NCBI GenBank assembly: GCA_049969855.1
Contig: JBMFOB010000015.1
Span: forward strand, 1-30,648
Reading direction: 5' to 3'
DNA length: 30,648 nucleotides
Source of the DNA: Candidatus Bathyarchaeia archaeon
Lineage (GTDB): Archaea; Thermoproteota; Bathyarchaeia; Bathyarchaeales; Bathycorpusculaceae
Part shown: positions 1-30,648 of the stretch, one piece after another
How the letters are laid out: every line of letters starts with the position of its first letter
Numbering within the stretch: position 1 is the first letter of the stretch
Translations under genes and position numbers: made by a program
Notes under the pieces: model-generated
Database searches by the model: none
Told to the model about the DNA's origin: nothing
What the model saw: only the letters and a program-made list of their open reading frames with translations

Positions 1-234
1 ACCCGCTTTTTTAGCGGCCAAAAACCTTCGTTGTCCGCAGACTATTTCGTATTTGCCCGGCTCAGCTTTTGAAGCCCTAACGATCAAGGGCTCTAAGATT
101 GCGTTTTCTTTAACAGAGGCTGTAAGCTGCTCGATGTTCGCTTCGATGTCAGTGCGTATGCAGGAGGGCGGAGCTAAAATAGACTTTAAACTCAGAAACA
201 TGGATGTTTCATTTTTCTCTTCTGGTTTTTGCAT
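1..234 (-). CDS. ParB/Srx N-terminal domain protein (partial, runs off the window start)
   Basis: Hand translation from ATG at 234: MQKPEEKNETSMFLSLKSILAPPSCIRTDIEANIEQLTASVKENAILEPLIVRASKAEPGKYEIVCGQRRFLAAKKAG; has the PLIVR and YEIVxGxRR motifs; GGAGGG upstream; absent from the ORF track. Confidence 0.9.
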   Translation of the reverse strand, partial: MQKPEEKNETSMFLSLKSILAPPSCIRTDIEANIEQLTASVKENAILEPLIVRASKAEPGKYEIVCGQRRFLAAKKAG

Positions 235-325
235 TTTTCGCCCTCCTTTAGGGCGGAGCGTGAAGCTTTTAAGGGAAAAGGCGTCTAATCTTAAATGTTG
301 AATTGTGCAGTGGGATGGTCAAGGG

Positions 326-490
326 GTGGCAAAAAAGCACATAGTCCGTGTGGTTTTAAGCCCGCAACATAAGGAGTTACTGGACAAGATATGCTTGAAG
401 CTCGGGCAAAGCGAAAGTGAAACCCTGCGAATAGCATTCTTGCAATACGCAGAGAAACTGAACCTTTTAACGGAAAAAATCCATAGCTAA
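326..490 (+). CDS. Ribbon-helix-helix (CopG-like) DNA-binding protein
   Basis: VRVVLS strand followed by two helices with SESETLRIA turn; probable start GTG at 326 within ORF 305..490. Confidence 0.75.
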   Translation: MAKKHIVRVVLSPQHKELLDKICLKLGQSESETLRIAFLQYAEKLNLLTEKIHS

Positions 491-553
491 TATTGTTTTG
501 CTGTCATGATGTTGTCCTACTGGGTTTAGCACATTATAAGGTGGAAAGGATGA

Positions 554-705
554 GGTAAAGTTTACTTGAGCAACGAGCAGAATCGATTGCTGGAACGTAT
601 AGTTGAAAGGTTAGACATAGGGAAAGCCAAGTTCTACGCCAAGTCTTTATGGAGCATGTGAAAAGCATAAACCTCGTAGCAGAAAGGGTTCATGCCAACA
701 TTTAA
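554..705 (+). pseudogene. Frameshifted tandem paralog of the upstream RHH gene
   Basis: KVYLSNEQNRLLERIVERLDI, then a frameshift at the G run 620-622, then ESQVLRQVFMEHVKSINLVAERVHANI*; aligns by eye with 326..490; no in-frame start. Confidence 0.75.
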
Positions 706-724
706 AACGATCGATTTGATATAT

Positions 725-753
725 TCCACAGAATCCACAGAATAATTTATATA
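725..753 (+). promoter_or_regulatory. Tandem TCCACAGAA x2 immediately upstream of a TATA box (TTTATATA, 746-753)
   Basis: Exact 9-bp direct repeats at 725-733 and 734-742, about 50 bp upstream of ATG 802. Confidence 0.55.
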
Positions 754-801
754 TCTGAATCGGAGAGATGTCTACTGTGAAACAGACTTGGAGAATGTAG
801 T

Positions 802-1287
802 ATGGGAAAGAACGTAACCATATATCTTCCAGATGATGTAGCTGAAAAAATGGAAAAGTTCCCGGAAGTCAACTGGTCCGAGGTCTGCAGGCAGGCTATT
901 GTCGACTATATTGAAACAAGGTCACAGGTTGATTTAGGTCCGATAATTGAAAGGCTCAAGAAGGAGAGTGATGAACTTTACCGGAAAGGCCAAATATTCA
1001 TGTATAGCGAAGTCATCCCAAAACTTTCATGGGAAGATATCGAGTTTATGCGCAAATCTGTAGATGCACAACTACTATTTCAAGAAGCGCCGATCACGGG
1101 AGAAGGCCCGCTTGGTCAAGAGGGAGCAGAACAACTTGCAATTAGTAACATGGAGTTCCGTTTAAGCCGTTGGGCTAAACAAAACAACGTTAAACTTCCA
1201 AAATTGCCAGCTCTTTCGGCCGATTCCTTCTATAAGGGCGCAATAGACGTGCTGATGGAGGTATACAATCGAGTCAAAAAGAAATAG
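802..1287 (+). CDS. RHH-domain regulator with a C-terminal domain of unknown function
   Basis: N-terminal NVTIYLPDDV..MEKFPEVNWSEVCRQAI is the typical archaeal RHH pattern. Confidence 0.8.
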   Translation: MGKNVTIYLPDDVAEKMEKFPEVNWSEVCRQAIVDYIETRSQVDLGPIIERLKKESDELYRKGQIFMYSEVIPKLSWEDIEFMRKSVDAQLLFQEAPITGEGPLGQEGAEQLAISNMEFRLSRWAKQNNVKLPKLPALSADSFYKGAIDVLMEVYNRVKKK

Positions 1288-1365
1288 GAGGCAACTCCAA
1301 CGGGATTTATTGAAAAGAAAAGGAAGGCTCTGTTCATCAAAGGCTTTTTCAACGATGTCGAGAAG

Positions 1366-1548
1366 TTGATAAAAATTGCCAAAAGCGAAGCAGCAAAAAT
1401 GGGAATGAAGGGAAGAATAGCAGTTTTAGATATTGGGCACTACAACCCAGTATTTAACGGTCAAGCCGTGATAGTTGAGGAGCTTGGTGGCGAATATAAC
1501 GCTCAAGGTGGCGGGAGCAAGAGCCACGAAAAAATAAATGAAAATTGA
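1366..1548 (+). CDS. Hypothetical protein, in the same frame as 802..1287
   Basis: Open frame from 1288 to 1548; TTG start uncertain. Confidence 0.4.
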   Translation: MIKIAKSEAAKMGMKGRIAVLDIGHYNPVFNGQAVIVEELGGEYNAQGGGSKSHEKINEN

Positions 1549-1972
1549 AAGGCTTCGTGTAGGGAAGGGCAGAACCAGTCATCATGATGACGATGAGTGG
1601 ATAAAGGAGTATTACGAATTAGAAGTAGCCATCGAAGATACCTCTGAAATTGAGATTGCCAAAGCAAACTTAAGAGGCCTTATCGATGGATGGCTAAGTA
1701 AAACAAACCAAAAACCACCCGGCCATGTAAGCCGTGACGTTGATAAAATTGAAAGAGAAACACTTTCATGGAATCCGGAGAGAATTATTTGGGAAAAAAC
1801 TCAAGGTGATAAAGGTCCTTACGAAAGAAGCAGCGACATAAACAATCCAGAATTTAAGGTAATGCTCAAAGATTTAGCAGCACACAATGGCAAACTTACA
1901 AAAGATGAATATTTCTACTGGACTTTTAAAGATGGAGCCACGGTAGGACGTAAAAAGCGACATAAAAATTAA
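1538..1972 (+). CDS. Hypothetical element protein
   Basis: 144-aa ORF co-oriented with, and directly upstream of, the Rep gene. Confidence 0.75.
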   Translation: MKIERLRVGKGRTSHHDDDEWIKEYYELEVAIEDTSEIEIAKANLRGLIDGWLSKTNQKPPGHVSRDVDKIERETLSWNPERIIWEKTQGDKGPYERSSDINNPEFKVMLKDLAAHNGKLTKDEYFYWTFKDGATVGRKKRHKN

Positions 1973-1988
1973 AGGATAAAAGCTCCTT

Positions 1989-4520
1989 ATGTTGACTGAA
2001 GAGCTTAAGGCTTCAGCAAAAAAGTATTGGAGCCAAGGTCTAAACATCGTTGTCTTAAATGGCAAAAAGCCATTGCATGAGTGGACCAGGTGGCAAACGG
2101 AAAAACAAAACGAAACAGATTTCGAGGCATTACCTTGGGAGAAAGCAGACGGCTTCGCCCTAATTTGCGGTCGACAACTCGCCAATGGATTATTTTTCGG
2201 AGCTATCGATTTTGACATAAAAAACTTGCCATGTGAAATCATTGAAAAAGGTAGGCAGGCATTAAAGAAATTTCCAATAACACAGATTGAGGAGACACCT
2301 TCAGGCGGGCAACATTGGATTTACCTAAGCCAAACAAAACCAAAAACGGTTAGCGCATATCATAACTCCGCTGCCTTAGAGCTTATTGGAGAGGGCAAAC
2401 TCTGCATAATGGCTCCGTCAGATGGATACAAACGCTTAAACGATAACACGCCAACAACTGTGCAAAACTTAGAGGAACTCTTTTATCGAGCTTTAAGGGC
2501 AGTTGGCGTGAAAATCCCAGTAGAATCATCATCTAAGCGTTTTTGGTTTAACCGTGAAGATTTAGCAAATCAGCAATATAAAGGTAAAAATCCTCCATGC
2601 ATAAGCAACCTTTTCAAGGGAACATGCGAGGGACAGCGAAACGATTACGCCATAAGAATTGCAAGCTTCCTAATCAACTTTAGAGGTTTAAACCCAAACT
2701 ATGCTTTCAAAAGGCTTAAGGAATGGAACCGATTTAATAGTCCACCACTTAGCGAGAAGGAGCTTGAAAACGTTGTTAAAAGTGCAGTTAAGGGCTGTTA
2801 TGTTTATGGCTGTGAAGACGATATCCTAAAGCGTAACTGCAACACTGAAGAGTGCCCAATTGCTCCAAAAACGAAACAGCTAACAGCTGAAGAGAAGGAA
2901 AAAGCCGAAGCCTTGCTTAAAGAACCACGTTTCTTGGACTACGTTGTGAATTATGGAAGGAAAAGGGTTCTCGGAGAAGATAACGCCCTAATACTCAATT
3001 TTGTAGCGTTATGTAGCGGACAAACACTATATCCAATATCCACGATTCTTTCTGGTTTTAGCGGAAGCGGCAAAAATGAATCATTAAGAGCTGTAAAGCC
3101 TCTAATTCCAGAAGAGTGGATTTTCGAATTCACAACATCAACACCTGAGGCGATAAAATACATCGGAGAAGATTTCAGCGGAACACTCATAATCTATGAA
3201 GCTGAGGGGGTTAAGGGCGAAACTGGAAGTTTGAGTCTGAGAGCAATAGGCGAAGGTAAGTCCATAGAGACGATTTACCCGATGCGGAACGAGCTAACGG
3301 GCAAAATGGAATTGGGCAAAGCAAAAACTAAGGCTCGCAATTTCATAACGACGCAAAGTGATTTAGACATACACCCAGATCTCTACCGCAGAGTTTTCAA
3401 ATATGAAATGGACCATAGCCTTACTCTTACTAAACGCGTTTTGGCAAAGAAGCTTCGCGATGCCATCCTCCCACCCAGCCTAAAAGACATTATTATGGAG
3501 AAAGAAAACTACACAACTTATAGTGAAGACGACTTTAAGAATGCTTTAAGGCTTAATGACTGGAAAGCCGAAGTGATAGTTTTTCCGCCCTCCAGCCTTT
3601 TACGCCTCTTAGCTTTGGCTGTTACAAAAGAACAGAAGGTTGCCCTACGCACCCATGTTGAAAAGATACTAAATTTTGTTCGGGTCTTAGCCCTAATAAA
3701 CCAGAAAAGGCGCTTAAGACTTAAAGTTGAAGGTAAAAGCTACGTCGTAGCCTCACCTGACGACTTCTATACAGCGTTAAATGTTTTGCAGACAACGATT
3801 AAAGAAACTGTAACAAGATTGGGAAAACGGCAACAAGAAGTTTTAAGCCTATTCGAAGAGAACGACACTTTAGATAAACACAAGGTTGCTGAAAAATTAG
3901 GCATTTCGACAGATACAGCTGCTAAAGCCTTAAAATCTCTCGCGAAAACGGGCTACCTTAAAGAAGACACAAATGCAAAACCATACGCTTACGAACTATT
4001 GCAAAAGGAGCCTAACCCGCTCGGAATTTTAGATAACCCCAACGGATATAACCTTTTTTGGCAAGAAAGCCTTGAAAGATTCCTAAAACACACCTCTACA
4101 ACTCTGCAAAACAAGGGCATAATTTTCCAAATTTTAAAACCAGAGATAGAAGACGTGAACCTTGTTCCCACCGAATTAAAGGCTGGGAACACGGAAATAA
4201 GCCAGAATCTTGAACTTCATCAAGAGAAAACAATATCACTCGACTACCAAGCTGCAGATGTGCCACCTGAGGCTGATATTGGCTTTCCCGCTGAAAACAG
4301 CCAAAAACAACTGGGATTTTCAAATATTCCGAGAGAGAAAAACCTGTTTTTGTGCCATAAGGTCCCTCCTGCGGAAAAGTGTGAACAGTGTGGACAGCTT
4401 GCCGTTGAGTGGGAGATAAAGACACCTGAAGGCGGCATACTGAGGCGGTGCGATCATTGCTTTTTCAAGCTACGCCAAAAAATGCCTAACACAGATTGGA
4501 CGGAGCTGAACAAACAATGA
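1989..4520 (+). CDS. Replication protein: bifunctional primase-polymerase + PriCT-1-like domain + P-loop NTPase (putative helicase) + winged helix + C-terminal Zn finger
   Basis: AIDFD and ETPSGGQH AEP motifs; GQRND..EWN..NSPPL PriCT-1 pattern; Walker A GFSGSGKN; Walker B LIIYE; HTH VAEKLGISTDTAAKALKSL; CEQC..CDHC. Confidence 0.88.
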   Translation: MLTEELKASAKKYWSQGLNIVVLNGKKPLHEWTRWQTEKQNETDFEALPWEKADGFALICGRQLANGLFFGAIDFDIKNLPCEIIEKGRQALKKFPITQIEETPSGGQHWIYLSQTKPKTVSAYHNSAALELIGEGKLCIMAPSDGYKRLNDNTPTTVQNLEELFYRALRAVGVKIPVESSSKRFWFNREDLANQQYKGKNPPCISNLFKGTCEGQRNDYAIRIASFLINFRGLNPNYAFKRLKEWNRFNSPPLSEKELENVVKSAVKGCYVYGCEDDILKRNCNTEECPIAPKTKQLTAEEKEKAEALLKEPRFLDYVVNYGRKRVLGEDNALILNFVALCSGQTLYPISTILSGFSGSGKNESLRAVKPLIPEEWIFEFTTSTPEAIKYIGEDFSGTLIIYEAEGVKGETGSLSLRAIGEGKSIETIYPMRNELTGKMELGKAKTKARNFITTQSDLDIHPDLYRRVFKYEMDHSLTLTKRVLAKKLRDAILPPSLKDIIMEKENYTTYSEDDFKNALRLNDWKAEVIVFPPSSLLRLLALAVTKEQKVALRTHVEKILNFVRVLALINQKRRLRLKVEGKSYVVASPDDFYTALNVLQTTIKETVTRLGKRQQEVLSLFEENDTLDKHKVAEKLGISTDTAAKALKSLAKTGYLKEDTNAKPYAYELLQKEPNPLGILDNPNGYNLFWQESLERFLKHTSTTLQNKGIIFQILKPEIEDVNLVPTELKAGNTEISQNLELHQEKTISLDYQAADVPPEADIGFPAENSQKQLGFSNIPREKNLFLCHKVPPAEKCEQCGQLAVEWEIKTPEGGILRRCDHCFFKLRQKMPNTDWTELNKQ

Positions 4521-4538
4521 TAGGAGGCTGAGCAACTT

Positions 4539-4832
4539 ATGGCTGAAAGCCTGAAGGAGGCCGTATCTTTTAAGCTGGCTGAGCCTAAAAGCCTCACCTT
4601 TGACACGCAGCAGCTTCGAAGAAAGCTTATTCAAAATCTGCAGGAGCTCTTTGAAATTGTTAGCAAATGGACTGAAGGAGGCGACGCTGAAGCCATAAGG
4701 ATCGCGGGCTACATATCCCAAGCTTTGAACAATATTGCAAAGAGCTATGAGGAAAGAGAGTTAAACGAAGACCTCAAGGAACTTGAAAGGCTTACTCAAT
4801 CGGCTAAAGCGCTTGAGAGAAAACCAATGTAG
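4539..4832 (+). CDS. Hypothetical helical protein
   Basis: 97-aa ORF with GGAGG upstream, tightly packed in the operon. Confidence 0.7.
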   Translation: MAESLKEAVSFKLAEPKSLTFDTQQLRRKLIQNLQELFEIVSKWTEGGDAEAIRIAGYISQALNNIAKSYEERELNEDLKELERLTQSAKALERKPM

Positions 4833-4844
4833 GGGGAAGGGGGT

Positions 4845-5054
4845 TTGAAATTAGGCCCTCAAACTTTTGAGCAGCTAAACGGGCGAAGGCAGTTCAAGCT
4901 TTTCCTCAATCCAGCGGTTTATAAGGCCTTCATGTTGAGGTGCAAAATAGAAAAACGCAAACCTAACATTATTGTTGAAAGCTTCATGATAGTATGCCTC
5001 GAAAATCCCATGGTTATCAACCTAATCGAAAGGCTTTCAAAACCAAAAATGTGA
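4845..5054 (+). CDS. Small basic protein, possibly RHH-like
   Basis: FKLFLNPAVYKAF strand-helix pattern; purine-rich RBS; directly upstream of the integrase. Confidence 0.6.
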   Translation: MKLGPQTFEQLNGRRQFKLFLNPAVYKAFMLRCKIEKRKPNIIVESFMIVCLENPMVINLIERLSKPKM

Positions 5055-5067
5055 AGGCTGGACAAGA

Positions 5068-6327
5068 GTGCAGGAGACTTCGAAAGCTGCGCCACGACTT
5101 AAATGTCCGCAATGCGGCTCAGAAAGGCTATATAAAGATGGCCTGCGCTATTTAGCTGAAGGCTCAATCATTCAACGCCATTTATGCAGAAACTGCGGAT
5201 ACCGCTTCAGCGAAACCACTTTTAACAATCCAAACAAGTCTCAACGTGTTGAGAATGTTGATGGGCAGATTTTAAATTCGCCAAATGCCATACCTACTAA
5301 CTGCCAAGGGAGCCGTGAGGCGTTAAGCGGAGCATCCACTGGCCAGCAAAGGCTGGTGCAAACCTTGGCCGAAGTGGAACCCCGAATTAGAGAGGCTCAG
5401 CGGGAGGGCACACTGCAATCAGCAGATATCAAGGGTCAACTAATCGAATATATCTGGTATATGAAGAAGAAGGGCTATGCCGAAAGCACAATTAAAGGCA
5501 GATTAAAACTCATAAAGAGACTAATAAATTTGGGGGCAGACTTAGGCAATCCTGAAGAAGTTAAAAGGATCATCGCGTTACAATCTTGGTGCGAAGGAAG
5601 AAAATCAAATGCATGTGACGCCTACACGACATTCCTTGGAATGCAGGGGAAATCATGGGAGCGTCCGTTTTACAAAGGCATACAGAAACTGCCTTTCATA
5701 CCTCAAGAGTCAGAAATCGACCAGCTTATAGCAGGCTGCAGTCCAAGAATGGCTTGCTTCCTCCAATTACTCAAAGAAACAGGCATGCGACCAGGAGAAG
5801 CATGGCAACTCCAATGGACAGATATAGACACAGCCACAAGAACCATTCGTATAACTCCAGAAAAAGGATCAAACCCAAGAATATTTCACATTAGCTCAAA
5901 ACTTGCAGCTATGCTTGAAAATCTCCCGAGAAAGTATGGGAACAGAATATTTTCAGCTCCAGGCATGCGCTTAGACCATCATAACGACCACTTCGTCCAG
6001 CAAAGAAAAAGAATAGCCCACAAACTAAAAAACCCGAGAATACTGCAAATAACCTTTAAGACATTCCGCCATTGGAAAGCCACAATGGAATATCACAGAA
6101 CAAAGGACATCCTACACGTCAAACACATTCTCGGCCATAAAAACATAAACAACACACTGATTTACATTACTTTAGCTGAAGAACTCTTCAAAGACAAGCA
6201 GGAATACATTTCAAAAGTTGCAAAAAATGTCAAAGAAGCCTGCGCCCTCATAGAGGCAGGCTTTGAATATGTAACGGGCGAATACAATGATGGAGGAAAA
6301 ATCTTTAGAAAGCCAAAATACACTTAA
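5068..6327 (+). CDS. Tyrosine recombinase/integrase with N-terminal Zn ribbon
   Basis: ETGMRPGE (R), EKG (K), KTFRH (H/K-x-x-R), ILGH and LIY (Tyr); N-terminal CPQC..QRHLCRNCG; converges on a tRNA 3' end. Confidence 0.95.
   Translation: MQETSKAAPRLKCPQCGSERLYKDGLRYLAEGSIIQRHLCRNCGYRFSETTFNNPNKSQRVENVDGQILNSPNAIPTNCQGSREALSGASTGQQRLVQTLAEVEPRIREAQREGTLQSADIKGQLIEYIWYMKKKGYAESTIKGRLKLIKRLINLGADLGNPEEVKRIIALQSWCEGRKSNACDAYTTFLGMQGKSWERPFYKGIQKLPFIPQESEIDQLIAGCSPRMACFLQLLKETGMRPGEAWQLQWTDIDTATRTIRITPEKGSNPRIFHISSKLAAMLENLPRKYGNRIFSAPGMRLDHHNDHFVQQRKRIAHKLKNPRILQITFKTFRHWKATMEYHRTKDILHVKHILGHKNINNTLIYITLAEELFKDKQEYISKVAKNVKEACALIEAGFEYVTGEYNDGGKIFRKPKYT
5239..5369 (+). promoter_or_regulatory. Putative internal promoter with operator and structured 5' leader inside the integrase ORF
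   Basis: TCTCAAC-GT-GTTGAGA palindrome 5239-5254; TTTTAAAT 5270-5277; stem GCCAAGG (5303-5309)/CCTTGGC (5363-5369) enclosing two hairpins and covering an in-frame TTG at 5365. Confidence 0.55.
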
Positions 6328-6368
6328 CATCGCCATTACAAACCCCCCGGCATTTTTCACGTATATAG

Positions 6369-6483
6369 TGCGGGGGGTGGGATTCGAACCCACGGAGGCC
6401 TACGCCAGAGGATCTTAAGTCCTCCCCCTTGTCTTAGGCTTTCTGGCCCACTGCCTATTTAGACCTGGCTCGGGTACCCCCGC
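6369..6483 (-). tRNA. tRNA-Leu(TAA) with a 30-nt intron at position 22/23 (intron 6429-6458)
   Basis: Acceptor GCGGGGG/CCCCCGC, anticodon arm GAGGA-CTTAAGA-TCCTC, long variable arm, TTCGAAT T-loop; BHB-like GTCT/AGAC helix with 3-nt bulges. Confidence 0.95.
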
Positions 6484-6569
6484 ACAGTTATTTTGAGATG
6501 ATGTTGTGCAGTTTAAGTCTTTTGTGGAATGCATTAAGTTAAAATCTGCATTTTGTTATTTTATTGTTT

Positions 6570-6644
6570 GGGCGGGTAGCCTAGTACGGATAGGGCGCAA
6601 GCCTCCTAAGCTTGTGGTCGTGGGTTCAAATCCCACCCCGCCCG
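6570..6644 (+). tRNA. tRNA-Arg(CCT)
   Basis: GGGCGGG/CCCGCCC acceptor, CAAGC-CTCCTAA-GCTTG anticodon arm, GTGGG-TTCAAAT-CCCAC T arm. Confidence 0.97.
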
Positions 6645-6932
6645 TCTATAAACCAAAAAGTGAAAGTTCTCCAGTATTTTAAGTTGTATCAAGCATTTCT
6701 CTTTGTGGCGTATGAGCCTGTTAGTAAAGCGTGTTGCTTAGCGCATTGATTCTGTTCGCTTAAGAAACAAAGGAATGCATACAAATTATTTTTAATTTAC
6801 AAGTCATTAAAGGCCTTTCACTAGCCATCATGTTTTCTCTTACCACGAACCGAATGTTTATTAAATCATCTGAACATGCTCACACTTGTTTGATGGAACG
6901 CTGTGCGGATATTAGATGCTTAGGCGAAATTT

Positions 6933-8327
6933 TCATAGAAAAGATATTATGATGGCGACCGCGTTGAGTATGCTCATCCAGAAAAATGTATAGCTTAAAG
7001 CTTGAGAGAAAAGAACTTTTTCTGTGAATGGAAGTGAAACGCTGTCTATTGATGAAATTATTGATGACACTAAAGAGTATGGAATAATTGCGGACATTAC
7101 TAGAACGGCTAAATTTAAGCTAATAGTGAAGCCTACATTAAAGAAGATGGCTCTAACAGCAGATGCGACACCCCTACGTTCTTCAGGTACTGAACCCATA
7201 ATGAGGCTCATGTTAGGTGAAGAAAACATTCCTATGCCTGCTCCCAAAATGATCATGTATACTACGACATAGCTGTATGGAGTGTTAACGTCAATTGTCG
7301 AAAGTAAAAGCAAAGATAGACTTGTTAACGTTAGACCTGAAATCATGAATTTCCTCTGCCCAAATTTGTCAGATAGCTTGCCGCTTATCGGCCCAACTAT
7401 GAGGAATGCTATTTCAAAGGGAATGAGTCTTACTCCAGCATCAAAAATGTTGAAGTCTTTAACTATCTGGAGGTAAAGGCTTAGCAGAAGCATCACCCCT
7501 CCAAAAGCTGTAGCGTTTAGAACAAGCGATATTATGCCGCCGGTGAACTGTCTTATTTTGAAGAGTTTTAGATCTAATACGGGATGCTTAGTTCTTCTCT
7601 CATGTACTATGAAGGAAGTAAGGGTTATGCTTGCCACTAGAACAAGCCCTAATACTGTGAAATACTCTGCAATACCATATGCACTGAACGTCAATGCTAG
7701 AAGAAGACTTAGTAAGAAAGTGGTGAATAGAATGAAACCTATTAAGTCGAATGGAACGTCTTTCTCCAAATGAGATATTTCCTTTAGTCTTTTATGAGCC
7801 CACCATGTTCCAAATATTCCAATGGGGATATTAATGTAGAAGAGAGCTCTCCAATCTAAAACAGAAAGTATGACGCCGCTGAATGTCAACCCTGCCATCG
7901 CGCCAAACCTGAAGGCTAGCTGGCTGATGCCTAGCGATAAGCCAAGATCATCCTTTGGTGTAGCGTCTGTTATGATTGCTACGCTGTTTGTGATGAGAGA
8001 TGCTGAACCAAAACCTTGTATTGCCCTGAAAATTACAACTTGTAGTGGGGATGTTGCTATGCTTGTGAGCGCTGAGCCCACCGTGAAAATTACGAAACCC
8101 ATGTTATAGATTTTTACACGTCCAACAATGTCCGTTAGACGCCCAATTAGCAGAAGAGCCACAGTGCTAGCTAAAAGGTAGGCTTGAGTAAACCATATTG
8201 CCTGTTCTGCGTCAGCACTTAAAGCATAGGCCACCTGTGGTAAACCGACAATTAGTATTCTGGAGTCGATGCCAGACATCAGCACACCGACTGTTGTAAC
8301 CGTTAAAACCGTCCATTTGTGCTTCAT
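6933..8327 (-). CDS. MFS transporter, DHA2 (EmrB/QacA-like, 14-TM) family
   Basis: GRLTDIVGR motif A, WRALFYINIPIG, GKLSDKFG repeat, many hydrophobic segments. Confidence 0.92.
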   Translation of the reverse strand: MKHKWTVLTVTTVGVLMSGIDSRILIVGLPQVAYALSADAEQAIWFTQAYLLASTVALLLIGRLTDIVGRVKIYNMGFVIFTVGSALTSIATSPLQVVIFRAIQGFGSASLITNSVAIITDATPKDDLGLSLGISQLAFRFGAMAGLTFSGVILSVLDWRALFYINIPIGIFGTWWAHKRLKEISHLEKDVPFDLIGFILFTTFLLSLLLALTFSAYGIAEYFTVLGLVLVASITLTSFIVHERRTKHPVLDLKLFKIRQFTGGIISLVLNATAFGGVMLLLSLYLQIVKDFNIFDAGVRLIPFEIAFLIVGPISGKLSDKFGQRKFMISGLTLTSLSLLLLSTIDVNTPYSYVVVYMIILGAGIGMFSSPNMSLIMGSVPEERRGVASAVRAIFFNVGFTISLNLAVLVMSAIIPYSLVSSIISSIDSVSLPFTEKVLFSQALSYTFFWMSILNAVAIIISFL

Positions 8328-8722
8328 AGTTTACACCTATTAGACTGAACTTATGAAACACTTGCCATCATGCGACGACTTTGAAGATGTATCGGTACAT
8401 AGTTCAAATTTAAAAGTTATGTTAAGTGTTTTAAGTTGTTGCATTATTTTATGATGAAAACCAGTTTTACTTTGATTAATTAATCCTCTAGAACAGTTAA
8501 TCGCGCATGCGCGCTTCAAACATTATTGATGAACGAACTAGAAATTCGTAAAATAAGAAGATTGGAGTGTAGTACAAAGGCTTTATCGGCGTAATCTTTC
8601 AACTTTTTTGAAAAAATTTCCTGAAATGTCGCCTATTGATGCCTCATGCACGCTTTTTCATTGAAATTTTTACAGCTAAAACATTATTGAGCGCTGAAAT
8701 CAAATGTTGTGGGTGGTGCCAA

Positions 8723-8897
8723 ACGAGTTCAAGCGGCAAAATATGGATTGAACGAAATTACGAGAGTTGCAGAATGTGTGAAATTGCGTGTTCACTGCAT
8801 CATGAGGGCGAAATATGGCCGGGTGTTGAGGCCCTATATCTTTGTTTTCAATGTGAAGATTATCCATGTGTTAATATTTGCCCAACTAATGCTTTAC
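8723..8897 (+). pseudogene. 4Fe-4S dicluster protein remnant
   Basis: SCRMCEIACSLHH and CFQCEDYPCVNICPTNAL motifs; first Cys of cluster 1 missing, spacer shortened, C-terminal half absent; ACG at the expected start position after GGTGG. Confidence 0.7.
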
Positions 8898-9041
8898 ACA
8901 CAGCTGGTGAATTTCAAAAATGAGGATGGTTTCGTCTGTAAGGTTGCATCAACCAGTGAGGAGATAGCTCAGCTGGTAGAGGCCGGGTTTGAATATGTAT
9001 GTGAGCATAATGGGGCTAAATTCTTCAGGAAACGCAAATGA
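8889..9041 (+). pseudogene. C-terminal remnant of a second tyrosine integrase
   Basis: MLYTQLVNFKNEDGFVCKVASTSEEIAQLVEAGFEYVCEHNGAKFFRKRK aligns with LIYITLAEELFKDKQEYISKVAKNVKEACALIEAGFEYVTGEYNDGGKIFRKPK of 5068..6327. Confidence 0.88.
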
Positions 9042-9059
9042 GTTGGCCGTTGCAGTATG

Positions 9060-9090
9060 GAGGTTCATTTCATCTAAGCCTGAGGTTCAT
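9060..9090 (+). repeat. GAGGTTCAT direct repeat x2, possible integrase arm-type sites
   Basis: Exact copies at 9060-9068 and 9082-9090, between the integrase remnant and the tRNA-Cys 3' end. Confidence 0.5.
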
Positions 9091-9097
9091 CCAACCA

Positions 9098-9170
9098 AGC
9101 CGGGGGTGGGAGTTGAACCCACATATAGCTGCTCTGCAGGCAGCCGCCTGAACCGTTCGGCCACCCCGGC
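9098..9170 (-). tRNA. tRNA-Cys(GCA)
   Basis: GCCGGGG/CCCCGGC acceptor, GCTGC-CTGCAGA-GCAGC anticodon arm, U73 discriminator. Confidence 0.97.
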
Positions 9171-9206
9171 GATTATGATTATTTTTGAAGTTTAATAAAA
9201 ATGTAT

Positions 9207-10241
9207 TTAGGTTATTCCGAGTTTTTTGGCGATTTCTTTATAGACCGTTAGGGCTTCTTTTTCGTTTTTTATGTTTTTTATTAGCATGCGTCCGTTGTTG
9301 AATAAGCTTATTTCAAGGTTTTTGTAGTTGAAGATTATGGCGAGTTGGGATTTTATGCGGATTTTGTAGTTTTGTTTGATTTTTTCGTATATTTCGTTGA
9401 GGTTTAGTTTTAGTGGTTTTTCTGGGTTTACGTTAATTGTGTTTCGTCCGCATAGCCAGACTAGTTTTTCTCTTTTTTCTGGAAACACTGCTGCGCCTTG
9501 GCATGCTGGACAGTTTTCTCTTTTGAAAATGTCTATGGTTGTGAAGTACATGTCGTTGAAGTCGCAAATCATGAGTTTGCCCTTTAAAGTGGAACCCATG
9601 CCCGTTAGGACTTTTATGGTTTCCATTGCTTGCATGGTTCCAATAATGCCTGGAGTTACTCCTAAAACGCCGCGCACATCGCATGTTAAGAGGTTGCTGT
9701 CTTCAATGTTTGGGAAAACACATTCTAGGCATGGGGTTTCTGGAGGGGCGAAAACGGAGAGGTTGCCCTCAATTCCTATGGCTGCTCCAAAAACATAAGG
9801 GATTCGAAGCTTGACACATGCTCGGTTAACCAAGTAGCGGGTTCGCATGTTATCTAAGCCATCCACAACGCAGTTCACTCCAGAAATTAGTTTTTCAACG
9901 TTGTTTGCGTTCAAGTTTTCTGGAATGGATTCCACTTTTACTAGTGGGTTGATTTTTGTTAGCCTTTTTGCTGAAACTTCAACTTTCGGATAATGTAAAT
10001 CTTCTGGAGTGTATAAGACTTGTCTGTGGAGGTTGTGTATTTCCACGGTGTCTTGGTCTATGAGGCGTATGTTTCCAACTCCAGCAAGCGTCAAATAGAG
10101 GGATGAGGCTGTGCCTAACCCGCCAAGCCCGACTATGGCAACTTTTGATTTTGAAAGCCTTTCCTGTCCTTCTTTGCCAAGTTCTTTTAGAATTGTTTGG
10201 CGGCTGTAAAATTCTTCGTATAAGGATTTTTTCTTTGGCAT
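9207..10241 (-). CDS. ThiF/MoeB/HesA family adenylyltransferase (E1-like)
   Basis: YSRQ, VGLGGLG, NLHRQ, CLEC and CPAC Zn sites; start at MPKKK (10241) preferred because of a GGAG RBS and no overlap with the ligase. Confidence 0.92.
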   Translation of the reverse strand: MPKKKSLYEEFYSRQTILKELGKEGQERLSKSKVAIVGLGGLGTASSLYLTLAGVGNIRLIDQDTVEIHNLHRQVLYTPEDLHYPKVEVSAKRLTKINPLVKVESIPENLNANNVEKLISGVNCVVDGLDNMRTRYLVNRACVKLRIPYVFGAAIGIEGNLSVFAPPETPCLECVFPNIEDSNLLTCDVRGVLGVTPGIIGTMQAMETIKVLTGMGSTLKGKLMICDFNDMYFTTIDIFKRENCPACQGAAVFPEKREKLVWLCGRNTINVNPEKPLKLNLNEIYEKIKQNYKIRIKSQLAIIFNYKNLEISLFNNGRMLIKNIKNEKEALTVYKEIAKKLGIT

Positions 10242-10257
10242 TTGAGCTTTCTCCTCT

Positions 10258-11961
10258 CTATATTGTTTCATTGGTTTTATATCTACCCTTTTTCAGAAAT
10301 TGTTTTTCATAAATTTCTCTAACATGCTGTATTGTATCTGCCTCTTCTGGAGTTTTGTCTTCTCTTACGCGGTTTATTCTTGCAAAACGCAAAGCCATGC
10401 CACACTTGTATTTTGGGCTTTTCTGAATTTCGTTGTATGTTACTTCAACAACTATTTTTGGAACCACAACAACTCTTCTAGGCTCTTCTTTTATGGCTAA
10501 TTCTTTAAGGCGCTTTGTCATTTCAATGATTTCCGCATCTGTTAATCCCTTGAATGTTTTGCCTACTGTTAGGAACTCTCCAGTTTCGGAATCTCGTGCT
10601 GCCAAATAGTAGTCTGAGAGCCATTCATGCCTTCTTCCGTAACCGTATTCAGCCGCAACAAGCACTAAGTCTAATGGTTCGAGAACGGGTTTTATTTTGA
10701 ACCAATGTTTTCCGCGAATTCCAGGCGTGTAAGGGCTATCTATTCTTTTTGCCATTAATCCTTCATGTCCGGCGTCTATAGCCTCTTTCAAAAATTGTTC
10801 AGCTTCATCTTTTTTGTCTGTGACAATCTGTTTCGTTAATGGTATATCTCCAGAATTTTCAGCAAGTATTTTTCTTCTCTGCACATAGGGAAGGGCAATT
10901 AGACTTTCGCCGTTTAGGTATAAAATGTCGAAGAGGTAAAGCTGTACTGGAATTTTTTCAGCCATGTCCTCTATTTCGTGGACTCTTTTGAATCTTCGCA
11001 TTAGATGCTGAAATGGGATTGGGTAGCTGCGTTCGTCTATGGCTATTACTTCTCCTTCTAAAATTGCTTCTTTTGCCTTAACGTTTTTTCTGGCTTTTTC
11101 AACAATTTCTGGCAAGCTTGCAGTTACGTCTGTAAGTCTTCTGCTGAAAATTCTAACTTCGTCGCCAAGTTTATGGATTTGGATTCTAGCCCCGTCAAGC
11201 TTGTATTCTAGGGCTGTTTTTCCTTCGTGTTCTTTTAGGGCTTCGGCGACATCCTTTGCCATTTGAGCCAGCATAAGCCTTACTGGTCTAAAAACTTTGA
11301 AACCAACCTTTAAAAAGCCTTCTTTGCCTTTTGTTTTGGCTATGGCGGCGACTTCTCCTATGTCGCCTAAGGTCATGCTTGCTTTCTGCACTTCTTTTAG
11401 TGGAATTTGGAAGGCTTTAGAGATGGCCTGTTCCATTAAGCCTTCGTGGAAACCTATTCTCATTTCCCCTATGAAAATTTTGACCAAATATTTTGCTTCT
11501 AATGGCGAAGCAGCGCTCATAAGGGTTTCTATTAGACGTTCCTTCTTTTCCCTTGAGCCGTATCCTGTGGCTTCCGCTATAGCTTCTAACTGGCGTCTGA
11601 CTTCGGTTATTGTTAACGGTTTTTCAAAGAGTGTGGCTTGTCTTTTGATTTTGCTTTCTTCAAAAATTTCTTTTGTAGCTGAGCCTATGTCGCCAGTTTT
11701 GCTGAAGGCTTCTATGAAAACTTTCCATTCAACTCCTGTTATGCGCTTTATTATTTCGCTTAGGGTTGCCCAACTAACATCAAGCGTCTGTTGACTCCAT
11801 TTTGGAAAGGGTCTTCCAAGAATCATTGAAACTGCTGGCTCAACCTCTTCAGCCTCCAAACTTTTTAGGAAATCTGCAACAAGGTCTATCATCAAAAGTC
11901 GCTTAGTTGTGGCTTCAAGTTTCTCGCAAAGCTCTGCTAACGCTTTGAAGGGGGTCGGCAT
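10258..11961 (-). CDS. lig: ATP-dependent DNA ligase
   Basis: EYKLDGAR motif I, EGLMAK motif IV, ALRFAR..REDK motif VI. Confidence 0.97.
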   Translation of the reverse strand: MPTPFKALAELCEKLEATTKRLLMIDLVADFLKSLEAEEVEPAVSMILGRPFPKWSQQTLDVSWATLSEIIKRITGVEWKVFIEAFSKTGDIGSATKEIFEESKIKRQATLFEKPLTITEVRRQLEAIAEATGYGSREKKERLIETLMSAASPLEAKYLVKIFIGEMRIGFHEGLMEQAISKAFQIPLKEVQKASMTLGDIGEVAAIAKTKGKEGFLKVGFKVFRPVRLMLAQMAKDVAEALKEHEGKTALEYKLDGARIQIHKLGDEVRIFSRRLTDVTASLPEIVEKARKNVKAKEAILEGEVIAIDERSYPIPFQHLMRRFKRVHEIEDMAEKIPVQLYLFDILYLNGESLIALPYVQRRKILAENSGDIPLTKQIVTDKKDEAEQFLKEAIDAGHEGLMAKRIDSPYTPGIRGKHWFKIKPVLEPLDLVLVAAEYGYGRRHEWLSDYYLAARDSETGEFLTVGKTFKGLTDAEIIEMTKRLKELAIKEEPRRVVVVPKIVVEVTYNEIQKSPKYKCGMALRFARINRVREDKTPEEADTIQHVREIYEKQFLKKGRYKTNETI

Positions 11962-12045
11962 AAAGGTTAACCTTTCCAGATTTTCAAATGCTGAATTATA
12001 GAGATAAACGTTCTTTTGTTGAGAACAAAAAGGGAAAAAGAGGTT

Positions 12046-12426
12046 TTAGAATGAAGCTTCCAGTTTTTCTTTAACTTCCTTTATTTTTTTCTTAAGTTCT
12101 TCAACCTTTTCCTTGTCCTTTAATGCGATGTAGCAGTCTCTCGCATATTCTAAGGCGCTGACCCCGAACCTGTCAAAACCCTTATTGAAGGATAATTCTG
12201 CAGATTTAAGAAAATTCTCCACAGCCTTTTCATAGTCCTTTAGCATGTAGGCGCATTCGCCAGCCTTGAAAAGCATGGATGTGGCGTCAAAGAAGTTGTT
12301 GGCTTTGCGGTACAATTCTGAAGCTTGCAAAAATTTTTCCATGGCTTCTTTGTATTTGCCAGTTTCATAAAGCGTGTTAGCATCCTTGTGCAGTTTGACC
12401 GGGTCTTCTTTAACCTTCTCGCTCAT
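12046..12426 (-). CDS. TPR/SNAP-like helical repeat protein
   Basis: Repeated A..Y..G.Y.EA...F..A pattern. Confidence 0.8.
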   Translation of the reverse strand: MSEKVKEDPVKLHKDANTLYETGKYKEAMEKFLQASELYRKANNFFDATSMLFKAGECAYMLKDYEKAVENFLKSAELSFNKGFDRFGVSALEYARDCYIALKDKEKVEELKKKIKEVKEKLEASF

Positions 12427-12552
12427 AATGTCTCAACTCACATTTTGCTATTTATGTGCATGACACTTCCATTTAGGTTTTCCCGTTTCCAGCAACAGCT
12501 AAACAATTTAATATAATTGTAAATGTTAAAGAATTCAGCTGAAGGGAAATGT

Positions 12553-13278
12553 ATGAAAATTTGCGACGCTCACGTGCATCTGGGAAAGTCGGGACCTTGG
12601 CAACCATACATAAATCCCACAATCTACGTGGATGAGCTCATTCGTCTCTTTGACAAGTATAATGTTGAACAGGCAATAGTTTTTCCAAACCCAAATGTAG
12701 GCGATGAATACCCAAAAATGAACGATTACATAGCAGAATCCATTAGGAAACACCAAAAAAGGCTTATAGGGTTTGGACGTATAGACCCCCGAAGAGAAGA
12801 TGCCATAAAAGAGTTAATCCGTATAAAAAGTGGTTTAGGCTTGACTGGAATTAAACTGCATCCAATGGTGGAATGTTTCAGACCAGACCATCCCTTCTTT
12901 GAAAAATTTTTTAAGAAAACTAACGCCTTAAACCTTCCAATACTTTTCCATTCTGGAGATGGATTTTCTTCTCCAGGGTTTATCCTAAAAATTGCCAAGA
13001 AATATCCAAAACTTCCCATAATTCTTGCTCATCTGAGAGAGGCATCTGTTAATGCCTTAAGAGAATGCGAAAATGTTTATGTTGAAACCTCTGGCACCTT
13101 GCCAGATTTCATTGAACTTTCAGTTGACATAGATGAGAATAGAATACTTTTTGGCTCTGATGTTCCATACTATCGGTACCCAACCCAAATAGCAATTGTG
13201 GAGGCTGCACAAATTTCACAGAAAACTAAAAGAAAAATTCTCTATGAAAACTTCCAAAAATTATTCAGCCAAAAATAA
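12553..13278 (+). CDS. Amidohydrolase family 2 (TIM-barrel metallo-hydrolase)
   Basis: DAHVH, GIKLHP, LFHSG, LAH and LFGSDVP motifs; start ATG 12553 preferred. Confidence 0.9.
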   Translation: MKICDAHVHLGKSGPWQPYINPTIYVDELIRLFDKYNVEQAIVFPNPNVGDEYPKMNDYIAESIRKHQKRLIGFGRIDPRREDAIKELIRIKSGLGLTGIKLHPMVECFRPDHPFFEKFFKKTNALNLPILFHSGDGFSSPGFILKIAKKYPKLPIILAHLREASVNALRECENVYVETSGTLPDFIELSVDIDENRILFGSDVPYYRYPTQIAIVEAAQISQKTKRKILYENFQKLFSQK

Positions 13279-13290
13279 TGGAATGAAACT

Positions 13291-14691
13291 ATGACCCTCA
13301 AATGCATCAAATGCAACTCAAAATTTCCATATGCACCTTTGATGGGCAAATGTAAAAATTGTGGCGGACCCCTTGAGTACGATTTAGGTTTGCCAAGAAA
13401 ACGCAAAATCAAATTTTCTGGGAGCTTTAATTTTTGGAGATATAAAATTCTGCTTCCACCAGTTCATCATGAAATCAGCTTAGGCGAGGGCGGAACACCT
13501 CTCCATAAAGCCTCGAGACTTGCTAAAAGTGTTGGTTTGCGAAAATTGTATTTAAAAGATGAAACCAGAAACCCAACAAACTCTTATCGGGACAGAGCCG
13601 CAGCACTTTACGTATCAAATGCAGTAGACCTCAAACATGACACATTAATATGCGCATCAAATGGAAATTTAGGCGCTTCTTTGGCTGCATACTGCGCTAA
13701 GGCTGGACTAAACTGTCACTTGATTGTGCCAAAACTTGTGGACATTGGCAAATTAGCTCAAATGCTAGTTTATGACGCCACCATAGAAGAGTTTGGGGAA
13801 ATTTTAGACGATTCCATACGTAAGGCTGAAGCCTTAGCAAAAGAGATGAACTGGTATCAAGCCACAGCCGAATTAAACCCTTTGGCAATTGAGGCTCAAA
13901 AAACAATTTCATACGAAGTTTATGAACAGTTCGGCGTTCCAGACTACTTTATAGTGCCGATGGGAAGCGGCGGAACAATTTATTCAATATGGAAAGGCTT
14001 CAAAGAACTTAAAAATCTCAAAATAACAAATTCGCTGCCAAAAATGGTTGGCGTCCAACCAGAAGGAAGCCAATCCATAGTCAAAACACTGGCAGAGGGG
14101 CAATCACAAATAATGAAAATTTCAAAACCATCCACTCATGCCTTAGCCATTTTGGTATCCGAACCACTACAAGGCGAACTTGCCATAAAAGCAATAAAAG
14201 AATCAGATGGCTTAGCGTTAACAGTTTCTGACCAAGAAATTTTCTCAGCAGAACTTCAAATAGCAAAACTTGAAGGAATGTTCGCCGAACCAGCAAGCTC
14301 AGCCACAGTTGCAGCTCTAAAAAAGCTTGTTGAAACTGAAAAAATTGATAAACGCAGCAGCGTTGTTTGCCTAATCAGCGGAAGCGGACTTAAAGCCACA
14401 GACGTTCTTCACGCCTTAACAAAAAAACAGAAAACGGCAAGAGTGGGCTTGGAGCTAAGCACAAAAGAGAAAATACTTCAAGCCTTAAACAAAAAAGATG
14501 CATACGGTTATGATTTGTGGAAAAAATTTGGAAAAACGATGACAAGAGCCGCCATATATCAGCACCTAAACGAACTCTTAAGAAAGGGACTGGTTGTTAG
14601 TTACACAAAGAATGGGAAAAAATTCTTTAAAATCACAGAGCGCGGAAAAAGAGTTTTGCGAGCAATAAAAGATTTAAAGTTTATAACATAA
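13291..14691 (+). CDS. Threonine synthase-like fold-type II protein lacking the PLP lysine, fused to a C-terminal PadR-like winged HTH
   Basis: SLGEGGTPL, NPTNSYRDR (canonical NPTGSFKDR), ASNGN, PMGSGG, EPAS, SGSGLK; tail ILQAL..KDAYGYDL..IYQHLNEL..KGLV..FFKITERG. Confidence 0.88.
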   Translation: MTLKCIKCNSKFPYAPLMGKCKNCGGPLEYDLGLPRKRKIKFSGSFNFWRYKILLPPVHHEISLGEGGTPLHKASRLAKSVGLRKLYLKDETRNPTNSYRDRAAALYVSNAVDLKHDTLICASNGNLGASLAAYCAKAGLNCHLIVPKLVDIGKLAQMLVYDATIEEFGEILDDSIRKAEALAKEMNWYQATAELNPLAIEAQKTISYEVYEQFGVPDYFIVPMGSGGTIYSIWKGFKELKNLKITNSLPKMVGVQPEGSQSIVKTLAEGQSQIMKISKPSTHALAILVSEPLQGELAIKAIKESDGLALTVSDQEIFSAELQIAKLEGMFAEPASSATVAALKKLVETEKIDKRSSVVCLISGSGLKATDVLHALTKKQKTARVGLELSTKEKILQALNKKDAYGYDLWKKFGKTMTRAAIYQHLNELLRKGLVVSYTKNGKKFFKITERGKRVLRAIKDLKFIT

Positions 14692-14771
14692 TCTTAATGT
14701 TGCTTCCTTGTTTTAGTTTCCGATAGATTAAAATAGTAAAGTTACAACTAAACTATTCTTCTGGGATATCC

Positions 14772-15524
14772 TTGTCTTCACAAAAGACAAAAAGAAACAC
14801 TGTTCAATTAAGTGTTGCAGTTATTTTTATGGCGCTTGTCTGCGTGGCAACCATGAGTTTTACAGTATATGTGCCAAGTACGAAAGGTTTCTTTAACATT
14901 GGCGAAACCATGGTTTACATAACCGCGTTGCTTTTCGGTCCCCTTGTAGGAGCCTTCGCTGGTGGAGTGGGTTCAGCGTTTGCCGATGTTCTACTCGGTT
15001 ATTACTACTATGCACCAGCAACATTGGTGATTAAAGCATTAGAAGGAGGACTTGTAGGTTTTTTAGGCCGCAAAAAACATCTATTTTCTAAACTCCACAC
15101 AAAACGCGAATGGAAAATATTCACTCTCGAAATGGGAGTACTTGTTGGCGCTTTAATAAGTCTAATAGGTTTCCTGTATTACAGTGGCAGTGTAGAATTT
15201 TATTCTGGTTTTCCTCCCTCAGAAAACCCGACATCAACCCTTTTCATTCCGATGGAGTTTTGGTTAGGTCTTGGCATTTTTGTTGCGATATTGATGGCGG
15301 TTATTGCTTTTGTTTCTGAGCCAGAGTATGGATGGATGGTTATCTCAACAATTTTCGGAGGATTACTGATGGTTTTAGGCTATTTTCTTTACGAACAATT
15401 CATTCTTGGAGTTTTGGCAGTTGCCGAAGTTCCCGTGAACATTGGACAAATGACCGTTGGATTAATAATAGCCACTCCAATAGTTAAAATCATCCAACGC
15501 ACATTACCACAGATTAAAGGCTAA
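14772..15524 (+). CDS. ECF transporter S component
   Basis: ALVCVATM..VP.TKGFFNIGE..LFGP..GGVGSAFAD..APATLVIK pattern. Confidence 0.85.
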   Translation: MSSQKTKRNTVQLSVAVIFMALVCVATMSFTVYVPSTKGFFNIGETMVYITALLFGPLVGAFAGGVGSAFADVLLGYYYYAPATLVIKALEGGLVGFLGRKKHLFSKLHTKREWKIFTLEMGVLVGALISLIGFLYYSGSVEFYSGFPPSENPTSTLFIPMEFWLGLGIFVAILMAVIAFVSEPEYGWMVISTIFGGLLMVLGYFLYEQFILGVLAVAEVPVNIGQMTVGLIIATPIVKIIQRTLPQIKG

Positions 15525-15528
15525 AACA

Positions 15529-16590
15529 TTAAGGTTGTGACTTTTTCAATAATTGATATATTCCTCCAAAGATAAAAGCCAATGCTCTGGCAATGTCTAT
15601 AAACGGATAGACCAGAATCCTCCCATACTTTTTATCTCTATTTTTAATGGTTTTATATCCGTAAAAAATCATCAGCCCAAATGGTGGCAGCAACAGCATG
15701 GATAATAGAGTTATCTGAGACGGAAAAGAGTTTGTCAAAAGGGCGTGTATTGCCAATGTTAGGATTATCAAGCTCCATGTGAGAAAGCCAACTATGCAGA
15801 GGAGAACCCACTTCGGAAATGCACTTTTGATTCCCCTTTTTCTTAACATTAGACCTAAGCCTCGCCCATAACTGAAATTTTGCTTTAAAAGTTCCCGTAG
15901 CACTGGTCTGTGCTTATGTTTAACCACAACATTCGGGTCTAAAACCATATCGTATCCACTTTTGCAAATTCTCTCAACAAGCTCATCCTCGTCAAAACCA
16001 TACTTAATGCCTTCATCAAACAATCCAGCCTTTTTTATGGCATCTTGCCTAAAAGCCATGTTGCAGCCGGCTGGATACTTTTGGGGAGGCTTAACATGGT
16101 CTAATATTTCTCTCTTTCCAAAAATTCTCATGACTGGGATGAGGCTTTCATCGGAATAATGCGACAGAAAACTATCGTAGTATCCTATGACGTTTCCTCC
16201 TACACACCCTACTTGAGGGTTTTGAAAATTGTCGATTATTCTACTTATCCAGTTTTTTGGTATGATGCAATCCGCATCTGTGAATGCTACAATTTCACCG
16301 TGGCTATTTTTTATGCCTGTATTTCTCGCTGCATTTAATCCCGGTCTTTCTTCTAACAAAAGTTTAACTGGATATTGTGAAACTATTTCTCGTGTGTTAT
16401 CTGTGGAGTTTCCATCCACAACAATAATTTCCAACTTATCTTTCTCGTATTCGACTTGCATGAGAGAATCCAAGAGTTCTCTTATGTAAGCTGAACCATT
16501 CTTAACGGGAATTATCACCGAAACTTTTGGGTAATATTCATCTTTCTCATGCAAAGGGCTATGCCCCTCATGAATTTGATTTCCTTTCAT
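15529..16590 (-). CDS. Glycosyltransferase family 2 with C-terminal TM helices
   Basis: VSVIIP, VVDGNSTD, FTDAD, GCNMAFR. Confidence 0.92.
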   Translation of the reverse strand: MKGNQIHEGHSPLHEKDEYYPKVSVIIPVKNGSAYIRELLDSLMQVEYEKDKLEIIVVDGNSTDNTREIVSQYPVKLLLEERPGLNAARNTGIKNSHGEIVAFTDADCIIPKNWISRIIDNFQNPQVGCVGGNVIGYYDSFLSHYSDESLIPVMRIFGKREILDHVKPPQKYPAGCNMAFRQDAIKKAGLFDEGIKYGFDEDELVERICKSGYDMVLDPNVVVKHKHRPVLRELLKQNFSYGRGLGLMLRKRGIKSAFPKWVLLCIVGFLTWSLIILTLAIHALLTNSFPSQITLLSMLLLPPFGLMIFYGYKTIKNRDKKYGRILVYPFIDIARALAFIFGGIYQLLKKSQP

Positions 16591-17551
16591 GCAAAATTGC
16601 TTTTACAGTCTTCTGCACCGCTTGGCGACTGTGCAGTTTAGGCTTCCATCCGAGTTCTTTGATTTTTTCAACACTTAACAGCATGACTTTCACATCTCCC
16701 TTCCAGCCCCTTCCATCATCAACACCGCCACTATAAACATACTTAACATTCTCCAAACCCATCTCTTGACAGATAACATCTGCTATTTCTTTAACGTTCA
16801 CTTGGTCTTCTGAACCAACATTGTATATTTCAACTCTACCGTGCGGATGGCTCATGCCCAAAAGCATGGCATCTATGCAATCATCAATGTATAAGTAAGA
16901 TTTTCTTTGGGTTCCATCTCCAAGAATTTCCAATCGTTTCTGATCCTTAGCAAGTTTATTCACAAAATCATATATGACACCATGCTGCGCCCTCGGTCCT
17001 ATAATATTTGCAAGTCTATAAATTATAGCATCAAATCCGTAGGTGTAAGCGTAACTTATTATCAAAGCTTCAGAAGCAAGCTTAGAAGCCCCATAGAGTG
17101 AAATAGGTTTAAGAGGCGCATAATCTTCTGGGGTTGGAATTTTTTCAGCTTCCCCATAAACGGTTGATGAGGATGTGAAAACAAACTTCTTGACGCATCC
17201 AACTTTGCGAACTGCCTCCAAAAGATTGAAAGTTGCAGTTATATTCTGCTCATAATGCACTCTAGGATCCGCTGTTCCCACTCTAACTTCTGGATTTGCA
17301 GCCAAGTGAAAAACGATTTCACATTCCGATAAGGGCTTTAGGATGCTTTCTGGTTTCAAAAGGTCTTCGTGTACGAAGTTGAAGTTTGATTTTTTCAGCC
17401 ATTGCTTTAAGTTTTCAATTTTTCCAGAACTAAGATTGTCAAATACGACTACTTCTTTCTCGTCTTTGCATAATCGGTCAACCATGTGGCTTCCTATAAA
17501 CCCAGCTCCTCCAGTTATGAAGATTTTTTGAGGGTCTAATGTTTTAGGCAT
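16568..17551 (-). CDS. NAD-dependent epimerase/dehydratase (GalE-like)
   Basis: TGGAGFIG and YGASK motifs of extended SDRs. Confidence 0.93.
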   Translation of the reverse strand: MPKTLDPQKIFITGGAGFIGSHMVDRLCKDEKEVVVFDNLSSGKIENLKQWLKKSNFNFVHEDLLKPESILKPLSECEIVFHLAANPEVRVGTADPRVHYEQNITATFNLLEAVRKVGCVKKFVFTSSSTVYGEAEKIPTPEDYAPLKPISLYGASKLASEALIISYAYTYGFDAIIYRLANIIGPRAQHGVIYDFVNKLAKDQKRLEILGDGTQRKSYLYIDDCIDAMLLGMSHPHGRVEIYNVGSEDQVNVKEIADVICQEMGLENVKYVYSGGVDDGRGWKGDVKVMLLSVEKIKELGWKPKLHSRQAVQKTVKAILHERKSNS

Positions 17552-17651
17552 GTTTCCTCCTCATTGCTTCTACAGGTTTTACAAGTTTGATTGTCAATTT
17601 TTGATTTTCTTTAGAACTCCTAAATAGTTATGTTTTGTGGAATTTTGAAGT

Positions 17652-18467
17652 TTAAAAATTGTAGTATAACGGTTTGGTTTTCCATAGCTTGGTATAGGAC
17701 TTTCTTGGACGCTTGAGCGTTCTGATTTTCTTTCTTATTCGACGCCAAATAAGATATTTCGGAAGAAGTTGTTCAAGTTTTTCCTTGTGAGAATGATAAA
17801 CGCTAAATTTTGGTTCCACAATTATTTTGTAGCCTCTTGCCTGCATTTCTATAGCCCAGTCATAGTCTTCTCCCCCAAACTTTCCAGCATATGGAATTTC
17901 TTTTGGCAGTTTTTCATTAAAGGGATATTCTTTCCACAATGACTTTCTTAGGATACAGTCTATTGTTGAAAAGTAGTTATCTTTAACATAAGCCCTACTA
18001 ATCTCGTTAAATTTCTTCCACGCGTTATATACAAGTTTTTCCATTAAAGTTCCATTTTTATGCGGAGAAAAGTAGCCGCCAACACCCGCAACCGTTGGGT
18101 TCTTAAAATGGCTTACCCCACCTTCCAACCAAGTATTCGAAGAAGGTAAGGAATGCCCATTCGTTATACAAATAAAATCTGCTTCTGCAACGAAAACTCC
18201 AACGTTTGTAGAGTATGGATGGGAGAACTCTTCATCCTTTATTGGAACAAGCTTCAAACCAACATTGCCACTAAAAATTTCTTTCTTAGCCGAAAACAAA
18301 AGTTTTCTCATCTCCTCCAGCTTTTTCATCGAAGAAAAATTGTCTACAACAACCACTTCGCATGGTTGCAGCGTTTGACAAGAAAGCTTCAGCAAAAGTT
18401 GTTGTAAAAAGCTTTCAACATCCCTCGTTCGGATGAGAATTGAAACGCTGTATTTTTTGTATGACAT
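17652..18467 (-). CDS. Glycosyltransferase family 2
   Basis: VSILIRT, VVVDNFS, GGED; DxD position reads NGH. Confidence 0.8.
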   Translation of the reverse strand: MSYKKYSVSILIRTRDVESFLQQLLLKLSCQTLQPCEVVVVDNFSSMKKLEEMRKLLFSAKKEIFSGNVGLKLVPIKDEEFSHPYSTNVGVFVAEADFICITNGHSLPSSNTWLEGGVSHFKNPTVAGVGGYFSPHKNGTLMEKLVYNAWKKFNEISRAYVKDNYFSTIDCILRKSLWKEYPFNEKLPKEIPYAGKFGGEDYDWAIEMQARGYKIIVEPKFSVYHSHKEKLEQLLPKYLIWRRIRKKIRTLKRPRKSYTKLWKTKPLYYNF

Positions 18468-18615
18468 TCTAAGATTTGAGTGGGGTAAAGGTGTTTAAAA
18501 ATATGATGCCTTAAACGAAAACAGCAACGTTATCATAGCATTTAACTCTACTCTTTATGTAACGATTAAATCTAACCGATAAATGATTTAACTCGGTTAA
18601 TGGAGGGATTAGAGG

Positions 18616-19623
18616 CTGAAGCTTCCTGAAGGGAAAATTCCCGTAGATATTTTAAAGGAAGTTGTTTTCAAAAATTTGGGATTTAAACGCGAAGAAGTTG
18701 TTTTAGGTCCATCCGCTGGATTTGACGGTGCAGTAATTGACATTGGAAATAAATCTCTAATAGTTTCAATGGACCCAATCACAGGCGCTGTTGAACGAAT
18801 CGGCTGGCTTGCCGTTAACGTAAATGCCAATGACATTGCAACCTTCGGCGTAGAACCAACATTATTTTTATCATGCATATTACTTCCAGAAAAGGGCGAA
18901 AGAAAAACTCTTGAAACTATATGCACCCAAATGGATAAGGCAGCGAAAGATTTACGAATAGCCATTATTGGAGGGCATTGCGAAGTAACTCCAAGTTTAA
19001 CAAATCCAATAGTCATTGGCTGTGCAATGGGCATAACCGAAAAAGGAAACTACGTTACAGCGGGAGGAGCCAAACCAGGAGACAAACTAATATTAACCAA
19101 AAGTACAGGAATCGAAGGAACAGCCATCCTTGCAACCGAAAAGGAAAAGCAGCTAAAAAAGGCGATGAAATTAGAAACTTTGCAAAGTGCTAAGGAATTC
19201 TATGACAAAATAAGCGTTGTTAAAGATGCCATCACCGCCATGAAAACTGGTGGAGTTAACGCTATGCACGATCCAACTGAGGGCGGTGTGAGTGGTGGAA
19301 TTCATGAGATGGCAGAGGCTTCGAATGTTGGCTTTCAAGTTTATGAGGAGAGAATTCTCATTCTGCCAGAAACCCAAAAAATATGCGAGTATTTTACGAT
19401 TGACCCACTGCAACTCATCAGTTCTGGAGCCCTACTAATTTCAGCCAAACCAGAATTTGCAGAAAAGATAGTTGAAGAGTTAAAGCAGAATCAGATTAAT
19501 GCTTCAATTATCGGCGAATTCTTAGAAAACAAGCATGCGCATAAGATTATAAGAAAAAACGGAAAAATTCAAACCTTGCCAAGACCAGTTTCAGATCATC
19601 TTTGGCGTGCCCTAAAAAATTAG
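18616..19623 (+). CDS. AIR synthase-related (HypE/PurM-like) protein
   Basis: SMDPITGA, NANDIA, GGHCE, MHDPTEGG; probable CTG start at 18616 after GGAGGG. Confidence 0.88.
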   Translation: MKLPEGKIPVDILKEVVFKNLGFKREEVVLGPSAGFDGAVIDIGNKSLIVSMDPITGAVERIGWLAVNVNANDIATFGVEPTLFLSCILLPEKGERKTLETICTQMDKAAKDLRIAIIGGHCEVTPSLTNPIVIGCAMGITEKGNYVTAGGAKPGDKLILTKSTGIEGTAILATEKEKQLKKAMKLETLQSAKEFYDKISVVKDAITAMKTGGVNAMHDPTEGGVSGGIHEMAEASNVGFQVYEERILILPETQKICEYFTIDPLQLISSGALLISAKPEFAEKIVEELKQNQINASIIGEFLENKHAHKIIRKNGKIQTLPRPVSDHLWRALKN

Positions 19624-19690
19624 TCCTTCCTTGCGCTACTTTAAAATACTCGTGAAAATTTTAGAGACATAAAATGTGAAGTGACCATCC

Positions 19691-20737
19691 TTGGGGTTAA
19701 CCATCCAGAAAGCTGCACGCATTGCCAAATGTTCTATGGCACCTAACAAGCCCTATCATGTACAGTGGATGATTACAAGAAAATGTAACTATCGTTGTAG
19801 AGGGTGCAATGTTTGGCGAGAGCAAGATCCAGAAGAATTGTCTACAGAAGAGATCAAAAGAGGATTGGGCATTCTTAGGACGCTTGACGTTGTTGAAATA
19901 GTCTTTTCTGGAGGAAACCCGCTTTTAAGAGAAGATATAGGTGAAATTTTGGATTATGCTTCACGCTTTTTTGTAACAACAGTTTATGATAATGGCAGCA
20001 TGGCAGCGGAGAAAATTGATGCTTTACATAACGTGGATTTTGTTGCAATTTCTTTAGACAGTTTGGATCCGAGAAAAAATGATTATGTGAAGGGTGTTAA
20101 GGGTTCTTGGAAAAAAGCTATGCAGAGTATCGAAAAACTTCATGAAAACGGAATTCGTGTTGGCGTGTCGCCAACAATTTCTCAATTTAACTTATACGAA
20201 ATGGTAGAATTTACCAATTACTTTTTAAAAAAGGGGGTTCCTGTTTGGTATTGCCTATATTCCTATGACCCTTCCAACGATTCAGACCAACTTTTCAAAA
20301 TCGGTAAGAAGGATGATGAGTTTTTGATAACCGATAACAAAGCAATGGTTGAACTTTGTGATACGCTTATTGATATGGAAAGGAAAAACAGCAACGTACT
20401 CATAACAACTAAAACATTAGAGGCTGTCAAAAACCTTTACTCGAGCGGTAATAGAATATGGAAGTGTCGTGCCCTCCGAAACTTCTTTATTATAGACCAT
20501 TTAGGCCGTGTTGCTGGTTGCCATCTCAACAAACCCGTAACCTCAATTTTCAATTTGCCAAAAGTCTGGAACAGCGAAGAGTTTAATGCCTTACGGAAAA
20601 TTTATAGTGAGTGTTCCAAGTGTATATATCTCTGCTACATTGTTTACTCTCTCCATGGCAGTGTAAGGGGCAACTTGGAAATAACCAGAGAAAAATGGAG
20701 AAGCGCCAAACTCTTCTTGAAAAGAAAAAGTTCTTAG
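19691..20737 (+). CDS. Radical SAM protein with C-terminal SPASM/twitch-like Cys cluster
   Basis: CNYRCRGC, SGGNPLL, ISLD; C-terminal CRA..GC..CSKC..C. Confidence 0.9.
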   Translation: MGLTIQKAARIAKCSMAPNKPYHVQWMITRKCNYRCRGCNVWREQDPEELSTEEIKRGLGILRTLDVVEIVFSGGNPLLREDIGEILDYASRFFVTTVYDNGSMAAEKIDALHNVDFVAISLDSLDPRKNDYVKGVKGSWKKAMQSIEKLHENGIRVGVSPTISQFNLYEMVEFTNYFLKKGVPVWYCLYSYDPSNDSDQLFKIGKKDDEFLITDNKAMVELCDTLIDMERKNSNVLITTKTLEAVKNLYSSGNRIWKCRALRNFFIIDHLGRVAGCHLNKPVTSIFNLPKVWNSEEFNALRKIYSECSKCIYLCYIVYSLHGSVRGNLEITREKWRSAKLFLKRKSS

Positions 20738-21003
20738 CCCTCTAGATTCGGCAAAACAGAAATAATATCAGCTATTTTGTTGGCAAGCATTTTATTGAAT
20801 CCTATTTCTTCTTCTACGTTCAGTATCGGCATAGCTGCTTTCCATAGAGTTTGCATATCATACGTATAATCAATTATTATTCTGGGTCCTGCATCTTTGG
20901 GCTTTTTCAGTTCGAGGATGGAGGGTAAAAGCATGATGAAGATGAGGGTTGAAACTCCGATTGTTAGTAGCATAAAGGTTGTTGGAGTCGGATTCGGAAT
21001 CAT
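20734..21003 (-). CDS. Small single-TM membrane protein
   Basis: N-terminal hydrophobic helix followed by ELKKPKDAGPR; co-oriented downstream of the GT2. Confidence 0.7.
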   Translation of the reverse strand: MIPNPTPTTFMLLTIGVSTLIFIMLLPSILELKKPKDAGPRIIIDYTYDMQTLWKAAMPILNVEEEIGFNKMLANKIADIISVLPNLEG

Positions 21004-21027
21004 TCCTTATCTTTTTGGATTTATCCA

Positions 21028-22316
21028 TCAACTAACAATATAACTGTTTCCGTTCCCAGAGTGAACTGTCTTTGTCCAATGGTTGCAATCTTTTCTGAAA
21101 ATTTTTGATATGAGTAAATCTGTGAGAGCTTTGGTGCATATTGGTATGTTATATAGAAAAGTGAATATAAGCAATGGAATTAACCACTGGGCTCTTGTTC
21201 TACCATCTAAGTATGTACCTATCCCAACCTCAAAGAATGGAGCAAAATTTCCCACAAAACTGTAGAGAGAAAATGAAATTGGGATAGATGCCCAAAACAT
21301 GCCAGCCCATGATGAGGACCCTAGGAAAAACAGTGAAACTCCTATAATCCATGAAAATAAAACCAGAACTGGCATGAAATAGAGATTTAATAAAAGTAAG
21401 CCGTCAATTTTCTCCTTTAAACTTAAATTTTTGCTTTTTAAAACGTTTAAAGAGTGTTTTAGGGCGCATTGCATGTGCCCTTTAGCCCATCTATACCTCT
21501 GCTTCCAATAAGCTCGCCAACTCTCAACAGCTTCTTCATAGCATTCAGCATCATTCACATAACTGACCCTGTATCCAGCGAGGTATACACGAAAAGTTAA
21601 GTCAGTGTCTTCTGCAAGGATTGATTCATCCCATCCTCCAAGGCTTTCTAACAGGTCTCGCCTAAAACCTCCAACAGTTCCACCAAACTGTGTAATTAAT
21701 CCCAAAGCGTCTCTTGCCTGTTGGTCGACGCAGTATCCGCCTATTCTTTCTAATGCCACAAGGCGGGTTACCAAGTTTTGGGGCTCGTTTAGTACGACGA
21801 CTCTGCCTTGCACCGCCCCAACTTTTGGGTTGACGAATTTTTTCGTGAATTTTTCCACTATGTCTCTTTGCGGGTAATAGTCTGCATCAAAGCATAGGCT
21901 GATTTCTCCCGTTGCATGTTTAAAACCTGCGTTTAAGGCTGAGGCTTTTCCTCGTTTTCCTTCTTTTTCGCTTCTGTGTATAACCTTAACGTAAGGATAT
22001 TCCTTTGAGTATTCTTCTGCTATTTTTCCAGTCTTGTCTGTTGAGGCGTCATCGACAACTATTACTTGTAACTTTTCTTTTGGGTAGGTTAGTTTTGTCA
22101 TTCCTTGAAGTATTCTTCCAATTACTTGCTCCTCATTATGCGCTGGGATTAGAATTGAAACTGTTGGTTGATAAGTTATGTTTTCCATCTCATGAGCGTC
22201 TTTATTTCTTTGGTGGTTCCTGAGAATTGTTAAAGTGAATATGTAATGTCGGATTAAGTATGCAGTTATCAGCGCCGTTAAAAAAGGAATAAGACTTCTA
22301 AAAGTTCAGTTATCAA
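21028..22316 (-). CDS. Processive GT2 (cellulose synthase-like); N-terminal TM segment separated by an apparent 1-nt frameshift near 22280-22285
   Basis: DD, GKASALN, DAD, ED, QRYRW motifs in 21028..22188; upstream TTG at 22316 joins this frame if one T is added to the T6 run. Confidence 0.85.
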
Positions 22317-22726
22317 GTTACATTACCGACCTCTCTTTTAGAAGGAGTTAACCATGTTAGGCTCATAGCCCAAAATGAGACAATCCATACAAGGTTTATG
22401 AAAGGACTCAAAATTATGTAGGGAACGCTGAAAAGGGTTCCGAAGGAGCTAGCCGCTGTATAAGCAAATAGGTAAAAAAGATAATTCCAAATCAACCCTA
22501 CGATATTGCCTATAAAAAGCATGAAAATTTTCTTCGTAAGCGTTCCATTTAATGGAAAAATTAGAGAGGCAAAGAGGAAATTAAAGAGGGCAAGCGTGAA
22601 GCCAGTTTCATCGGGAAGCCTCAAAAAATACAATAGCAAACAAGAAAAAGCTATTCCAACAATTAAGCCAAAAACCAAGTGGTCCATTTTCAATTTGCCT
22701 TCCTCCATTTCCAACTTCTCCCTCAC
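22313..22726 (-). CDS. Hypothetical 4-TM membrane protein
   Basis: Four hydrophobic segments; its stop overlaps the GT2 TTG (TTGA). Confidence 0.75.
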   Translation of the reverse strand: MREKLEMEEGKLKMDHLVFGLIVGIAFSCLLLYFLRLPDETGFTLALFNFLFASLIFPLNGTLTKKIFMLFIGNIVGLIWNYLFYLFAYTAASSFGTLFSVPYIILSPFINLVWIVSFWAMSLTWLTPSKREVGNVT

Positions 22727-22784
22727 AATCCCTTATAGAGGTCGATTATAGAAAAGCAATATAGAAGATAATTCTAGAATAGTT

Positions 22785-23185
22785 TTAAAGCTTGCGCATA
22801 AACCCGCATCACCATTGTAAAGGGCTGATTTAATAATTTCTTCAGGCGGATAATAAGCGACTTCTTCTGGTTTTGGTTCAGTCTTTGAAAGGTGAAAGTT
22901 CTGACACCAAACGCAGTCTAAATTGCAGGACCATGTGGAAAATGTGAGGGCTGTGGAACCGGGCCAGTAATGGAAGAATGGTTTAATTTCTATTGGGTGG
23001 CTTTCAATGGTGCTTATATTGCCGTAAACAAGCGTGTATAATTCGCCGTTTATGTTAACTCTTGTTTTGCAAAAATCTTTTGCGCCAGACGCAATTTCGC
23101 ATCTTCTTTCGCATAGTCTGCATCTAACCTTATCGTTGGCTAATTTTTCTTAAAATATTGCTTTTCGAACAGTTGGATAACGCAT
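22785..23185 (-). pseudogene. AmmeMemoRadiSam-type radical SAM enzyme (PflA-like), with a nonsense codon and a truncation
   Basis: MRYPTVRKAIF*EKLANDKVRCRLCERRC..FCKTR..PIEIKPFFHYWPG..SCNLDCVWCQN..GLCASF; TAA at 23150-23152; similarity ends near 22785. Confidence 0.88.
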
Positions 23186-23232
23186 TAAATCAGACATTAA
23201 CACTCAATTATATGGCTTGGTTTGGCTGAAAA

Positions 23233-24231
23233 TTAACTTTTAACGCTTTTGAAGTGCTCCCAACCCCGAGCTTCAATGATGCTTTCCTTCTCTTTAGTTT
23301 TCAGAAGAACACGCTTATCTGCTGTAACCTTTCCTATGGGTAAAAGTTTGCCGCCAACCTCTGAAATGGCTTTTTCGGCCTTTTTCCAAAGTTTAGGCTT
23401 TAAAGTCAAAACAAGTTCATATTCCTCTCCTCCATAAAGCGTCAACTCGGACGGGTCAATGCTATTGATTTCAGCAAACTTTTCAACCTCTTTGGCTGTT
23501 GGAAGCTTTTCAATTAAGAAGCCAACTTTGCTTGCCCTCGAAATTTCATGGAGACTCCATGCTAAGCCATCGCTTGAGTCTATGGCTGATGCTACGGCTT
23601 TTGTTTGGCTTAGGGCTAAGCCTTCTTTTAATCGTGCCTTTGGCATTAAAACTGGCTCAATAAGCACTTTGCGAATTTTAGCTGGCGCCTCAAAATCGTT
23701 CATTAAAATTTTTAACCCAGAAGCTGTTTTACCAAAAAAACCAGTGACCGCAACAATGTCTCCGGGTTTTGCTCCACTTCGCAGCATAACCTTCTCTTTT
23801 TCAGCTATTCCAAAAAGTGAAATGCTAATTACAAGGTCTGAAGCTTCATTCGTGTCTCCCCCAATAATGTAAGCGCCGTACTCGCGGGCTCCAGCATTTA
23901 ATCCGCTTCCAATTTCTTCTATGTCTTTCTCCGTTAGTTTTCTTGGTAGTCCAAGGGATACCAAAAGCGCTAAGGGTTTAACGCCTTTTGCTGCAAAATC
24001 GCTAATATTCATGACAACAGCCTTGCGGGCTGCCTGCCAAAGACTCATGCCAGGCGGGACATCTGTTTTATCAACAAGCATGTCTGTTTTCAAAACTGCA
24101 AGTTTGCCATTTCTCATGTCATATGCGGAAACGTCATCGCCAAATGAAATTGGCATTTTCGGCATCTTTTCCAACTGTTCCAGAATTAGTTCAATTATTT
24201 TTCTTTCTCCAACATCTTTTGAAAGAGGCAA
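23233..24231 (-). CDS. thiL: Thiamine-monophosphate kinase
   Basis: GE..II, GDD, NISDFAAKG, GGDT, DSSDGL, GGEEYEL, GWEHF. Confidence 0.95.
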   Translation of the reverse strand: MPLSKDVGERKIIELILEQLEKMPKMPISFGDDVSAYDMRNGKLAVLKTDMLVDKTDVPPGMSLWQAARKAVVMNISDFAAKGVKPLALLVSLGLPRKLTEKDIEEIGSGLNAGAREYGAYIIGGDTNEASDLVISISLFGIAEKEKVMLRSGAKPGDIVAVTGFFGKTASGLKILMNDFEAPAKIRKVLIEPVLMPKARLKEGLALSQTKAVASAIDSSDGLAWSLHEISRASKVGFLIEKLPTAKEVEKFAEINSIDPSELTLYGGEEYELVLTLKPKLWKKAEKAISEVGGKLLPIGKVTADKRVLLKTKEKESIIEARGWEHFKSVKS

Positions 24232-24343
24232 AATAACTTCCTCCTTACTAAATGAATAGGGTGTATAAACTTAAAAATCCTCAGCAAACCCATAAAAACA
24301 AAAGAACGGTTTAAAAGGCAAATGCCGCCATTACAAATATGAC

Positions 24344-24417
24344 GCCTCGGTAGCTCAGTCTGGTAGAGCGACAGCCTCGTAAGCTGTAGGTCCCGGGATC
24401 AAAGCCCGGCCGAGGCT
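24344..24417 (+). tRNA. tRNA-Thr(CGT), with atypical T-loop ATCAAAG
   Basis: GCCTCGG/CCGAGGC acceptor, ACAGC-CTCGTAA-GCTGT anticodon arm; TTTAAAA box near 24310. Confidence 0.93.
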
Positions 24418-24507
24418 TCGATTTTTGTTGTGTATTTTTGTTGTGCATGTGGACAGAAATATTTATTAAATATTAATATTACCGATTCATATCGGAGGAA
24501 ACCAAAC

Positions 24508-24840
24508 ATGCCGCCCCTTCACATTCACGAGGAAAAACTGAAATGTCCCTACAAGGGATGCGGAAAAACCTTCGATAAACCAGCAGTGCTAACAGATTCC
24601 TCCACAATACCAAGACAAAACTATTATGCATGCCCATACTGCAACTCAAAACTTGACATAATAGTTGAAAACATGAAAATAGTAAGCGTCAAACCAGCAG
24701 AATACCCAAAAGTCCTCGACACACCAGCAAAATGCGCCCACTACTTCGGATTCCTAAACACAGTTCCAAAAGACATGCCAATTCCAGACGAATGCCTAAT
24801 CTGCCCAAAAGTACTCCAATGCAGTATCAAAAAACACTAA
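24508..24840 (+). CDS. Cys-rich double Zn-finger-like hypothetical protein
   Basis: CPYKGC..CPYC and CAH..CLIC....C; GGAGG before ATG 24508. Confidence 0.8.
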   Translation: MPPLHIHEEKLKCPYKGCGKTFDKPAVLTDSSTIPRQNYYACPYCNSKLDIIVENMKIVSVKPAEYPKVLDTPAKCAHYFGFLNTVPKDMPIPDECLICPKVLQCSIKKH

Positions 24841-24918
24841 AACAATCTTACCCTTTTAAGAGAATAATTTTAAATTCAGCCTCTAAAACTTGTATTCTCA
24901 TACAAGCCCATAACAGAA

Positions 24919-25023
24919 GGGGCTGTCGGCTAGCTTGGTCTAGGCTTGGAGACTTGGGCTCTCTAAGCGCTGTGGCGTTTGCCACGTGCGGGAAGGACCC
25001 CGGTTCAAATCCGGGCAGCCCCA
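24919..25023 (+). tRNA. tRNA-Pro(TGG) with a 30-nt intron at position 44/45 (intron 24966-24995)
   Basis: GGGGCTG/CAGCCCC acceptor, GGAGA-CTTGGGC-TCTCT anticodon arm, CCCGG-TTCAAAT-CCGGG T arm; BHB-like TCTC/GGGA helix with TAA and AGG bulges. Confidence 0.92.
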
Positions 25024-25090
25024 TCACATGCTTGTTAAGTATTTATTGAAGTGTTTGGTATCGTATATAGAAATGAAGGAGTGATGGTGC

Positions 25091-26275
25091 ATGGAAAAAG
25101 CTCCTGGGTTAATGGTTGATAGAAAGTTTATTGCTTTAATGTTTCTTGTCTGTCTGGTTTTGGGCGGAAGTTTCGCTTTTATCTATTTGGATTTGAAGGC
25201 TGATTTCAAGGCTTTAAGCGATAAGTATACGCTTTTAGAGAATGAGTATGACACGCTTTACAAATATATGTGGCAGCTTCAAAACTTGACTGAATCGCAG
25301 TATTATGGGCAAGTAATTAACTTAACAGCTGTTCAAATATACAATTTAACTAAGTATTCTGTTGTTTTGATTTCATGCAACCTCTCAGACGGTTCTAGGG
25401 TTCAAGGTTCAGGTTTTGTTTATCTTGAGGGAGGATACATTGTTACAAACAGCCATGTTGTTGGAGAAGTAACTGAACAAGGCTTTGTAAGCGCTGAAAG
25501 CGTTAGTGTTACGTTTTTTAATGGAACAACCCTTCATGCACAAGTTTTGGCGCATGACGTTTACAGCGACTTAGCAGTAGTGAAAATAAATGACGCTGAA
25601 CTGGATAAGATACCTGAACTATCCCATCCATTAATTATTGGAAACTCAACTTTGTTAATGGTTGGAGAGCCTGTTTACGCCATTGGAAACCCATTTGGTT
25701 TGAGGGGTTCTATGACTGCTGGGATAGTTAGCCAGTTGGGTAGGGTTATACGTTTGGGCGATTTAGGCGTTCCCGACCCGTGGGGAAGATATTCTATAGT
25801 TGACCTTATACAGTTTGATGCTGCTGTTAATCCGGGCAATTCTGGTGGTCCGTTGCTTAATGGTTTGGGTGAAGTTGTTGGCGTAACCTTTGCTATAGAA
25901 ACTGTAGGGAATATTTCGGCTTTTATAGGGATAGGCTATGCTATACCCTCAGTAATCTTTGAACGGGTTGTTCCAGCCCTAATTGAAAACGGAACATATA
26001 AGCATCCTTACATGGGCATAGGATACGATAGCCAATACTTGGGTGGGATGAACATATCCTACGTTGAACCACATGGACCAGCAGATAACGCTGGCTTAAA
26101 AGTGAACGACATAATAATAGAAGTTGACAATCGCACCGTGACTTGTCCTGAAGATTTGGTTATTTATTTGGAGAGATACAAATCTCCGGGAGACGTCATA
26201 TACTTGAAGGTTATACGTAATGGCTCGATTTTGGATTACCTAATCGAGTTAAAATTGGGTGAAAGGGAAGCTTAG
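25091..26275 (+). CDS. htrA: HtrA/DegP-family membrane-anchored serine protease with PDZ domain
   Basis: TNSHVV (H), SDLAV (D), GNSGG (S); N-terminal TM; C-terminal PDZ. Confidence 0.92.
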   Translation: MEKAPGLMVDRKFIALMFLVCLVLGGSFAFIYLDLKADFKALSDKYTLLENEYDTLYKYMWQLQNLTESQYYGQVINLTAVQIYNLTKYSVVLISCNLSDGSRVQGSGFVYLEGGYIVTNSHVVGEVTEQGFVSAESVSVTFFNGTTLHAQVLAHDVYSDLAVVKINDAELDKIPELSHPLIIGNSTLLMVGEPVYAIGNPFGLRGSMTAGIVSQLGRVIRLGDLGVPDPWGRYSIVDLIQFDAAVNPGNSGGPLLNGLGEVVGVTFAIETVGNISAFIGIGYAIPSVIFERVVPALIENGTYKHPYMGIGYDSQYLGGMNISYVEPHGPADNAGLKVNDIIIEVDNRTVTCPEDLVIYLERYKSPGDVIYLKVIRNGSILDYLIELKLGEREA

Positions 26276-26285
26276 CCCTAACTTT

Positions 26286-27476
26286 TTAAATGTCTTGCAT
26301 TGCGAAGGCTACAGATGCCAAAACCACTGTGACTATTATTGCTGTTATGAATGGGTAAAAGGGTGAAATGCCGTAGAGAACGCCTCCTACATAAGGAGCA
26401 ATAAAAGAGGCGAACATTGTTACAGTTTGAGGTACAGAAATCCAGCGAGCTCTAATGGATTCTGGAGCCAAAGGTCCAACAACCGCCCCTAAAAGAGACC
26501 ATGTTAGATAGGAGCCGCCAGTTATGAAAAACGTTATTGTCAAAATTTCAAAATTTCCAAACAACAGGAGAAGCGCAAGGGAAAGGCTGCATAAGAGAAG
26601 AGAGGCTGCAAGTGCATAGGCTTTTCTCCATTTGTCTCCAATCTTGCCTAAAATGATTGCCAAAACTGCTGAGCCGAAAAAAGATATTGAGCCTAAAATG
26701 CCAATTTCAAAATCGCCATAACCATAAACGTCCCCAAGAAATTTTGGAACGAAAGGTCTGAACATCATTATGATGAACATCATGGAAGCAAAGAAAACCG
26801 AAAGTTTCAGCAGTTTTCTCGTCTTCAAAAGCTGAAAAAAGGAATAGCCTTCCTCTGAAGAGCGGGCAACGTAGCCTTTTGCTTTTTGACTTTTAATGAA
26901 TAGAAGAATCAGCGTAGCAATAGCATAAAAGGTTGAGGCTAAATAAAAAACAGTCCGCATCCCAACAATTCCAGCTAAATAACCGCCAAAGGCTGGAGAG
27001 AAAATGTACCCGAAAGACCATGAAGAAGAAATCATTGCGAAAGTTAATGTAACTCTTTTCTCGCCAGCAGCGCTTACAATGTAGGCTGTGCCCGTGGGTC
27101 CGCCAAGCCAAATACCCCACAAGAGCATTCCAGGCAACATTTCAATCCAGTTTTTTGCAAAGGAAAAAATTATTGGGGCTGGTAACCAAGCAATCCATCC
27201 AGCAAGCATAATCTTTTTACGGTCATACTTGTCTGCAAGTGTTCCAGCAAAAAGTAACGTTAAGGCTGTCACTAAAGTCATTACGGCATAGAGGATTCCA
27301 ACTTCAACAGAACCCGCATTAAGGCTGTTGGTTATATAGTATGGTAGGAGATAAGCGTAAAGACCATCTCCGAAAGAGCCCACCAAGTTACATATGTAAA
27401 TTAGTTTCAAATCTCTGTTTAAAACGTTCCATGGAAAGCTTGACTCCAAGATTTGCTGCAGCCTATTAAACCTCAT
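26286..27476 (-). CDS. MFS transporter (12-TM)
   Basis: GTLADKYDRKK and GKIGDKW motif A repeats. Confidence 0.9.
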   Translation of the reverse strand: MRFNRLQQILESSFPWNVLNRDLKLIYICNLVGSFGDGLYAYLLPYYITNSLNAGSVEVGILYAVMTLVTALTLLFAGTLADKYDRKKIMLAGWIAWLPAPIIFSFAKNWIEMLPGMLLWGIWLGGPTGTAYIVSAAGEKRVTLTFAMISSSWSFGYIFSPAFGGYLAGIVGMRTVFYLASTFYAIATLILLFIKSQKAKGYVARSSEEGYSFFQLLKTRKLLKLSVFFASMMFIIMMFRPFVPKFLGDVYGYGDFEIGILGSISFFGSAVLAIILGKIGDKWRKAYALAASLLLCSLSLALLLLFGNFEILTITFFITGGSYLTWSLLGAVVGPLAPESIRARWISVPQTVTMFASFIAPYVGGVLYGISPFYPFITAIIVTVVLASVAFAMQDI

Positions 27477-27575
27477 ACGCCTTCAAGCCTTAACGGTCGG
27501 CAATTTTATTGCCTTTCTATTCTTTAATGTTTAAAACAGTTTCATCATTATTTAACAAAAGTTTTGAAAGTAAGC

Positions 27576-28574
27576 TTACTTTCTTCTGTCAATTATGTCT
27601 AGAGCTTCTGGTCCTGTTCCGATAAGCACAACTGGAATTCCCGTTTGCTTTTCAATCTCTTTAACAAATTCCTTTGCCTCTTTCGGCAACTCTTCATAAG
27701 CTCTTGCACCTTTACATTGTGGATAAACGGCATCAAGTTTCGTTAACGCCGCTTGTGTAGCACCATTAATTTTCACGGCTTTCTTTGCCAATTCAAAATT
27801 GAACGGAGCCGAACGTCTATCTCGACCTGTTCCAGCAGCAGTTTCAAACCACCCACGCTTTTGGGCTTCCTCCTTCGTCAATTCTCCCGGCAATGGACCT
27901 GTGCCGACGCGGGTCATAAAAGCCTTAAACACTATGAGAACTTCGTCAACTTTTGTTGGTCCTACGCCTGCTTCTGAGCATATGGCTGCGGCGCTTGTGT
28001 CTCTTCCTGTTACGTATGGGTATGTTCCATGATAGAGTGACAATAGCAAACCTTGTGTTCCTTCGAGCAAGACTTTTTTGCCTTTATCTATGGCGTTATT
28101 TGCTTCTTCCGCCACTTCTGTTAGGTATGGCTTTAGTTCTGGAATGTCTTTTGCAATTTTTGCTGTTCTTCGAACACGTTCCTCAATTGCGGGTCCAACA
28201 CCCCAGCCTGTTGTTCCCAAACCTTTCAAGTGAGCACTTGTTTTGTCTTGGATTGAATGTTTCTCTTCAATTATGGAAGCCTGATAGTCCACGCCTATGC
28301 GGTTTTCAACTTTTGTTTCTTCAATTTCTTTAAGAAGTTGGGCAACGTGAACGTTTGAGCCTGCGCCGATTAGTAGTCGGCATTTTTCATAGACGAAGGC
28401 TGCTGGAACCATGTGCAATGCGTAACGTTTGCCCTCAATCCAAACTGTGTGGGCAGCATTAACCGAACCTGTCCTAACACAAAAATCCAGCTTATCCTTT
28501 AGGGCTATGTAGGAAACTATTTTTCCTTTACCTTCGTCTCCCCAGAAGGCTCCAGCTATAACTGTACACGGCAT
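27576..28574 (-). CDS. purA: Adenylosuccinate synthetase (short archaeal type)
   Basis: WGDEGKGK, EGTQG, GTYPYVT, TRVG.GP. Confidence 0.97.
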   Translation of the reverse strand: MPCTVIAGAFWGDEGKGKIVSYIALKDKLDFCVRTGSVNAAHTVWIEGKRYALHMVPAAFVYEKCRLLIGAGSNVHVAQLLKEIEETKVENRIGVDYQASIIEEKHSIQDKTSAHLKGLGTTGWGVGPAIEERVRRTAKIAKDIPELKPYLTEVAEEANNAIDKGKKVLLEGTQGLLLSLYHGTYPYVTGRDTSAAAICSEAGVGPTKVDEVLIVFKAFMTRVGTGPLPGELTKEEAQKRGWFETAAGTGRDRRSAPFNFELAKKAVKINGATQAALTKLDAVYPQCKGARAYEELPKEAKEFVKEIEKQTGIPVVLIGTGPEALDIIDRRK

Positions 28575-28641
28575 TTTATCGCCGTTGACAAAACTTGTTA
28601 CTGGTTATTTAAGAATTTTTGCTGGTTTTGTGTAAAATTCT

Positions 28642-28887
28642 TTAGTTTCTATCATCAGCCAAAACGAGGTTTAAGTTGAGTATTTCAGCCCATGCAATGT
28701 TCTTTAAAGGTATTCTAAACTCCTTTTCCTTTCTGTATGGAACACATTTAACAAGGATTTCCCTTCCAAACTCGTCTCTTAGAATTTCTGAAAAGCAAAC
28801 GTTCACTATTACTGACCCGTCTTTCAAGTGTAGGTTTACATTTTTTCCAAGGAAAGATTTCGCCGTGTTTAAGCCGAACCTCTCCAT
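28642..28887 (-). CDS. Small hypothetical protein, possibly Sm/LSm-like beta fold
   Basis: FLGKNVNLHLKDGSVI and IPLKNIAW resemble Sm1/Sm2 motifs. Confidence 0.6.
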   Translation of the reverse strand: MERFGLNTAKSFLGKNVNLHLKDGSVIVNVCFSEILRDEFGREILVKCVPYRKEKEFRIPLKNIAWAEILNLNLVLADDRN

Positions 28888-28890
28888 TCT

Positions 28891-29028
28891 CTACCACTCC
28901 AGATCTTTATTGGCTATTCTGCTCCAACATCGCCTACAAATTGGAAGTTTTTCTCCTTTAAACAGAATGTAAACTTCAATATCACTGCTTTTGCATTCTT
29001 TGTTCCATGGGTTTTTGCAATGTTCCAT
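28891..29028 (-). CDS. 45-aa Cys4 Zn-finger-like microprotein
   Basis: MEHCKNPWNKECKSSDIEVYILFKGEKLPICRRCWSRIANKDLEW*; GGAGGT RBS; stop 3 nt before the next ATG; below the ORF-track cutoff. Confidence 0.8.
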   Translation of the reverse strand: MEHCKNPWNKECKSSDIEVYILFKGEKLPICRRCWSRIANKDLEW

Positions 29029-29159
29029 TAAAGTGAACCTCCACTGGCAAGTTAATTCAAATGCTCAACTTTTCCTTTTAAAACTCTTTGCGAAACGACA
29101 AATGCATACTGTGGAGAGAGATAAGTTAAAGTGAACTTAACACAAACCATTTTCAGGAG

Positions 29160-29279
29160 AAGTTGAAGGTTGAACATGGAAGATTTAAGAAAAAGCAATG
29201 GAAGCCGGATTTGGCAGTGATTATGGATAAATGCGTAATGCAAGAGCACAAAAACTCTTTCCAAGGAGTAACCGCTTAA
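29160..29279 (+). pseudogene. Remnant of the C-terminus of a CoA-binding (YccU-like) protein
   Basis: EKAMEAG-frameshift-LAVIMDKCVMQEHK matches the A..AGL.V.MD.C...EH family tail. Confidence 0.55.
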
Positions 29280-29821
29280 ATTTGAATTATTTCCGGCATT
29301 ATTTTTTCTTTCGTTATTTTTAGCAAAGCCAAAGTTGGCTTCGTTATGAAAGGAGGAATGGGATTTGTTGGACTTCCAGGGTTTATGAAAAGAGTTTTTC
29401 CTTCCCATTTTATATTTGAGTTGTGAGTGTGTCCATAAACTAATACATCAAAGCAATTCTGCTTTGCAATTTCACGCATCTTCCCCATTCCAAAAAGGGC
29501 TCCAGGATCATGCATGACCCCAATCTTCCAATCAAAAACCCTAACAGAATTCATTTTCGGAAGTTTTCCACGGATTTCAGGTCCATCCATGTTTCCATAA
29601 ACAGCCAAAACAGGCGCCAACTGCTCTAAATCGTCAATTACGGATAATTGCACTAAATCGCCAGCGTGCACTATAAAATCCACCTTCTCAAAAACTTCAA
29701 AAACTCTTTTCGGAAGCACCATAGCCCTTAAAGGTATGTGAGTGTCAGAGATTAAACCAACAGTTTTTACCAAGGAATATTCGGGTTGTTTAGGAAGAAT
29801 CTTAGGTTGCTGATAAACCAT
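29276..29821 (-). CDS. Metallophosphoesterase, YfcE/MJ0936 (Vps29-like) family
   Basis: SDTH, HAGD, GNMD, GHTH, NPGS. Confidence 0.92.
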   Translation of the reverse strand: MVYQQPKILPKQPEYSLVKTVGLISDTHIPLRAMVLPKRVFEVFEKVDFIVHAGDLVQLSVIDDLEQLAPVLAVYGNMDGPEIRGKLPKMNSVRVFDWKIGVMHDPGALFGMGKMREIAKQNCFDVLVYGHTHNSNIKWEGKTLFINPGSPTNPIPPFITKPTLALLKITKEKIMPEIIQI

Positions 29822-29866
29822 TCAGATTTCCTCTCTAAACAATTTAGCGTTTCAGAAATAAGAATC

Positions 29867-30451
29867 TTAGCCAGAGGCTTTAGAAACAAACTTGTTGCCT
29901 TTTATGAAAAATCTTAACTCTTGCGGCAAATCAAATTTTACACCTATCCTATGGGAAGAAGAAATTTCAAAATTTTGCCCTTCTCCCTCACTCACTATTA
30001 ATGGGCCATTCCTTTTTGTAACGTAGGTTCCATTCAACTCTTCGGTTATTGCCAAAGCCTTTGCCAATTTTCCAGGACCATTAGTCAAAAAGCGCAAGTC
30101 CTTCACTTTTCTGTTCTTTTTCATAGTTTCCACTCCAAGAACTGGCTCCAAAGCCCTAATCAAAACGGCGCCCACATCACCTTTTGGATGGGCAACTATG
30201 TTTAGTAGCCAGTTTCCATGAACCATGTAAATGAAGGTTCTTCCAACATCTAAAAACATGATTTCATTAAACACTTTTCTTCCCTTGTAAGCTTTTGAGG
30301 CTGGGTCTTTTTCTCCATAATAGGCTTCTGTTTCAACAATCTTTCCAGACAAAATTGTGGAATTAATTTTTCTTATCAAAATTTTTCCAAGCAGTTCTTT
30401 GGCGACTACGTCTGGCTCTCTTTCATAGAAACTTTTGGGCAACACCCTCAT
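29867..30451 (-). CDS. mpg: DNA-3-methyladenine glycosylase (AAG/Mpg family)
   Basis: VAKELLGK, IVETEAY, AVLIRALEP, NGPGKL, RIG; true start MRVLPKSF at 30451. Confidence 0.92.
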   Translation of the reverse strand: MRVLPKSFYEREPDVVAKELLGKILIRKINSTILSGKIVETEAYYGEKDPASKAYKGRKVFNEIMFLDVGRTFIYMVHGNWLLNIVAHPKGDVGAVLIRALEPVLGVETMKKNRKVKDLRFLTNGPGKLAKALAITEELNGTYVTKRNGPLIVSEGEGQNFEISSSHRIGVKFDLPQELRFFIKGNKFVSKASG

Positions 30452-30532
30452 TTTCTCAACTCTAAATATAATTTTGGATTGATGAAATTTAAATTGTAAA
30501 AGATGGCTAAAGCATTTAAATGGTGTCATGGC

Positions 30533-30648
30533 TTGATAGAGTCCTATGATTTTAGCGTGATGGTTATAAATGGCAAAAAATACACAAGCGACCTCATAGT
30601 TTATCAGGAAAAAGTTTTTGACGGCTGGTGGAGAAAGGAAGGCCACAG
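30533..30648 (+). CDS. Mth938-like (DUF498/AAMDC) protein, partial
   Basis: Hand translation from TTG 30533: MIESYDFSVMVINGKKYTSDLIVYQEKVFDGWWRKEGH; WWRKEGH is characteristic of the family. Confidence 0.85.
   Translation, partial: MIESYDFSVMVINGKKYTSDLIVYQEKVFDGWWRKEGH

What the first reader, a model, noticed from the sequence alone, without database searches (positions are those of the whole stretch)
12553..15524. Threonine-synthase pseudoenzyme (PLP Lys to Arg) fused to a PadR winged helix, clustered with an amidohydrolase and an ECF S component
Seen: NPTNSYRDR where ThrC has NPTGSFKDR. Residue 100 is CGG (13588-13590), two changes from any Lys codon, so unlikely to be a read error. Other cofactor-pocket motifs (ASNGN, PMGSGG, EPAS, SGSGLK) remain, and a full PadR-like domain forms the C-terminus. 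Known: this Lys forms the PLP Schiff base and is required for catalysis in fold-type II enzymes. Inference: an enzyme scaffold repurposed as the ligand sensor of a one-component transcription factor (PLP, a PLP-amino acid adduct or a phospho-amino acid), possibly regulating the adjacent hydrolase and vitamin-type transporter. This would be analogous to MocR/GabR but on a different fold.
Basis: partly seen in the sequence, partly recalled or inferred. Interest (0 to 1): 0.8.

Follow-up and report, generated by a model that had tools for sequence, protein, structure and literature searches.

The report
Archaeal vitamin B6 regulator from threonine synthase
A gene annotated as threonine synthase is most likely a DNA-binding switch whose dead enzyme domain senses vitamin B6 and controls the neighbouring B6-type importer gene, a job done in bacteria by an unrelated protein that archaea lack.

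Summary
ORF 13291-14691 (466 aa) is a zinc ribbon, a ThrC-like fold-type II PLP domain and a C-terminal PadR winged helix. Codon 100 is CGG (Arg) where ThrC has the Schiff-base Lys.

The fusion defines an archaea-wide family. Of 74 wHTH-fused representatives, 72 lack the Lys (L, R, I, V, T, M, F and others). All 66 unfused relatives keep it. Every other cofactor-pocket motif is as conserved as in the real enzymes.

The conserved partner is the ECF S component, not the amidohydrolase. The S component lies within 300 bp in 31 of 50 fused loci and in 0 of 48 unfused ones. It belongs to PF07155, and its only solved relative is HmpT/PdxU2, the pyridoxamine importer. In three other genomes the fused gene lies divergent from pdxS-pdxT.

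A 24-bp palindrome sits on the S-component promoter (14733-14756). It is conserved in 12 other species and is the only such site in the 1.28-Mb genome. That genome shows no PdxS, PdxT or PdxJ.

Best reading: a dimeric, PLP-sensing repressor of B6 uptake or synthesis, working like bacterial PdxR on an unrelated scaffold. No description was found in print. Ligand and DNA binding are inferred, not shown.

The parts
12523..13278 (+). Amidohydro_2 (PF04909) gene ending 12 bp before the regulator gene. It is specific to this lineage and is not a conserved member of the system.
   Evidence: Pfam 2.7e-26. A homologue lies next to the fused gene only in L006, 1 of 50 other fused loci.
13291..14691 (+). 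ThrC-like pseudoenzyme fused to a PadR wHTH: the proposed one-component regulator (466 aa)
   Evidence: AlphaFold2 mean pLDDT 92.7, pTM 0.82. The closest solved folds are threonine synthases, e.g. 6cgq_B with TM-score 0.87 normalised by the target.
13303..13362 (+). N-terminal four-Cys zinc ribbon (C5, C8, C21, C24)
   Evidence: Translation. CxxC...CxxCG is kept in the consensus of alignment A1. The Lys-bearing paralogues have it too.
13474..14382 (+). Fold-type II PLP-enzyme (PALP) domain, residues 62-364: the proposed ligand sensor
   Evidence: PF00291 2.9e-78. Pocket motifs are as conserved in 76 fused representatives as in 64 unfused ones, except position 100.
13588..13590 (+). Codon 100, CGG = Arg, at the position of the Schiff-base Lys
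   Evidence: Arg in 120 of 120 close homologues.
14413..14454 (+). Flexible linker, residues 375-388
   Evidence: The only segment with pLDDT below 50.
14461..14685 (+). PadR-type winged helix, residues 391-465: three helices, a beta-hairpin wing and a long C-terminal helix
   Evidence: PF03551 at 35.8 bits against a cut-off of 27. DSSP elements H391-401, H406-416, H419-431, E435-440, E443-448, H450-465.
14728..14735 (+). TATA-box-like A/T stretch of the S-component promoter, overlapping the first 3 nt of the palindrome
   Evidence: Read from the sequence. That it acts as a TATA box is inferred from its position, not tested.
14733..14756 (.). 24-bp palindromic operator candidate, ending 15 nt before the S-component start codon
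   Evidence: Located by a palindrome finder. It scores 34.4 bits with a matrix built from 11 other species and is the only hit of 10 bits or more in the 1.28-Mb genome; the best of 20 shuffles reached 18.0.
14772..15524 (+). ECF transporter S component of the PdxU/HmpT family (PF07155): the proposed regulated target and B6-vitamer importer
   Evidence: PF07155 1.5e-27. The only significant PDB match is 4hzu_S at 1.6e-9, which is HmpT/PdxU2. A homologue lies within 300 bp in 31 of 50 fused loci.

Best explanation
ORF 13291-14691 is not a threonine synthase. It is a one-component transcription factor built from a catalytically dead ThrC-like domain and a PadR winged helix. The protein dimerises through the enzyme-like domain. 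Its two winged helices are proposed to bind the 24-bp palindrome at 14733-14756. That site starts inside the TATA-like box and covers the expected transcription start of the ECF S-component gene (14772-15524), so the bound form should repress it. The enzyme-like domain keeps the whole cofactor pocket but not the Schiff-base Lys. It is therefore proposed to bind pyridoxal 5'-phosphate, or a close B6 form, reversibly and so to report the free B6 pool. The S component is a PdxU/HmpT-type B6-vitamer importer that would work with the genome's shared EcfAA'T module. This genome shows no known PLP-synthesis gene. Shown here: architecture, loss of the Lys, pocket conservation, gene linkage, and operator conservation and uniqueness. 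Inferred: DNA binding, identity of the ligand, direction of regulation, and the transporter's substrate.
For: 1. Architecture. PALP plus PadR, both above Pfam cut-offs. The model is confident for both domains, joined by a disordered linker. The fold is ThrC.

2. Loss of catalysis goes with the fusion. 72 of 74 wHTH-fused representatives lack the Lys, while 66 of 66 unfused ones keep it. Position 199 is Arg in 19 of the 64 unfused proteins and in none of the four commonest residues of the fused set.

3. Pocket kept. N94, P95, T96, S98, F/Y99, D101, R102, G125, N126, E201, K204, G225, G227, E333, T363, G366 and K368 are as conserved in 76 fused as in 64 unfused proteins.

4. Real enzymes exist elsewhere. 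Three Lys-bearing paralogues pass TIGR00260, NF006050 or NF005035.

5. Linkage. An ECF S component lies within 300 bp in 31 of 50 fused loci, in tandem, convergent and divergent arrangements. This holds across Bathyarchaeia, Asgard archaea, Nitrososphaerota and Desulfurococcales. It is 0 of 48 for unfused homologues.

6. Link to B6. The S component is PF07155. Its only PDB relative is HmpT/PdxU2, whose substrate is pyridoxamine (PMC4860826, passages). PdxU and PdxU2 are PF07155 (PMC9997740, passages). In G085, G022 and G082 the fused gene is divergent from pdxS-pdxT. Pfam on the G085 (L092) pair gave SOR_SNZ 3e-100 and SNO 1e-54.

7. Operators. The palindrome lies upstream of the S component in the window and 12 other Bathyarchaeia loci. 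It is unique in the own genome. A related 9-6-9 palindrome lies in the shared intergenic region of 10 of 14 clade-B loci, including 2 of the 3 pdxS loci by the pattern (the third, L094, is a near-match seen by eye). There were 0 matches in the remaining 125 kb. It is the single perfect match in 4 of 5 whole genomes. ATAAG-N6-CTTAT is present in 5 of 5 Asgard Lys-type loci.

8. Need for uptake. No PdxS, PdxT or PdxJ match in the own genome at 93% completeness. An EcfA-EcfA'-EcfT cluster is present.

9. Dimer. Homodimer score 0.82 against 0.01 for the best of 3 controls. The mark was reached by 20 of 30 proteins solved as pairs of one chain and by 1 of 23 solved as single chains. The runs agree in at least 73% of contacts and the partner's pLDDT is at least 85. 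The interface lies in residues 45-377.
Against: No experiment of any kind: no DNA binding, ligand binding or expression data, and no RNA run was listed.

The link to PLP is indirect, resting on gene context and pocket conservation.

The operators are A/T-rich and overlap TATA-like sequence, so part of their conservation may be promoter conservation.

Twelve of the 50 fused loci have neither an S component nor pdxST next to them, although their flanks are available on at least one side. These include the cultured Thermococcales type, L040.

PF07155 also holds riboflavin importers. The HmpT residues His84 and Gln87 are Lys and Glu here.

Presence of the fused gene does not track absence of PdxS sharply. 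PdxS is found in 6 of 64 sampled genomes with a fused gene and in 16 of 87 without.

No B6 salvage kinase was found; the best candidate is ribokinase-like.

A few fused members keep Lys (L018, L019, four Asgard loci, P0122, P0126, P0295), so loss of the Lys is not obligatory for the family.

The homodimer pass may reflect likeness to solved ThrC dimers, and it says nothing about the winged helices.

One pattern meant to unify all operator types matched only 15 of 35 loci.
Confidence: 0.7

Rival explanations
1. It is the same kind of one-component regulator acting on the S-component promoter, but the effector is not PLP or vitamin B6. It could be an amino acid, a phospho-amino acid, a PLP-amino-acid adduct or another vitamin, and the S component would import that compound.
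For: The parent enzyme binds O-phosphohomoserine. PF07155 is named for riboflavin S components. Two of the HmpT pocket residues differ here. Twelve fused loci have no B6-related neighbour.
Against: The link to pdxS-pdxT in three genomes, with the same operator type as the S-component loci, is hard to explain without B6. Position 199, Arg in 19 of the 64 unfused proteins, is not Arg among the commonest residues of the fused set; that this Arg binds the substrate phosphate in ThrC is recalled, not tested. No RibU structure matched the S component at E <= 1, while HmpT did at 1.6e-9.
Confidence: 0.2
2. It is still an enzyme, a threonine synthase or another fold-type II activity, that also carries a DNA-binding tail. 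Another residue would replace the Lys.
For: It scores above the TIGR00260 thrC cut-off (205.6 against 167.1), and public sources name it threonine synthase. The cofactor pocket is intact.
Against: The Schiff-base Lys is replaced by chemically unrelated residues across the family: L 19, R 15, I 15, V 6, T 5, M 4, F 3. No alternative Lys was found that is conserved only in fused forms; K204 and K368 are equally conserved in the real enzymes. Three Lys-bearing paralogues are present. It falls below the cut-off of the one NCBIfam model that spans the fusion (384 against 421).
Confidence: 0.05
3. It is a decaying paralogue or an assembly artefact with no function.
For: None beyond the missing catalytic residue.
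Against: The frame is open over its full length. There are hundreds of homologues with the same architecture. Arg is conserved in 120 of 120 close relatives. The pocket and wHTH are under visible constraint.
Confidence: 0.01

Closest known systems
PdxR and other MocR-subfamily regulators of Bacteria (GntR wHTH plus a fold-type I aminotransferase-like domain)
   Same: A PLP-enzyme-like domain serves as the sensor of a one-component regulator. The regulon content is pdxST and a pdxU-type transporter. The regulator is often divergent from pdxST, with the operator in the shared intergenic region. PLP is the effector (PMC5320631, passages).
   Different: Both scaffolds are unrelated: fold type II ThrC-like instead of fold type I, and a C-terminal PadR wHTH instead of an N-terminal GntR wHTH. 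That MocR proteins keep the Lys and form an internal aldimine is recalled. Here the Lys is mostly gone. The MocR subfamily is stated to be absent from Archaea.
Threonine synthase (ThrC, TIGR00260; solved examples 2zsj, 6cgq, 1v7c)
   Same: Same fold (TM-score 0.83-0.87 normalised by the target), 34-37% identity, the same N-terminal zinc ribbon as the archaeal paralogues, the same cofactor-pocket motifs, and the same dimer interface region.
   Different: No Schiff-base Lys. No Arg at position 199. A C-terminal flexible linker and a wHTH are added. The genomic context is B6 supply rather than threonine biosynthesis.
PadR-family transcription regulators
   Same: The wHTH matches PF03551 above the cut-off. 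It has three helices, a wing and a C-terminal helix. The candidate operators are palindromes.
   Different: Classical PadR proteins are small (about 110-180 aa, recalled) and sense ligands within the wHTH dimer or a short C-terminal domain. Here a 370-aa enzyme-like domain lies N-terminal and provides the predicted dimer interface.
Archaeal enzyme-derived vitamin regulators ThiR and RbkR
   Same: The logic is the same: a domain related to an enzyme of a vitamin pathway fused to a DNA-binding domain, controlling uptake or synthesis genes for that vitamin in Archaea.
   Different: Different vitamins and folds. Here the sensor derives from an enzyme that uses the vitamin as cofactor, not from an enzyme of its biosynthesis.
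HmpT/PdxU2 and PdxU ECF S components (for the neighbouring gene)
   Same: Same Pfam family, PF07155. 4hzu_S is the only significant solved relative (1.6e-9). HmpT Glu41 aligns with a Glu here.
   Different: About 250 aa against 166 aa, with an insertion between the matched N- and C-terminal parts. His84 and Gln87 of HmpT are Lys and Glu here. The substrate is untested.

Membership tests
Threonine synthase (EC 4.2.3.1; TIGR00260 / NF004170) | Fold-type II PLP-dependent (PALP) catalytic domain | tested here: met
   PF00291 2.9e-78. Foldseek top hits are ThrC structures with TM-score up to 0.87 normalised by the target.
Threonine synthase (EC 4.2.3.1; TIGR00260 / NF004170) | Schiff-base Lys in the S-F-K-D-R motif | tested here: not met
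   Arg100, codon CGG. It aligns with the Lys of 2zsj and 6cgq.
Threonine synthase (EC 4.2.3.1; TIGR00260 / NF004170) | Arg that binds the phosphate of O-phosphohomoserine (in NPYRIEGQK of the solved enzymes; its role is recalled) | tested here: not met
   Ala199 aligns with that Arg in 2zsj and 6cgq. The commonest residues of the fused set at 199 are F, L, S, T; Arg occurs in 19 of the 64 unfused proteins.
Threonine synthase (EC 4.2.3.1; TIGR00260 / NF004170) | Score above the curated model cut-off | tested here: inconclusive
   TIGR00260: 205.6 against 167.1, passes. NF004170, the model that spans the wHTH: 384 against 421, fails.
PadR-family wHTH transcription factor | PadR wHTH domain above the Pfam gathering score, with helix-helix-helix-wing topology and a C-terminal helix | tested here: met
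   PF03551 at 35.8 bits against 27. 74 of 83 members of alignment A1 match it. Secondary structure.
PadR-family wHTH transcription factor | Binds a palindromic operator as a dimer | not testable with these tools
   Indirect only: conserved palindromes and a predicted homodimer (0.82 against a best control of 0.01).
MocR/PdxR subfamily of GntR regulators | N-terminal GntR-type wHTH | tested here: not met
   No GntR match. The wHTH is C-terminal and PadR-type.
MocR/PdxR subfamily of GntR regulators | Fold-type I aminotransferase-like effector domain | tested here: not met
   The effector domain is PALP, fold type II.
MocR/PdxR subfamily of GntR regulators | Regulon of pdxST and/or a pdxU-type transporter (what it works like, not membership) | tested here: met
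   Gene linkage and shared operators, compared with PMC5320631.
ECF S component of the PdxU/HmpT type (neighbouring gene) | PF07155 membership and similarity to a solved B6 S component | tested here: met
   PF07155 at 97.1 bits against 26.7. 4hzu_S at 1.6e-9 is the only significant PDB hit.
ECF S component of the PdxU/HmpT type (neighbouring gene) | An energising EcfAA'T module in the genome | tested here: met
   Two ABC ATPase genes followed by a CbiQ/EcfT gene on contig C3, with no CbiM/N found in the locus examined.
ECF S component of the PdxU/HmpT type (neighbouring gene) | Transport of a B6 vitamer | not testable with these tools
   Inferred from family and context only.

The most novel reading that the evidence does not exclude
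Archaea, which lack MocR/PdxR, evolved their own vitamin B6 sensor by disabling a threonine synthase paralogue so that it binds PLP without a covalent bond, and by fusing it to a PadR winged helix. This family, found in Bathyarchaeia, Asgard archaea, Nitrososphaerota, Thermococcales, Desulfurococcales and others, is the master local regulator of B6 supply. It represses a PdxU/HmpT-type importer or the pdxST synthase through a TATA-overlapping palindrome. This would also identify the hitherto unassigned archaeal B6 importer.
Probability: 0.55. Interest if true: 0.85.

Novelty: new variant of a known kind. Interest (0 to 1): 0.78.

Why it matters
Regulators and transporters of vitamin B6 are described as poorly known in prokaryotes (PMC9997740). 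The only known PLP-responsive regulators, the MocR/PdxR proteins, are stated to be absent from Archaea (PMC5320631).

If the reading is right, it supplies four things at once:
- the missing archaeal B6 regulator;
- its operator;
- a candidate archaeal B6 importer;
- a clean natural case of an enzyme turned into a sensor by loss of its covalent cofactor link.

It also corrects a widespread annotation. Hundreds of these proteins are named threonine synthase, and one curated model (NF004170) spans the fusion under that name. That inflates threonine-pathway calls in metabolic reconstructions of uncultured archaea.

Most sampled Bathyarchaeia (129 of 151) showed no PdxS. B6 uptake and its control may therefore bear on their dependence on other microbes and on attempts to grow them. 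Orthologues in cultured Pyrococcus and Thermococcus make the idea testable.

Tried and rejected
Amidohydrolase as a system member: rejected. A homologue lies next to the fused gene only in L006, 1 of 50 other fused loci.

One operator rule for the whole family: a pattern for 5-nt arms with a 6-nt spacer matched 15 of 35 target upstream regions. It also matched 53 of 1263 control stretches and 161 of 3500 shuffles. It caught only the Arg-type Bathyarchaeia and the two Desulfurococcales loci. A common core is therefore my reading by eye, not a demonstrated fact. A perfect 5-6-5 palindrome search was too strict for most loci.

Fused gene against PdxS absence: PdxS is present in 6 of 64 sampled genomes with a fused gene and in 16 of 87 without (my count). 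This is not decisive, and related genomes are not independent.

B6 salvage kinase: only weak Phos_pyr_kin matches (27 and 23 bits). The better one is ribokinase-like. None was identified.

Model organisms: NF004170 was over its cut-off in 0 of 14 control genomes.

Expression: no RNA holder was listed by the look-up of sequencing runs.

Literature: searches found no paper describing a ThrC-PadR fusion or an archaeal PLP-responsive regulator. The library lacks most subscription journals. Supplementary tables of PMC5320631 and PMC9997740, which may list archaeal transporters or regulators, were not opened because supplements are closed. For PMC9997740, PMC4860826 and PMC5320631 I saw only the passages returned by 'find'. 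All other papers were seen as search listings only. ThiR, RbkR, the roles of individual ThrC pocket residues, and the typical size of PadR proteins are recalled, not read here.

Loci with no neighbour of interest: L024, L040, L043, L055, L068, L072, L084, L095, L097, L099, L100 and L103. Their targets were not sought, except that L095, L097 and L055 carry the clade-B palindrome upstream of the fused gene itself.

How loci were chosen: L006-L085 are the best 80 of 599 confirmed stretches that matched one peptide pattern. L092-L103 are 12 of the 14 weaker wHTH matches in 486-520-aa frames. I picked three of them (G085, G022, G082) because they lay near PdxS matches. G034 and G091 were not fetched. 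The tree is a quick search. It left out fused rows under 380 aa (L017, L025) and used 16 of the 48 unfused rows, drawn at random.


Full report
WHAT IS THERE

The finding covers three co-directional genes: an Amidohydro_2 gene (12523-13278), a 466-aa ORF (13291-14691) and an ECF S-component gene (14772-15524).

The middle protein has four parts. It starts with a four-Cys zinc ribbon. Next comes a PALP fold-type II domain (residues 62-364, 2.9e-78). The protein ends in a PadR winged helix (395-457, 35.8 bits against a cut-off of 27). AlphaFold2 on an 83-row alignment gives mean pLDDT 92.7 and pTM 0.82. The linker (375-388) is disordered. The C-terminal domain shows three helices, a beta-hairpin wing and a long last helix. 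The nearest solved folds are threonine synthases, and none covers both domains.

Codon 100 is CGG. It aligns with the Schiff-base Lys of 2zsj and 6cgq.

Names attached to homologues place the organism in Bathyarchaeia. Its genome is 1.28 Mb in 49 contigs and 93% complete.

IS THE LOSS OF THE LYS REAL AND TIED TO THE FUSION?

All 120 closest homologues (72-95% identity) have Arg at this position.

In 150 representatives clustered at 50% identity, aligned together:
- 72 with a C-terminal extension lack the Lys. The counts for the whole extended set, Lys forms included, are L 19, R 15, I 15, K 7, V 6, T 5, M 4, F 3 and single S, Y, A, N, H.
- 7 with an extension keep it. Five of these are 614-622-aa proteins whose extension is a LeuA allosteric domain, not a wHTH. 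So 2 of 74 wHTH fusions keep Lys.
- 66 without an extension all keep Lys.
- 3 without an extension lack Lys: two fragments, and P0246.
- 2 fragments do not reach the position.

Pfam finds PadR in 74 of the 83 sequences of the extended set.

Apart from position 100, the pocket motifs are as conserved in 76 fused proteins as in 64 unfused ones. Position 199 is Arg in 19 of the 64 unfused proteins and is not among the commonest residues of the fused set. In solved ThrC this Arg lies in NPYRIEGQK; that it binds the substrate phosphate is recalled.

The genome has three Lys-bearing paralogues that pass curated threonine-synthase models, and a TrpB-like protein. The window protein passes TIGR00260. 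It fails NF004170, the only model that spans the wHTH. That model carries the name threonine synthase, as do most source annotations.

FAMILY STRUCTURE

A quick maximum-likelihood tree used 49 fused and 16 unfused proteins. It puts the fused forms on one side of a branch with 98% SH-aLRT support. They split into two clades.
- Clade A has 25 rows (100% support) and holds the window. It has Arg or Lys at position 100.
- Clade B has 24 rows (92% support). It has Ile, Leu, Met or Val.

The six Lys-bearing fused rows are nested among Arg rows. At least three changes of state are needed, and the direction is not resolved.

Record titles show the fused form in many archaeal groups: Bathyarchaeia, Jord-, Prometh-, Hermod-, Thor- and Odin-archaea, Nitrososphaerota, Thermococci, Methanomethylicota, Desulfurococcales and Methanomicrobia. 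Cultured Pyrococcus, Thermococcus and Palaeococcus species have it. Arg is present in 62 of 65 of that set, Lys in 2, and 1 is unresolved. All bacterial hits are unfused and keep Lys.

WHAT IT IS LINKED TO

I compared the window's neighbours with 92 fetched loci.
- Of 50 fused loci other than the window, 31 have an S-component homologue within 300 bp. The arrangements are downstream on the same strand (Arg-type Bathyarchaeia, Desulfurococcales), convergent (Lys-type Asgard and L018), and divergent upstream (clade B).
- Three have pdxS-pdxT divergent upstream.
- One has the S component 2.9 kb away.
- Three end at a contig edge just after the gene.
- Twelve have neither.
- Of 48 unfused homologues, none has an S component within 300 bp.
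- The amidohydrolase recurs only in L006.

The S component belongs to PF07155. Its only significant solved relative is 4hzu_S (1.6e-9). That chain is HmpT/PdxU2 of Lactobacillus brevis, whose extracted substrate was pyridoxamine (PMC4860826). PdxU and PdxU2/HmpT are listed as PF07155/COG4720 (PMC9997740). HmpT Glu41 aligns with a Glu here. His84 and Gln87 align with Lys and Glu.

The pdxS link arose from coordinates. In a sample of 151 genomes of the class, PdxS was over its cut-off in 22. A search with the 79-aa wHTH tail placed fused genes within about 2 kb of PdxS in G085, G022 and G082. Fetching the regions confirmed the order pdxT, pdxS, then the fused gene on the other strand. Pfam on the G085 (L092) pair gave SOR_SNZ 3e-100 and SNO 1e-54.

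In that sample, 51 genomes have a strong tail match (E <= 1e-13). Fourteen have a weaker match in a 486-520-aa frame. I fetched twelve of those fourteen, and all twelve are clade-B fusions.

OPERATORS

In the window and 12 other Arg-type Bathyarchaeia loci, a 24-bp palindrome lies between the fused gene's stop and the S-component start. Its consensus is close to TAGTATAGTT-NN-AACTATACTA. A palindrome finder recovered it 0-81 nt before the start codon; in one locus the register was shifted by 3 nt.

The window's copy is at 14733-14756. It directly follows and overlaps a TATA-like stretch (14728-14735). It ends 15 nt before the TTG start.

A matrix built from 11 other species, without the window, scores it at 34.4 bits. 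No other position in the 1.28-Mb genome reaches 10 bits. Twenty shuffled genomes reached at most 18.0.

Other clades have related sites:
- Clade-B loci carry ATATATAAG-N6-CCTATATAT in the shared intergenic region. A pattern for it matched 10 of 14 such loci, including L092 and L093 next to pdxS, with 0 matches in the other 125 kb of those loci. It also matched upstream of the fused gene in L095, L097 and L055.
- Over five whole genomes there is a single perfect match in four of them and a one-mismatch match in the fifth, always at the fused gene. One-mismatch matches elsewhere were about as frequent as for the reversed control pattern.
- The five Lys-type Asgard loci each have at least one perfect ATAAG-N6-CTTAT upstream of the S component, often two in tandem.
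- The two Desulfurococcales loci have TAAAG-N6-CTTTA.

By eye these share an A/T-rich arm ending in AG, six bases, then CT. My single pattern for this matched only 15 of 35 loci.

Because the arms are A/T-rich and overlap promoter elements, some of the conservation could be promoter conservation. Three facts argue for a specific operator: the fixed spacing, the uniqueness within genomes, and the change of motif with protein clade.

HOW IT MOST LIKELY WORKS

The protein is predicted to form a homodimer through the enzyme-like domain. The score is 0.82 against 0.01 for the best of 3 controls. The mark was reached by 20 of 30 proteins solved as pairs of one chain and by 1 of 23 solved as single chains. 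The runs agree in at least 73% of contacts and the partner's pLDDT is at least 85. The interface residues lie within 45-377. ThrC dimers are solved, so this pass may be likeness only.

Two wHTH domains on flexible linkers would fit a palindrome. The site spans the region from the TATA-like box to the expected start of transcription. Binding should therefore block initiation, which means repression (inferred).

The pocket is kept but the covalent anchor is lost. That suits reversible binding of PLP or a close B6 form, so that occupancy follows the free pool (inferred).

The own genome shows no PdxS, PdxT or PdxJ (93% complete). It has several PLP enzymes and an EcfA-EcfA'-EcfT cluster. Uptake of B6 through this S component is therefore plausible.

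Which ligand state binds DNA cannot be told from sequence.

COMPARISON WITH WHAT IS KNOWN, AND NOVELTY

It works like bacterial PdxR: a PLP-enzyme-like sensor, a regulon of pdxST and pdxU, and a divergent layout (PMC5320631). It is not a member of that family, because both of its domains are of other families, and MocR proteins are stated to be absent from Archaea.

It is a member of the ThrC superfamily by fold but fails the catalytic features. It carries a true PadR domain.

Seven literature searches found no description. The library is incomplete and supplements were closed. I rate it a new variant of a known kind, that is, an enzyme-derived sensor fused to a DNA-binding domain.

VERDICT

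I put the regulator-of-B6-supply reading at 0.7, and lower (about 0.55) for PLP itself as the effector together with the full archaea-wide claim.

Noticed in passing
window 1989-4520 and 5068-6327: An 843-aa Prim-Pol/PriCT primase-polymerase gene is followed by a phage-integrase-family recombinase gene. This suggests an integrated mobile element in the first 6.5 kb of the window.
   Followed up: no
P0219, P0230, P0242, P0257, P0262 (representatives): These are Lys-bearing ThrC homologues of 614-622 aa. Their roughly 140-aa C-terminal extension matches the LeuA allosteric/dimerisation domain PF08502 (5 members, best 1.6e-27). It is a different fusion that keeps the catalytic Lys, possibly an allosterically controlled enzyme.
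   Followed up: no
P0246: A 519-aa homologue with Val at the Lys position has no C-terminal wHTH but about 115 extra N-terminal residues. It may be a variant with the extra domain at the other end.
   Followed up: no
own genome G000 and the class sample: No PdxS, PdxT or PdxJ match in the own genome. PdxS is over its cut-off in only 22 of 151 sampled Bathyarchaeia genomes of at least 80% completeness, but in 11 of 11 genomes of one family (f11). This suggests widespread B6 auxotrophy in the class.
   Followed up: partly
L012, L014, L015, L016: In these Bathyarchaeia a Lys-bearing, unfused ThrC paralogue (418-425 aa) lies on the opposite strand just upstream of the fused gene. The enzyme and its derived regulator are neighbours there.
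   Followed up: no
window 12046-12426 (-): A 126-aa TPR / SNAP-like protein gene lies upstream on the opposite strand. It is conserved next to the locus in L006, L007, L009 and L022. In this window the amidohydrolase is inserted between it and the regulator gene.
   Followed up: no
L040 (Thermococci MAG), L068 and L072 (Nitrososphaerales): These fused genes have no S component or pdxST beside them. L040 is followed by a 107-aa membrane protein with no Pfam match, and by a cysteine-synthase-like gene further on. L068 has a SpoIIM-family membrane protein next to it.
   Followed up: partly
G000 contigs C25:4668-5006 and C11:16050-16448: Two further PF07155-type S-component genes are present in the same genome. 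Neither carries the operator, since the matrix found no second site in the genome.
   Followed up: partly
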